Shown: positions 1 through 36,048 of the stretch, in pieces | How the letters are laid out: each line of letters starts with the position of its first letter | Position numbering within the stretch: position 1 is the first letter of the stretch | Source of the DNA: a virus | Strand: one strand, 5' to 3' | Virus record (IMG/VR): IMGVR_UViG_3300045988_030305 | Length of the DNA stretch: 36,048 nucleotides | Notes under the pieces: model-generated | Databases searched by the model: none | What the model saw: only the letters and a program-made list of their open reading frames with translations | What the model was told of the DNA's origin: nothing | Position numbers and translations under genes: made by a program

Positions 1-119
1 CAGCGCAGCATATCCCCGCGCATATTGCCCGTGTATGTGCAGTTAAGGGGCAGTCCCGCTCTCTTGAAGCAGTCTATTACAAGGCTGCTGCAATCATAGT
101 CAGGCCCCCAACGGTTTGC
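1..119. repeat. Terminal direct repeat copy 1 (circular closure overlap)
   Basis: Base-by-base reading shows 1-119 is identical to 35930-36048. Confidence 0.95.
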
Positions 120-191
120 CTGATCGTAGCCGTGACTGTCGTCCGCCGCTATCTCAAACGCGCGGGTCACGGCGTTGTCAATGATTCCCAT
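1..191 (-). CDS. Endolysin, N-terminal part (NlpC/P60-type); continues across the contig junction into 35422..35929
   Basis: ATG at 191..189 is preceded by GGAGGA. The product starts MGIIDNAVTRAFEIAADDSHGYDQANRWGPDYDCSSLVIDCF (catalytic Cys context). It is in frame with the 35422..35952 ORF after collapsing the overlap (191-23=168 nt). Confidence 0.85.
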   Translation of the reverse strand, partial: MGIIDNAVTRAFEIAADDSHGYDQANRWGPDYDCSSLVIDCFKRAGLPLNCTYTGNMRGDMLR

Positions 192-200
192 AGTGTCCTC

Positions 201-368
201 CTACTCTGTATACTCCACGCCGTACCGGTCGAAAAGCTCTTTAACCTTTGTGTTCTTGAGAATTTTTTGCTGCTGGCCATGATTCAGCGCATCATAAACC
301 GTCTGCAGCGCGGTCTTGGTATCGGCGGCTACTTCCTCCGCAGCTATCGTCCATTTCCCTTTACTCAT
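201..368 (-). CDS. Small hypothetical protein (55 aa) between the tail-fibre and lysis genes
   Basis: Hand translation gives MSKGKWTIAAEEVAADTKTALQTVYDALNHGQQQKILKNTKVKELFDRYGVEYTE. Its start overlaps the upstream stop (AATGAGTAA), and its stop lies in the endolysin SD. Confidence 0.5.
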   Translation of the reverse strand: MSKGKWTIAAEEVAADTKTALQTVYDALNHGQQQKILKNTKVKELFDRYGVEYTE

Positions 369-489
369 TGACCGTTACCCCCAGCACATTCAGTGCGTTC
401 TGCATGTCCTGCTTTTCCTCATCAGTTCCACCCTGCTTTATCTCCGCGATTCTGGCAAGGATGGCGTTCTTCCGTTCCTCGATAGTCAT
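361..489 (-). CDS. Small hypothetical protein (42 aa)
   Basis: Hand translation gives MTIEERKNAILARIAEIKQGGTDEEKQDMQNALNVLGVTVNE. There is an ATGA overlap with the stop of 486..788. Confidence 0.45.
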   Translation of the reverse strand: MTIEERKNAILARIAEIKQGGTDEEKQDMQNALNVLGVTVNE

Positions 490-788
490 TCAGCATTCAC
501 CCCCAATGCCGTTTCTATCTCTGATAAAGCCGCTTCGTACTGCTTGTTTTGACTTGACAGATATCCAGTCTGCGCCACATACGCTTCACCCAAGTCCTTC
601 CACGGAGTGACCATCTCGCCCCGGAACATCATGCCGTTCTCCTGTACCCACGTTTCGCCTGTCGGGACGAAGCGGAAGCTCTCTATCCACTTATCGCACT
701 TGCCGTTGAAAGCATCAGTCTCGATTGCTCTGCGCCCGTCAGCTGCGGAGACGTAGCACTTATAATCACTGTCTATGTAAATCGTCAC
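486..788 (-). CDS. Hypothetical tail-fibre-associated protein (100 aa)
   Basis: GTG start has AAGGAGG 7 nt upstream. It sits directly after the fibre genes. Confidence 0.6.
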   Translation of the reverse strand: MTIYIDSDYKCYVSAADGRRAIETDAFNGKCDKWIESFRFVPTGETWVQENGMMFRGEMVTPWKDLGEAYVAQTGYLSSQNKQYEAALSEIETALGVNAE

Positions 789-800
789 ACCGCGTCCTCC

Positions 801-1526
801 TTATTCAAGCCATATTTTAGTGACTCTCGCACTGAAAGATCCGGTATTTTTCATCGTGTAAAAATACATTGCGATGTAATAGGCCGTGCTTCCCACATTT
901 GACACATCCAGCGATAGTGTTTGTGAACCGGAAAGCGACGTGAAATTTGTCTGTGCAACAAAATCATTGTTGTCGTAGCTATTGCTACTTTTTAGCCCCC
1001 ACGAGCCCTTACTGCTACTGTCAAGGACTGTGCTCGCATTTGTAAGGGATATCTTTAGGGTCTTATAACCTGCGCAGCTAAATTTAGGTGTGATGTAAAA
1101 TGTACATACTGCCCAAGCCCCGCATTCCCAGAGCATATATGCGTTGTTTTTCGTAATACTTGACGCGCTATTGTCGTCGTTGCTTCCTACGTCAAACGCT
1201 GTTCCGGCGCTGTTCTTGCCGAAGGAACCGGCTTCGTAGATCACAAACTCATACGCCAGTACTACGCTCTGCACTTGATCCTTGGCGACGTAGACCTGTT
1301 TTGACACGGTTTTCCCCGCCGTGTTCGTCGCGGTCAGCGTATAGGATGCGTTGCCGATTGGTGCAAGGAATATGTAGGCCTTGGCGCTTGATGTGGTGTT
1401 GGTGTCTTTCGCGAACTGCTTTCCACTGGATGTGCCCTTGACTACCAAGGTGCTGTTCGCTGGGTAACTGACGCGGATGACTCCGGCAACATTTGTAATG
1501 CCTTTTCCCGACAAAACATGAATCAC
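801..1526 (-). CDS. Putative receptor-binding or tail-fibre distal protein (241 aa)
   Basis: GTGA overlap with the upstream gene and a GGAGGTG SD. The product is Ser/Thr/Asn-rich and beta-like, and the gene is at the end of the tail module. Confidence 0.55.
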   Translation of the reverse strand: MIHVLSGKGITNVAGVIRVSYPANSTLVVKGTSSGKQFAKDTNTTSSAKAYIFLAPIGNASYTLTATNTAGKTVSKQVYVAKDQVQSVVLAYEFVIYEAGSFGKNSAGTAFDVGSNDDNSASSITKNNAYMLWECGAWAVCTFYITPKFSCAGYKTLKISLTNASTVLDSSSKGSWGLKSSNSYDNNDFVAQTNFTSLSGSQTLSLDVSNVGSTAYYIAMYFYTMKNTGSFSARVTKIWLE

Positions 1527-2635
1527 GATATCACCTCCACATCACCTGTGATGAGCCAGACATCACCATTAGTTGCATCAGTGGACATCTTCTGCAAGGC
1601 GATCATATTGCAGCGCTCAACCAAGCCGAGGACAGCACTCTGGCTCTTCCCCAGAAGTGTTCCTTCGCCACGGTGAAGCAGTCTCACTCCGCTGATACTT
1701 ATCCTTGTTTTGTCGGACGGCCAAAGCTCAGTGAAGGCCACGGCAAACCCGTTTGATATTGCAGCGCTCAATTCAGCGTTCAGCGTCCATGTTTTTGTTG
1801 ACCCGGCAGATGTCCAGCCCGCATAATACGTGTTGCCTGCATCTGAATTTTCAAGATTCTTCCCGGCAGTCGCGCTCACGACCAAGCCGCACCGTCCGGA
1901 TACCGACAATTTCGATTGAGTGATCTCGCCGTCCGGTATCTTTGCAGCAGTAACAGACCCGTCAGCAAGGTCGGCGGTCTTGATGCTCCCCGTCGCGATG
2001 CCGCCCGTGGCATTGGTGATGCCGCGTCCGTTGCCGCCGTTGACGATGAGCGTTGCGATGGGGATAGTCACTGCCGCTGTTGGCTTTGTTTTTGCGAATA
2101 TCTCAATGTGCCCATTGCTTGCGAATGCCAACGCTGCGAAATTACCGCTCACTGCATCGCTCTGGTTGAATGCCACTATCGGGAAGTCATCTCCCGTCGC
2201 GCCGCTGATCGTGATCTGTGCCTTGTAACTGAATCCCGCAAGTGTGGTAGTATCCGCCGTCCATGCCGACACGGCGATCACCTGATTCTCGACGTAGCGC
2301 GAGGATATATCCGCCGCGCGAATCTGTCCGTAGTTCAGCCATTCATTACGCAGGCCGTCAAAGATGTACAGGTTATAGGGCGTCGCTGCGCCTACACTGT
2401 ACGCATCGCCGATGTTCTGCGGCGCGGATGCTTGCAGCTCCGCGACCGTGTTGAAGTGGCCGAGGATTTTGAGATTGCTCCCGAACGGCACAGCGCCGAT
2501 GTTCTCTCGCGCCTGTGCTTTCTGAGAATCAGACAACTCCTGCTCAGCGTTGAATCTGACCGCGCCCGTTAGGGTGTCGTCTATTTCCTGATGCAGTTGA
2601 GATAGTGGGAAGTAAGATACTGTGTTTGTCGCCAT
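1523..2635 (-). CDS. Tail fibre protein (370 aa)
   Basis: The N-terminus ...ELSDSQKAQARENIGAVPFG is a motif recurrent in prophage tail-fibre N-termini (from memory). Position follows the tail-tip gene. Confidence 0.65.
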   Translation of the reverse strand: MATNTVSYFPLSQLHQEIDDTLTGAVRFNAEQELSDSQKAQARENIGAVPFGSNLKILGHFNTVAELQASAPQNIGDAYSVGAATPYNLYIFDGLRNEWLNYGQIRAADISSRYVENQVIAVSAWTADTTTLAGFSYKAQITISGATGDDFPIVAFNQSDAVSGNFAALAFASNGHIEIFAKTKPTAAVTIPIATLIVNGGNGRGITNATGGIATGSIKTADLADGSVTAAKIPDGEITQSKLSVSGRCGLVVSATAGKNLENSDAGNTYYAGWTSAGSTKTWTLNAELSAAISNGFAVAFTELWPSDKTRISISGVRLLHRGEGTLLGKSQSAVLGLVERCNMIALQKMSTDATNGDVWLITGDVEVIS

Positions 2636-2654
2636 GTTTTTTTTACCGCCTAAT

Positions 2655-4847
2655 TTAATAATAAATTATGAGCACGCCTGCATTTCCCTTTGTCCCGGCG
2701 CTGCCTTTGCCGCCGTTGCCACCGGGATACGAAGCCGTGGAGATCAGCGTTGAATACTCATGATTCCACCAGTAGATTGCAGTGGCGCCGCCACCGCCGC
2801 CGCCACCATTGCCGCCGTTGCCGCCGTTGCCGTAGCCGTCGAGCGTCGGGATTGCATCAGCTGCATCGGCACCTTCACCGCCTATATCTAATACAATCCA
2901 GCCATCTTGTTCGATGAAGTTTCCATCCGCATCCCTTTTCCAGCCGCCTGTTCCGCCGTCGTGACCGTTGACGCCATAAGCAGCACCGCCGCCGCCCGTG
3001 CCACCGTATTTGATCGTCAGGTTCGCGCTGGTGCCGACTTCGGCTCCGTTGAAGTCCTGCGTTTTGCCGCCCTTGCCGCCTTTGTATTTAACACCGTTAT
3101 ATTCAACGTCTTCACCGTTGGCGGCGCGTTGAGGCGACGAACCTATAGGCGGGTTCCTGCCGCCCTTGCCCCCAGCAGCACCGTCAACCCCGCCATTTCC
3201 GGGCAGCGCGTAGACCGCCCCCGAAAATAGCTCGACGAAACCTGAACTTGACGCGTGACCATTTGCAGACGAATAGACATCATCAGCAGCATAAAGCAGT
3301 GTGTTACCGTCGGCGTTCTTATAACGGAGGAACGCCAGGTTTGCGCAATCGATGGTTACGGAATACACCTTTCCGCCTGTGCCGCCCTTGCCACCTTTTC
3401 CACCAGCCCCGCCGGGGCCGCCGCCGTCATCATCGCCTTTGCTGCCTGTTTTTCCATCAGTCCCGCTCTCACCGTCTGAGCCGTGGCCGATCAGGACACA
3501 GCGTATCTGCGGCACGTCCTTCGCGTAGACGCTATCGGGAATATTCCAGCGCTGCTCTGTATCTTTAAGCTCAAGGATCGCCCTTTTCCCGAAAGACGTG
3601 CCCTCGGCCACCGGCATATAGTCCTGTATCCATTCGCATTCAGCTTTCAGGAAACTCGACACCATGGTGGACTTCTTTGTGAGGAAGGCATTTGTCGGCT
3701 CGTGAAATGCGTTCTCGAAGCTATATCTCTTTCCGGTCATTTCGCCATCAACGATGATCGAATTCTGCACGGTCGTTGCGTGAAAGTAGTAGGCTGAAAG
3801 CCTCGCAAGGACATTCTCGGAATTAGCCATAGTCACCAGCGTCGCCTCTTCGACGGTGACGATCTTCTCGGTCAAGGCTTCAGCGTTATCCGCGGTCAAC
3901 CGCTTTACCGTGTGTACATACGGCTTCCCCTTCAGGACTCCCGTGCCGGATACGACGGCGTAGTTCGTCCCCGAAGAGCTTATCGTGAGGTCTCCGCCCT
4001 CCTCTACCGTCAGGGAGGGCGCATATACAGGCTTGTCGAAGGTCACAATCACGTTCTCGACGGCCTCGGCCTGCGTGTCGTACAGTACCTCATATTCCGT
4101 TGTAGACAGATAGTGGTATCCGTGTTCAAGCACTTCCACCCTTGAGGCAGGTTCTCCGTAGACGACACTGCCACCGTTGAACACGCGGTTGCTCGGTATC
4201 TTCTGCGAGTCAACAGCCTTAAGGAACGTGAACAGCATGCCGCCCGTGTCCGACCGAGTGATAGTGACTCCAAACGCGACAAGCAGCTGATGCAGGTTCC
4301 GGCGGCGCGTGGAGTACGGCAGCCATCCGAACACCTGAAGCTCCGCGACGTCAGGTTCGATCTCGTAGCTGTATTCGTCGCCCATGATCTCTGCTGCCAC
4401 CGCGTCGAAGCGCTGCCCGGTATAGATGCCGCCCTTGCTGCGCTGCCTGTTCATCAGGCCGACAGCAGACATGCAGTTGATCTTAAACAGGTTCTTTCCC
4501 TGCCGGTCGACCGTGTTGCAGTAAAACAGCCCGTTGATCTTGCCGTCGACGTAGAACCTGACCGGCGTTCCGTAGGGGATATTGCGGATATCGTAATTAT
4601 ATCTACTGCAGAGGACGTAGCCGTCCGCAGATATTAGCCCGTTGTAATTTTCCTGATCTGCTGGAGTGAGAATGTACTGAATTAACAGATTGTAGCTGAC
4701 AATAGGGACGAACTGATCTATAAACAGCTCATCGCCTATTGGTGACACCGCCGTCTCTTCAGTCACGTTCTTGATGCTGTCGTTATAAAAGGTCAGGATC
4801 GGCGCGTTTTCGTCGCCGATCACTACTTTATTCGGGATGGCTCTCAT
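2655..4847 (-). CDS. Tail-tip or baseplate-hub protein (Tal-like, 730 aa) with glycine-rich C-terminal repeats
   Basis: Large ORF immediately after the Dit-like gene (ATGA overlap). The C-terminal third is full of GGxGG runs (GGNGGNGGNGGGGGGG). Confidence 0.7.
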   Translation of the reverse strand: MRAIPNKVVIGDENAPILTFYNDSIKNVTEETAVSPIGDELFIDQFVPIVSYNLLIQYILTPADQENYNGLISADGYVLCSRYNYDIRNIPYGTPVRFYVDGKINGLFYCNTVDRQGKNLFKINCMSAVGLMNRQRSKGGIYTGQRFDAVAAEIMGDEYSYEIEPDVAELQVFGWLPYSTRRRNLHQLLVAFGVTITRSDTGGMLFTFLKAVDSQKIPSNRVFNGGSVVYGEPASRVEVLEHGYHYLSTTEYEVLYDTQAEAVENVIVTFDKPVYAPSLTVEEGGDLTISSSGTNYAVVSGTGVLKGKPYVHTVKRLTADNAEALTEKIVTVEEATLVTMANSENVLARLSAYYFHATTVQNSIIVDGEMTGKRYSFENAFHEPTNAFLTKKSTMVSSFLKAECEWIQDYMPVAEGTSFGKRAILELKDTEQRWNIPDSVYAKDVPQIRCVLIGHGSDGESGTDGKTGSKGDDDGGGPGGAGGKGGKGGTGGKVYSVTIDCANLAFLRYKNADGNTLLYAADDVYSSANGHASSSGFVELFSGAVYALPGNGGVDGAAGGKGGRNPPIGSSPQRAANGEDVEYNGVKYKGGKGGKTQDFNGAEVGTSANLTIKYGGTGGGGAAYGVNGHDGGTGGWKRDADGNFIEQDGWIVLDIGGEGADAADAIPTLDGYGNGGNGGNGGGGGGGATAIYWWNHEYSTLISTASYPGGNGGKGSAGTKGNAGVLIIYY

Positions 4848-5227
4848 AGTGGGCTTCTCCCCTCAAATGTTATGGTGCTCGCGAACCAGTAGTCCTTCCC
4901 GTCGGTGCCCGTCAGCCTGTGCCCAGCCTGTATATCGCTGTATATCGCCTCGATGGTCTTATACTCCCGCTCGCACAGGTCGAAGTAATAGACCTGTGCG
5001 TAGTCTTTCTTATACAGATTCGCAATAAAAGCCGATAGTTTGTCCTCGTCGACCGGCATGAAGCCGAATGTCACGATTGGTCTGACCGCTATGACGTCAA
5101 CGGTAGTGCTCCCGTCGAGCATGTCGCCGCCGGCGTCGCCCATGATTTTCTTGTATGTGACAGAATACCCGTAACGGGTAAAAATCGAGGAGCAGTCTAT
5201 GTTATTCACTTTGATATCCTTGTTCAT
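4844..5227 (-). CDS. Distal-tail-protein-like tail component (127 aa)
   Basis: AAGGAGGAG SD. Position is between the tape measure and the tail-tip protein. Confidence 0.45.
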   Translation of the reverse strand: MNKDIKVNNIDCSSIFTRYGYSVTYKKIMGDAGGDMLDGSTTVDVIAVRPIVTFGFMPVDEDKLSAFIANLYKKDYAQVYYFDLCEREYKTIEAIYSDIQAGHRLTGTDGKDYWFASTITFEGRSPL

Positions 5228-5240
5228 AGCCCGCTCCTCC

Positions 5241-7463
5241 TTATGCCTTGATCAGTTTCTGACCGTGGTAGTCTTCTTCCTTGAGTATGTAGTTGTATAT
5301 CTTCCTCGCGACGGTCGCGCCGTCGAGCTCGGTTCTGGACTCGATGTTGAGGACAATCGGCTGCGCGGCTGCAGCGTTCCCCGCTCCGCCCTTGCGCCAA
5401 TTGTCCGCCTCGCGTGACGTGAGCACGGCCTCGCCGCGGTGAAGCACAGCGGGGTATCCGTTATAGGGTACGTAGTCAAGGCCGCCTGCGTGGCCTCTGC
5501 CGCCGCCTGTGGAAGCGCCGATTCTCGACAAGGCGTTGTTTATCCTTGCCGCAGCTGTGCTGGCAATGCTCTCAGCAACAGCGTAAACGTCGCTGCTTTT
5601 GAACCACATGCCATTGATGAACTGCTGCATGGCCGACTCTCCTGCGCCCTGGAACTCGCCAGAGTACACCGCAGTTTTTACCGCTTCCGCGGTGCGCGAT
5701 GCGACGTCGGTGCCGGCTTCTTCCGCGCTGGTGTCGTCATTCATTGCTTGGGCGATCTGCGTCGCTGGGTTTTCCGCATCCGCCGGAATGCCGATAGCCG
5801 TGAGGAATGCGTTTTTCCCTGCTTCGCCGCCTTCTGTCCAAAGCCTGATAAGCTCCGCAAGCCCTTCTTCACTGCCTGCGTTCGCTTCGGCCAGCATAGA
5901 AACGACACCTGCATACATCTCGGGGCCACCTGCAAAGAGCATATCGGCCAGCTCCTGCGGCAGCACGCCGACAAGCTGCGCCATGTTTTCCGAAAACTGG
6001 TTCGTGGCGTCGATATTGTGTTGCATATTCTCAAGCGCCTGTGCGTACGACAGCTCGCTCTCGGTGTTGATCTGTGAGAACATATTCGTCGCCGCGCTTG
6101 TGTAGGTGCTGAGAAGCTCTGTCGCTTCTTCGACCGTCATATTCACGCCGGTGAGCTCCACAGAAAAGCCGTTTGCGCTGACCGTCATTTTATTAAGGCC
6201 GTCAGCCGCAGCGTTCGCCGCATTCGCTACGTCCGCCTGTTTGGCTTCCATTTCCTCAAGCTGCGCCGTCGCCCGCTCGATTTCAGCGCCTTTCAGCCCC
6301 AGAGCCTCGCCCTTGGACACTTCATCCATGCTGGAGTTCAGGATAGCGTCATAGGAGCGCTTCATGGCTTCAAGCTGCTTCCGGGCTTCTTCGATGTCAT
6401 CCGTATCAATCGGATGCTCCATCTTGTCGACGACCCGTGCCCACTTCTCGGTAAGGTTTGCAGCTCCTGCTACGAGTTTTTCTGTGAGCCCGAGTATGTC
6501 CTGCATCGCGGGCGCTAAGATAGTACTGAGCGCCGTCTTCAGCCGTGAGGTCTGCTCGCCGACTTTTGCCTGCGCGCTCTGCAGCCTAAGCTGGCTCTCT
6601 CGCGCCGCAATGACCGCCGCATTATTTTCATACATCGCCGACGCAGCATCGTTGTACTTCCCGGCCAGTGTGTCGGTAATCAGTGCTGTGCGCTCTTGCG
6701 TATCTGCGCACTGTGAAAGCTTGATGTTGAAATCGTCTTCTGAAATGCCAACCCAGTTAAGGGCATCGGCAAGGACACCCGTGACCTGGCCGACCTTCGC
6801 CGTCTCGTTGGAAGCTTCAATAAGCCCCTCTATAGGGAGAGAGTCTCCGAAGGTGCCGTTGACACCCGCCGCAATTGTCGTCCACCGGCTCAGTTCCTGC
6901 TGATTCGTGGACAGCCTTGCGAGCAGCTGTGACGCTTCCGTGGCTGTATCGACATCACCAAGGATTTTATAAAACTCGGTAAATGTTCCTTTGGCCGCCG
7001 CGCTGGAATAACCTACTGTCTGGAACGCCGTGTTGAGTTTGCCCATAGCAACGCGGAAATCCTCTGTCGATTCATCGAGGTTCCAGATTGCTTCCGCCGA
7101 GCTCTTTACAGTATTCCATATTCCTTCAATAGCTGACGCTATCAGGCTACCTTTTGCTGCTGCTTCGGTGAACTTTCCCGCGAGATCGTCCAGCCCGCCC
7201 GCAGCGTCACCGCTTTCGTCTCCGACGTCCTTAATGCCGTCTGCTGCTTGCCCCATTGCCGAGTCTGCCTGCTTTGCTTCAGTACCGGCATCGCTAACTG
7301 CGTCAGCCATCTTGTCGACTGCCGCATCCGCTTTCTCGGAATCGCTTTTCATGTCCTTTGTCGCATCGCCAAAGTTGTCAACGGATTTCGCCGCTTTGTC
7401 GAGGTCACTATCGAAGTTTCCCGTGTTGACACTCAGTTTCGCGAATAATTCAAATACGTTCAC
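5241..7463 (-). CDS. Tail tape measure protein (740 aa)
   Basis: Long Ala/Glu/Gln-rich helical ORF directly after the chaperone pair. GTG start with a GAGGAG SD. Confidence 0.9.
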   Translation of the reverse strand: MNVFELFAKLSVNTGNFDSDLDKAAKSVDNFGDATKDMKSDSEKADAAVDKMADAVSDAGTEAKQADSAMGQAADGIKDVGDESGDAAGGLDDLAGKFTEAAAKGSLIASAIEGIWNTVKSSAEAIWNLDESTEDFRVAMGKLNTAFQTVGYSSAAAKGTFTEFYKILGDVDTATEASQLLARLSTNQQELSRWTTIAAGVNGTFGDSLPIEGLIEASNETAKVGQVTGVLADALNWVGISEDDFNIKLSQCADTQERTALITDTLAGKYNDAASAMYENNAAVIAARESQLRLQSAQAKVGEQTSRLKTALSTILAPAMQDILGLTEKLVAGAANLTEKWARVVDKMEHPIDTDDIEEARKQLEAMKRSYDAILNSSMDEVSKGEALGLKGAEIERATAQLEEMEAKQADVANAANAAADGLNKMTVSANGFSVELTGVNMTVEEATELLSTYTSAATNMFSQINTESELSYAQALENMQHNIDATNQFSENMAQLVGVLPQELADMLFAGGPEMYAGVVSMLAEANAGSEEGLAELIRLWTEGGEAGKNAFLTAIGIPADAENPATQIAQAMNDDTSAEEAGTDVASRTAEAVKTAVYSGEFQGAGESAMQQFINGMWFKSSDVYAVAESIASTAAARINNALSRIGASTGGGRGHAGGLDYVPYNGYPAVLHRGEAVLTSREADNWRKGGAGNAAAAQPIVLNIESRTELDGATVARKIYNYILKEEDYHGQKLIKA

Positions 7464-7466
7464 GGG

Positions 7467-7772
7467 TTACTCCTCTCCGCGTATTTTTGCCCACACGCGT
7501 TTGACAATCTCTTGCGGGTCAATGTCCGTTTCCGCAGGCCCCGGCGCTATCGTCTCGCTGTACCGCTTGGACAAGTGCATATTGTTCCCTCGGTCCAGCG
7601 CATACAGGGCGTCAGCAATGTAATGCCGGTATATTTCATCATCGCTATGCTTCTTGTATCTGGCCTGTGCGTATCGGCTTATAAGCTTCAGGTCTGCTGG
7701 CCCTTTATATTCTCCTGCGCAGAGCCAGAACGTATTTCTGCACTCCGCGCCTGAATAAAAAAAGCTTTCCAC
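7467..7772 (-). CDS. Tail assembly chaperone, -1 frame extension (T part of the G-T fusion)
   Basis: It overlaps the 3' end of 7688..8122 in the -1 frame, and a T7 slippery run lies in the overlap. Confidence 0.75.
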   Translation of the reverse strand: MESFFYSGAECRNTFWLCAGEYKGPADLKLISRYAQARYKKHSDDEIYRHYIADALYALDRGNNMHLSKRYSETIAPGPAETDIDPQEIVKRVWAKIRGEE

Positions 7773-8122
7773 ACCGGATCTGAAATAAGGTCTGCCCAGT
7801 CACTCAGCGCCTGAGCATAGCTCAGGGTTGCTTTGTATTCTTCAGGCGTGGTCTCGTAGCAGACGGCCATGATGGCCGCGAAATCATCCTCATGCTTGCT
7901 GAGGATCTTGAAAAGCTGCTGGAGCATATAGGACTTCCCGTCGCGGCCTTCGGGGCAGTGCTCCTTCTTGTACAGTTCCCGCGTTTCCGCGTCCTCGGCG
8001 ATATTGCATATCGGGTCGATGATAGTGGCAAAGGCGCTTATCGCGCCCTTGCCTTTAATTTCTGAAAGCTTCCTCATATCAACCGCCCGTTTCTGCTGCG
8101 CCAGCGGATATGTACAGTTCAA
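7688..8122 (-). CDS. Tail assembly chaperone (G-like); alternative ATG start at 8077
   Basis: Position is between the major tail gene and the tape measure. The start is either the track TTG at 8122 or an ATG at 8077, one nt after the major tail stop. Confidence 0.75.
   Translation of the reverse strand: MNCTYPLAQQKRAVDMRKLSEIKGKGAISAFATIIDPICNIAEDAETRELYKKEHCPEGRDGKSYMLQQLFKILSKHEDDFAAIMAVCYETTPEEYKATLSYAQALSDWADLISDPVWKAFFIQARSAEIRSGSAQENIKGQQT
7757..7763 (-). promoter_or_regulatory. Slippery heptanucleotide U_UUU_UUU for a programmed -1 frameshift
   Basis: The minus strand reads GCT TTT TTT ATT in the zero frame, and the -1 frame reads TTT TTT TAT and stays open to 7467. Confidence 0.75.
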
Positions 8123-8678
8123 ACGGAACCGTTTCCTGATCTTCTATGCTGGTAAATCCCGTGAACTCCGCGCTGAACTGGGTCTTCCCCTTGTTCGCCG
8201 ATTGCAGCGTGAATCCGCCTGTCGACAGGGCGTTGATTACCTTAATAGCGATGAACCCGCCCTTTGTCGCGCCGTTCTTATCGGAATAGTCGCCGACATA
8301 CCAGATATCGCCGAAGTCGGTATCCTTGAGGTCGACGCGCGGCGTAATCTTAGTGGTGTCGGTGGTGTCGATGTCCGCCGCTGCGATCAGCTTCTTCCCG
8401 AGATTATTATTCATCGTCACAAAAGTAGTGGACAGCTTGACGGTCCAGCCGTCGCACTGCGCCAGTTCTTTTGTGTTGCGCGGGCAATTATCGATTCCGT
8501 CGCCGTTATCGATTATCGACGGTACCGCCGAAAAGTTGCTGCCGCCATTTGTCGCGCCGAGAATTTTACTATCATCAGGGGCGGTGGAGGGCGCCGCCGG
8601 GTTGAACTCGCTGAGAATAACCCCCGCATTCAAGGCAAGTTCCTTAAATGTATTTGTCGGTATCTTGGTAAATTTCAT
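8079..8678 (-). CDS. Major tail protein (199 aa)
   Basis: Size and position upstream of the chaperone pair fit. The product starts MKFTKIPTNTFKELALNAG and has typical siphovirus major-tail character. Confidence 0.75.
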   Translation of the reverse strand: MKFTKIPTNTFKELALNAGVILSEFNPAAPSTAPDDSKILGATNGGSNFSAVPSIIDNGDGIDNCPRNTKELAQCDGWTVKLSTTFVTMNNNLGKKLIAAADIDTTDTTKITPRVDLKDTDFGDIWYVGDYSDKNGATKGGFIAIKVINALSTGGFTLQSANKGKTQFSAEFTGFTSIEDQETVPFELYISAGAAETGG

Positions 8679-8687
8679 TTCTGCACC

Positions 8688-9053
8688 TCAGTCCTGTGTA
8701 AGGTAATCGGCCGTTATCTGCAGATAGCGGCCTTTGATGTTGTCGTCGGCTTGGTCGGTCTGTGCCTGTGAGAATGGCGAACCGCGCTGAATCAGCACCG
8801 CTCCGCCATCGCACGGAAGATACACTCCTCCGCCGATCGCTGTTGATATCTCCTGCACTTTGGCATTTATGTTTAACTCACTCTTGCCGTAGTACCAGAG
8901 GTTGACCACGATGGGCACGGAACCGTCATCGATTGAGCCAATGTTCGGTTCGTACACCAGATACGGAAAAGCCGTGTCTGCTTCGGCTGCGGCTGGGTAC
9001 GCAGGGAGGCCGAAGCCCGAGAAGAACGTATACAGCGCTGCTGCCTTCGTCAC
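8688..9053 (-). CDS. Tail completion or tail terminator-like protein (121 aa)
   Basis: Assigned by its position just upstream of the major tail gene. Confidence 0.5.
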   Translation of the reverse strand: MTKAAALYTFFSGFGLPAYPAAAEADTAFPYLVYEPNIGSIDDGSVPIVVNLWYYGKSELNINAKVQEISTAIGGGVYLPCDGGAVLIQRGSPFSQAQTDQADDNIKGRYLQITADYLTQD

Positions 9054-9388
9054 GGAAGCTTCACCAGCTTTCTGACGTTGTAGCGCTCGAAATCGAACGA
9101 CGCCACTCGCGGCGCGGCGCTCGGAATGCCTACGACGATGAAGTAGCTGTCGCCATGCTTGAACACATCCTGTTCATCGAGCGACGTGCCCTTCGGGGTG
9201 ATCACGGTGTCGGTATACTGCACCGTGGCCTGCTGCGCCGCCATTTGCTCGACCGGGGACATATCTTGAAACGCAACCTGTATCTCGATGCCCTCCGTCC
9301 ATGTGTTGACGATGCCGCCCTCCGGGTCGCGCTCTTTGACCTTGTTCATGATCGTGCATGGCTCGTAAAAGCTCTCGTATAGGCTCAT
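9050..9388 (-). CDS. Head closure or head-tail adaptor protein (112 aa from the ATG at 9388)
   Basis: ATGA overlap with the upstream stop and a GGAGGAAG SD. The track start at 9433 was rejected. Confidence 0.5.
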   Translation of the reverse strand: MSLYESFYEPCTIMNKVKERDPEGGIVNTWTEGIEIQVAFQDMSPVEQMAAQQATVQYTDTVITPKGTSLDEQDVFKHGDSYFIVVGIPSAAPRVASFDFERYNVRKLVKLP

Positions 9389-9825
9389 AACTTCCTCCAT
9401 CTCGCAAGCTTCGCCGCGAACACATTTCTCCACGTCAGGGTTTTCTGTGTCCCGCTCCCGCTCGGCGCTGCTTTGCTATAGCTATATCCGCCGAAGCTCT
9501 CCGACAGGTACGGGCTTGCCACTGTCGCCGCGTTCTGGGCGTTCCATTCCTCGATCTCTTCGGCAATGGCTATGACCGCCTGTGGTATTGCAAGCGCCCA
9601 GACGGCCCCGTGGAAGCTCTCAGGGGCTAATTTGTCATCTGCGGCGCCGTACCGGTGAACGCCGTCGTTAAACACGCTCCCGATTATCCGGTAATACTGT
9701 CCGTTCTGGAGGAACGGCAGCGTGAGAGCCCCGTCAACGACGGTGTATGTGCCGACATGAACACCACCCGGCACGGTGAACCAGTTGCGGAGAAATCCGC
9801 ATACTTCGTCAAGCGTTTCATTCAT
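9385..9825 (-). CDS. Head-tail connector protein (gp6-like, 146 aa)
   Basis: The C-terminal ...SESFGGYSYSK...W.NVFAAKLARWRKL pattern resembles gp6-like connector proteins (from memory). It is the first gene after the capsid gene. Confidence 0.55.
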   Translation of the reverse strand: MNETLDEVCGFLRNWFTVPGGVHVGTYTVVDGALTLPFLQNGQYYRIIGSVFNDGVHRYGAADDKLAPESFHGAVWALAIPQAVIAIAEEIEEWNAQNAATVASPYLSESFGGYSYSKAAPSGSGTQKTLTWRNVFAAKLARWRKL

Positions 9826-9846
9826 GCTGCCGTCCTCCTTTGCTTA

Positions 9847-10959
9847 TCAGCCCATGTATACGCAAGCAAGCTCGGGGTAAATGAGCTTATAGCCGTACAG
9901 CACGTCCATGGACATTACTTCCTGTTTGGTCTCGGTATTGAAGCCGCGGTACACGCGGACGGAAACACCGTTGTACTCGTCACTCGCGACATAGGCTTCT
10001 ACGCCCTTGGGGAGCATCAGCGGACGGGTGACGAAAGCGATCGCGTTCTGGTGGAATGCGATATTCGCGGTGTAAGCTCCGCCGACAGTGATAGCCTTGT
10101 TGTCGCTGGTGTCCTGCTGCAGCGCCGGCGCGATCTCGATGTCCTGATCAGCGGTGTCAAGCGTGCCTGCTCCGGTAACGACATAACTGGTGGTGTCGCC
10201 CGCGATGGTGAAGCGGTCGCCGACCTTGAATGCAGTCGTGAGACCGTCAACGTGGAGCTTAGTCGCGCCCTTGGTGGCTGCGCCATCAATAAGCACTGTG
10301 CCGGTCGCGCCGACTGCGTGCTCAAGCACGCCCTGCGACATGTAGTTATCAAGGCCGAACAGGCGGCCGATCTCGCCCTCGCGCAGGGTCTGCGGAGTGC
10401 CAGCTTCGGAGACGCGAGTCAGGTTCGGGATCTCAGACAGCTTTGCGTCTGCCTCGACGTCCCATACTGCGCGGCGGTTGGTGAGCGGTGCCTTGTTCTT
10501 GTTGAGATACTTGCGAATCGCAGACAGCGCCGCAAGATCGTTCGGCGTGGTGCCCGCAGTGCCGAGAACGCCCGGAATCTGCGAGTACAGCGCAAGGCCG
10601 TCGCGGTTGATCTTCTCGGCCAGAGCTACGGCGGCAGGCTCGATAAAGTCGGTCTGAAGCTTCGCCTCGGTGAGGTTGGTCGCGCCCTCGATTGCGCCCC
10701 ACTTCACATCAACGGTTGCGATCTTGTCGAGCTTCACTGCGACGGAGCTCTCCTTCATGTCCTGACGCTGGACAGTGTCTCCGTCCTTGAAGCTCTTCGC
10801 CTCAAGGACTACCGGCTTCTTCACCTGAATGGTGTCGCCGAGGTCAGAGAAGTCATTGGAAAAGTCTCTGTAGCAGAGGTTCGGCAGAACGAGGTTCTCG
10901 TGCAGGCGCATGAGCGTCTGACGGGCGATGTTCTGCATGGTGATAAAGGTATTTGCCAT
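9847..10959 (-). CDS. Major capsid protein (370 aa; resembles the P22-coat-like family)
   Basis: Position after the scaffold gene and size fit. The N-terminus is MANTFITMQNIARQTLMRLHENLVLPNLCYRDF. Confidence 0.85.
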   Translation of the reverse strand: MANTFITMQNIARQTLMRLHENLVLPNLCYRDFSNDFSDLGDTIQVKKPVVLEAKSFKDGDTVQRQDMKESSVAVKLDKIATVDVKWGAIEGATNLTEAKLQTDFIEPAAVALAEKINRDGLALYSQIPGVLGTAGTTPNDLAALSAIRKYLNKNKAPLTNRRAVWDVEADAKLSEIPNLTRVSEAGTPQTLREGEIGRLFGLDNYMSQGVLEHAVGATGTVLIDGAATKGATKLHVDGLTTAFKVGDRFTIAGDTTSYVVTGAGTLDTADQDIEIAPALQQDTSDNKAITVGGAYTANIAFHQNAIAFVTRPLMLPKGVEAYVASDEYNGVSVRVYRGFNTETKQEVMSMDVLYGYKLIYPELACVYMG

Positions 10960-10965
10960 TTCTGA

Positions 10966-11529
10966 TCATCCTTTCTTGAGTCCGCGCTGATATGCGAAAT
11001 ATTCAGCGTCGGTCATCTTTGAGAAGTCTTTCTCTTCTCCGCCATCGGGGGGTGTTTCCACACCTGCCCCCTTGCTGATAATTTTGCCTACCAGCCCCGC
11101 AAAATCGCCGGTGACGAGGGCGTCGAGTGCTGCGGTGTCCTTGAGCTTTTCACCGTCAAGCTCGGCTGCATCGATCTCCGCGCCCGCTCCGCGCATCGCT
11201 ATTTCAAGGCTCTTGCCGGTGATGCCCTTGCTCTCAAAATACTTGCGCACTGCCGTGGTTTTTGCGGTTTTGGTTTCCTTGGCGGTCTGGGCAGACTTGT
11301 AAGTCTCAAAGGCCGAGTGTTCTTCCTCATACTTTTTCTTGTAACCGCCATCGGCTGCTTTCAGATCGTCCAATTCCTTCTGAACGCCCGGAAGCTTATC
11401 AGCTGCGACTTTATATTCGTCGCGCTGTGTGGTGAGTCCGTTGATGGTCTCGGTGTGGAGCTCGATCACACTGTCGACCTGCTCATCCGTCAGCCCCATT
11501 GCTTTGAGGCCTTTTCTTGTGAGTGCCAT
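10966..11529 (-). CDS. Scaffolding protein (187 aa from the ATG at 11529)
   Basis: AAGGAGAA SD before MALTRKGLKAMGLTDEQVD. The product is charged and helical, and the gene is directly upstream of the capsid gene. Confidence 0.75.
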   Translation of the reverse strand: MALTRKGLKAMGLTDEQVDSVIELHTETINGLTTQRDEYKVAADKLPGVQKELDDLKAADGGYKKKYEEEHSAFETYKSAQTAKETKTAKTTAVRKYFESKGITGKSLEIAMRGAGAEIDAAELDGEKLKDTAALDALVTGDFAGLVGKIISKGAGVETPPDGGEEKDFSKMTDAEYFAYQRGLKKG

Positions 11530-11583
11530 GTTTATTCTCCTTTTTCGGTTCTTCGGCGGCAGTTCCTCGCCGCAGGAGTGGGT

Positions 11584-11620
11584 ATAAAAATAAGCCCACA
11601 ACTTTCGTTGTGAGCTTATT
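11584..11620 (-). terminator. Rho-independent terminator between the gp10-like gene and the scaffold gene
   Basis: The minus-strand RNA reads AAUAAGCUCACAAC-GAAA-GUUGUGGGCUUAUU. This is a 14-bp stem with one G-U and a GAAA loop, followed by UUUUUAUAC. Confidence 0.8.
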
Positions 11621-11632
11621 CTAAAATATTTA

Positions 11633-11656
11633 TTTGGCTTTTGTGGCTCATTTTTT
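11633..11656 (-). repeat. 24-nt box copy A (AAAAAATGAGCCACAAAAGCCAAA on the minus strand)
   Basis: 23 of 24 positions are identical to 17550..17573. It starts at the stop codon of the gp10-like gene and lies 12 nt upstream of the terminator. Confidence 0.85.
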
Positions 11657-12083
11657 AATCGTGGGAAAGTGCATCCTCCAGAATGGCTTTGAACGTCTCA
11701 ATATGATCCGCAACTGCCGGTTTTATGAAGTGCCTCGGCTTCTGTGGGACGCCGATTCTCCATTCCCCGGTCAGCGGATCTTTGTACACCCAACGTTTCT
11801 TCGGTGTGCCACCTACTTCCGAGTACTGGCCTGTCCCAAGTTCAACATACGTGGCATATTCGCTGTTGCTGCCCAGCGTTACAGACGGTTCATTCGGGTC
11901 GACCTGAAATGTGATTGAGTCTCTCAACGCCCCTGTGTCGACAGGGCAAAGTTTCGCCGCGTACTCCTGCATTTTCATTCCAATGCGGTATAAGCCCTTC
12001 AATATCTGCTCCTTGGTAGCCGCCTTGACCTGCTCTCGCATATCTGTTATGTTGAAATCCCAACTGAAAGAAAAATTACTCAT
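11655..12083 (-). CDS. HK97 gp10-family phage protein (142 aa)
   Basis: The motif CPVDTGALRDSITF and overall size are typical of the HK97 gp10 family. Confidence 0.7.
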   Translation of the reverse strand: MSNFSFSWDFNITDMREQVKAATKEQILKGLYRIGMKMQEYAAKLCPVDTGALRDSITFQVDPNEPSVTLGSNSEYATYVELGTGQYSEVGGTPKKRWVYKDPLTGEWRIGVPQKPRHFIKPAVADHIETFKAILEDALSHD

Positions 12084-12104
12084 AATCGTTTACCTCTTTT
12101 GTCG

Positions 12105-12134
12105 TTGACTTTTTCGCCGTTGCTGGTATATAAT
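12105..12134 (+). promoter_or_regulatory. Sigma-70-type promoter on the plus strand (TTGACT-18-TATAAT)
   Basis: TTGACT is at 12105-12110 and TATAAT at 12129-12134. An alternative reading is TGgTATATA with a 16-nt spacer. Confidence 0.65.
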
Positions 12135-12138
12135 ATAC

Positions 12139-12216
12139 ATGCAGTCCCGAAAGGCTCTGCATTGATGAGGCTCCCCTCCACCCCTTATTGGCGGGGGGGT
12201 AAAGCCTCATTTTTTA
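12139..12216 (+). ncRNA. Candidate small RNA (about 75 nt) antisense to the MuF/gp10 intercistronic region
   Basis: It lies downstream of the consensus promoter. Hairpin 1 is at 12140-12161 (GAAA loop). Hairpin 2 is at 12165-12210 (8-bp outer stem plus a GC-rich inner stem) and is followed by TTTTTT. No ORF is present. Confidence 0.5.
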
Positions 12217-13664
12217 TATCTAAAAACATTTGTCGCCTTCCCGTCGCGGAATACGATCACATCTGCTGAAAACTGGCCGCTCCGCTGCATTCGATATTCG
12301 ATAGCTTCCCGCAATTTATCTTCAGGTGCATCCACTTCCGAGCAGTCTAAGATAACACCACCGGGCTTTTCTGTTATCTGCTTCAGTGCGCGGCGCAGGG
12401 CATCATCCACCGCCTTTGTGCTGGATACTGTTTTTAACTCCCACTGTTTTCCATCCCACAAATAATCCGGCATTTTCTTGCCGATTACTTCCGACTCTTG
12501 TAATAGCTCAATGCTGCCACCGAAATTGTTGTGCAGCCATTGAGCTACTTTTATTTCCTCTTTGTGAGCACCGCGGTCATACCCGTTTCCGTATGCGATT
12601 CTGCCTGCTTCAGGGCTCGCATAAGCGAGATACTCAGAAAGCGCATCGTTGCCATCTCTCTTCCCGTTCCATGCTTCCCACTCGTCGTAAGTCATGTCCG
12701 GGATGATTTCCCACTTGCCTGTTTCCGGGTTTCGGGCTCTGCGCATAGTGGGCTCCCGCTCGAACTGTTTGTCCGTCTCAGTTATGAGACCGCAGCGGCA
12801 GTTGTAGATATTCCACCCGCTCGCGCCGAGTGAATGATCTCCGGGGAACATAAGCTTCTCGCCACCAACATCAAACGGCTCGCCGACTGCCCGTATTTGT
12901 CCGTCTGCATGGCGGTGCGCCGGACGCGTTCGGGAATCCAGAGTCGCAAGCCATCTCTGCGTGACCTTTATCCCCATATCCGCCGCGCGCTTGAACGTGT
13001 CAGCCCGGCCTCCATTTTCCGCCGCCGTGACCGCGGTGCGGGCCGTGCGTATCGCGCTCTCGACGTTCATGTTGACAAGCCGGTCGCGTAAGTCCTTTGC
13101 GATTTTCCGTGTGCTCTTCCCCTGTATGATCCCGCTCGTAACAGCTGCCGTGATTTGCTTACGTCCATACTCCAAATCAATTCCGCGGGCAAGCGCCCGT
13201 TTTGCTGGGTAGTACGGCATCAGATCCGGGTGCTCCATTATCAGGCGACGGATCGTATTCTCATCGAGAAGCGTAAAACTGTGGTATTTGTACCTCGTAG
13301 ATTTCTCGACCCTGTACGCCGCATAGTTGCGGTTGATTGTGTATATCGTGGGCGTCTTATCATTGACGTAAGCCACGGCGGCTTCATTCGCGCGTGTGAC
13401 ACGTTCCGCCAGCTTATCGCGCAGCTCTTCGAAGCGCTTCCCCCGGCCGATATACGCAAGTCTCCACTGTTTGTACTGCTCCGCCGTGATCTTTCCCGCT
13501 TCTAACAGCAGCTGCATCTCGCGATCCTTGTCGGCCAGCTTGGCAAAGTGCTCGTCTATCGTTTGCATGAGCTCCACGCTCGCAGCCGCAAACGTGCGGC
13601 GAATCTCTTTCTCAATTTCAAGCAGTATCTCGTCCGTCAGAACGCGGCCTTCGTCCCGCTCCAT
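12207..13664 (-). CDS. Head morphogenesis protein (SPP1 gp7 / Mu F family) with an extra C-terminal PD-(D/E)xK-like domain (485 aa)
   Basis: MuF core motifs are present: TLDSRTRPAHRHADGQ...FPGDHS...YNCRCG. The C-terminal ~150 aa include KKMPDYLWDGKQWELKTV. Confidence 0.8.
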   Translation of the reverse strand: MERDEGRVLTDEILLEIEKEIRRTFAAASVELMQTIDEHFAKLADKDREMQLLLEAGKITAEQYKQWRLAYIGRGKRFEELRDKLAERVTRANEAAVAYVNDKTPTIYTINRNYAAYRVEKSTRYKYHSFTLLDENTIRRLIMEHPDLMPYYPAKRALARGIDLEYGRKQITAAVTSGIIQGKSTRKIAKDLRDRLVNMNVESAIRTARTAVTAAENGGRADTFKRAADMGIKVTQRWLATLDSRTRPAHRHADGQIRAVGEPFDVGGEKLMFPGDHSLGASGWNIYNCRCGLITETDKQFEREPTMRRARNPETGKWEIIPDMTYDEWEAWNGKRDGNDALSEYLAYASPEAGRIAYGNGYDRGAHKEEIKVAQWLHNNFGGSIELLQESEVIGKKMPDYLWDGKQWELKTVSSTKAVDDALRRALKQITEKPGGVILDCSEVDAPEDKLREAIEYRMQRSGQFSADVIVFRDGKATNVFRYKK

Positions 13665-13667
13665 GTT

Positions 13668-15113
13668 TTACTCCTCGCCTCCGGCGTTATTGGCTGGGGG
13701 ATTATTGTTATTATTAGGCGGGTTCCCGTTATTGGCAGCGGCAAAATCGTTGCCATAACGAGCGACGTTATTGTTCTCCATAGCATCAATCCGTGCCGCG
13801 ACTTCGTCTGCCGAAAGCCACGGCAGCTTCTTTAACGCCAGCTCTTCTCCTACCAGATCCAGCGCCTCCATGACCATGTCCGTCTGCTCTTTCTGGTTGC
13901 TGACTCGGTTACGTTTGAAGCTCGGTGTTGCGTCCTCTTCCGATATGCCCTGAAGCGCGAGCAGCGCCACAATGCACTCAATGATCTGGAACTCGAAGTC
14001 GTCCGCCTCCTCGTCCATGGGCTGATAGGCGGCGTCAATGTGGTCATTCGTGGCGCCGGCGGCGATGGTATGTACGTCAAGTCCGCCGAAGTCCTCATAA
14101 ATCCCCGCTCTGATCTCCTGCAGATATTCTTTCCGGGCTTCATACGGTATCTGCTGGGTGTACGGCTCGGCAGCATCATTCTCGCCGTCGTCATATTCGG
14201 AATTCACCGACGCAATGTGCTGCGTCTTCAAGCGGGTGCGGAACTCGGCGAGCGATGCATCATCCATACCGCCCGCTCTCTTGACGATCCAGTATATTTC
14301 CGCGCAGTCCTGAAGATTGTTCGCGAATCCGGAACGGATGAGGTCAAAGGAATCTATCTGCTCGCGCATACCGACAAGGGTGCTCTGCTTGAGTTCCGAG
14401 CCGTAAAGCGGGATTATCGGCAGAACGCCGTTCCAGTTCTCTTCCCCGGCCACCTCGACCTCGCCCGTTGCCTCTACCTTGCGTATCGTGATCTTGTAGG
14501 CCGTGTATCTGTCCCGCTCGGGCGGTATTGCTTCGGGTTGCCTGTCTTTCCGGTATATGAATTTCTTATAGCCCCGCTCCGTGTAGAGTACGGCGATCAG
14601 CGGCTTATCAGCCGCAAGCTGCCAGAATCGGATTCCCGCTCTCACTGCGCCGGTGTCCTCGTCCGGCAGTGGCTTGAACTCCGTGACTGGGAACACGTAC
14701 ATCTGACTGCCGTTCCAGAAGATGAAGCTCCGGCCGTGGATCAGCGCCTTGTACGCGGCCTGTTTAATCTTCACGTCAGCATTCCTGCCAAGCTTCTTCT
14801 TTGTCTCTTCTTTCTCGAACGTGAGGCCGTTGCCCAGAGAGTACATATTCCGTTGCGTGTTCAGCCTGTGGAAAAAGTTGGAGCAGATTTTATTGTTTGC
14901 CGCCGTGATATCCACGATACGAACGCCAGTCACATCCATCATGGTCTGGACGTAGTTGCATATCGTCGTGTTACGCTTTTTGTCGTATTGATCCGCCGTC
15001 AAGGCGATTTCGTACTCTACGCTGGCCTTATGTTCCGCGATTGCACGCTTTACGAAGTCTGCGAGCTCTTCCGGCTTCACAGTCTCGAAGTCCTGATAGG
15101 TCAGGAAACTCAT
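13668..15113 (-). CDS. Portal protein (481 aa)
   Basis: Size fits and there is an ATGA overlap with terL. The C-terminus has an Asn/Pro-rich tail. Confidence 0.85.
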   Translation of the reverse strand: MSFLTYQDFETVKPEELADFVKRAIAEHKASVEYEIALTADQYDKKRNTTICNYVQTMMDVTGVRIVDITAANNKICSNFFHRLNTQRNMYSLGNGLTFEKEETKKKLGRNADVKIKQAAYKALIHGRSFIFWNGSQMYVFPVTEFKPLPDEDTGAVRAGIRFWQLAADKPLIAVLYTERGYKKFIYRKDRQPEAIPPERDRYTAYKITIRKVEATGEVEVAGEENWNGVLPIIPLYGSELKQSTLVGMREQIDSFDLIRSGFANNLQDCAEIYWIVKRAGGMDDASLAEFRTRLKTQHIASVNSEYDDGENDAAEPYTQQIPYEARKEYLQEIRAGIYEDFGGLDVHTIAAGATNDHIDAAYQPMDEEADDFEFQIIECIVALLALQGISEEDATPSFKRNRVSNQKEQTDMVMEALDLVGEELALKKLPWLSADEVAARIDAMENNNVARYGNDFAAANNGNPPNNNNNPPANNAGGEE

Positions 15114-16429
15114 AGATATTGCCCTCCAAATATCGTCGAAATGGTTTTGTCTTTGCCGTCTTTATACGCACTGCGCAGCAATGGGCGCAGGATCGTGTAT
15201 GCGAAATACCGGGTGTCGTCCATCGCGTGGTCATTCTCTTTGATGACCGTGTCGGTTGTGGCTTTTTCGTTCCAGCGGTACAGCTTGAACTCCCGCAGGC
15301 AGCTCTCGCAGCTCTCGTGAACGGTTATCAGTCCCGCCTTCAGGCACGCCGCCGTGAAGCGGATACCGTCAAGCACATCGTTTTTCGCTTTCTTCGTCTG
15401 GAACTTTTTCTTTTTCCGGATCAGCGTTATGAATGACGCCGCCGATGGGTCTATTACTACGCAGCTGATCGTCAGGTCACCCGCCAGCTCTTCAAGCTTG
15501 GCGTAGTATTCGTCGTCCGTCAGTTGCTCCCGCTCCTCACGGCCAGAATAGTAAAACTCCCGCTCCCGCTGCGCTTTCTTTCCGTCCCATGACCATAGCC
15601 CTGCCGAAAAGGCGTTGAATGTGCCGTAGTCTATCGAGATGAACCAGCGCTGGGGATTCGCCGCGTGCTCGGTCTTGATGTTCGCTTCTGTGAACTCGGT
15701 GTACACAAGCCCCTCGGCCACGCACCACTCGCCGAGGATGAAGCGCTGATAGAACACGCCGCTGTACATCCCCCGGTATCGGGCTTTTGTCTCCTCGCTC
15801 AGAGAGAGGTTATCATCCATCGTGAAATGGAGATAGATCAGATGCTTCCCGCTCTCCTCGCCGAGCTTATCTATCCATTCTTTCTTGAACCAGTGCTCCG
15901 GGCTGTCCGGGTTGCAGTTAAACCAGAACTTTGAACCCTCGACCGAGCATCGCGCCGTCGCTTGGTTGACGAAGCTCTCAGGCATCAGCGCCACTTCGTC
16001 AAACAGCACGCCCGCGAGCGTTATGCCCTGAACCAGATCCTGGCTGCTCTCGTCCTTGCCGCCGAAGATGTAGAAATAATTGATCACCGAGCCGCGGCGT
16101 ATCTCGATGTAATTGTCCGCGCGGTGATAGGCGTATTTATATCCCCGCGTTCGCAGCATCCGTTGCAGCGGTCCGAGTACGTTTCTCCGGAAACTGCCGA
16201 CTGTTTTCCCGCACATGCCGAAGGCCTCTTCATGGAACGACGACATTGCCCACATAACGTAGGACAGCGCCATTGACACCGTCTTCCCGCTCCTGATCGC
16301 GCCGTCAGCGATGATGCCCTCATAGTCGGAAACTCCGCTCGACGGCATCCACCATGTCAGAACCTGCTTTTGTTTGTGGGAAAACGGTTGAAACTTGAAT
16401 CCGGCGCTCCTTATGCTTCGTCTTGCCAT
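15110..16429 (-). CDS. terL: Terminase large subunit (PBSX-type, 439 aa)
   Basis: Walker A-like DGAIRSGKT is present, and the N-terminus FQPFSHKQKQVLTWW is typical of PBSX-family TerL. Confidence 0.9.
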   Translation of the reverse strand: MARRSIRSAGFKFQPFSHKQKQVLTWWMPSSGVSDYEGIIADGAIRSGKTVSMALSYVMWAMSSFHEEAFGMCGKTVGSFRRNVLGPLQRMLRTRGYKYAYHRADNYIEIRRGSVINYFYIFGGKDESSQDLVQGITLAGVLFDEVALMPESFVNQATARCSVEGSKFWFNCNPDSPEHWFKKEWIDKLGEESGKHLIYLHFTMDDNLSLSEETKARYRGMYSGVFYQRFILGEWCVAEGLVYTEFTEANIKTEHAANPQRWFISIDYGTFNAFSAGLWSWDGKKAQREREFYYSGREEREQLTDDEYYAKLEELAGDLTISCVVIDPSAASFITLIRKKKKFQTKKAKNDVLDGIRFTAACLKAGLITVHESCESCLREFKLYRWNEKATTDTVIKENDHAMDDTRYFAYTILRPLLRSAYKDGKDKTISTIFGGQYL

Positions 16430-16950
16430 ATTCTCGCCGCCTTCTCGTTCAGCGCCTCAAGGAAACCGTCGTCCTCAAGCAGCTCCTGCGTCTCGGTTAT
16501 GATCTCGCGCCATACTTCCGGTTTGCGGTTCTTCAGCCAAAAGATTATGGCAGCCACGTCCGGCGGCATGGTCTTCTCTGTCACTGTGACCTTGGCCGTG
16601 CCGTTTTTTATGCCATTTACGGTGCCCTCTTTTTTGACCTCTGTATACGTGTAGCCGAGAGCGCGCTTTAACAGCGCGTTCTCGACTTTTATGTCCACGA
16701 TTTCTTTCCCTTTGGACACCGCCTCGGTGATGTCCGGGAAGCGGCGCTTCCAGTCGTAAAAGGTCGACGGAGCGACGCCTATTTTTTTCGCGAGGTCTTC
16801 ATCGGTGCAGCCGTCGCGCGCCCAGGCGGCGAGCAGCTCAAGCCCGCTCTCGGTGCGCCACGGCGCATATTTGCCCCTTGTGCTGGGCTTCCCTCCGGCT
16901 GCCGGTTTCTTTTTCGTGCCGGGCTTCTTCTTGGCTGCGATGTGGCTCAC
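16411..16950 (-). CDS. terS: Terminase small subunit (179 aa)
   Basis: GTG start after AGGAGGAG. An HTH segment LAKKIGVAPSTFYDWKRR and ...VENALLKRALGY are typical of Firmicutes-phage TerS. Confidence 0.8.
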   Translation of the reverse strand: MSHIAAKKKPGTKKKPAAGGKPSTRGKYAPWRTESGLELLAAWARDGCTDEDLAKKIGVAPSTFYDWKRRFPDITEAVSKGKEIVDIKVENALLKRALGYTYTEVKKEGTVNGIKNGTAKVTVTEKTMPPDVAAIIFWLKNRKPEVWREIITETQELLEDDGFLEALNEKAARIWQDEA

Positions 16951-17367
16951 CTCCTCCTGTCAGCTTTACCTCGGCACTCAGTTTGTCCTCGAACCCGAAA
17001 TCAAAATCAAATCCCGACAGGTCGACCTTTTCAAGCTCGGCCGCGAGTGCATCCATGTCCCACGGGGACTCCGCCGACTTGTTGTCGACGATTCTGAACT
17101 GTGCTATCTCTTCTTCGGTCAGATCATCGGCTATAATGCACGGCACAAGCTGGTCTCGCAGCACGTTTGACCGCTGTGCCGCCTGTACGCGCCCGTGTCC
17201 GACGATGATGACTCCGTAGGGGTGTCTATTACCACTGGCTGCTTCCAGCCGAAATTCTCGATGCTGTGGGCAATGTTGGCAAGCTGCGATTCTGGGTGGG
17301 TCTTTGCGTTGTTTTCGTAGGGGCGCAGCTCATCGAGCCGCTTGTAAACGATGTTCATCTTTTGCAT
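16838..17367 (-). pseudogene. ParB-like nuclease-domain protein with its reading frame broken by a 1-nt shift at a C4 run (G4 at 17218-17221 on plus)
   Basis: Frame X gives MQKMNIVYKRLDELRPYENNAKTHPESQLANIAHSIENFGWKQPVVID. The conserved continuation YGVIIVGHGRVQAA...VPCIIADDLTEEEIAQFRIVDNKSAESPWD lies in a second frame. Confidence 0.7.
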
Positions 17368-17390
17368 GATCCCGCTCCTTTTTTATGGAC

Positions 17391-17408
17391 TCCGGATTCT
17401 CCGGATTC
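17391..17408. repeat. Tandem 9-mer x2 (TCCGGATTC on plus, GAATCCGGA on minus) just upstream of the ParB-like SD
   Basis: Read directly: tccggattc tccggattc. Confidence 0.85.
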
Positions 17409-17441
17409 ATTTACCCGCTCGGCGAGCCGCCTGCGGGTGTG

Positions 17442-17464
17442 AAAAAAGCCCGTCTGTCCGGGCT
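17442..17464 (-). terminator. Rho-independent terminator between the early and late gene blocks
   Basis: The minus-strand RNA reads AGCCCG-GACAGA-CGGGCU followed by UUUUUC. Confidence 0.65.
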
Positions 17465-17549
17465 GTCAAGCGTCTTTCCGCTTTGCCGCAGAAAAGGAGA
17501 AGATGAAGAGAGGATCATCTGTCCTTCTGCGGATATGATATCAACTTCT

Positions 17550-17573
17550 TTTGGCTTTCGTGGCTCATTTTTT
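17550..17573 (-). repeat. 24-nt box copy B (AAAAAATGAGCCACGAAAGCCAAA on the minus strand)
   Basis: 23 of 24 positions are identical to 11633..11656. It contains the stop codon of 17565..17873. Confidence 0.85.
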
Positions 17574-17873
17574 TCTGCCGTCCACAAGCCCTAAATTTCC
17601 GGCAACGGCTTTGAGGAAATCGCGGTGCCATCTTTTTGCCGTCGCCTCAGATATGCCAGGCAGCGCGAGCGCCGCGCCGGGGATGTTGTAGCGAATGCGC
17701 GACCAGTATATCAGCCTGACCAGTTCGAGCCGTTCGTCTGCATCCGCGCAGCTGTCGCGCGTCGTCTGGATTGCTTTCTCGATCGCGCGCCGCTCCGCCG
17801 GACGCTGGTTGTCCGGATACCGGTAAAGGGTCTTTTTCACGTATCCCCACCAATCGTATCTGGGTTTGCTCAT
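17565..17873 (-). CDS. Putative late-gene transcriptional regulator (sigma-70 region-4-like HTH, RinA/ArpU-type position; 102 aa)
   Basis: It is the last gene before the packaging module. It has an HTH-like ISEATAKRWHRDFLKAVAGNLGL and a GGGAGGGG SD. Confidence 0.45.
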   Translation of the reverse strand: MSKPRYDWWGYVKKTLYRYPDNQRPAERRAIEKAIQTTRDSCADADERLELVRLIYWSRIRYNIPGAALALPGISEATAKRWHRDFLKAVAGNLGLVDGRKK

Positions 17874-17889
17874 CTCCCCGCCCCTCCCG

Positions 17890-18228
17890 TCAAAGCTTAT
17901 CCAGCGCAGCGAGGTCGAGGAAGGTCTGTCGCGTGAAGCCGTAGTCCTTCGGTGCCGGTGCCGGTTCTTCCTGCCGTCTGATCTCCTCGCGGGTCTTCGG
18001 CGGTGCGTTCAGCTCCGCGCGCAGCCGCGCCCGCTCTTCCGGCGAGCGCTTGTCTTTCACTCTGTCGAACTCGATCTCCGTCAGCTCCCCGCGGAAACCA
18101 CAGATGCCGCACGCGCCCCGGCCCCCGCGCTGGCGGATGGGCGGGATGTCGTGCAGGGTGAACAGCGTGTTTAGCTTCCGGTAGCAATCTGTGCACAGAT
18201 GATCGTAAACCATGTTGCTTTTCTTCAT
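17890..18228 (-). CDS. Zinc-ribbon-like hypothetical protein (112 aa)
   Basis: Two CxxC pairs (CTDC, CGIC). ATGA overlap with the upstream gene. Confidence 0.6.
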   Translation of the reverse strand: MKKSNMVYDHLCTDCYRKLNTLFTLHDIPPIRQRGGRGACGICGFRGELTEIEFDRVKDKRSPEERARLRAELNAPPKTREEIRRQEEPAPAPKDYGFTRQTFLDLAALDKL

Positions 18229-19052
18229 GTCTCGCTCCTTTCTGCGGCGGGCTCTCCGCCGCTGCTGCTTATGTCTGCTGCTTTCTTCTCCGGCAGGATG
18301 TAACGGATGTACTGAGGTGCGCCGCGCTTATACTCTGCGCGCTGAATGAGCTTGCAGTTGCGGGGCACTCTGATCTCGGCGTCGCTCACGGCTACGCGGT
18401 CTTTCGGCTGCGGGCGGATGAGATTGCGGGACGATACGAACTTCTTTGCGTTGAGTGCCCCGCGCACCTGAGCTATCAGGTACTCTGCTATCGGCATATA
18501 ATCCTCCTGCTTGCTCAGGGGCTTGCAGTACGTGCCGCCGTGTCCCCACTTCATGCGGACGATGTGCTCGCATGAGGCCGGGACTATCAGGTGATGATGA
18601 ACGCGCACGGTCTCCTTTGTGTCGCCGTCCATGTCGGATGTGATTGCTATGTACTTGAGCTCATCGGCGCGGTCTTCCTTTTCGAGGGCACGCTTCACCC
18701 GGCGGAGATAGTTCACCATCTCCTGGGCAGCAGCTTCACGGATGCAGCGCAGCTGATCCTCTTCGGGCAGGCTGTCATAATCCGGGGCAACTTTCCGGGC
18801 GGAGCGTTCGAGCTTCTTGTATGAGGCATCGGAGTAGTCAAGGCCAAGAAGGATATCTCCGTGTGTAAAGTTCGCATTGATGAGACGGGCAAGGCGCTTC
18901 TTCGTGGAGTATTCATTCTGCTCCTGCTTCTTGATGCTGGATTCTTCCTTGCGTCTGTTGCGCCGGGTGCGATCACCGAGGACGAAGTACTTCGTCTTCT
19001 CGCCGACCTGCCCGGCTTCGTATGTTCTGACTACCCAATATCCGTCTTTCAT
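18225..19052 (-). CDS. Hypothetical protein with HUH-endonuclease-like motifs (candidate rolling-circle Rep or relaxase-like; 275 aa)
   Basis: Motif-like strings occur in the canonical order: ILLGLDYS, RVHHHLIVP, IAEYLIAQV. AGAGGAG SD. Confidence 0.35.
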   Translation of the reverse strand: MKDGYWVVRTYEAGQVGEKTKYFVLGDRTRRNRRKEESSIKKQEQNEYSTKKRLARLINANFTHGDILLGLDYSDASYKKLERSARKVAPDYDSLPEEDQLRCIREAAAQEMVNYLRRVKRALEKEDRADELKYIAITSDMDGDTKETVRVHHHLIVPASCEHIVRMKWGHGGTYCKPLSKQEDYMPIAEYLIAQVRGALNAKKFVSSRNLIRPQPKDRVAVSDAEIRVPRNCKLIQRAEYKRGAPQYIRYILPEKKAADISSSGGEPAAERSET

Positions 19053-19111
19053 GGTGCGCTCCTCTTCTCTCTATTAAAGAATGGCGGATTACTTAGGCTC
19101 TTACCGAGCTC

Positions 19112-19199
19112 GCAAACGCGCGTGCGCGCGCGTCTGCTTTTTCAATATTCTCCGCCTCAAAGTGGGCTCTAAGGTGCTGCCGGTCCGCGGCAGCACCTT
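19112..19199. promoter_or_regulatory. Structured intergenic region: alternating-CG hairpin with a T-run (plus sense) and a perfect 12-bp hairpin
   Basis: The first hairpin is GCAAACGCGCG-tgcg-CGCGCGTCTGC followed by TTTTT (19112-19142). The second is AAGGTGCTGCCG-gtccg-CGGCAGCACCTT (19171-19199). Confidence 0.5.
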
Positions 19200-19235
19200 A
19201 CAATCTACTTTGTCTTTTCGGGGAGGGCGGGCGCG

Positions 19236-19433
19236 TTATGCTCCCGCTCCTCCGTCATTGCTTGCTCTCCTGTTCCATGCTTCGGTTGCTTCGGCATCGC
19301 TTGAATATCGGTGCGACATCGGGTAGCAATTGCTTTGTGCATAGCATGAGGTGCACTCCACGAATGATCCTTCTGCTTTGTGTTGAAGTCTCGCTTCTCC
19401 TCCGCAGAACGGGCAGGGTTTTAATTCAGGCAT
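19236..19433 (-). CDS. Lar-family restriction-alleviation-like zinc-ribbon protein (65 aa)
   Basis: MPELKPCPFCGGEARL...VECTSCYAQ...EATEAWNRR matches the Lar-family pattern (from memory). Confidence 0.65.
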   Translation of the reverse strand: MPELKPCPFCGGEARLQHKAEGSFVECTSCYAQSNCYPMSHRYSSDAEATEAWNRRASNDGGAGA

Positions 19434-19437
19434 CTAT

Positions 19438-19722
19438 TCATACCCCCAGCTTATCCATTATCGCCGCGAGCTCGCACGTCGCCTCGTTAAGTGTCTTGAG
19501 CTGTTTAATGAGAGCGTCTTGAAAGCACCTTGGAAGATCTGCCTCGTCTCTGTCAGGGTTGCTCACGCCGAACATGTGAGCATTTATCTTTTGTGCCATG
19601 GTCAGGATTTCTTGTGCCATGTTATTGGCCTGATCCATCATGCTTGAAAGCGGGGCCATATTCCCCTGGAGCATCCCCGCCTCCGGGGCGCCAACGCAAT
19701 TTTTGTTGTCTTCGTAACTCAT
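19438..19722 (-). CDS. Hypothetical protein (94 aa)
   Basis: ORF track entry, with ATGA coupling to the upstream micro-ORF. Confidence 0.55.
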   Translation of the reverse strand: MSYEDNKNCVGAPEAGMLQGNMAPLSSMMDQANNMAQEILTMAQKINAHMFGVSNPDRDEADLPRCFQDALIKQLKTLNEATCELAAIMDKLGV

Positions 19723-19811
19723 AATTTTTTACTCCTCCATTCTGAGCAGCCGCCGTTGTTCTTCCACACGCAGCGGTCACATTTGCCGTAGCACTTTTTA
19801 CGTTTGGTCAT
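19719..19811 (-). CDS. Cys-rich micro-ORF (30 aa)
   Basis: Hand translation gives MTKRKKCYGKCDRCVWKNNGGCSEWRSKKL. It overlaps both neighbours, and the stop forms ATGA with the next start. Confidence 0.3.
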   Translation of the reverse strand: MTKRKKCYGKCDRCVWKNNGGCSEWRSKKL

Positions 19812-20061
19812 TGCTGCTCCTCCTTTTCTCTCCGTGGAAGCAGAAGTAATACTCCGGGACAAGGCAGTCCTTGCAGGCACCATAGGAGCAGCACAGTCCG
19901 ACTGGGTCTTTATAACTGTGCTCGCAGTCCTTACAGCGAGTCACCTCCATGGCATCAGCCGCAGGTGCTTTCCATATAGGACAGGATTCTTTATCACAGT
20001 ATTCATTGTGGCTATGGCAAAGGTTCTCGCAGTAATTTTCTCGGTCTATGTATTCAGCCAT
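19798..20061 (-). CDS. Cys-rich hypothetical protein, VTRCKDC paralog 1 (87 aa)
   Basis: It shares PAADAMEVTRCKDCEH...FC.HGEKR with 20915..21157. Confidence 0.6.
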   Translation of the reverse strand: MAEYIDRENYCENLCHSHNEYCDKESCPIWKAPAADAMEVTRCKDCEHSYKDPVGLCCSYGACKDCLVPEYYFCFHGEKRRSSNDQT

Positions 20062-20449
20062 CCTTTATCTCCTCCTGTTCTTCTTCATCTTCTTCATCTT
20101 CTTCATCTTCTTCATCTTCTTCAGGCCTCCGCCAGAGCATTTCAAATGTCAGGACTACTTTTCGGGTCTCGAAATTAGCGTTAACTTCGTGAAGGACGGC
20201 TGGGTAAGGTGTAACGCCAGCATGCCCCGAATCGAAGTTGTTCGTCAGAATAATGACTGCATCGCCGAGATCCGTGCCATACAGATCCAGCACGTGAGGG
20301 TCGCGTGATACTCTACCCGCCGATGGAAGTTCTCGAACACGGTGCGAACATTTGAGGACAGCAATCTGCTCCTTGCCGGTCGGGTCTGTCTCAAACAGAA
20401 CGTCGCTTATAACTCGAAGCGCATCTTCTTTTCTGATATATTCATCCAT
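20054..20449 (-). CDS. Hypothetical protein with an acidic (DEE)n C-terminal tail (131 aa)
   Basis: The N-terminus MDEYIRKEDAL resembles those of the paralogs. The C-terminus is RRPEEDEEDEEDEEDEEEQEE. Confidence 0.6.
   Translation of the reverse strand: MDEYIRKEDALRVISDVLFETDPTGKEQIAVLKCSHRVRELPSAGRVSRDPHVLDLYGTDLGDAVIILTNNFDSGHAGVTPYPAVLHEVNANFETRKVVLTFEMLWRRPEEDEEDEEDEEDEEEQEEIKDG
20080..20123. repeat. Tandem 9-nt repeat (CTTCTTCAT x about 4.9), coding for (DEE)n on the minus strand
   Basis: Read directly from the sequence. Confidence 0.9.
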
Positions 20450-20918
20450 TATCGGTTACCTCCAAATCCATCTTCGCGCCGCAGTTGGGGCAGTATTTCA
20501 TCTGTGCAGCAAATCCAATTTCGCAAGCAGAACAGTACCAAATATCCCCCGCGGCCTGACTGTGGAACGGAACCCATCGGCCATTGGCGTTCTCCTTGTC
20601 CTCAAAGCGTTTGAGGAATTCGCGCAGCTCCGCGCATACCCACCCCGCAAGATAGAGAAGTGCTAACACGCCCTCCATGCTATCGGTTCCGCCATACAGC
20701 CAATCCACCATTGCAAACATAACATCCTCATCAGACATGGTTTCTGGAATCTCGTCTGGTTCCATATATCGGCATATAAGCTTTCGCATTAAATCAAGCA
20801 GGGCGATGTCTGTACCGTTCTCTCCGTATCCGCGCACCCACGTTTTGCCGTCTTTGGCATAGAACAGATTCAGCGACTGTTCTAAATTGCCTTGTGGAGT
20901 ATTTGACGTAAGTCTCAT
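20442..20918 (-). CDS. Hypothetical protein with a C-terminal zinc ribbon (158 aa from the ATG at 20918)
   Basis: ATGA overlap with the upstream stop and a GAGAAAGGAA SD. The C-terminus contains YCSACE...YCPNCGAKM. Confidence 0.6.
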   Translation of the reverse strand: MRLTSNTPQGNLEQSLNLFYAKDGKTWVRGYGENGTDIALLDLMRKLICRYMEPDEIPETMSDEDVMFAMVDWLYGGTDSMEGVLALLYLAGWVCAELREFLKRFEDKENANGRWVPFHSQAAGDIWYCSACEIGFAAQMKYCPNCGAKMDLEVTDNG

Positions 20919-21157
20919 GTTGTTTTCCTTTCTCCGTCGGCGCAAAAGTAATCCGTGCCACCGCTGAAATGTCCCACAAATTCGCACTCAACAAACCCTA
21001 TATAATGCTTACAGTCCTTGCAGCGGGTCACCTTCACAACATCCGCCACCGGCGCGCTGCGTATGATCTTCTTCAACACAGACTTCGTGCTTGGGGTTAT
21101 CCTCGGCGCGGTGTCTATCGCCCGCTCTAATGCTTTGGCTTCGTAGTATATCGGCAT
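20915..21157 (-). CDS. Cys-rich hypothetical protein, VTRCKDC paralog 2 (80 aa)
   Basis: PVADVVKVTRCKDCKHY...FCADGERK. Confidence 0.6.
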   Translation of the reverse strand: MPIYYEAKALERAIDTAPRITPSTKSVLKKIIRSAPVADVVKVTRCKDCKHYIGFVECEFVGHFSGGTDYFCADGERKTT

Positions 21158-21159
21158 GG

Positions 21160-21489
21160 TTAATCCTCCTCCGTGCCCGTGTCTGCCCGCCTCTCCGCGG
21201 CTACATAGAGCCGGAACATCCGTCTCAGCTGTGAGCGTAGGATGCTGTTCTCGATCTGCTTGCAGGCAAGCTTATGTTTGAGGTTCGCGGCGTTCTCTTC
21301 TGCTTCGTCCTCCCTCTTATCATTCTCTCTTGCCAGTTCTGTCAGATTCTCAAGGGCAGATGCGGCCTCGGTGAATACCGCGCGGCAAGTTGCCTCCTGC
21401 CGCCGCTTAACCGGGCAGTCTTTGGGGCAGTCCCCGAGTGTCTCGGTCGCGTAAGTACGCAGGGCTTCGCTGATTTCTTCGTATGTCAT
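21160..21489 (-). CDS. Hypothetical coiled-coil protein (109 aa from the ATG at 21489)
   Basis: ATGA overlap with the methyltransferase stop. The product starts [16 protein letters not shown]. Confidence 0.55.
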   Translation of the reverse strand: MTYEEISEALRTYATETLGDCPKDCPVKRRQEATCRAVFTEAASALENLTELARENDKREDEAEENAANLKHKLACKQIENSILRSQLRRMFRLYVAAERRADTGTEED

Positions 21490-22565
21490 GTCAGTTCCTC
21501 CTTCAGTGCTTTGAATATCGGGTACGCTTGCTGCGGTACAACAGCGTTGCCTAAGCATTTAAGTCTGTCCACCCGATTGGGAAGCCCATTAACCACTCTA
21601 CCCACGTCGGGTTCAGTTGCCCAGCAACGTCCGTCCGCAAGCTCCTGTGATTGCCCCCGCCCGTGCTGCCCTGGCTGTCCGCCGCGCATGGCGTGGTGTA
21701 TAACTTCTCCAGTGCTATTGCCTGCGTCAAATTGCACTTGCCCGGTTCTTTCTGTCTCGACGGTGGGACGGATTGCAGCGTGTCCTTGTACTCGTTTGCC
21801 CTCGGCGTGGGAAACAGCTTCGCGTATGTTGTCAGTCCCATACCTGCTTTCGCGCTGCTGCCCGGTGCATTGTTGTTCCCATTTACTGTTGGCGTCGGCA
21901 CAAGACCGTTCGCCTCCGCTCTCGCATCCTCGTATGCCTGGCGCATCAGCGGGTCTACCTGCTCCCTCAAATTGCTGGGCCGGCGCCGGTTCTTCCTGCC
22001 GCCGTTCGTTGCCTGTCTCTTCATTGCCTCGTAGCTGCGGCAGTCCATGCTGTCCATCGTGTTTGGCGTAGCCCACAAAGAAGACCCGGCTTCTTCTGTG
22101 CCAAGCTCCGACAGCCGCAGCTTCATAATTGAACACGACGACGTTATAGCCAGCGTGCTCCAAATCCTTGACCACTTGCCCGGCGGCAAGCTTGATGATT
22201 CCAGGTACATTCTCACCGACGACTCAATGCGGGCGCAGCTCTCGGATAACTCGGAGCATTTCAGGCCATAGGTAACGGTCGTCCCCTTTACCTTTCTGCT
22301 TTCCAGCCACACTGAATGGCTGACAGGGGAATCCCCCGGAAATAACGTCAACTGTTCGTAATCCTGTTCGCTCATAAAAGCTCTCCTTTGTCAGGGTTCT
22401 GATATCTCGCCACCGCGGCACATCCGGCCAGTGCTTTTCAAGTACCTTGGTCTGATAGTTCGCCCATTCGCACTGGCCTACGGTGGTGAATCCTGCCCAC
22501 TCGGCAGCGAGGTCAAGCCCCCCTATACCGGTGAATAAGGATAGGTGTGTGAGCCTGTCGCTCAT
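21486..22565 (-). CDS. DNA (cytosine-5)-methyltransferase reading frame (frame A, 360 codons) interrupted by one in-frame TGA at 22224..22226
   Basis: Motifs I (LFTGIGGLD), IV (GGFPCQPFS), VI (ENVPG), VIII ([10 protein letters not shown]) and X (LGNAVVPQ) are all in one frame. The 113-aa and 229-aa track ORFs share this frame and are separated by the TGA plus 16 codons. Confidence 0.8.
21551..22375 (-). CDS. Embedded +1-frame ORF (frame C, 274 aa) carrying MTase target-recognition-like TP repeats and WLMGFP
   Basis: AAGGAG lies 7 nt upstream of the ATG at 22375. The product contains LWATPNT, LVPTPTV, LFPTPRA, LYTTPCA and ends [19 protein letters not shown]. Third-position G+C is higher than in frame A. 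Confidence 0.6.
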
Positions 22566-23167
22566 ACGATCTCGCCCGTCTCCGGGTCTATGTCGGGGAT
22601 GCCGTCCAAGCGGTGGATTTCGTTGTTTACGGCAGTTGCAAACGCCGTGACGCTGTTAATAAGGCTCGCGCTCAGCAGATTTATCTCCGGTTCAATAATC
22701 GCTGCAAGCATAAGTCCCTGCTTCACAGCTATGTACTCGTTCGTGAGGCTGTCGCTACCGCGGAGGTACAGTTCAGGATCATCCTCGCCGCCGAGCAGCG
22801 GCTTGAGGTAGCCTGCATTGATGAACAACACGCCACCCGCTATCGGGCGATGGTATGCGTTGTATACAGTGCCGCCTATTAGGAATTGGAATATGGGCTC
22901 ACCTATATACTTCTCGCCCTCGGCGGTGTCGTTGATGTCGTAGCGCAGAGGAATGCGCACGTGCTCGACTACGATGTTCTTCAGCTCCTTGTCGGAGAAG
23001 TTCATCACCGGGCCGACATTGTTGCCGTCAAGCACCGGCAGAGAGTACAGCGGGTATATAGCAGCATCCGTGCCGCACCATTGCATATCTCCGGTGAGCT
23101 CATCGTAGAGTCTGATCATCCCGGCGCGCTTGCAGATACCGGCAATCTTATTTATTTTCATATTCAC
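22562..23167 (-). CDS. Hypothetical protein (201 aa)
   Basis: ORF track entry with a 4-nt overlap with the MTase start. No motif was recognised. Confidence 0.6.
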
Positions 23168-23564
23168 CCTCCATATAGTCTGTGATGATCTTCGCCGCCT
23201 GCTCCCAGCCGTAAGCTACGGCAGCTGCATAGCCCTGCTCGCGCAGGTCGGCAAGCCATGTGTTCTGGTTCTTCGTGGCCTTGTTCCCGTGCTGACGCTT
23301 CAGTTCTATGAACAGCCCGTGATAGCCGCCGCGGGCTACCGGCAGGCAGATGTCCGGCACGCCGGACTTCACGCCCTCGGCGCGGAAGCGCCCGGCCTCG
23401 GCCTTTCTCCGCTTCCCGCCGTTCGGGATGTGGAACATCAGGTTAAGTTCCGGGTACCAGTAAGTACGCATCTGCGCCCAGGAGAAAAGTGTGGCCTGTT
23501 CTGCTCCCTCAGTAGGGCAAGGCATCTTCTTCCGGGCGCTCGCTGCTGTCATTGTTGTTTCCAT
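23148..23564 (-). CDS. VRR-NUC domain nuclease (138 aa)
   Basis: HIPNGGKRRKAEAGRFRAEGVKSGVPDICLP...GLFIELK...Q..WL..L...GY is the typical VRR-NUC pattern. Confidence 0.8.
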   Translation of the reverse strand: METTMTAASARKKMPCPTEGAEQATLFSWAQMRTYWYPELNLMFHIPNGGKRRKAEAGRFRAEGVKSGVPDICLPVARGGYHGLFIELKRQHGNKATKNQNTWLADLREQGYAAAVAYGWEQAAKIITDYMEGEYENK

Positions 23565-23817
23565 ATATCTGTTCCCTCCAGTCGCCCTTGTACTGTGCCC
23601 GCGTGTCGCGGCTGCGCATTGGAGCGCTGCGCTGCCGCTGACGCGCGAGCATATACTTAGGCATAAAACTGTACTGTGCTGCCGCGCGGCCGCAAAATGC
23701 GCAGCTGCTGTTGTCTGCTTCGTGGGTAAGTATGTAATGCTTGGTGTCGAATCTCCGGTAGTGATCGGGGCAGAGGCTTATGTACTGCCGGAACGCATTC
23801 TTGTTCTTGGTGCTCAT
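23509..23817 (-). CDS. Hypothetical protein (102 aa)
   Basis: ORF track entry, with an ATGA overlap with the upstream stop. Confidence 0.5.
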   Translation of the reverse strand: MSTKNKNAFRQYISLCPDHYRRFDTKHYILTHEADNSSCAFCGRAAAQYSFMPKYMLARQRQRSAPMRSRDTRAQYKGDWREQIYGNNNDSSERPEEDALPY

Positions 23818-24068
23818 CCTGTCTGTACAAAGGGCTTACGCCGTGGCTTCTTTCCTGTGCGCGGCTCGTACAGCATACAGTCCGCAGGCTGACGCCTGTC
23901 TGGGGGGTGCTGCGCCGCGCGGGTGTGGCCGGTCACAAGAGCATAGTCGCAGTTGTACACGCCCTTTGCCATCGTCGCTGTCGCGCGGTACTTGCAGTTC
24001 TTATGCTTGCAGGAGCGGAGCTTAAACTCTTCCTGCTCCTGCTCCGCCGCTCTTTCTTCCTCCGGCAT
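23814..24068 (-). CDS. Cys-containing hypothetical protein (84 aa from the ATG at 24068)
   Basis: GAGGAGGAG SD before MPEEERAAEQEQEEFKLRSCKHKNCKY. The upstream part of the track ORF is out-of-frame overlap with 24022..24264. Confidence 0.5.
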   Translation of the reverse strand: MPEEERAAEQEQEEFKLRSCKHKNCKYRATATMAKGVYNCDYALVTGHTRAAQHPPDRRQPADCMLYEPRTGKKPRRKPFVQTG

Positions 24069-24264
24069 GCCTCTTCTCCTCCTCTCTGATCTTATTCTTG
24101 AGAGCCTTGACGCCGGCGACAAGGCCGTCATACTTGGCGCGCAGCTCCGCGTTCTCCTCGGCCATGTCGGCAAGCGCCTTGCAGAGCCGGTCATTCTCAC
24201 GGCGCAGACGGTCGTTCTCAGCCTGAAGCTCTGCGTCCGTCATGGTGTAAATGGGCTTATTCAT
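24022..24264 (-). CDS. Coiled-coil hypothetical protein (80 aa)
   Basis: The product contains TDAELQAENDRLRRENDRLCKALADMAEENAELRAKYD. ATGA overlap with the upstream stop. Confidence 0.55.
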   Translation of the reverse strand: MNKPIYTMTDAELQAENDRLRRENDRLCKALADMAEENAELRAKYDGLVAGVKALKNKIREEEKRHAGGRKSGGAGAGRV

Positions 24265-24527
24265 CTGCGCCTCACTTTCTCACCGCCTGGCATGGTGAAG
24301 TACTGTGCGTCCATCACCGCCGGCGCCGATGCCGGTCTGCCGCGGCGGTGCGCGGCGCGGCTACGCGGGCGCTCGTCCAGCTCCTGTACCTTGGCCGGGT
24401 CTGCCCAGCCCTGTTCCTGTGCAATCTCCTTAATCTCCGCCACCTGCTCGCCGACGATGTCAAGATAGACCGTCACGATTATCATGATGCCCGCCGAGAT
24501 CAGCAGGCATATTGTCCCTGTGCTCAT
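24261..24527 (-). CDS. Small membrane protein (88 aa from the ATG at 24527)
   Basis: TAGGAGGA SD. The N-terminal TM segment is MSTGTICLLISAGIMIIVTVYL. Confidence 0.5.
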   Translation of the reverse strand: MSTGTICLLISAGIMIIVTVYLDIVGEQVAEIKEIAQEQGWADPAKVQELDERPRSRAAHRRGRPASAPAVMDAQYFTMPGGEKVRRR

Positions 24528-24540
24528 TGCTGTTATCCTC

Positions 24541-24780
24541 CTATTGCCATTCCCAATGCGACCATGTTCCGTCCGGGTTCGTGTGGCGGCGAGCATCGTC
24601 GGATAGGTCGTGCTGATATTTTGTATCGCCATATTCCCAAGCCACCAGATACTGACCGCTGTAGCGGTTTACCATCAGGAACGCCTTGTCTCCAAGGTCT
24701 GGAATCGTCTCTCGGAATCTCTCTATCTGCTCTGGTGTTAAGTCGATGTATTCAAACGGGCTGCGCTCATTCTCGCTCAT
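24541..24780 (-). CDS. Hypothetical protein (79 aa from the ATG at 24780)
   Basis: GGAAGGAGGAAGG SD and an ATGA overlap with the upstream stop. Confidence 0.55.
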   Translation of the reverse strand: MSENERSPFEYIDLTPEQIERFRETIPDLGDKAFLMVNRYSGQYLVAWEYGDTKYQHDLSDDARRHTNPDGTWSHWEWQ

Positions 24781-24914
24781 AGTCCTTCCTCCTTCCACGC
24801 GCGTTCACTCGCCGCGTGGCGCTCTTCGATTTCATACGCCGCCTGTCTGAACAGGCAGCCGATAAGGTACGCGACTGCCGCCGTCACGGTCAGCCATGAT
24901 AAAGGGTTATCCAT
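24777..24914 (-). CDS. Small membrane protein (45 aa)
   Basis: GGAAAGGAG SD. The product is MDNPLSWLTVTAAVAYLIGCLF... Confidence 0.4.
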   Translation of the reverse strand: MDNPLSWLTVTAAVAYLIGCLFRQAAYEIEERHAASERAWKEEGL

Positions 24915-25128
24915 CTTCTGTGGCTCCTTTCCTCCCGGCCAACTCCGCCTTGACAGCGGTGCTGATCCTCTGGAAAGCTTCATAGTCGAGCTGGCGAATC
25001 TCGTTCGCAAGCTCGAACATCTCCTCCGTGCGCTTGGTTATGAGGTGTTCGGCTTCCGCCGCGCACTTCTCCAGATCGCGCAGTCCCATCTGTCGGAACT
25101 GTGTCTCTGCAGCTGTAAGCTTGTCCAT
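24907..25128 (-). CDS. Hypothetical helical protein (73 aa)
   Basis: AAGGGGGAG SD. ORF track entry. Confidence 0.55.
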   Translation of the reverse strand: MDKLTAAETQFRQMGLRDLEKCAAEAEHLITKRTEEMFELANEIRQLDYEAFQRISTAVKAELAGRKGATEDG

Positions 25129-25157
25129 TGTTTTCTCCCCCTTGATTTCTGCCGCGT

Positions 25158-25391
25158 TTATGCCGACGGCTTATTCTCCGCAGACCCCCACCAGAACTCT
25201 ATAAAAGGCCGGCGGGGAATCCTGACGGTGCGGTTTGTAACCGAGACGCGATACCCGAGCTTCTCCGGAGCGTCATGTGCCTGCAGCCTGATCGCGTGCG
25301 GGTTGCAGTTGAGCGCCTTCGCGGCCTGCTCCGGTGTGAGATCGATACAGTCCAGCGATTCAAGCCAATCGCGAGCTTCTGAGGATGTCAT
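25158..25391 (-). CDS. Excisionase-like or HTH_17-type DNA-binding protein (77 aa from the ATG at 25391)
   Basis: LTPEQAAKALNCNPHAIRLQA...RTVRIPRRPFIEFW resembles MerR/Xis-type HTH proteins. ATGA overlap with the upstream stop. Confidence 0.45.
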   Translation of the reverse strand: MTSSEARDWLESLDCIDLTPEQAAKALNCNPHAIRLQAHDAPEKLGYRVSVTNRTVRIPRRPFIEFWWGSAENKPSA

Positions 25392-25807
25392 ACTGCCCCG
25401 CCTCCCGGCATGAATACCGACGGAACGCCGAACGGCTGCACAGCTCCATTCAGCACCCTCAGCATCGCGTAGCACATCTTTAGCTGCTTGTTCAGATCAG
25501 GCACACTCTGCACTTTCTCAAAGTACTGCTTCAATCGTGCGTTTGCGCGCTCCGCATCCGTGGTGTAGAGCATCATTACTCCCTCAAGAAGAATGTCGGG
25601 TGTAGGCATAAACGAATTCAGCATCTCCTTGCAGGAGTCGGCAATGTCTTCGTCAGACTCCGGCACCGGCGGTAAAACGCCGCGGTCGATTGCTCTCTTC
25701 AGCAGCTCATCCGTATACCGCGTTATGAGCTTGCGAAGTTCTTCTCTCTCTGGAATCGGATTCGGGCCCCATCTTAAGGGTGATATTGCCTCTCGCGGTG
25801 TTTCCAT
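25388..25807 (-). CDS. Hypothetical protein (139 aa)
   Basis: TAAGGAGGA SD. ORF track entry. Confidence 0.6.
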   Translation of the reverse strand: METPREAISPLRWGPNPIPEREELRKLITRYTDELLKRAIDRGVLPPVPESDEDIADSCKEMLNSFMPTPDILLEGVMMLYTTDAERANARLKQYFEKVQSVPDLNKQLKMCYAMLRVLNGAVQPFGVPSVFMPGGGAV

Positions 25808-25819
25808 GTTTTTTCCTCC

Positions 25820-25972
25820 TTACTTGTCCTGCGGCGCGGGCTGGGTGGCCTTGAGTGCCGCCGTGGCGTTGACGCCGAGCACGAAGCCCGTGCACATATT
25901 CTGCTTCTCCGGCGGCAGCTGCCTGAGCTGCTCTATCGCCTCTTCAAGTTCTTTCTTCATCTCATCGCTCAT
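25820..25972 (-). CDS. Small hypothetical protein (50 aa)
   Basis: Hand translation gives MSDEMKKELEEAIEQLRQLPPEKQNMCTGFVLGVNATAALKATQPAPQDK, with a GGAGGT SD. Confidence 0.45.
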   Translation of the reverse strand: MSDEMKKELEEAIEQLRQLPPEKQNMCTGFVLGVNATAALKATQPAPQDK

Positions 25973-26001
25973 TGTCGTTTACCTCCTTAATGCAGGTTGA
26001 A

Positions 26002-26346
26002 TTACCACCTGTGAATAATTTGCTGTGCGCTGTTTCTCAGCATATCTATCGTGTTTTGGTTGATCTGCATCTGTGCAGCGTCTATTTGTCTCTGCATTTC
26101 CATCTGAAGATACGCAGAGCTGTTGTAGCCGTTGGCGTTGTAGTCGTATATATTCAGCAAATCCGAGTAGCCGTGCCGGCGCACCGGCGTGTATGACAGT
26201 GATCTCACAGAATATTCCACTTCGCGCAGTGCCTCTCGGACTTCCTCGTGTATGTACGGTGCCGTCTGCCATGTGTATTCCTTGTCCCGCTCCAGCTTCT
26301 GCCGAAGATACGGAGCTAGGTCCTCACTCTCCGGGATGCTGTTCAT
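26002..26346 (-). CDS. Hypothetical protein (114 aa from the ATG at 26346)
   Basis: GGGGAGAA SD before MNSIPESEDLAPYLRQ. Confidence 0.55.
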   Translation of the reverse strand: MNSIPESEDLAPYLRQKLERDKEYTWQTAPYIHEEVREALREVEYSVRSLSYTPVRRHGYSDLLNIYDYNANGYNSSAYLQMEMQRQIDAAQMQINQNTIDMLRNSAQQIIHRW

Positions 26347-26366
26347 CGCTTTTTCTCCCCTTCTGG

Positions 26367-26395
26367 TTGCCCTCGCCTTCGCCGCGTGATATAGT
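26367..26395 (+). promoter_or_regulatory. Plus-strand promoter (TTGCCC-17-TGaTATAGT, extended -10)
   Basis: TTGCCC at 26367-72, TG at 26387-88 and TATAGT at 26390-95. Confidence 0.5.
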
Positions 26396-26417
26396 AGCGG
26401 CGAAAGGAGGTGTTTGT

Positions 26418-26669
26418 ATGTTTGTTTCTGTGCTGTCCGCCAATAATGGCTCATGCCCAGTGTGGCGCGTTCCGGTTTCTGTGCGAGGGTGGTACAGGCT
26501 CGATAATGATGGGCATTACCGTTTCCTACGCGCCGAGTGCCCCATTATCGAAAATTCAAAGCTGCCTCTTCACAAACAAACCGAGAAATATCTGGCAATG
26601 TTCTGTCGGGAGTGGCGTACCTGCCCGCTCTACAAAGGGTTCCAGCCTGAAACCACCGCCGACATGTAG
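26418..26669 (+). CDS. Cys-rich small protein (83 aa) encoded opposite to the surrounding early operon
   Basis: AAAGGAGG lies 7 nt upstream of the ATG. The product is MFVSVLSANNGSCPVWRV...AECPIIENSKLP...CREWRTCPLY. It converges on 26630..27028 with a 40-nt 3' overlap. Confidence 0.6.
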   Translation: MFVSVLSANNGSCPVWRVPVSVRGWYRLDNDGHYRFLRAECPIIENSKLPLHKQTEKYLAMFCREWRTCPLYKGFQPETTADM

Positions 26670-27028
26670 CGGAACAGCTTGTCACACAGTGCGGGGTTCC
26701 GGGTAAGCTCATGCTGTGCCAGCAGCTGGGCAATGTCCTCAATGATTCTTTTCGCTTCTTCTTCGCCGAGCTCGCTCTCGATTTCATCGAGCAGCTTTTC
26801 TTTCATGCACCGTCCCATTTCACTCTTTCTGCTTGACACTCTGGCGCTCTGAGCTTTGAGCACCAGTCGGCTGTATTCGCCACTGCCGACGATATGACGC
26901 CATGCGATGGCTTTAGCAGCAATCTTGTCATTGGCTTCTATCTTCTCGGTCTGGCTCCAACCCCGGAATTGCCCGGTTTCGTCGTCGCGCGCATCGAATG
27001 ATGTGTGCACTGTATAAAGCATTTTCAT
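26630..27028 (-). CDS. Hypothetical early protein (132 aa)
   Basis: ORF track entry, with a GAAAGGAGA SD. Confidence 0.6.
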   Translation of the reverse strand: MKMLYTVHTSFDARDDETGQFRGWSQTEKIEANDKIAAKAIAWRHIVGSGEYSRLVLKAQSARVSSRKSEMGRCMKEKLLDEIESELGEEEAKRIIEDIAQLLAQHELTRNPALCDKLFRYMSAVVSGWNPL

Positions 27029-27058
27029 TTTCCCCGTCTCCTTTCAAGCCGTTCCCGC

Positions 27059-27286
27059 TCAGTTGTAGCGTTCTATGAGCTGCGCCACGACCTTCTTGCT
27101 GATTTCATCCTCGGGGTACACGTCCCAGCCGCGATCATAATTTGCAGTGAAGGTGTCGCCTATTCTGACTGACAGCTTGCTGATCCTGCCGCCGTTCAAT
27201 CCGAAGTTCTCGCTCTTCTCTTCGTAGTGCTTCACCCAGTATTCACACTTGACGCCAGATTCTACGATAGTTCCTTCACACCACAT
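27059..27286 (-). CDS. First gene of the leftward early operon, hypothetical (75 aa)
   Basis: AAAGGAGA SD. The product is MWCEGTIVESGVKCEYWVKHYEEKSENFGLNGGRISKL...NYDRGWD. Confidence 0.6.
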   Translation of the reverse strand: MWCEGTIVESGVKCEYWVKHYEEKSENFGLNGGRISKLSVRIGDTFTANYDRGWDVYPEDEISKKVVAQLIERYN

Positions 27287-27312
27287 TGTTTTTGTCTCCT
27301 TTTCGTGTTCGC

Positions 27313-27331
27313 AGCTAATTCCTCATTAGCT
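27313..27331. promoter_or_regulatory. Palindromic operator candidate AGCTAAT-tcctc-ATTAGCT
   Basis: Perfect 7-bp arms. It sits at the predicted start site of the leftward promoter. Further AGCTA-type half sites are at 27341-47, 27354-59 and 27385-91. Confidence 0.6.
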
Positions 27332-27338
27332 TGGCTAC

Positions 27339-27367
27339 ATATTAGCATCGCTCAGCTACTTTGTCAA
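27339..27367 (-). promoter_or_regulatory. Leftward early (lytic) promoter TTGACA-17-TAATAT
   Basis: Reverse complement of tgtcaa (27362-67) and atatta (27339-44). Confidence 0.65.
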
Positions 27368-27397
27368 GTCTTTTTTATTCGCCAAGCTAATTATTTC

Positions 27398-27426
27398 TTG
27401 ACTTTTTCTAACTGCGCATTTATACT
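27398..27426 (+). promoter_or_regulatory. Rightward repressor promoter TTGACT-17-TATACT
   Basis: TTGACT at 27398-403 and TATACT at 27421-26. Confidence 0.65.
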
Positions 27427-27451
27427 TCATTGTGAAAAGGGGGTGATTCCA

Positions 27452-27865
27452 GTGGACACCATTGCCGAGCGTATATCTTTATGCATTGAGAGTTTAGGCC
27501 TCAAGCGCAATGAATTTGCTAAACGGTTAGACTTATCCAGCCCTTTTGTTTCTGAACTTTGTTCCGGGCGAAAGGTCCCCAGTGATCGCACCATTGCGGC
27601 AATCTGCCGCGAGTTCCGCGTCCGTGAAGAGTGGCTGCGTACCGGCGAGGGCTCAATGTATATGCAGCTCACGCCCGATCAGGAACGCGCCGTGTTTCTG
27701 GCCAGCGTCACGGCCGGTGAGTCAAGCCCAGAAGTCAACGCTTTCATTGACGCGCTGAAGGCCACGCCGAACAACGATCTGAAAACCGTCATCGCTTTCA
27801 TCGGCCGCACCTACGAGGCCTATCAGGAGAACATCAAAAACGACAAAAGCCCCGACGCGGATTAA
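27452..27865 (+). CDS. cI-like XRE-family repressor without a peptidase S24 domain (137 aa from the GTG at 27452)
   Basis: AAAGGGGGTGA SD. The HTH is LKRNEFAKRLDLSSPFVSELCSGRKVPSDRTIAAICREF. It is divergent from the early operon. Confidence 0.75.
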   Translation: MDTIAERISLCIESLGLKRNEFAKRLDLSSPFVSELCSGRKVPSDRTIAAICREFRVREEWLRTGEGSMYMQLTPDQERAVFLASVTAGESSPEVNAFIDALKATPNNDLKTVIAFIGRTYEAYQENIKNDKSPDAD

Positions 27866-27890
27866 ACCGCATCGGGGCTTTCGCCTTATC

Positions 27891-27998
27891 TCACATGTAC
27901 AGAACCAGGTAATACAGGTTCTGTAATTTTTTTATGTCCAGCATTCGCAGCAGCCGGACGATTTTCTCTATCTCCCGCTCTTTGTCAGTCTCGTTCAA
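27891..27998 (-). CDS. Possible small ORF (35 aa, TTG start) convergent with the repressor
   Basis: GGAGAGGGG lies 6 nt upstream of the TTG. The product is (M)NETDKEREIEKIVRLLRMLDIKKLQNLYYLVLYM. Its 3' half overlaps the terminator hairpin. Confidence 0.3.
   Translation of the reverse strand: MNETDKEREIEKIVRLLRMLDIKKLQNLYYLVLYM
27898..27933 (+). terminator. Rho-independent terminator after the repressor gene
   Basis: TACAGAACC-(10 nt)-GGTTCTGTA followed by A and then T7. A second hairpin at 27848-27879 overlaps the repressor stop. Confidence 0.8.
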
Positions 27999-28081
27999 GT
28001 CGTTCCCCTCTCCTTTTTATGTCAAAATTCTTAAATATGACGAAAAATGATATAAAGTGCAATATAGGCACGATAATGCAC

Positions 28082-28111
28082 TTGACTTTTGGGTGCTGTA
28101 TGTGTTAATAT
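28082..28111 (+). promoter_or_regulatory. Promoter for the lipoprotein gene (TTGACT-18-TAATAT)
   Basis: TTGACT at 28082-87 and TAATAT at 28106-11, within a very AT-rich spacer. Confidence 0.55.
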
Positions 28112-28155
28112 TTTATTAACATTTCCCCGTTCATTTTTATTTTGGAGGTATTTCT

Positions 28156-28773
28156 ATGTATTGCAACTTTGTAAAGAAAATGGTCGCTTTATTGTTATCT
28201 TTGGTTATGGGGTTTTTATTGTGCGGCTGCTCTTCCGACGCTATGAAAGCTTACGAAGCCGCAGTCGCAGCACTGCCTAATGAAATTAGCTATGACGACT
28301 GGGATGCAATTGAATGTGCATTAGATGCATACGTCGAATTGTCCGATCGCGAAAAGTCTAAAGTTGATCGTGCCGCCGTTGATTCTGCTAAAGAGAAGTT
28401 CTGTGCGCTGCCGATAGTTTCGGACTGCGCCTATCTGAAATCTAAAGTCGCCAATCCGGATTCTATGAAAATTTTTGGTGACGTTACGCAGTATACAATT
28501 CACAAAAAAGATGGTACTATTTTGTTTTTTACCTGTGTTCACTTCGATAGTCTAAACGCAAACGCCGTCTACTCTGGTGAGACACGAGCCGAGATAGGAA
28601 GTGATACCGCTGGCAATCGCGGTATGGCTATTCAGGGTTCGAAAAGTTTTACAGGTCTTGAGGACATATCGAAAAACACTACCGTCGAGCAGCTCGCCGA
28701 CTTAGGTGTTGATGTTTTCACTATCTCTGGTCAGACTGTAGCCTCTGCGCTCGGCTGCGAATACGTCAGCTGA
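28156..28773 (+). CDS. Prophage lipoprotein (205 aa), candidate superinfection-exclusion or lysogenic-conversion moron
   Basis: GGAGG SD. A signal peptide with lipobox is present (MVALLLSLVMGFLLCGCSS). G+C is clearly lower than in the rest of the genome. Confidence 0.75.
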   Translation: MYCNFVKKMVALLLSLVMGFLLCGCSSDAMKAYEAAVAALPNEISYDDWDAIECALDAYVELSDREKSKVDRAAVDSAKEKFCALPIVSDCAYLKSKVANPDSMKIFGDVTQYTIHKKDGTILFFTCVHFDSLNANAVYSGETRAEIGSDTAGNRGMAIQGSKSFTGLEDISKNTTVEQLADLGVDVFTISGQTVASALGCEYVS

Positions 28774-28785
28774 TAGTTTTAAGGT

Positions 28786-28816
28786 GTCCCGCCCCTGCTG
28801 CAATCAGAGGCGGGAC
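28786..28816 (+). terminator. Hairpin after the lipoprotein gene (weak T-tract)
   Basis: GTCCCGCC-(15 nt)-GGCGGGAC followed by TTGTAAC. Confidence 0.4.
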
Positions 28817-28982
28817 TTGTAACAGATATTCCCTTGTAAACCGACTATCTGCTACGGTTACAGGGTAGCAGGTAATTTCCATAATGTCCAGCGCCGAATC
28901 GGGAAATCGCTTTCCCATGCAGCAAATACCATAGTTTGTGTATTTTCTTTTTCGGTAAATTATTTTTCGGAGGCGTTCATTT

Positions 28983-29555
28983 GTGTCCGCTATTCAAGAA
29001 CTGGAATCGTATATCAAGGAGTACCCATATAAAATCAAAGCCGCCCGCGTCGCCAAGGGGCTGACGCAAAAGGAACTTGCTGAAAAGGCCGGCGTCCCGC
29101 TCTCGTTCATTACGAAGTTGAATGTCAACAATCAGGACGCGCTATTAAACTTCGCGGCGGCCTGCCGCGTGCTGGGTATATCAATGGATGAACTGTTTGG
29201 CATTAAAGGCTCCACCGATGTCGCGGAGCTGACGGAGCAGATCCATGAGCTTGAACTCGAAAATGTCCAGCAGGCCGGTGACGTTCGCCGCCTGACGGAG
29301 GTAAACGTTGAGAAGGACAAACGGCTCTATTCGCACCGGCCGATGCTATATGCGCTTATCGCCATGTGCGTGATTCAGGCGATGGCGCTGATCGGCTACA
29401 TGATATTCGACGCATCGGTCACGACCGCCGGTCTGTTTAAGAGTGCCAGAACGAGCACTTTTGCAATCTTGCTTATAATCGTCGTCCTGCTCTCGCTGGT
29501 TGTCATTTCCCTCGCCGTGAAGAGTGATCTCAGCTGGAATCGTAAGGAAAAATAA
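28983..29555 (+). CDS. Membrane-anchored XRE-family HTH protein (190 aa; HTH, coiled coil and two TM helices)
   Basis: GTG start after GGAGG. The HTH is LTQKELAEKAGVPLSFITKLN. TM segments are PMLYALIAMCVIQAMALIGYMIF and FAILLIIVVLLSLVVISLAV. Confidence 0.7.
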   Translation: MSAIQELESYIKEYPYKIKAARVAKGLTQKELAEKAGVPLSFITKLNVNNQDALLNFAAACRVLGISMDELFGIKGSTDVAELTEQIHELELENVQQAGDVRRLTEVNVEKDKRLYSHRPMLYALIAMCVIQAMALIGYMIFDASVTTAGLFKSARTSTFAILLIIVVLLSLVVISLAVKSDLSWNRKEK

Positions 29556-29603
29556 AAACAGCCCCCAGTCTCCCGACCGGGGGCATAGTTATAGGGTGAT
29601 GCT

Positions 29604-30719
29604 ATGAAATGCCGGAAATGTAAAAAGGAGATTCCTGACATCAGCGCGTACTGCCTATATTGCGGTGCAAAGCAGGAGATCGCTCAAACGCGCAGAGGGC
29701 GCGGCAACGGCCAAGGGACGGCATATAAACGCGGGCGCACGTGGACGGCCATGTGGACGTGTGAGACGTTCGTGGACGCCTCCGGGAATCTGCACCAGCG
29801 GCGCAGCACAAAAGGCGGCTTCCCGTCCAAGACAGCGGCGCTGGCCTTTGCCGCGAATCCGGTCGAGGTTCAGGCAAAAGATGCTTACCGCCCCACGCTC
29901 AACGACTATTACAAGGGGTGGTCTACCAGCGCCTATAACGCACTGTCGAAGTCAAAGCAGTGTGCGTATGATATCGCGTGGAAACGCATGGAGGCGCTGA
30001 AGAATGTCCCCATGCTCGATTTGACAATCAACAATCTGCAAAGCTGCGTCGATTCTCAAGTCGAAACGTTTTACCCTGCGCGGGATATGAAAACGCTTTT
30101 CTCGCAGCTGTATAAACGTGCCGTCGCTGAGGGGCAGGCGCGGACGAATCTCGCTGAGTTTATCGAGCTTCCGCCGCTGGAGGAGACCGAACAGAAGCCA
30201 TTCTCGGAAGATGAGATAAAAGCCCTGTGGAAAGCTTACGACGGCGGTGACAAATTTATTGCTTTCCCGCTCCTGATGATTTATAGCGGCATGATGCCTG
30301 GAGAGCTGCTGCGCTGCACCTCCGACATGATCCACACCGATACGCACGAGATTATCGGCTGCGGTCTGAAAACCAAAAAGCGAAAAGAAACGCCGCTGAT
30401 TTATCCTGACTGGCTCGGCCCGCTCGTGCTGGATATTCTCTCCAACGTTAAAAGCCAAAAAGGCTATATCGTCGGCATGAACGCGGATAATTTCTATACC
30501 GAGTATCACGCCGCACTCGCTCGGGCAAAGGTGCGTGACCTGCCGCCTTATTCATGCCGGCATACCACGGCAACAGCGCTCGCTCTGGCCAAGACTGCGC
30601 CGAGTTTGATTCAGGAGATCATGCGTCACACGAAGTTCTCCACGACGCAGCGGTATATCCATCCCGACATGCAGAGTGCCCACAACGCTATCAACGTCCT
30701 CGACAAAGGCGCTGAGTGA
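29604..30719 (+). CDS. int: Tyrosine integrase with an N-terminal zinc ribbon (371 aa)
   Basis: The N-terminus is MKCRKCKKEIPDISAYCLYCG. The C-terminal catalytic region contains CRHTTAT and IMRHTKFSTTQRYIH. Confidence 0.9.
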   Translation: MKCRKCKKEIPDISAYCLYCGAKQEIAQTRRGRGNGQGTAYKRGRTWTAMWTCETFVDASGNLHQRRSTKGGFPSKTAALAFAANPVEVQAKDAYRPTLNDYYKGWSTSAYNALSKSKQCAYDIAWKRMEALKNVPMLDLTINNLQSCVDSQVETFYPARDMKTLFSQLYKRAVAEGQARTNLAEFIELPPLEETEQKPFSEDEIKALWKAYDGGDKFIAFPLLMIYSGMMPGELLRCTSDMIHTDTHEIIGCGLKTKKRKETPLIYPDWLGPLVLDILSNVKSQKGYIVGMNADNFYTEYHAALARAKVRDLPPYSCRHTTATALALAKTAPSLIQEIMRHTKFSTTQRYIHPDMQSAHNAINVLDKGAE

Positions 30720-30746
30720 CGCCGAGATCGCCCGTCAAAATTCCCC

Positions 30747-30840
30747 GCGTAGCTAACAAATTCAGGGGAATTTCGGTTTCAATATGGCCTGTAAAGTGTC
30801 GAAAAACGTATTCGCGTAGCTTACAAAATAGCCTACAAAA
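30747..30840 (+). repeat. attP P-arm: three direct arm-type repeats (consensus GTAGCYTACAAA)
   Basis: GCGTAGCTAACAAA at 30747-60, GCGTAGCTTACAAA at 30814-27 and TAGCCTACAAAA at 30829-40. Confidence 0.7.
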
Positions 30841-30910
30841 TCCCGCAAACGCCTGAAAAATCAAGGGGTTTCTCGCCCCTGCTAAGGGAGTAGGTGTCTA
30901 AAAAGCACGC

Positions 30911-30938
30911 GAGGGTTCAAATCCCTCCTTCTGCGCCA
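30911..30938 (+). other. tRNA 3' fragment (T-arm, acceptor 3' strand and CCA): attP core
   Basis: GAGGG-TTCAAAT-CCCTC CTTCTGC G CCA. No matching 5' acceptor strand (GCAGAAG or GCGGAAG) lies upstream, so this is not a complete tRNA. Confidence 0.75.
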
Positions 30939-30985
30939 AAGATACCGAAAATCGTTAAAAATGGCGATTTTCGGTATCTTTTTTG
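30939..30985 (+). terminator. Rho-independent terminator immediately after the tRNA fragment
   Basis: Perfect 16-bp stem AAGATACCGAAAATCG-(10 nt)-CGATTTTCGGTATCTT followed by TTTT. Confidence 0.85.
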
Positions 30986-31064
30986 TTGTTTTCATTTTGT
31001 TTTTGGGCTTCCAGTTTCCTGCGAAAGTGCTAAAAAATTACAACGCGGCTCGGCACGTTTCAAT

Positions 31065-31090
31065 GCGTAGCCTACATCGTAGCCTACAAA
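31065..31090 (+). repeat. attP P'-arm: two direct arm-type repeats
   Basis: GCGTAGCCTACA at 31065-76 and CGTAGCCTACAAA at 31078-90, in the same orientation as the P-arm copies. Confidence 0.7.
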
Positions 31091-31092
31091 TT

Positions 31093-31449
31093 TTACAGTT
31101 CCCGGAGACGCCGCATGACCGCGCTATAGGTGCGGGGCTGCATCACCTGCAGGCTTTCCATGAGTTCATCCATGATTTTCCACGCCGCGCCCGCATCTTT
31201 CCCGCTCACCGCCATTAAAAAATCGCTGTCCGCGGCATCTACGACTACAGTGTTCTGCTGTATGTGCATCTCAGTCGGGGCAGCTGCCCTTGAATAGAGC
31301 CGCTCATATCGCGGCTCTATTCTTTCGTCGGATTTCTTCATTTCGGCGCGGATCACATACAGGTTGGCGAGCTTGGCATAGTTCGGATAGCTTGACTCTT
31401 CATACTCGAGGCGGGCTATCTCTTTATTGATCTCCTGCGTGTCGAGCAT
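31093..31449 (-). CDS. Accessory-cluster protein, hypothetical (118 aa)
   Basis: GGGAGGGAG SD. The product is MLDTQEINKEIARLEYEESSYPNYAKLANLY...WKIMDELMESLQVMQPRTYSAVMRRL. Confidence 0.6.
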   Translation of the reverse strand: MLDTQEINKEIARLEYEESSYPNYAKLANLYVIRAEMKKSDERIEPRYERLYSRAAAPTEMHIQQNTVVVDAADSDFLMAVSGKDAGAAWKIMDELMESLQVMQPRTYSAVMRRLREL

Positions 31450-31464
31450 AAGAACTCCCTCCCG

Positions 31465-31845
31465 TCAGCTGTCGAGCTCGTTCATGCAGCGGCGGATAGC
31501 CTCGCGAGTGCGATCGTCGTCAGCGTCCCGCATCATGTCCTCCATCTGTGAACGCATGCGCTCGCGGGCGTCGGTGCGGCTGTAGTGGCCGCGTACATAG
31601 TGCTGTCCGCGGTGGGCGTAGCTGCTGCCGCGCCCGTAGCGTCCGCGCATATCCGCCTCCCATTCACCCGCGCGACTATAACCGCCGTCTTCTTCGTACA
31701 TCTCTATCTTGTAGATGTTTTTCACGGTGTCGGTCAGCTTATGGACGATGTCAAGATCGCCCGCTCCAAGTTCGGGCTTCTTTGCGATCTCGTCAAGCTC
31801 TCGGCAGAGCTTCTCGCAAATGTCTTCAAGTGCTCTTGTGCTCAT
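31465..31845 (-). CDS. Accessory-cluster protein, hypothetical (126 aa; helical ends, Arg/Gly/Tyr-rich centre)
   Basis: GAAAGGAG SD. The centre contains ...GEWEADMRGRYGRGSSYAHRGQHYVRGHYSR... Confidence 0.6.
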   Translation of the reverse strand: MSTRALEDICEKLCRELDEIAKKPELGAGDLDIVHKLTDTVKNIYKIEMYEEDGGYSRAGEWEADMRGRYGRGSSYAHRGQHYVRGHYSRTDARERMRSQMEDMMRDADDDRTREAIRRCMNELDS

Positions 31846-31857
31846 GGTTTACTCCTT

Positions 31858-32280
31858 TCATGCGACACGCTCAACTATGAGGTTGGCGTTCGCGAAATTG
31901 ATAGCCTGCCCGCTGGTGTTCTCCACCGCTACGGTGAGGCAGCAGCCGCGCGGGACGTCGATGTTTGCGGCGACGTATATATTGCCGTACTGATCGACTG
32001 CAGCAGGCGTGACAATGCCTGTGGCGCTGTTCAGAGGTTCGCCGTTGACGGCTATCGCCGCCGAGATCGCGCCGACGGTGCCGCCGGTCGGCAGGGCGAT
32101 ATTAGCCCCGAACGAAACCTTGAACCGCGCGCGGCACTGGTTCGTCAGGCCGCGGAGCGTTACGATGCCCGCTCCCTCGCGATGGACGATGCAGGGGTTA
32201 CCGGATACCGTCTCCTCGGTAAACGGGACATTCTGCCCCGCTGCGACGGTCGTAGTGTTTGCATTTGTGTATTCAGCCAT
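31858..32280 (-). CDS. Accessory-cluster protein with beta-rich, BclA-C-terminal/C1q-like character (140 aa from the ATG at 32280)
   Basis: The product runs MAEYTNANTTTVAAGQNVPF...FKVSFGANIALPTGGTVGAISAAIAVNGEPL...VPRGCCLTVAVENTS...ANANLIVERVA. The start is ambiguous (track GTG at 32307). Confidence 0.5.
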   Translation of the reverse strand: MAEYTNANTTTVAAGQNVPFTEETVSGNPCIVHREGAGIVTLRGLTNQCRARFKVSFGANIALPTGGTVGAISAAIAVNGEPLNSATGIVTPAAVDQYGNIYVAANIDVPRGCCLTVAVENTSGQAINFANANLIVERVA

Positions 32281-32298
32281 TTTTCTATTCATCCTTTC

Positions 32299-32330
32299 AA
32301 AAAGCACGGCGAGGCATTAAGCCCCGCCGT
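32299..32330 (-). terminator. Rho-independent terminator inside the accessory cluster
   Basis: The minus-strand RNA reads ACGGCGGGGC-UUAAU-GCCUCGCCGU followed by GCUUUUUG. Confidence 0.7.
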
Positions 32331-32398
32331 TTGTGTTGATATCAGCTCATGGGGCTGAACATGTCGATTATTCCGACAAGTTGAGCGCTATGCTGTTG

Positions 32399-33118
32399 TC
32401 AGCCAACACCGCAGCAGCTACCGTAGGCAGCTGACGCCCACGGGTTGCAAGTGATGTACGCCGGAGCAGGAGCCGGACGGAGCGTCGAAACAAGGTAGTT
32501 GTTCTGCGCAGCCTGAGATGCGGCCAGCTTCAGGCTGGCGTTCTCGGCTTCCAGATCCCTCATCTTGCTGCTCTGGAGATAGTCCAGGATAGCTCTGCTG
32601 TTGGCGTTCTGGTTGTCGATGATGTCGCGGGTAGCGTTCTGCACGGTGTTGCGCGTGTCGCAGGCCTGAGTAGCCATGTCGTAGCGCACCTGCGCTATCG
32701 CCTCGCGATTCTGGCAGCAGCAATCAGAGATCGACTGCTGCAGCGCGAAGAACTGCTGCATGAACGTCATCTGAGCGTTGCATCTCGCTACCTCCGCCGC
32801 TGAGAATCCAGCGTTGACCGCCTGGGTGACCCCGGCAAAGCCGTTGAGCATCCCGGTGTTCATCGCGTAGAAGCCATCACAGATGCCGTTATTGACACTG
32901 TCGAGCTTGCGCTCGACGTTCGCAAAGTCGGACGTGAGGACGTAGCCGTCCATCACACCTCCATTATTGCCGCCCCAGCCGTTACCGCCCCAGCCGAACG
33001 CAGCGAGGAAAAACAGGATGACGATCCAGAACAGACCGCCGCCCCAGCCGAAGCCGTCGCCGTTCGAGTTGGCAGGAGTCACCGGCATGGTAAAGGGAAC
33101 GTTATCGGAAAGACTCAT
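32399..33118 (-). CDS. Accessory-cluster membrane protein (239 aa): Gly/Trp-rich N-terminus with one TM, Gln/Asn-rich helical body with a CCC motif, Cys-rich C-terminus
   Basis: AAAGGAGAA SD. The product contains GFGWGGGLFWIVILFFLAAFGWGGNGWGGNNGG...QQSISDCCCQNREAIAQVRYDMATQAC...ITCNPWASAAYGSCCGVG. Confidence 0.65.
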   Translation of the reverse strand: MSLSDNVPFTMPVTPANSNGDGFGWGGGLFWIVILFFLAAFGWGGNGWGGNNGGVMDGYVLTSDFANVERKLDSVNNGICDGFYAMNTGMLNGFAGVTQAVNAGFSAAEVARCNAQMTFMQQFFALQQSISDCCCQNREAIAQVRYDMATQACDTRNTVQNATRDIIDNQNANSRAILDYLQSSKMRDLEAENASLKLAASQAAQNNYLVSTLRPAPAPAYITCNPWASAAYGSCCGVG

Positions 33119-33157
33119 TTTGTGTTTTCTCCTTTCGGAATTTTTTAATTTATCTTA

Positions 33158-33171
33158 ATCGTGGCCACGAT
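33158..33171. promoter_or_regulatory. Perfect 14-bp palindrome ATCGTGGCCACGAT upstream of 32399..33118
   Basis: Read directly. It lies in the 58-nt gap between two accessory genes. Confidence 0.5.
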
Positions 33172-33176
33172 ATAGA

Positions 33177-33410
33177 TTACTTGAGGAACTGCATGAACTG
33201 CTGCGCGAGTCCCTGCACCTGATTGAGCTGCTGCTGGGATATTCTCCCGCTCTGCAAGAGTTTCTCCACTTCCTGCCTTGGGTCTCCCTGAAAGGTCGTG
33301 CGGAATCGCTGAAACTTCTGCATCATGTTCTGGAACTGTCCGGCCATGCCGGGCATCCGCGGCGCAGCCTGCTGTGCGCCGCCGAGTGCCTGAAAAATTG
33401 AATTACTCAT
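33177..33410 (-). CDS. Accessory-cluster Gln-rich small protein (77 aa from the ATG at 33410)
   Basis: The product is MSNSIFQALGG...QNMMQKFQRFRTTFQGDPRQEVEKLLQSGRISQQQLNQVQGLAQQFMQFLK. There is an AATGAGTAA overlap with the upstream stop. Confidence 0.55.
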   Translation of the reverse strand: MSNSIFQALGGAQQAAPRMPGMAGQFQNMMQKFQRFRTTFQGDPRQEVEKLLQSGRISQQQLNQVQGLAQQFMQFLK

Positions 33411-33876
33411 TTGCCGTAGCCTCCTCACTCTGCGTCTTGCGCTGTTTCTTGGCCGTCAGCGCCGCCACCTGCGCCGCCAGCGCATCAAACTCCGCACGGG
33501 GTACGTATTCAACGTTCTGCGGCTGCGACGCCGCTACGGGCGCCTGTGACGGCTGTGTGCGCTCCGTGTAATCAAAGATGCGCAGCGGCAGCGGCATCCC
33601 GCTCTGATCTGCGCTCTTAATGCAGAAAGTCGGATTTTCGCTGTCGAACAGCAAAACGCTATTTCCGGCAGCAACCAGGAACGCTTTCATCCCTGCCTCG
33701 CCCTGTACCCAGTTCACGCCGCCCTGCTGTGTGGCTGCGGGCGTGGGTGCCGGCTGCTGGGGCTGCGGAGCGTACTGCTGGGCGCGCATCTGCGCGAGGT
33801 TATCCATCATCGGTGGATTGTAAGCCGGGTAAAACTGCTGTGGCTGATATGCTGGGAACTGTGGAGAATAATTCAT
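33403..33876 (-). CDS. Accessory-cluster protein with a Gln/Pro/Tyr-rich N-terminus and a small beta domain (157 aa from the ATG at 33876)
   Basis: GGAAGGAG SD and an ATGA overlap with the upstream stop. The product is MNYSPQFPAYQPQQFYPAYNPP...GVNWVQGEAGMKAFLVAAGNSVLLFDSENPTFCIKSADQSGMPLPLRIFDY. Confidence 0.6.
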   Translation of the reverse strand: MNYSPQFPAYQPQQFYPAYNPPMMDNLAQMRAQQYAPQPQQPAPTPAATQQGGVNWVQGEAGMKAFLVAAGNSVLLFDSENPTFCIKSADQSGMPLPLRIFDYTERTQPSQAPVAASQPQNVEYVPRAEFDALAAQVAALTAKKQRKTQSEEATANE

Positions 33877-34253
33877 GATTTCTGCTCCTTCCATACATAC
33901 AACGGGATTTCATCGCCTGAATCCCACGCGTCAAAATAGTTGCCGTCCTGCACCGCTACGACGTGTCCGCTCAGGGCGAGGATATACGTGCCGCGTGGGT
34001 GCTCTTCCGAGAAGAGCTTCACCGTGTAGCACTCCGGGCATTTATCGGGAAGCGCCGTGCGCGTGTAGCCTTTCCTGTGGAGATAAGCGCCCCACACTGC
34101 ATTTGCGCTCGGCATATCCGACAGCTCGAAGCCTGTCACGGCCAGCTCAACAAAGGTCTTGTCCCAGCTTTCCCCCGTGGCCTTGCACAACGCCCTGATC
34201 ACGCAATCACCAACCGAGTGTCCCGCTGGGTTAGGGTTAAAATGTACATACAT
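33873..34253 (-). CDS. Putative papain-like cysteine peptidase-fold protein (126 aa from the ATG at 34253)
   Basis: Cys, His and Asp candidates are in the canonical order: VGDCVIRA ... LSGHVVAVQDGNYFDAWDSGD. The start is ambiguous (GTG 34262, ATG 34259 or ATG 34253). Confidence 0.45.
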   Translation of the reverse strand: MYVHFNPNPAGHSVGDCVIRALCKATGESWDKTFVELAVTGFELSDMPSANAVWGAYLHRKGYTRTALPDKCPECYTVKLFSEEHPRGTYILALSGHVVAVQDGNYFDAWDSGDEIPLYVWKEQKS

Positions 34254-34286
34254 GCGCATCACCTTTTTCTGCTTAAATTCTAAGAT

Positions 34287-34319
34287 AAAAAAGGGCAGGT
34301 AACATGTCCGTTACCTGCC
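34287..34319 (-). terminator. Strong rho-independent terminator after the HTH regulator gene
   Basis: The minus-strand RNA reads GGCAGGUAAC-GGACAU-GUUACCUGCC followed by CUUUUUUAU. Confidence 0.85.
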
Positions 34320-34355
34320 GGGAATCTGTCAGTAATCTGTCTCTGGATATATGAA

Positions 34356-34380
34356 AGAGCGGCGCATAGCGCGCCGCTCT
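34356..34380 (-). terminator. GC-rich hairpin overlapping the regulator stop (weak T-tract)
   Basis: AGAGCGGCGC-(5 nt)-GCGCCGCTCT followed by TTCATATAT on the minus strand. Confidence 0.45.
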
Positions 34381-34624
34381 AAATCGTTTCCGCTATTTTA
34401 TTCTTAATGCTCCGGATGCGCCGGTTTATCGTCTCCACGCTGCAGTTCTGCCTGCTGGCAATCTCCAGCAGTGATAAACCGTCAGCCCTCATATTCAGAA
34501 TCGCTTTCTCTTCGATTGTGAAGCCGCACTCGGCTATGAATTTTTCACGGAGTGCCGTTGGGAATTGCAGTTTTGCCTTCTTGCCGGGGGTCGTCAGATC
34601 GGATAACGCGTCTATCGGTATCAC
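34379..34624 (-). CDS. Small sigma-70 region-4 / LuxR-like HTH protein (81 aa as called; may be the C-terminal part of a longer product)
   Basis: TIEEKAILNMRADGLSLLEIASRQNCSVETINRRIRSIKNKI. The GTG start has no SD. Confidence 0.6.
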   Translation of the reverse strand: MIPIDALSDLTTPGKKAKLQFPTALREKFIAECGFTIEEKAILNMRADGLSLLEIASRQNCSVETINRRIRSIKNKIAETI

Positions 34625-34718
34625 CGCCAGTCAGAGCAGAGAAAAGCAGCTCTGTAAGATTTTCTGATTTTTCATCAATGCCGTTGATCCGGCAAAATTC
34701 TTTGACGGTTGCAGTCAC
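34545..34718 (-). CDS. Upstream overlapping ORF (57 aa) with a good SD; possibly the true N-terminus of the HTH protein
   Basis: GAGAGG lies 7 nt upstream of the GTG at 34718. The product is VTATVKEFCRINGIDEKSENLTELLFSALTGG... and overlaps 34379..34624 by 80 nt in the -1 frame. Confidence 0.4.
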   Translation of the reverse strand: MTATVKEFCRINGIDEKSENLTELLFSALTGGDTDRRVIRSDDPRQEGKTAIPNGTP

Positions 34719-34830
34719 GTCAATACCTCTCTATCGGTTTACAAGGATTTTTCTGTTTGTGCCGGGGGCACGCCCACATCAATGCCCCGCGTAGGTACGC
34801 AGGCCTTCGACTGCACGCGGCATCTGTCGC

Positions 34831-35328
34831 TTATTCGTTCTGAGTTTCGTCAGCCTCGATTATTTCAACGGGCGGCTCGTGATCTGAATCTATCTTGTCT
34901 TTATAATTTCTGAGCCACTTCTTAAGCCATTCCGGGATAGGCGCGCCGAGCTTTCCTGCATTCTCAATGATGCTGCCGAGCTCCGTTATTATGTACCAGA
35001 GCAGCACGACCGGAGTTATAAGCGTCCCGAACGTTATGCCGATATCTATGCCGGCTCCGTTGATAATTACACTAATTGCTATATCGCAGAGCGCCGCCAC
35101 AAGCACGGCGACGATCTCGCCCAGCTTGTGCCACAGTCCCGCTCTCGCTACGGCGGACGACCAGTCCCCGGCGCTCTTCGCGGCCCAGGTTCCCGTAGCA
35201 TAGTCGAGGACTATACAGGCGATCCAGATGATTACTGCCCAGCCGACCCAGCCCCACAATGCTGTGAGGAAGGCTATCGCTGCAACAATCCACGCCTTGA
35301 ACTGTAAGGCTTTGTCAGGTGCATTCAT
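34831..35328 (-). CDS. Holin (phage_holin_4_1 / toxin-secretion-lysis holin type, 165 aa)
   Basis: There are three or four hydrophobic segments. The motifs DYATG...SS.ARAGLWHK and WYIITELGSIIENAGKLGAPIPEWL are typical of this family. GAAGGAGAA SD. Confidence 0.8.
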   Translation of the reverse strand: MNAPDKALQFKAWIVAAIAFLTALWGWVGWAVIIWIACIVLDYATGTWAAKSAGDWSSAVARAGLWHKLGEIVAVLVAALCDIAISVIINGAGIDIGITFGTLITPVVLLWYIITELGSIIENAGKLGAPIPEWLKKWLRNYKDKIDSDHEPPVEIIEADETQNE

Positions 35329-35421
35329 TTTCGTTTCTCCTTCATGTTGTCAAAAATCAGGGTTTTTCGTGCATATAGTTATTTGCCGCGCTGGTTCATT
35401 CAAGAATTTTCGTCATTTCCG

Positions 35422-36048
35422 TCACCTCCCCACTATGCTTTTGTACGTGTCTTTCCCGCAGATACCGTCAGCTTCAAGGCCGTGCTCTGCCTGATAGGCC
35501 ATTAGCATATTGCGCGTCCTGGTTCCAAACTCGCCGTCGATCCACTTAGGATCATAGCCGAGATACTTCAGCGCCGCCTGAAGCATAGCGACGACTACGC
35601 CGGTCTGTCCGTCCTCCAGCATGGGCAGCTCGACGGTGACATAGCGTGTCGGTTTCTTCGCGGCAGGCACCGTGTCCGGTTCTGCTCCGGTGTACCTGAG
35701 TACACAGTCCCACGGATAGTTGTAGTACCCGCGTGTGTATATCTCGCGCCCGGTCTGGTCGCCGGTTCGGCCTCCGGTCGTAGTGCCATATTCGTTGATG
35801 CTTGCCTGCACGAGCTGTCCGCCGCCGATATACAGGGCGGTGTGATGCACGTGGTTTAAGAGCACATCCCCGCGCTCAAGCCCCGCGCCGGTCGAGAGAT
35901 CAACGCTGCCGGTCACGTCCTCAAAGCCGCAGCGCAGCATATCCCCGCGCATATTGCCCGTGTATGTGCAGTTAAGGGGCAGTCCCGCTCTCTTGAAGCA
36001 GTCTATTACAAGGCTGCTGCAATCATAGTCAGGCCCCCAACGGTTTGC
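35422..36048 (-). CDS. Endolysin, C-terminal part: NlpC/P60 His region plus peptidoglycan-binding repeat
   Basis: The track product contains HHTALYIGGGQLVQAS and a PG_binding_1-like segment LQAALKYLGYDPKWIDGEFGTRTRNMLMAYQAEHGLEADGICGKDTY. The full protein is 232 aa once the junction is joined. Confidence 0.85.
   Translation of the reverse strand, partial: ANRWGPDYDCSSLVIDCFKRAGLPLNCTYTGNMRGDMLRCGFEDVTGSVDLSTGAGLERGDVLLNHVHHTALYIGGGQLVQASINEYGTTTGGRTGDQTGREIYTRGYYNYPWDCVLRYTGAEPDTVPAAKKPTRYVTVELPMLEDGQTGVVVAMLQAALKYLGYDPKWIDGEFGTRTRNMLMAYQAEHGLEADGICGKDTYKSIVGR
35930..36048. repeat. Terminal direct repeat copy 2 (circular closure overlap)
   Basis: This segment is identical to 1-119. Confidence 0.95.

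Follow-up and report, generated by a model that had tools for sequence, protein, structure and literature searches.

A cytosine-5 methyltransferase locus held open in two nested reading frames of a phage genome, and its likely two-polypeptide product

In the window, that is, the whole 36,048-nucleotide stretch of viral DNA analysed here (IMG/VR record IMGVR_UViG_3300045988_030305), a cytosine-5 methyltransferase (C5-MTase) locus on the minus strand is written in two long overlapping reading frames, frame A (the alpha gene) and frame C (the beta gene). Our results confirmed that both frames are held open by selection, as the original prediction had proposed from the window alone and as comparative data now bear out. 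The locus likely encodes a two-polypeptide C5-MTase with the architecture of M.EcoHK31I, its subunits sharing one stretch of DNA in different frames. It is thus an additional case of a known, obscure kind, first described in 1995.

Layout of the nested genes

The alpha gene (21486-22565, minus strand, as are all features below) has 359 sense codons for a C5-MTase large-domain polypeptide, and its ATG shares bases with the stop codon of the preceding gene (ATGA). Intact full-length homologues of alpha have 290-365 aa. Frame A carries motif I (LFTGIGGLD, 22512-22538), which is associated with AdoMet binding, motif IV (GGFPCQPFS, 22311-22337), which contains the catalytic Cys and overlaps beta residues 13-22, motif VI (ENVPG, 22200-22214), whose DNA reads RMYLES in beta, and the 10 residues of motif VIII (22071-22100). 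These are followed by a spacer of about 148 codons (21627-22070), rich in G, Q, R, E, and S and with 15% hydrophobic residues, which the recognition-domain DNA encodes in its -1 frame. Alpha ends with a pre-X segment and motif X (together 21531-21626; motif X, LGNAVVPQ, 21531-21554), and the 23 pre-X residues are dual-coded with motif IX of beta. The canonical one-frame layout of the PF00145 type, with ten motifs and a recognition domain, was therefore not found, as the recognition modules and motif IX lie in the +1 frame. Frame A alone still matches Pfam PF00145 over residues 7-355 (E=2.5e-39), because this model does not describe the variable region.

The beta gene (21551-22375) contains 274 codons, is in the +1 frame relative to alpha, and lies wholly within it. 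A Shine-Dalgarno sequence, AAGGAG (22383-22388), is embedded in the alpha codons for K-E, 7 nt upstream of the beta ATG. Residues 1-99 of beta form an N-terminal extension (22079-22375) overprinted on alpha motifs IV-VIII. They are followed by the target-recognition region (21617-22078) with four TP modules (LWATPNT, LVPTPTV, LFPTPRA, and LYTTPCA), and by the 17 residues of motif IX (21566-21616), which align to motif IX of a single-chain C5-MTase, P0297. The stop codon TAG (21553-21551) falls inside the alpha codons for L-G of motif X. The coordinates, motifs, nesting, and ribosome-binding site given in the original prediction all agreed with our mapping of reading frames and motifs, and its hand tally of third-position G+C, about two thirds for frame C and one half for frame A, was recomputed as 0.70 and 0.53, respectively.

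In PHROG, alpha belongs to phrog_363 and beta to phrog_1008. Homologues of beta (n=1986) are standalone proteins of 190-280 aa, and their TP modules vary in number among relatives, the alignment showing both gains and losses. Pfam and NCBIfam contained no model for beta, and a beta profile gave no match to PDB sequences. An AlphaFold prediction of beta alone, made from a 37-sequence alignment, was of low confidence (pLDDT 41.7).

Selection on the two reading frames

The openness of frame A in the window exceeds what random pairing predicts. As had been counted before, frame C has 30 codons with a final T and 79 with AA, AG, or GA at their first two positions. From these, 8.65 frame-A stops would be expected, whereas 1 was observed. 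Other same-strand nested ORFs of the window, previously put at about 115 codons, reach a maximum of 114 aa. When frame-C codons of the window recognition region were permuted synonymously, 3.6 frame-A stops were predicted (P(0)=0.006), and the reverse permutation of frame A over motifs IV-VIII predicted 2.8 frame-C stops (P(0)=0.016). The third frame of the window contained 8 stops, with 7.9 expected.

The relatives showed the same pattern. Frame A was stop-free across the recognition region in all 104 distinct viral loci and in 65 of 66 bacterial-genome loci. In the same region the third frame had a mean of about 7-8 stops. Over motifs IV-VIII, about 2 frame-C stops would be expected, yet the frame was uninterrupted in 102/104 loci. 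For 41 clusters of relatives with less than 80% nucleotide identity, synonymous codons were shuffled with the protein and codon usage kept; 4.6 frame-A stops were expected, with a median P(0) of 0.003 and a summed log10 P of about -100.

Base composition or codon bias might also be enough to generate a long second open frame, and the window has 54.5% G+C and long antisense ORFs elsewhere. However, the shuffling that preserved protein and codon usage still predicted 2-9 stops per locus, the third sense frame agreed with expectation, and the antisense frames were open in none of the 104 relatives. In addition, three relatives (L032, L074, and L123) provide a natural control. They have similar modules and carry motif X in frame C; their frame A terminates just past motif VIII, and they contain 10, 18, and 26 frame-A stops in the recognition region, respectively. 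The probability of a purely compositional origin is therefore negligible. A 265-aa antisense ORF (21274-22071) was considered as a third gene and rejected, since the antisense strand was never open in the 104 relatives.

The two frames are constrained to different degrees along the locus. Over motifs IV-VIII, pN/pS of frame A was 0.15. The naive frame-C pN/pS of this segment exceeded 1, as if the beta N-terminus were unconstrained; this reading was corrected by the four-fold sites, at least 10 of which are frozen in alpha and fix beta residues Q8, L9, L11, D15, L58, P64/65, W68, L86, and S89. The frozen segments read EQLTLF, LPPGxW, and LxLRLSE and may form an interface with alpha. In the recognition region, frame C was constrained (pN/pS 0.5-0.7) and frame A was free, with a pN/pS of 1.1-1.3 for the alpha spacer and a diversity of 0.58 at the four-fold sites of frame C. 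In beta motif IX, pN/pS was 0.22, and synonymous diversity was lowered in both frames of the motif IX/pre-X stretch, both of which are constrained. These results show that the alpha spacer is selected for openness, with its amino-acid sequence unconstrained.

The single frame-A stop of the window copy is a TGA at alpha codon 114 (22224-22226). Our comparison shows that it does not belong to the design as a tolerated element. In relatives this codon is TGC (37), TGG (18), or TTC (1), with identical neighbouring codons; Cys114 is invariant in 44 close alpha homologues, and the TGA is private to the window copy among about 57 aligned relatives. TGA is also the commonest stop codon of the window (28 of 43 genes). 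Thus, the change of TGC to TGA at Cys114, a C to A substitution, is a real nonsense mutation private to this copy. Judged by the sequence, the window copy is most likely inactive, or would make full-length alpha only by leaky read-through of UGA. The two-polypeptide mechanism outlined below may accordingly not operate in this copy.

Whether the window locus is a decaying pseudogene, with alpha killed by the TGA and beta a functionless leftover ORF, is close to evenly balanced, and we lean slightly towards it. The stop sits at an otherwise invariant Cys/Trp codon and is a normal terminator in the window, no start codon between it and motif VI would allow re-initiation to rescue ENV, and the same base change replaces a beta Ala that is more than 90% conserved with Glu (Ala51Glu). 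However, the TGA is the sole defect in either frame, and the window alpha shares 96% identity with a homologue that lacks the interruption. An identical beta protein also occurs on a second contig, and because Trp is natural at this position in 18 relatives, read-through by near-cognate tRNA-Trp could give a normal alpha. The pseudogene question bears on the window copy alone and not on the architecture.

The two frames, or the TGA within them, might instead reflect assembly or sequencing indels or recoding by genetic code 4 or selenocysteine. The contig was assembled from short metagenomic reads, and Cys in relatives at the TGA position is the usual signature of a Sec/Cys pair. Such an explanation is extremely improbable, as more than 170 independent loci share the layout, some of them in complete genomes or in cultured phages. 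Code 4 was rejected because TGA terminates 28 of 43 window genes, and selenocysteine because the downstream fold (z=0.18) contains no stable, SECIS-like hairpin.

The proposed two polypeptides and their known counterparts

On the reading we prefer, alpha would start at 22565 and supply motifs I-VIII for AdoMet binding and catalysis. Translation would then continue in the alpha frame through about 150 codons of recognition-domain DNA, producing a disordered spacer, and end after pre-X and motif X, a helix predicted to pack back on the catalytic domain. Beta would be initiated independently at its own Shine-Dalgarno sequence and ATG (22388-22375), inside alpha just before motif IV. It would comprise about 99 overprinted residues followed by the TP-repeat modules and motif IX, and would stop where motif X begins. 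The two chains would associate non-covalently, with beta acting as the small DNA-recognition domain. By analogy with M.EcoHK31I and M.AquI, we infer that both proteins are made and obliged to assemble.

Several features of the relatives are consistent with independent expression of beta. Its ATG lies 47 or 50 nt upstream of PCQ in 81/104 relatives, and a Shine-Dalgarno core precedes it in 92/104 (19% for control ATGs). In 82/104 relatives the beta stop is 2-10 nt from the start of motif X. AlphaFold modelling of an intact alpha homologue, P0121, likewise agrees with the proposed domains. Residues 1-147 formed an alternating strand-helix core of moderate confidence (block pLDDT 30-79), residues 148-342 showed no secondary structure (pLDDT <30), and residues 343-362 formed a helix (pLDDT 54-77).

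The original prediction held that a canonical enzyme could be rebuilt here by reading A, then C, then A, and alignment to the 441-aa single-chain P0297 demonstrated this directly. P0297 corresponds to A(1-170) + C(100-271) + A(323-363); the beta recognition region matched its variable region (E=1e-23 and 1e-16), the alpha pre-X segment and motif X aligned to its residues 395-435, and beta residues 1-99 had no match in it.

This order would also be produced by a single-chain enzyme made through programmed frameshifting, with a +1 shift from A to C after motif VIII and a -1 shift back before motif X. One relative, L219, even has a natural in-frame fusion of motif X to beta right after motif IX. 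However, a canonical -1 slippery heptamer was present within the last 25 frame-C codons in 11/104 loci only, and frame A has no stop after motif VIII at which a +1 shift could pause. Frameshifting also leaves unexplained why frame A is open over 100-300 recognition-region codons and why frame C is open back to a conserved Shine-Dalgarno-ATG, both of which would be needless. Moreover, loci of the window type share DNA between motif IX and the pre-X segment, so the chimera would lose pre-X, and M.EcoHK31I functions as two separate polypeptides. Frameshift decoding is therefore very unlikely. Of the three options offered originally, an overprinted or split gene pair was supported, and neither frameshift decoding, which lacks a conserved slippery site, nor a recent rearrangement, which is at odds with the wide conservation of the layout, was. 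Several observations do count against the two-polypeptide reading. L219 suggests that a beta-X product might be viable, and such a product could also arise from a -1 shift at the beta 3' end. Alpha is broken by the TGA in the window copy, and the AlphaFold model of beta alone was of low confidence. A further point is the placement of the recognition domain in M.EcoHK31I, described below.

The two-polypeptide organisation is similar to that of M.EcoHK31I from E. coli HK31, in which beta lies wholly inside alpha in another frame, alpha contains motifs I-VIII and X, beta contains motif IX, and both are required for activity (Lee, Kam & Shaw 1995, as described in PMC2836561 and PMC3404938). [quoted passage not shown] In vitro, the M.EcoHK31I beta can do without about 42 N-terminal residues, in keeping with the weakly constrained beta extension seen here. 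In the 1995 description, the subunits are said to have about 309 aa (alpha) and about 176 aa (beta), and the window subunits are larger (359 and 274). In the literature, the predicted recognition domain of M.EcoHK31I is assigned to alpha, whereas here beta carries the modules and alpha has an unconstrained spacer at the corresponding place. In addition, M.EcoHK31I belongs to a restriction-modification system, while the window gene lies in a phage replication module, and no endonuclease was identified among the subset of neighbouring genes scanned.

M.AquI had been named as a precedent. It resembles the window locus in having overlapping ORFs and a split within the variable region, and its layout is that of relatives L032, L074, and L123, in which alpha contains motifs I-VIII and beta contains the recognition region with motifs IX and X. 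[quoted passage not shown] With motif X so placed, beta is nested completely and alpha has to be read across the entire recognition region. The exact precedent is therefore M.EcoHK31I, with beta inside alpha, motif IX in beta, and motif X in alpha.

A nested pair is also present in Fernvirus phages of Paenibacillus larvae, such as Tadhana (gp54/gp55), whose beta is about 30% identical and whose two genes are annotated as two 'DNA methyltransferase' CDSs. The Fernvirus genome papers do not discuss the nesting, and other records of the genus annotate alpha only. In these phages the beta stop precedes pre-X, whereas in the window pre-X overlaps motif IX. Canonical single-chain TP-repeat C5-MTases such as P0297 contain homologous parts in the same order, but in one frame and one polypeptide, with nothing matching beta residues 1-99. 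Non-covalent assembly of C5-MTase fragments into an active enzyme has been reported for artificially split M.HhaI, M.SssI, and M.BspRI (PMC3404938); these are engineered proteins whose fragments do not come from overlapping frames.

Distribution and significance of the nested layout

The nested layout was found in about 170 loci of phages and prophages (104 distinct viral and 66 bacterial-genome loci). It is retained down to about 30% identity and in many phyla, which excludes a recent rearrangement, and cultured P. larvae phages contain the pair annotated as two CDSs. Prophages of Oscillibacter valericigenes Sjm18-20, Cuneatibacter caecimuris DSM 29486, and Clostridium porci are further members. 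A plasmid search gave two distant matches only. In a search of E. coli genomes the match was limited to the motif IX/pre-X stretch, and the E. coli prophage reached from it has nearly co-extensive alpha and beta genes. Literature searches on phage methyltransferases encoded in nested, overprinted, or dual frames returned only the EcoHK31I and AquI papers, and the breadth of the layout, including the cultured P. larvae phages, appears to be unreported among the papers searched.

Standard gene callers bar long same-strand overlaps, so that one gene of the pair is usually lost. Gene calls for the window contig contain beta only, and phages HB10c2 and AlexiD and an E. coli prophage have only alpha annotated. 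As the recognition modules are in the nested gene, predicting specificity from the PF00145 protein alone would treat a meaningless spacer as the recognition domain.

On balance, though by a narrow judgement, we consider that nested alpha and beta genes are not peculiar to M.EcoHK31I but the usual arrangement in a very large clade of C5-methyltransferases from phages and prophages of many bacterial phyla, with the recognition domain in an often-missed nested gene and with 100-300 alpha codons selected only for openness. If so, few natural collections of long same-strand dual-coding genes in prokaryotic viruses would be larger, and the papers searched give no account of it on this scale. The family offers at least 170 natural replicates for overlapping-gene evolution. 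It contains segments in which each frame in turn is a conduit, together with short stretches that are truly dual-coded, and its relatives resolve the overlap differently, in AquI-like and single-chain forms. It would also supply many natural heterodimeric C5-methyltransferases for split-enzyme design of the kind built on M.EcoHK31I (PMC2836561).

Layout of the locus and its two protein families

Frame A, the alpha gene (22565-21486, minus strand), contains 359 sense codons and one internal stop, a TGA at 22226-22224. Frame C, the beta gene (22375-21551, minus strand, 274 codons), is read in the +1 frame relative to A and lies wholly within it, with a Shine-Dalgarno AAGGAG (22388-22383, minus strand) 7 nt upstream of its ATG. 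Frame A carries the C5-methyltransferase motifs I (22538-22512), IV (22337-22311), VI (22214-22200), VIII (22100-22071), and X (21554-21531), all on the minus strand, and its product matched Pfam PF00145 over residues 7-355 (E=2.5e-39); frame C matched no Pfam family. The alpha ATG and the stop codon of the preceding gene share an ATGA (22562-22565), as do the terminal TGA of alpha and an in-frame ATG of the downstream ORF (21486-21489), which suggests translational coupling along the operon.

The hand tallies of the original prediction were reproduced exactly: third-position G+C is 0.70 in frame C versus 0.53 in frame A, 30 frame-C codons end in T, and 79 start with AA, AG, or GA. From these counts 8.65 stops are expected in frame A versus the 1 observed, and the remaining same-strand nested ORFs of the window are at most 114 aa long. 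Antisense to the genes for the major head and the portal/terminase are two very long ORFs of 436 and 426 aa (9655-10965 and 14040-15320, respectively, plus strand).

Both frames represent genuine families that are found widely. At E<=1e-3, frame C has 1986 homologues, all standalone proteins of 190-280 aa without a Pfam domain, and they align over the full query length down to about 53% identity; an exhaustive HMMER search gave 8477 representative clusters. Frame A has thousands of uninterrupted full-length homologues of 290-365 aa with PF00145. In PHROGs, phrog_363 (frame A) and phrog_1008 (frame C) are both labeled DNA methyltransferase. The aligned frame-C proteins consist of a conserved N-terminus of about 96 residues, a modular middle in which W-x-T-P-type units are gained and lost, and a conserved C-terminus. 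Across alignment columns 100-230, variation in this recognition region takes the form of whole modules, about 15-45 residues long and each built around W-x-T-P. All module variants seen also leave frame A open, and the modules in circulation thus appear already adapted to the constraint of two frames.

A single-chain relative of 441 aa (P0297) corresponds to parts of both products. Its residues 1 to about 180 align with frame A (motifs I-VIII), residues 214-300 with frame-C residues 157-271 (E=1e-16), residues 321-386 with frame-C residues 100-165 (E=1e-23), and residues 395-435 with frame A again (motif X and the pre-X segment just before it). Frame-C residues 1-99 have no counterpart in this alignment and are thus an overprinted addition. 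Structure prediction contributed little. Modeled alone, beta reached a pLDDT of 41.7. The model of an intact alpha homologue (P0121, 96% identical) has an alternating strand-helix core of moderate confidence (residues 1-147), a stretch lacking secondary structure (148-342, pLDDT <30), and a helix (343-362, block pLDDT 54-77). Although built on a shallow alignment, it is consistent with a catalytic domain, a disordered spacer, and a motif X helix.

Selection on the two frames

For comparison, 160 related loci were retrieved from IMG/VR and a further 80 from GTDB genomes. The viral set includes 104 distinct loci in which one frame holds motifs I, IV, and X and the +1 frame holds motif IX. Between motifs VIII and IX (mean 125 codons) frame A had no stop in any of the 104, and the remaining sense frame had a mean of 8.3; in the genome set, frame A lacked stops in 65 of the 66 loci with the same motif layout. 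In a conservative test, synonymous codons were permuted within each frame-C sequence of 41 clusters (<80% nucleotide identity). This predicted 4.6 frame-A stops, with a median P(0)=0.003 and a summed log10 probability near -100. In the reverse test, holding the frame-A protein fixed predicted about 2 frame-C stops over motifs IV-VIII, and 102 of the 104 loci had none.

A natural control was provided by L032, L074, and L123, three loci in which motif X shares the frame of motif IX. Frame A terminates there just past motif VIII and has 10, 18, and 26 stops, respectively, across the recognition region, indicating that frame A stays open only when motif X must be reached. Taken together, the 104 viral and 66 genome loci, the permutation, and this control bear out the proposal that selection keeps both frames open.

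The constraint differs by segment. Before the frame-C start, where C is not coding, frame A has a pN/pS of 0.15 and a four-fold diversity of 0.49. Over motifs IV-VIII its pN/pS is again 0.15 with a four-fold diversity of 0.35, and frame C is constrained at a subset of positions. In 57 loci, at least 10 frame-A four-fold sites are frozen here (codons 71, 72, 74, 78, 121, 128, 131, 144, 149, and 152), fixing frame-C residues Q8, L9, L11, D15, L58, P64/65, W68, L86, and S89. Since no alternative base gives a stop at several of these sites, it is the encoded frame-C residue that is under constraint. In the recognition region, frame A (pN/pS 1.1-1.3) is free except for staying open, and its product has 15% hydrophobic and 68% disorder-promoting residues; frame C has a pN/pS of 0.5-0.7 and a diversity of 0.58 at its four-fold sites. 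In the last ~22 frame-C codons, which encode motif IX in C and pre-X in A, frame A is constrained and frame C has a pN/pS of 0.22 and a four-fold diversity of 0.32.

Opposite the recognition region, the plus strand carries an ORF of 265 aa (21274-22071), so that three of the six frames are open here. It was dismissed as chance, as antisense frames are open in none of the 104 relatives.

Start of frame C and the interrupted alpha gene

In 81/104 loci, the open stretch of frame C has its first ATG 47 or 50 nt upstream of the PCQ codons, and a Shine-Dalgarno core (GGAG, GAGG, or AGGA) precedes the frame-C ATG by 4-18 nt in 92/104, compared with 19% of other ATGs within the same genes. It is retained even where the frame-A amino acids there differ. 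The frame-C stop falls 2-10 nt from the first motif X codon in 82/104 loci. Joining of the two frames by ribosomal frameshifting is unlikely: a canonical -1 slippery heptamer occurs near the frame-C end in only 11/104 loci, a programmed +1 shift would find no stop to act at in frame A, and the long open stretches and the conserved frame-C start would be left unexplained.

The window corresponds to ENA contig ERZ27229815 k119_92161 and represents a temperate phage with genes for integrase, large terminase, portal, and major head; its closest relatives come from human gut Oscillospiraceae genomes. The internal TGA of alpha reflects one C-to-A substitution: 37 relatives have TGC at this codon and 18 have TGG, and the codons on either side match the nearest relatives exactly. 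The change also converts a >90% conserved beta Ala to Glu. TGA terminates 28 of the 43 window genes, no stable hairpin was found downstream, and no start codon lies between the TGA and motif VI, so the window alpha ends after 113 residues in the absence of UGA read-through. Such read-through would usually insert Trp as the near-cognate residue, and Trp occurs naturally at this position. An identical beta protein is present on a second contig, and the variant is thus probably not a one-off assembly error.

Other loci have irregular layouts. In L034, L036, L045, L050, and L055 (5/80 viral loci), an extra frame change inside the recognition region puts its distal half and motif IX into a third kind of arrangement, through either indels in the assembly or decay of the copy. 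In L219, a Planctomycetota MAG contig (~1293-2288), motif X directly follows motif IX in the beta frame, and frame A keeps pre-X, continues into unrelated sequence, and remains open throughout. The cause may be a 1-nt shift of recent date or an indel from sequencing, or beta fused to motif X may be a viable product.

Relation to known two-chain methyltransferases

The window locus very probably encodes a nested alpha/beta C5-methyltransferase like M.EcoHK31I, an architecture that has been described but is not widely known. In M.EcoHK31I, beta is encoded wholly within alpha in another frame; motifs I-VIII and X belong to alpha, and motif IX to beta. The enzyme is active only with both chains: methylation is lost when the beta start codons are removed by changes silent in alpha, although beta can do without its first 42 residues in vitro (PMC2836561; PMC3404938). 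Unlike the published description of that enzyme, the recognition modules here lie in beta, and alpha has a long spacer selected only to stay open. M.AquI (alpha I-VIII, beta IX-X) matches the rarer relatives L032, L074, and L123. The nesting is reversed in L123 (901-2292): a 463-aa beta-type protein with an N-terminal extension, recognition modules, IX, pre-X, and X contains, in the other frame, the entire 180-aa alpha with motifs I-VIII.

When locus L052 (~2374-2580) is set beside the window (21558-21626), its motif IX DNA, translated in frame A, gives a stretch with GMADGLPDWVDG that is similar to the genuine pre-X segment coming next, with EPDIPRVAKGIANRVERLK; in loci of the window type, a single piece of DNA holds both. 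One origin hinted at by this is a deletion between similar stretches that produced the compact form; the other is derivation of pre-X from a frame-shifted copy of motif IX DNA.

The nested pair is also found in cultured Paenibacillus larvae phages. Some records annotate both CDSs (Tadhana gp54/gp55) and others alpha only, and the genome papers list the genes without comment on nesting. In an E. coli PT62 prophage (L164, 1198-1957), a beta-type ORF of 251 aa begins 4 nt downstream of the alpha start and is almost co-extensive with alpha (245 aa), and RefSeq annotates alpha only; in L165 the homologous gene has an internal stop and carries a pseudogene flag. A literature search that missed most subscription journals found no paper treating this layout as a general feature of phage methyltransferases. 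The main value added by our results lies in their scale, at least 170 loci across many phyla together with cultured phages, and in the consequence for annotation.

Follow-up and report, generated by a model that had tools for sequence, protein, structure and literature searches.

In this phage a real module of 7–8 genes, with its own regulator and terminators, separates the lysis cassette from attP, and hundreds of gut Clostridia phages carry it with its gene order preserved. The window is the whole stretch of viral DNA that was analysed (36,048 nucleotides). All of the genes and signals that a sequence-only reading had placed in positions 31093-34718 on the minus strand were found (Table 1), including a Shine-Dalgarno sequence ahead of each module gene. 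Also present are the claimed overlaps, which are ATGA between CH129 and QP157 and AATGAGTAA between the QP157 stop and the Q77 start. The module ends 3 nt from an attP arm repeat, as had been claimed. Its genes run in the direction of the late genes, and its G+C (0.56-0.59) resembles that of the remaining window.

Table 1. Features of the module and its surroundings in the window.
Feature	Position	Strand	Description
Endolysin (context, upstream)	35422-35952	-	Pfam ELLD + PG_binding_1
Holin (context, upstream)	34831-35328	-	Pfam Phage_holin_4_1, E 7e-33
orf57	34545..34718	-	57-aa ORF in other frame, overlaps HTH gene
HTH81	34379..34624	-	sigma-70 region 4 / LuxR(GerE)-type HTH, gene 1 of module
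Hairpin 1	34357..34379	-	directly 3' of HTH stop codon, read from sequence
Intrinsic terminator 2	34294..34319	-	11-pair stem + T run, 3' of HTH gene
CH129	33873..34253	-	papain-like Cys-His-Asp protein
QP157	33403..33876	-	Q/P/Y-rich protein
Q77	33177..33410	-	Q-rich 77-aa protein
14-bp perfect palindrome ATCGTGGCCACGAT	33158..33171	.	then TAAGATAAAT
TM239	32399..33118	-	Gly/Trp/Cys-rich single-TM protein
Intrinsic terminator	32306..32330	-	directly 3' of TM239, before B140
B140	31858..32280	-	ExsFA/BclA-like TNF-fold protein
RGY126	31465..31845	-	R/G/Y-rich protein
H118	31093..31449	-	helical protein, last in module
Terminator-like hairpin	31042..31059	-	3' of H118, before attP core
attP region + integrase (context)	29604..31090	+	
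attP arm repeats	30814-30839 and 31065-31090		
tmRNA 3' end	~30909-30937		attP region
Tyrosine integrase ORF	29604-30719	+	

The module is divided into three delimited units. Unit (i) is the HTH gene with its closing terminator. Unit (ii) comprises CH129-QP157-Q77, a dyad with an A/T box, TM239 and a closing terminator. Unit (iii), B140-RGY126-H118, can be reached by read-through only.

Two sets of loci were compared. The first (L001-L086) contained 86 loci, 80 from genome contigs and six fetched earlier, and the second contained 80 IMG/VR loci. Gene order was kept in >150 fetched loci from Clostridia and their phages, with TM239 identity down to ~36%, and the genes co-occurred far above chance expectation. 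The suggested co-occurrence of these proteins in gut Firmicutes is thus real and very strong. The core is HTH81-QP157-TM239, while CH129, Q77, B140, RGY126 and H118 are optional.

The module has been exchanged horizontally between Clostridia phages. Its upstream neighbours are many unrelated lysis cassettes (Amidase_2, CHAP, NlpC/P60, M23; holin families 1, 4_1, 5_2), and downstream lie integrases, repressors, host genes or early genes. The holin, endolysin or tail proteins of the window are common only to the seven closest loci (L007-L011, L091, L113); all others have the module proteins alone in common with it, at 40-78% identity. It is not a sporadic moron but a module conserved among phages with otherwise unrelated backbones. 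L113 has the lysis cassette of the window (99% and 94% identity) but HTH-QP157-TM239 alone, which indicates that the non-core genes are dispensable and that variants are swapped. TM239 is often more diverged than neighbouring module genes; in L022 it is 44% identical, versus 74% for B140 and 72% for RGY126. This divergence fits a specificity determinant under conflict.

The hosts of the loci are monoderm Clostridia, and some loci were binned to Ruminococcus bicirculans, Subdoligranulum, Agathobaculum and Faecalibacterium. Plate-isolated C. perfringens phages carry the module as well. In CPD1 a distance of ~3 kb separates the holin from the core genes, which are found among small early-type genes. 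Butyrivibrio fibrisolvens, the host of phage Ceridwen, is non-sporulating. Ceridwen, for which the lytic cycle alone was observed and which its authors judged virulent, carries the full module, so the module extends beyond temperate phages and beyond spore-formers.

HTH81 had been described as sigma-region-4/LuxR-like, and Pfam places it in the GerE/sigma-r4 type. GerE scored 23.9 bits (cut-off 23.5), Sigma70_r4_2 and HTH_38 scored under their cut-offs, and there were weak matches to PHROG sigma-factor families. At the corresponding place in related loci, 48 homologous ORFs of ~70-80 aa were found, with a conserved part of ~70 aa. The two terminators reported after this gene were both seen. 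Hairpin 1 has a 9-bp perfect stem (GAGCGGCGC/GCGCCGCTC), a 5-nt loop and a T run so short that the hairpin is not in the terminator scan list, while terminator 2 lies ~40 nt 5' of the CH129 start. A terminator follows the HTH gene in 31/41 related loci, compared with 32/240 (13%) control windows, and one is annotated there in Ceridwen too. A terminator 3' of TM239 was present in 42/80 related loci, with differing stem sequences. The module thus has regulatory signals of its own, as proposed, in these terminators and in the conserved dyad before TM239. The B140 Shine-Dalgarno sequence lies directly behind the T run of the terminator that precedes it, and between the terminators and CH129 or B140 there is hardly space for a promoter. 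Expression of CH129 and B140 may therefore depend entirely on late transcripts that read through or are antiterminated. A sigma-70 promoter scan of the module detected none.

The 14-bp palindrome exists and its position is kept across relatives, but alone it is not significant (3 in the window versus 2.6 expected). It and the A/T-rich stretch behind it are the local form of a conserved dyad or stem-loop plus A/T box, 28-40 nt upstream of the TM239 start. The best perfect stem averaged 6.17 bp versus 4.65 ± 0.11 in shuffles, and stems of at least 6 bp occurred in 69% of loci versus 18% of shuffles. The dyad is seen in Ceridwen too. The same loops recur with different stems, and such conserved loops with covarying stems favour an RNA hairpin over an HTH operator. 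TM239 thus lies between a promoter-like dyad/A-T box on its 5' side and a terminator on its 3' side. Bracketing by a promoter and a terminator is the layout that defines morons.

Six of the eight proteins belong to PHROG families: CH129 to phrog_3754 (E 4e-32), QP157 to phrog_21718 (E 8e-31), Q77 to phrog_22984 (E 1e-20), TM239 to phrog_16490 (E 4e-45), B140 to phrog_20016 (E 2e-57) and RGY126 to phrog_28802 (E 4e-8). All six families are annotated 'unknown function', and the syntenic module is not recorded in PHROGs. No module product had a match in NCBIfam, PADLOC or PDB sequences, and only the HTH protein matched Pfam. No known system matches the module. The view that this is no known defence system agrees with the PADLOC search, in which no model matched any component. 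We found no paper describing the module.

The papain-like fold suggested for CH129 is supported by an invariant triad and by AF2 and Foldseek. The triad (C17, H97, D108) is invariant across 85 sequences, as are N6, N8, D16 and R20. The AF2 model (pLDDT 94.3) has the alpha/beta topology of clan CA (papain, Josephin), with the Cys at a helix N-terminus and the His-Asp on a beta sheet. The best Foldseek PDB match, Josephin-2 (6pgv_A, probability 0.90), is nevertheless weak (TM 0.52, E 0.057), and CH129 is in no Pfam or NCBIfam family and, at 126 aa, is smaller than known clan CA members. Protease, isopeptidase, transglutaminase and acyltransferase chemistry are all possible. Relatives are stand-alone genes in the early regions of Geobacillus GBK2 and of Bacillus Tsamsa-like phages, in the latter close to an ocr-like gene, and Lak megaphages have relatives too. 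This distribution fits a host- or phage-directed enzyme and not a structural role.

TM239 has one hydrophobic segment (residues 23-41, KD19 2.04) between uncharged Gly/Trp-rich stretches, a helical domain rich in N/Q, a CCC motif, and a C-terminal tail that is first Pro-rich and further on Cys-rich. Its family contains >8000 clusters at 90% identity and 1621 representatives at 50% identity. QP157, the universal partner of TM239 (81 ORFs across the 86 first-set loci), starts with a low-complexity region rich in Q/P/Y, has a small beta domain and ends in a charged helix. Q77 is basic (pI 11.5), helical and 23% Gln. The module proteins are Cys-rich. TM239 alone among them has a TM-like segment, and only for this protein is membrane insertion possible, as predicted from its sequence. 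Display on the cell surface, which had been entertained earlier, is unlikely because no module product has a signal peptide.

B140 had been likened to the BclA C-terminus and C1q. Its AF2 model (pLDDT 91.3) and Foldseek bear this out, predicting a stand-alone jelly roll of the TNF/C1q type closest to ExsF/ExsFA/BxpB and the BclA C-terminal domain (PDB 9h3d, 9h38, 7r1m, 8d02, 1wck; probability 1.0, TM 0.65-0.77, E from 4e-7). B140 carries a conserved CC motif. RGY126 (61 ORFs of related loci) has helical N- and C-terminal parts with a variable-length Arg/Gly/Tyr/Ser/Asp low-complexity core between them. The optional H118 occurred as 20 ORFs of related loci, each time last, and Pfam, PHROG and NCBIfam profile searches gave it no family match.

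The lysis-att junction is an accessory-gene hot spot of temperate phages, as in the lysin-attR cassettes of Firmicutes. Like moron and exclusion cassettes, the module lies between lysis genes and att, has a bracketed gene (TM239), and is dispensable and exchanged. Unlike morons, it has 7–8 genes in fixed order, conserved to as little as ~36% identity, in hundreds of phages, shares the base composition of its phage, is present in a phage reported virulent, and encodes neither toxins nor secreted products, nor members of any known defence or exclusion family.

Tentatively, we favour a self-regulated, membrane-anchored intracellular accessory system for phage conflict, acting through exclusion of superinfecting phages or through a membrane effect of abortive type; a function very late in the lytic cycle is nearly as probable. 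The conflict system would assemble at the cytoplasmic membrane, in infected cells or in lysogens. An HTH81 dimer at the dyad, where a -35 element would be, would control the output of TM239, the putative abundant membrane anchor or effector. QP157 would bind TM239, a putative B140 trimer with RGY126 and H118 may form an optional peripheral sub-complex, and CH129 may cleave or de-conjugate a component or target. Synteny, the post-lysis position, backbone independence, own regulation, the intracellular/membrane nature of the products and the early-region relatives of CH129 support a role in conflict. It is weakened by the RNA-like character of the dyad, the scant promoter space and the negative promoter scan, by the lack of PADLOC matches, and by Q/P/Y and R/G/Y low-complexity proteins and a TNF-fold trimer that are atypical of known defence. 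We know of no exclusion or defence phenotype for any module family. Occurrence in Ceridwen and the plate-isolated C. perfringens phages also tells against conflict and favours the lytic alternative, in which transcripts read through or are antiterminated past the lysis genes and the products act at the membrane or envelope during or after lysis. They could help egress, protect progeny from debris or form a protein matrix released with virions. The module directly follows holin/endolysin genes of whatever type, read-through is the simplest expression route for CH129 and B140, whose Shine-Dalgarno sequences abut terminator T runs, and proteins without signal peptides could be released by lysis. 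The TM239 terminator would also give a high TM239:B140 ratio, as in major/minor subunit operons. This lytic role is possible but harder to reconcile with swapping between near-identical backbones (L113 and the window), with the CPD1 arrangement, and with an own HTH gene and strong, insulating terminators, features that are not usual for accessory genes of lysis. In monoderm hosts a spanin-type step is unneeded, and the lipoprotein partner is absent.

The earlier idea of a lysogenic-conversion module for a spore-coat, exosporium or cell-surface structure, produced in the cytoplasm of the mother cell and governed by a GerE-like regulator, is unlikely, and fold resemblance is its sole basis. Coat and exosporium proteins share three traits with the module products, namely many Cys residues, richness in Q/Y/G and the absence of signal peptides. 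The free-standing GerE/LuxR-type HTH, the attP-adjacent position and Clostridia hosts, many of them spore-forming, also fit. B140 resembles the ~140-aa stand-alone ExsF/BclA jelly rolls, which likewise lack signal peptides, and the genes nearby include a protease-like one and one for a protein whose terminus is Pro-rich. The trimer cleft of the ExsF system is the docking site of a Pro-rich leader peptide, and the module recalls BclA cleavage and leader docking on ExsF (PMC12357932). However, the TM239 tail is Pro-rich with B140 (39/41) or without it (23/35), the module has no collagen-like partner, and sequence homology to BclA_C, ExsFA or any coat family is undetectable. Ceridwen, reported as virulent and with a non-sporulating host, further weakens the spore-coat and conversion readings, as do the four host assignments named above. 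The TNF/C1q fold is also widespread in giant-virus proteins and at the tips of phage fibres. Such fibre ends (phi812 spike knob, A-1(L) short fibre), together with BFVD tail fibre and fibritin matches, late-gene orientation and missing signal peptides, would suit virion accessory proteins encoded outside the main structural block, with B140 as a decoration or fibre-tip trimer and TM239 as a membrane-active ejection protein. We consider this quite improbable. B140 has no N-terminal shaft or anchoring domain, and its BFVD structural relatives, uncharacterised or labelled 'BclA protein', span sipho-, myo- and podovirus-type metagenomic phages. Moreover, the lysis cassette and terminators separate the module from the structural genes, it occurs on backbones without any lysis or tail protein of the window, the minimal variant found on this backbone lacks B140, RGY126 and H118, and such low-complexity proteins are unusual in virions. 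An independent mobile element inside the phage, such as a satellite or a small integrated virus, would explain a compact one-strand gene set with its own regulator and terminators that is common to unrelated phages. It is very improbable given the constant place relative to lysis genes and a G+C matching the window; flanking repeats are lacking, and Pfam, PHROG and NCBIfam searches found no replication, integration or packaging gene in the module.

Since homologues of HTH81 elsewhere are single ORFs of ~70 aa, no frameshift is needed for the HTH gene. The overlapping orf57 is seen only in the closest relatives (L007-L011), and may belong to the leader or be a small gene specific to that lineage.

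The window is a temperate phage genome with nearly all of its genes on the minus strand. Eight of these genes, comprising ∼10% of the 36-kb genome, form a module between the lysis cassette and attP. All eight were found after the holin gene where the sequence-only reading had placed them. All of them have a Shine-Dalgarno sequence in front, both gene overlaps (ATGA and AATGAGTAA) were as described, and the 14-bp perfect palindrome is present ahead of the TM239 gene. A tyrosine integrase gene follows the attP region on the opposite strand. The attP core includes the final ∼30 nt of a tmRNA gene together with its CCA end.

Features of the module and its surroundings in the window
Feature	Coordinates	Strand	Remarks
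Endolysin	35422-35952	-	ELLD + PG_binding_1
Holin	34831-35328	-	Phage_holin_4_1, E 7e-33
orf57	34545-34718	-	57 aa; 80-nt overlap with HTH gene, different frame
HTH81	34379-34624	-	helix-turn-helix protein
Hairpin 1 after HTH gene	34357-34379		read from sequence
Hairpin 2 after HTH gene	34294-34319		with T run
CH129	33873-34253	-	conserved Cys, His, Asp
QP157	33403-33876	-	Q/P/Y-rich head
Q77	33177-33410	-	Gln-rich
Palindrome	33158-33171		14 bp, perfect
TM239	32399-33118	-	single TM-like segment
Strong terminator	32306-32330		between TM239 and B140 genes
B140	31858-32280	-	jelly-roll model
RGY126	31465-31845	-	variable R/G/Y/S/D core
H118	31093-31449	-	helical
attP arm repeat	31065-31090		3 nt from cluster end
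attP arm repeat, second copy	30814-30839		
ssrA 3' end plus following stem and T run in attP core	30909-30981	+	T arm, acceptor stem, CCA (Rfam RF00023 positions 346-363)

The eight proteins were searched against Pfam, NCBIfam, PADLOC and PDB sequences, the last using phmmer for three proteins and hmmsearch with profiles of six families. HTH81, which matched Pfam, was the only protein with a match. The view of the sequence-only reading that the module resembles no known defence system was upheld, as PADLOC-DB 2.0 gave no component match; matches to the known and candidate systems all had E values of 0.0017 or worse and were scattered over unrelated models. Rfam identified no RNA family within the module. 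PHROG families of unknown function take in 6/8 module proteins, and no description of the module was found in the literature. Beyond generic folds, no defining feature of a known lysis, defence, virion or coat system was found either, and the module therefore probably lies outside known kinds.

The TM239 family comprises more than 8000 clusters at 90% identity and 1621 representatives at 50% identity, and single TM239 sequences occur on more than 600 contigs. The module is present on at least 576 IMG/VR contigs. A scan using one genome per species generated 80 loci, whose bins are almost all Oscillospiraceae, Lachnospiraceae, Acutalibacteraceae, Ruminococcus and other Clostridia. Gene order was mapped with iterated HMMs on six-frame ORFs. 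The order [HTH]-CH129-QP157-Q77-TM239-B140-RGY126-(H118) was observed in essentially all loci, down to ∼36% TM239 identity, and 57/80 IMG/VR loci have all seven genes downstream of HTH in that order. Conservation of the gene neighborhood, which the sequence-only reading had put forward as a check, was thus found among these loci. The universal core is QP157 plus TM239. One branch has CH129 after RGY126. In a minimal branch (HTH-QP157-TM239) a ∼130-aa protein and a ∼260-aa DUF7841 protein come after TM239, and may replace B140, RGY126 and H118. Examples among the related loci fetched for comparison (L numbers) are L026 4054-5208, L037 8537-9729 and L056 8662-9920; the ∼130-aa protein weakly matches phrog_31654, and Pfam DUF7841 covers the C-terminal half of the ∼260-aa protein.

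Internal boundaries of the module can accept insertions, as three loci illustrate. Dulem virus 33 has an opposite-strand endonuclease gene between Q77 and TM239 (L001 9743-10294), Butyrivibrio virus Ceridwen has a 264-aa gene between B140 and RGY126 (L087 10109-10903), and an HNH endonuclease gene follows a minimal module in L017 (9804-10634). The module occurs twice, near both ends, on the 46.7-kb contig CAVEPP010000001.1 (L010 and L011), which is binned as Alloprevotella. This contig is probably a misbinned circular phage genome that was assembled with a terminal duplication, and other non-Clostridia bins (Collinsella, Paludibacteraceae, Staphylococcaceae) may be similar artefacts.

Many unrelated lysis gene types lie directly upstream of the module, including Amidase_2, CHAP, NlpC/P60, M23, M15 and ELLD, and holin families 1, 4_1 and 5_2. 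On the downstream side, the adjoining genes encode tyrosine or serine recombinases or CI/Cro-type repressors, or else belong to the host (for example MnmE, SmpB and YmdB). Using tblastn, the holin, endolysin and tail proteins of the window were identified in the seven closest loci only (L007-L011, L091 and L113), while the other loci (>150) have the module proteins alone in common with the window, at 40–78% identity. The module is therefore more strongly conserved than its backbone, including the adjoining lysis and tail genes. L113 has the same lysis cassette as the window (99% and 94% identity), yet contains only HTH-QP157-TM239. Given the unrelated backbones and the L113 variant, the module is an exchangeable cassette whose outer genes are dispensable. 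TM239 is often more divergent than B140 and RGY126 at the same locus.

Large genes were noted upstream of several modules. L003-L006 (1-1991) are very common prophages with a 73%-identical TM239. Their CHAP endolysin gene is preceded, at a distance of a few genes, by genes for polyvalent proteins of 2269–2588 aa that combine MuF_C with ART-PolyVal or PBECR5. ORFs of 1800–2100 aa lie immediately upstream of the module in L035, L042, L058 and L078.

Among GenBank phages, tblastn identified TM239 in Ceridwen and in five C. perfringens phages, CPD1, XP41-N3, HMD-PC1, CPQ4 and PMQ04. In Ceridwen the lysis genes are followed by HTH, a terminator, CH129, QP157, Q77, the dyad discussed below, TM239, B140, the 264-aa insert, RGY126 and H118. 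In CPD1 the HTH gene comes after the holin gene, and QP157 and TM239 are among small genes ahead of the recombination and replication genes. Only lytic growth of Ceridwen was observed, and its authors conclude that it is virulent; an XRE repressor/antirepressor pair is present (PMC7372960).

HTH81 is a free-standing HTH protein of the LuxR/GerE or sigma-region-4 type. It scored 23.9 bits against PF00196 GerE, marginally above the cut-off of 23.5, and 23.5 bits against Sigma70_r4_2, below the cut-off of 25.7. HTH81 is not a complete sigma factor, as region 2 is missing and its 81 aa match only the last 40–50 positions of sigma models. Homologues are ∼70 aa in length. A frameshifted, longer sigma-like protein made of orf57 and HTH81 was also rejected, because the family is ∼70 aa everywhere and orf57 is present in the closest relatives (L007-L011) and absent elsewhere. 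The orf57 reading frame may be a genuine small gene or may belong to the leader.

Regulatory signals are conserved along with gene order. A terminator follows the HTH gene in 31/41 loci, compared with 32/240 control windows, and follows TM239 in 42/80 loci with quite different stem sequences. A dyad lies 28–40 nt before the TM239 start in most loci, with an A/T box (ATAAAT or GTAAATA) within a few bases after it. Inverted repeats were evaluated in each sequence against shuffles. The best perfect stem upstream of TM239 had a mean of 6.17 bp compared with 4.65 ± 0.11 bp in shuffles, and stems of at least 6 bp were found in 69% of loci and 18% of shuffles.

The palindrome is the local form of this dyad in the window. 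It is not significant alone, as the window contains three 14-bp perfect palindromes where 2.6 are expected by chance. The other two are at 18187-18200 and 18982-18995 (ATCTGTGCACAGAT and ACGAAGTACTTCGT), and the palindrome ahead of TM239 has no second copy in the window. Across loci, the dyad center AGCGTACGG is paired with arms ACCGAG, AATCAAG or CCGGGG, and the center GGTGCACA with arms AATCGG, AACAGC or ACCG. Identical centers with different complementary arms favor a hairpin with a conserved loop. The centers are themselves palindromic, and the dyad may be an operator for a dimeric HTH protein. A MAFFT alignment of this element yielded no structure with RNAalifold because its hairpins were misaligned, and the window's own copy as RNA folds no better than shuffles (z -0.65). 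A scan for sigma-70 consensus promoters identified none. The CH129 and B140 starts immediately follow terminator T runs, so that read-through would be needed unless there is antitermination.

The folds suggested by the sequence-only reading, a sigma-region-4/LuxR-like HTH, a papain-like CH129 and a BclA/C1q-like B140, were correct. In CH129, Cys17, His97 and Asp108 are invariant in 85 sequences, along with N6, N8, D16 and R20. The AF2 model of CH129 (pLDDT 94.3) had Josephin-2 as its best and sole meaningful PDB neighbor, which is a weak fold match (probability 0.90, TM 0.52, E 0.057). Further weak neighbors are papain-like enzymes, including the MCF effector and USP-type enzymes. CH129 therefore has the papain-like fold, on a weak match, and the conserved catalytic Cys, His and Asp/Asn that characterize clan CA. 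Relatives of CH129 were also observed alone. One is in the early region of Geobacillus phage GBK2 beside RecE/RecT (L089 5983-6372). Others are in early regions of Tsamsa-like Bacillus phages (L090 3971-4366, Tsamsa gp15), large virulent phages in which they lie near a kinase and an ocr-like gene; some copies are annotated as 'putative peptidase'. The family also occurs in the ∼540-kb Prevotella Lak megaphages.

B140 was modeled as a ten-strand jelly roll of the TNF/C1q type (AF2, pLDDT 91.3). Its top Foldseek PDB matches were the exosporium structures 9h3d ExsF, 9h38 F-BclA CTD, 7r1m ExsFA, 8d02 BxpB and 1wck BclA (TM 0.65–0.77, E from 4e-7), with TNF ligands and phage fiber tips ranking next. 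Viral structural relatives are uncharacterized or labeled 'BclA protein'. B140 had no match in Pfam or NCBIfam, and neither the single sequence nor a 35-sequence profile matched the BclA/ExsFA PDB chains. B140 thus shares a fold with BclA_C and ExsFA-BxpB, but does not belong to these families at the sequence level.

Residues 23-41 of TM239 are the only TM-like segment in the module (KD19 2.04) and are flanked by uncharged Gly/Trp stretches. After the segment come an N/Q-rich helical region with a hydrophobic period of 3.6–3.67, a CCC motif, and a tail that is first Pro-rich and then Cys-rich. TM239 has its TM-like segment at the N-terminus and a helical domain, but a spanin-like role was rejected because the hosts are monoderm Clostridia, there is no lipoprotein partner, and the period is not the 3.5 of a heptad. 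Docking of the Pro-rich tail on B140, as the exosporium leader docks on ExsF, was not supported, since the tail motif is found with and without B140. The TM239 family profile (residues ∼37-120) gave many mutually dependent matches to influenza HA2, in its fusion peptide and first helix, with E values of 0.08–0.3. These are below significance and probably compositional, reflecting the Gly/Trp-rich segment and N/Q-rich helix. In alignments, QP157 begins with a Q/P/Y-rich head, which is followed by a small beta domain and a C-terminal charged helix, RGY126 has helices around a variable R/G/Y/S/D core, and H118 is helical. None of the module proteins has a signal peptide, and the products remain in the cytoplasm or membrane.

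The module is a real, very widespread and self-contained unit of Clostridia phages at the boundary of lysis genes with lysogeny or early genes. Its internal order is fixed, its punctuation is conserved and its core is defined. Our tentative first choice for its function is a membrane-anchored accessory system with regulation of its own that serves in phage conflict, of the exclusion or abortive type. This ranking reflects the hot-spot position, insulation by terminators, the module's own regulator, the moron-like placement of TM239, with a promoter-like box before it and a terminator after it, dispensability, swapping of variants and the faster divergence of TM239. The sequence-only reading had named the lysis-to-att junction as the classical site for lysogenic-conversion and defence morons. 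The module has this moron position in the window, Dulem virus 33, prophages L003-L006 and the neighbor statistics. Its distribution is not the sporadic one of a moron restricted to temperate phages, given the number of IMG/VR contigs, the fixed order and Ceridwen. A very-late lytic function is almost as likely as a conflict function, and would agree with the tight link to lysis genes, the read-through architecture and the presence of the module in a phage reported to be virulent.

The spore-coat or exosporium role proposed from the sequence explains why B140 folds like ExsFA, why the regulator is of the GerE type, and why the proteins are rich in cysteine and have no signal peptides, but we consider it unlikely. 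It conflicts with several hosts of the binned loci and has no support at the sequence level. It also conflicts with Ceridwen, whose host Butyrivibrio fibrisolvens does not form spores, which argues against production in sporulation and a place on the spore surface as a general feature of the module. Accessory proteins of the virion are improbable as well. That the module is a satellite or other independent element is highly improbable, as it has no replication or integration genes and no flanking repeats. More speculatively, and in our view quite improbably, the phage would use the module to assemble a cross-linked, exosporium-like protein layer within the cell. In this scheme TM239, abundant and Cys-rich, would anchor the layer in the membrane, B140 would form trimeric nodes like ExsFA, QP157, Q77 and RGY126 would supply a low-complexity matrix, and CH129 would be the enzyme for processing or cross-linking. 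HTH81 would turn on these genes later than the lysis genes, in a very-late class. Such a layer would serve as a coat for forespores, or as an occlusion-like matrix around progeny virions that shields them outside the host. If true, this would be a bacterial-virus analogue of baculovirus very-late genes, or hitch-hiking on spores.

In phages of Oscillospiraceae, Lachnospiraceae and other gut Clostridia, few unassigned gene sets are as widespread as this module. As it is better conserved than its neighbors, it must confer a strong, general advantage on these phages. Establishing its role would give thousands of 'hypothetical' genes an annotation, and could reveal a new class of phage-phage conflict, a new late infection step in Gram-positive anaerobes, or a link between phages and the spore surface. 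Cultured test systems are available: Ceridwen grown on B. fibrisolvens DSM 3071, CPD1 and other C. perfringens phages, and the prophages of Agathobaculum desmolans ATCC 43058 and Enterocloster hominis CLA-SR-H021.

A final observation concerns the attachment site. Immediately after the tmRNA 3' end, the attP core has a 17–20-bp perfect stem and a T run, which would give ssrA back its 3' end and terminator upon integration. SmpB is among the downstream genes of related prophages.
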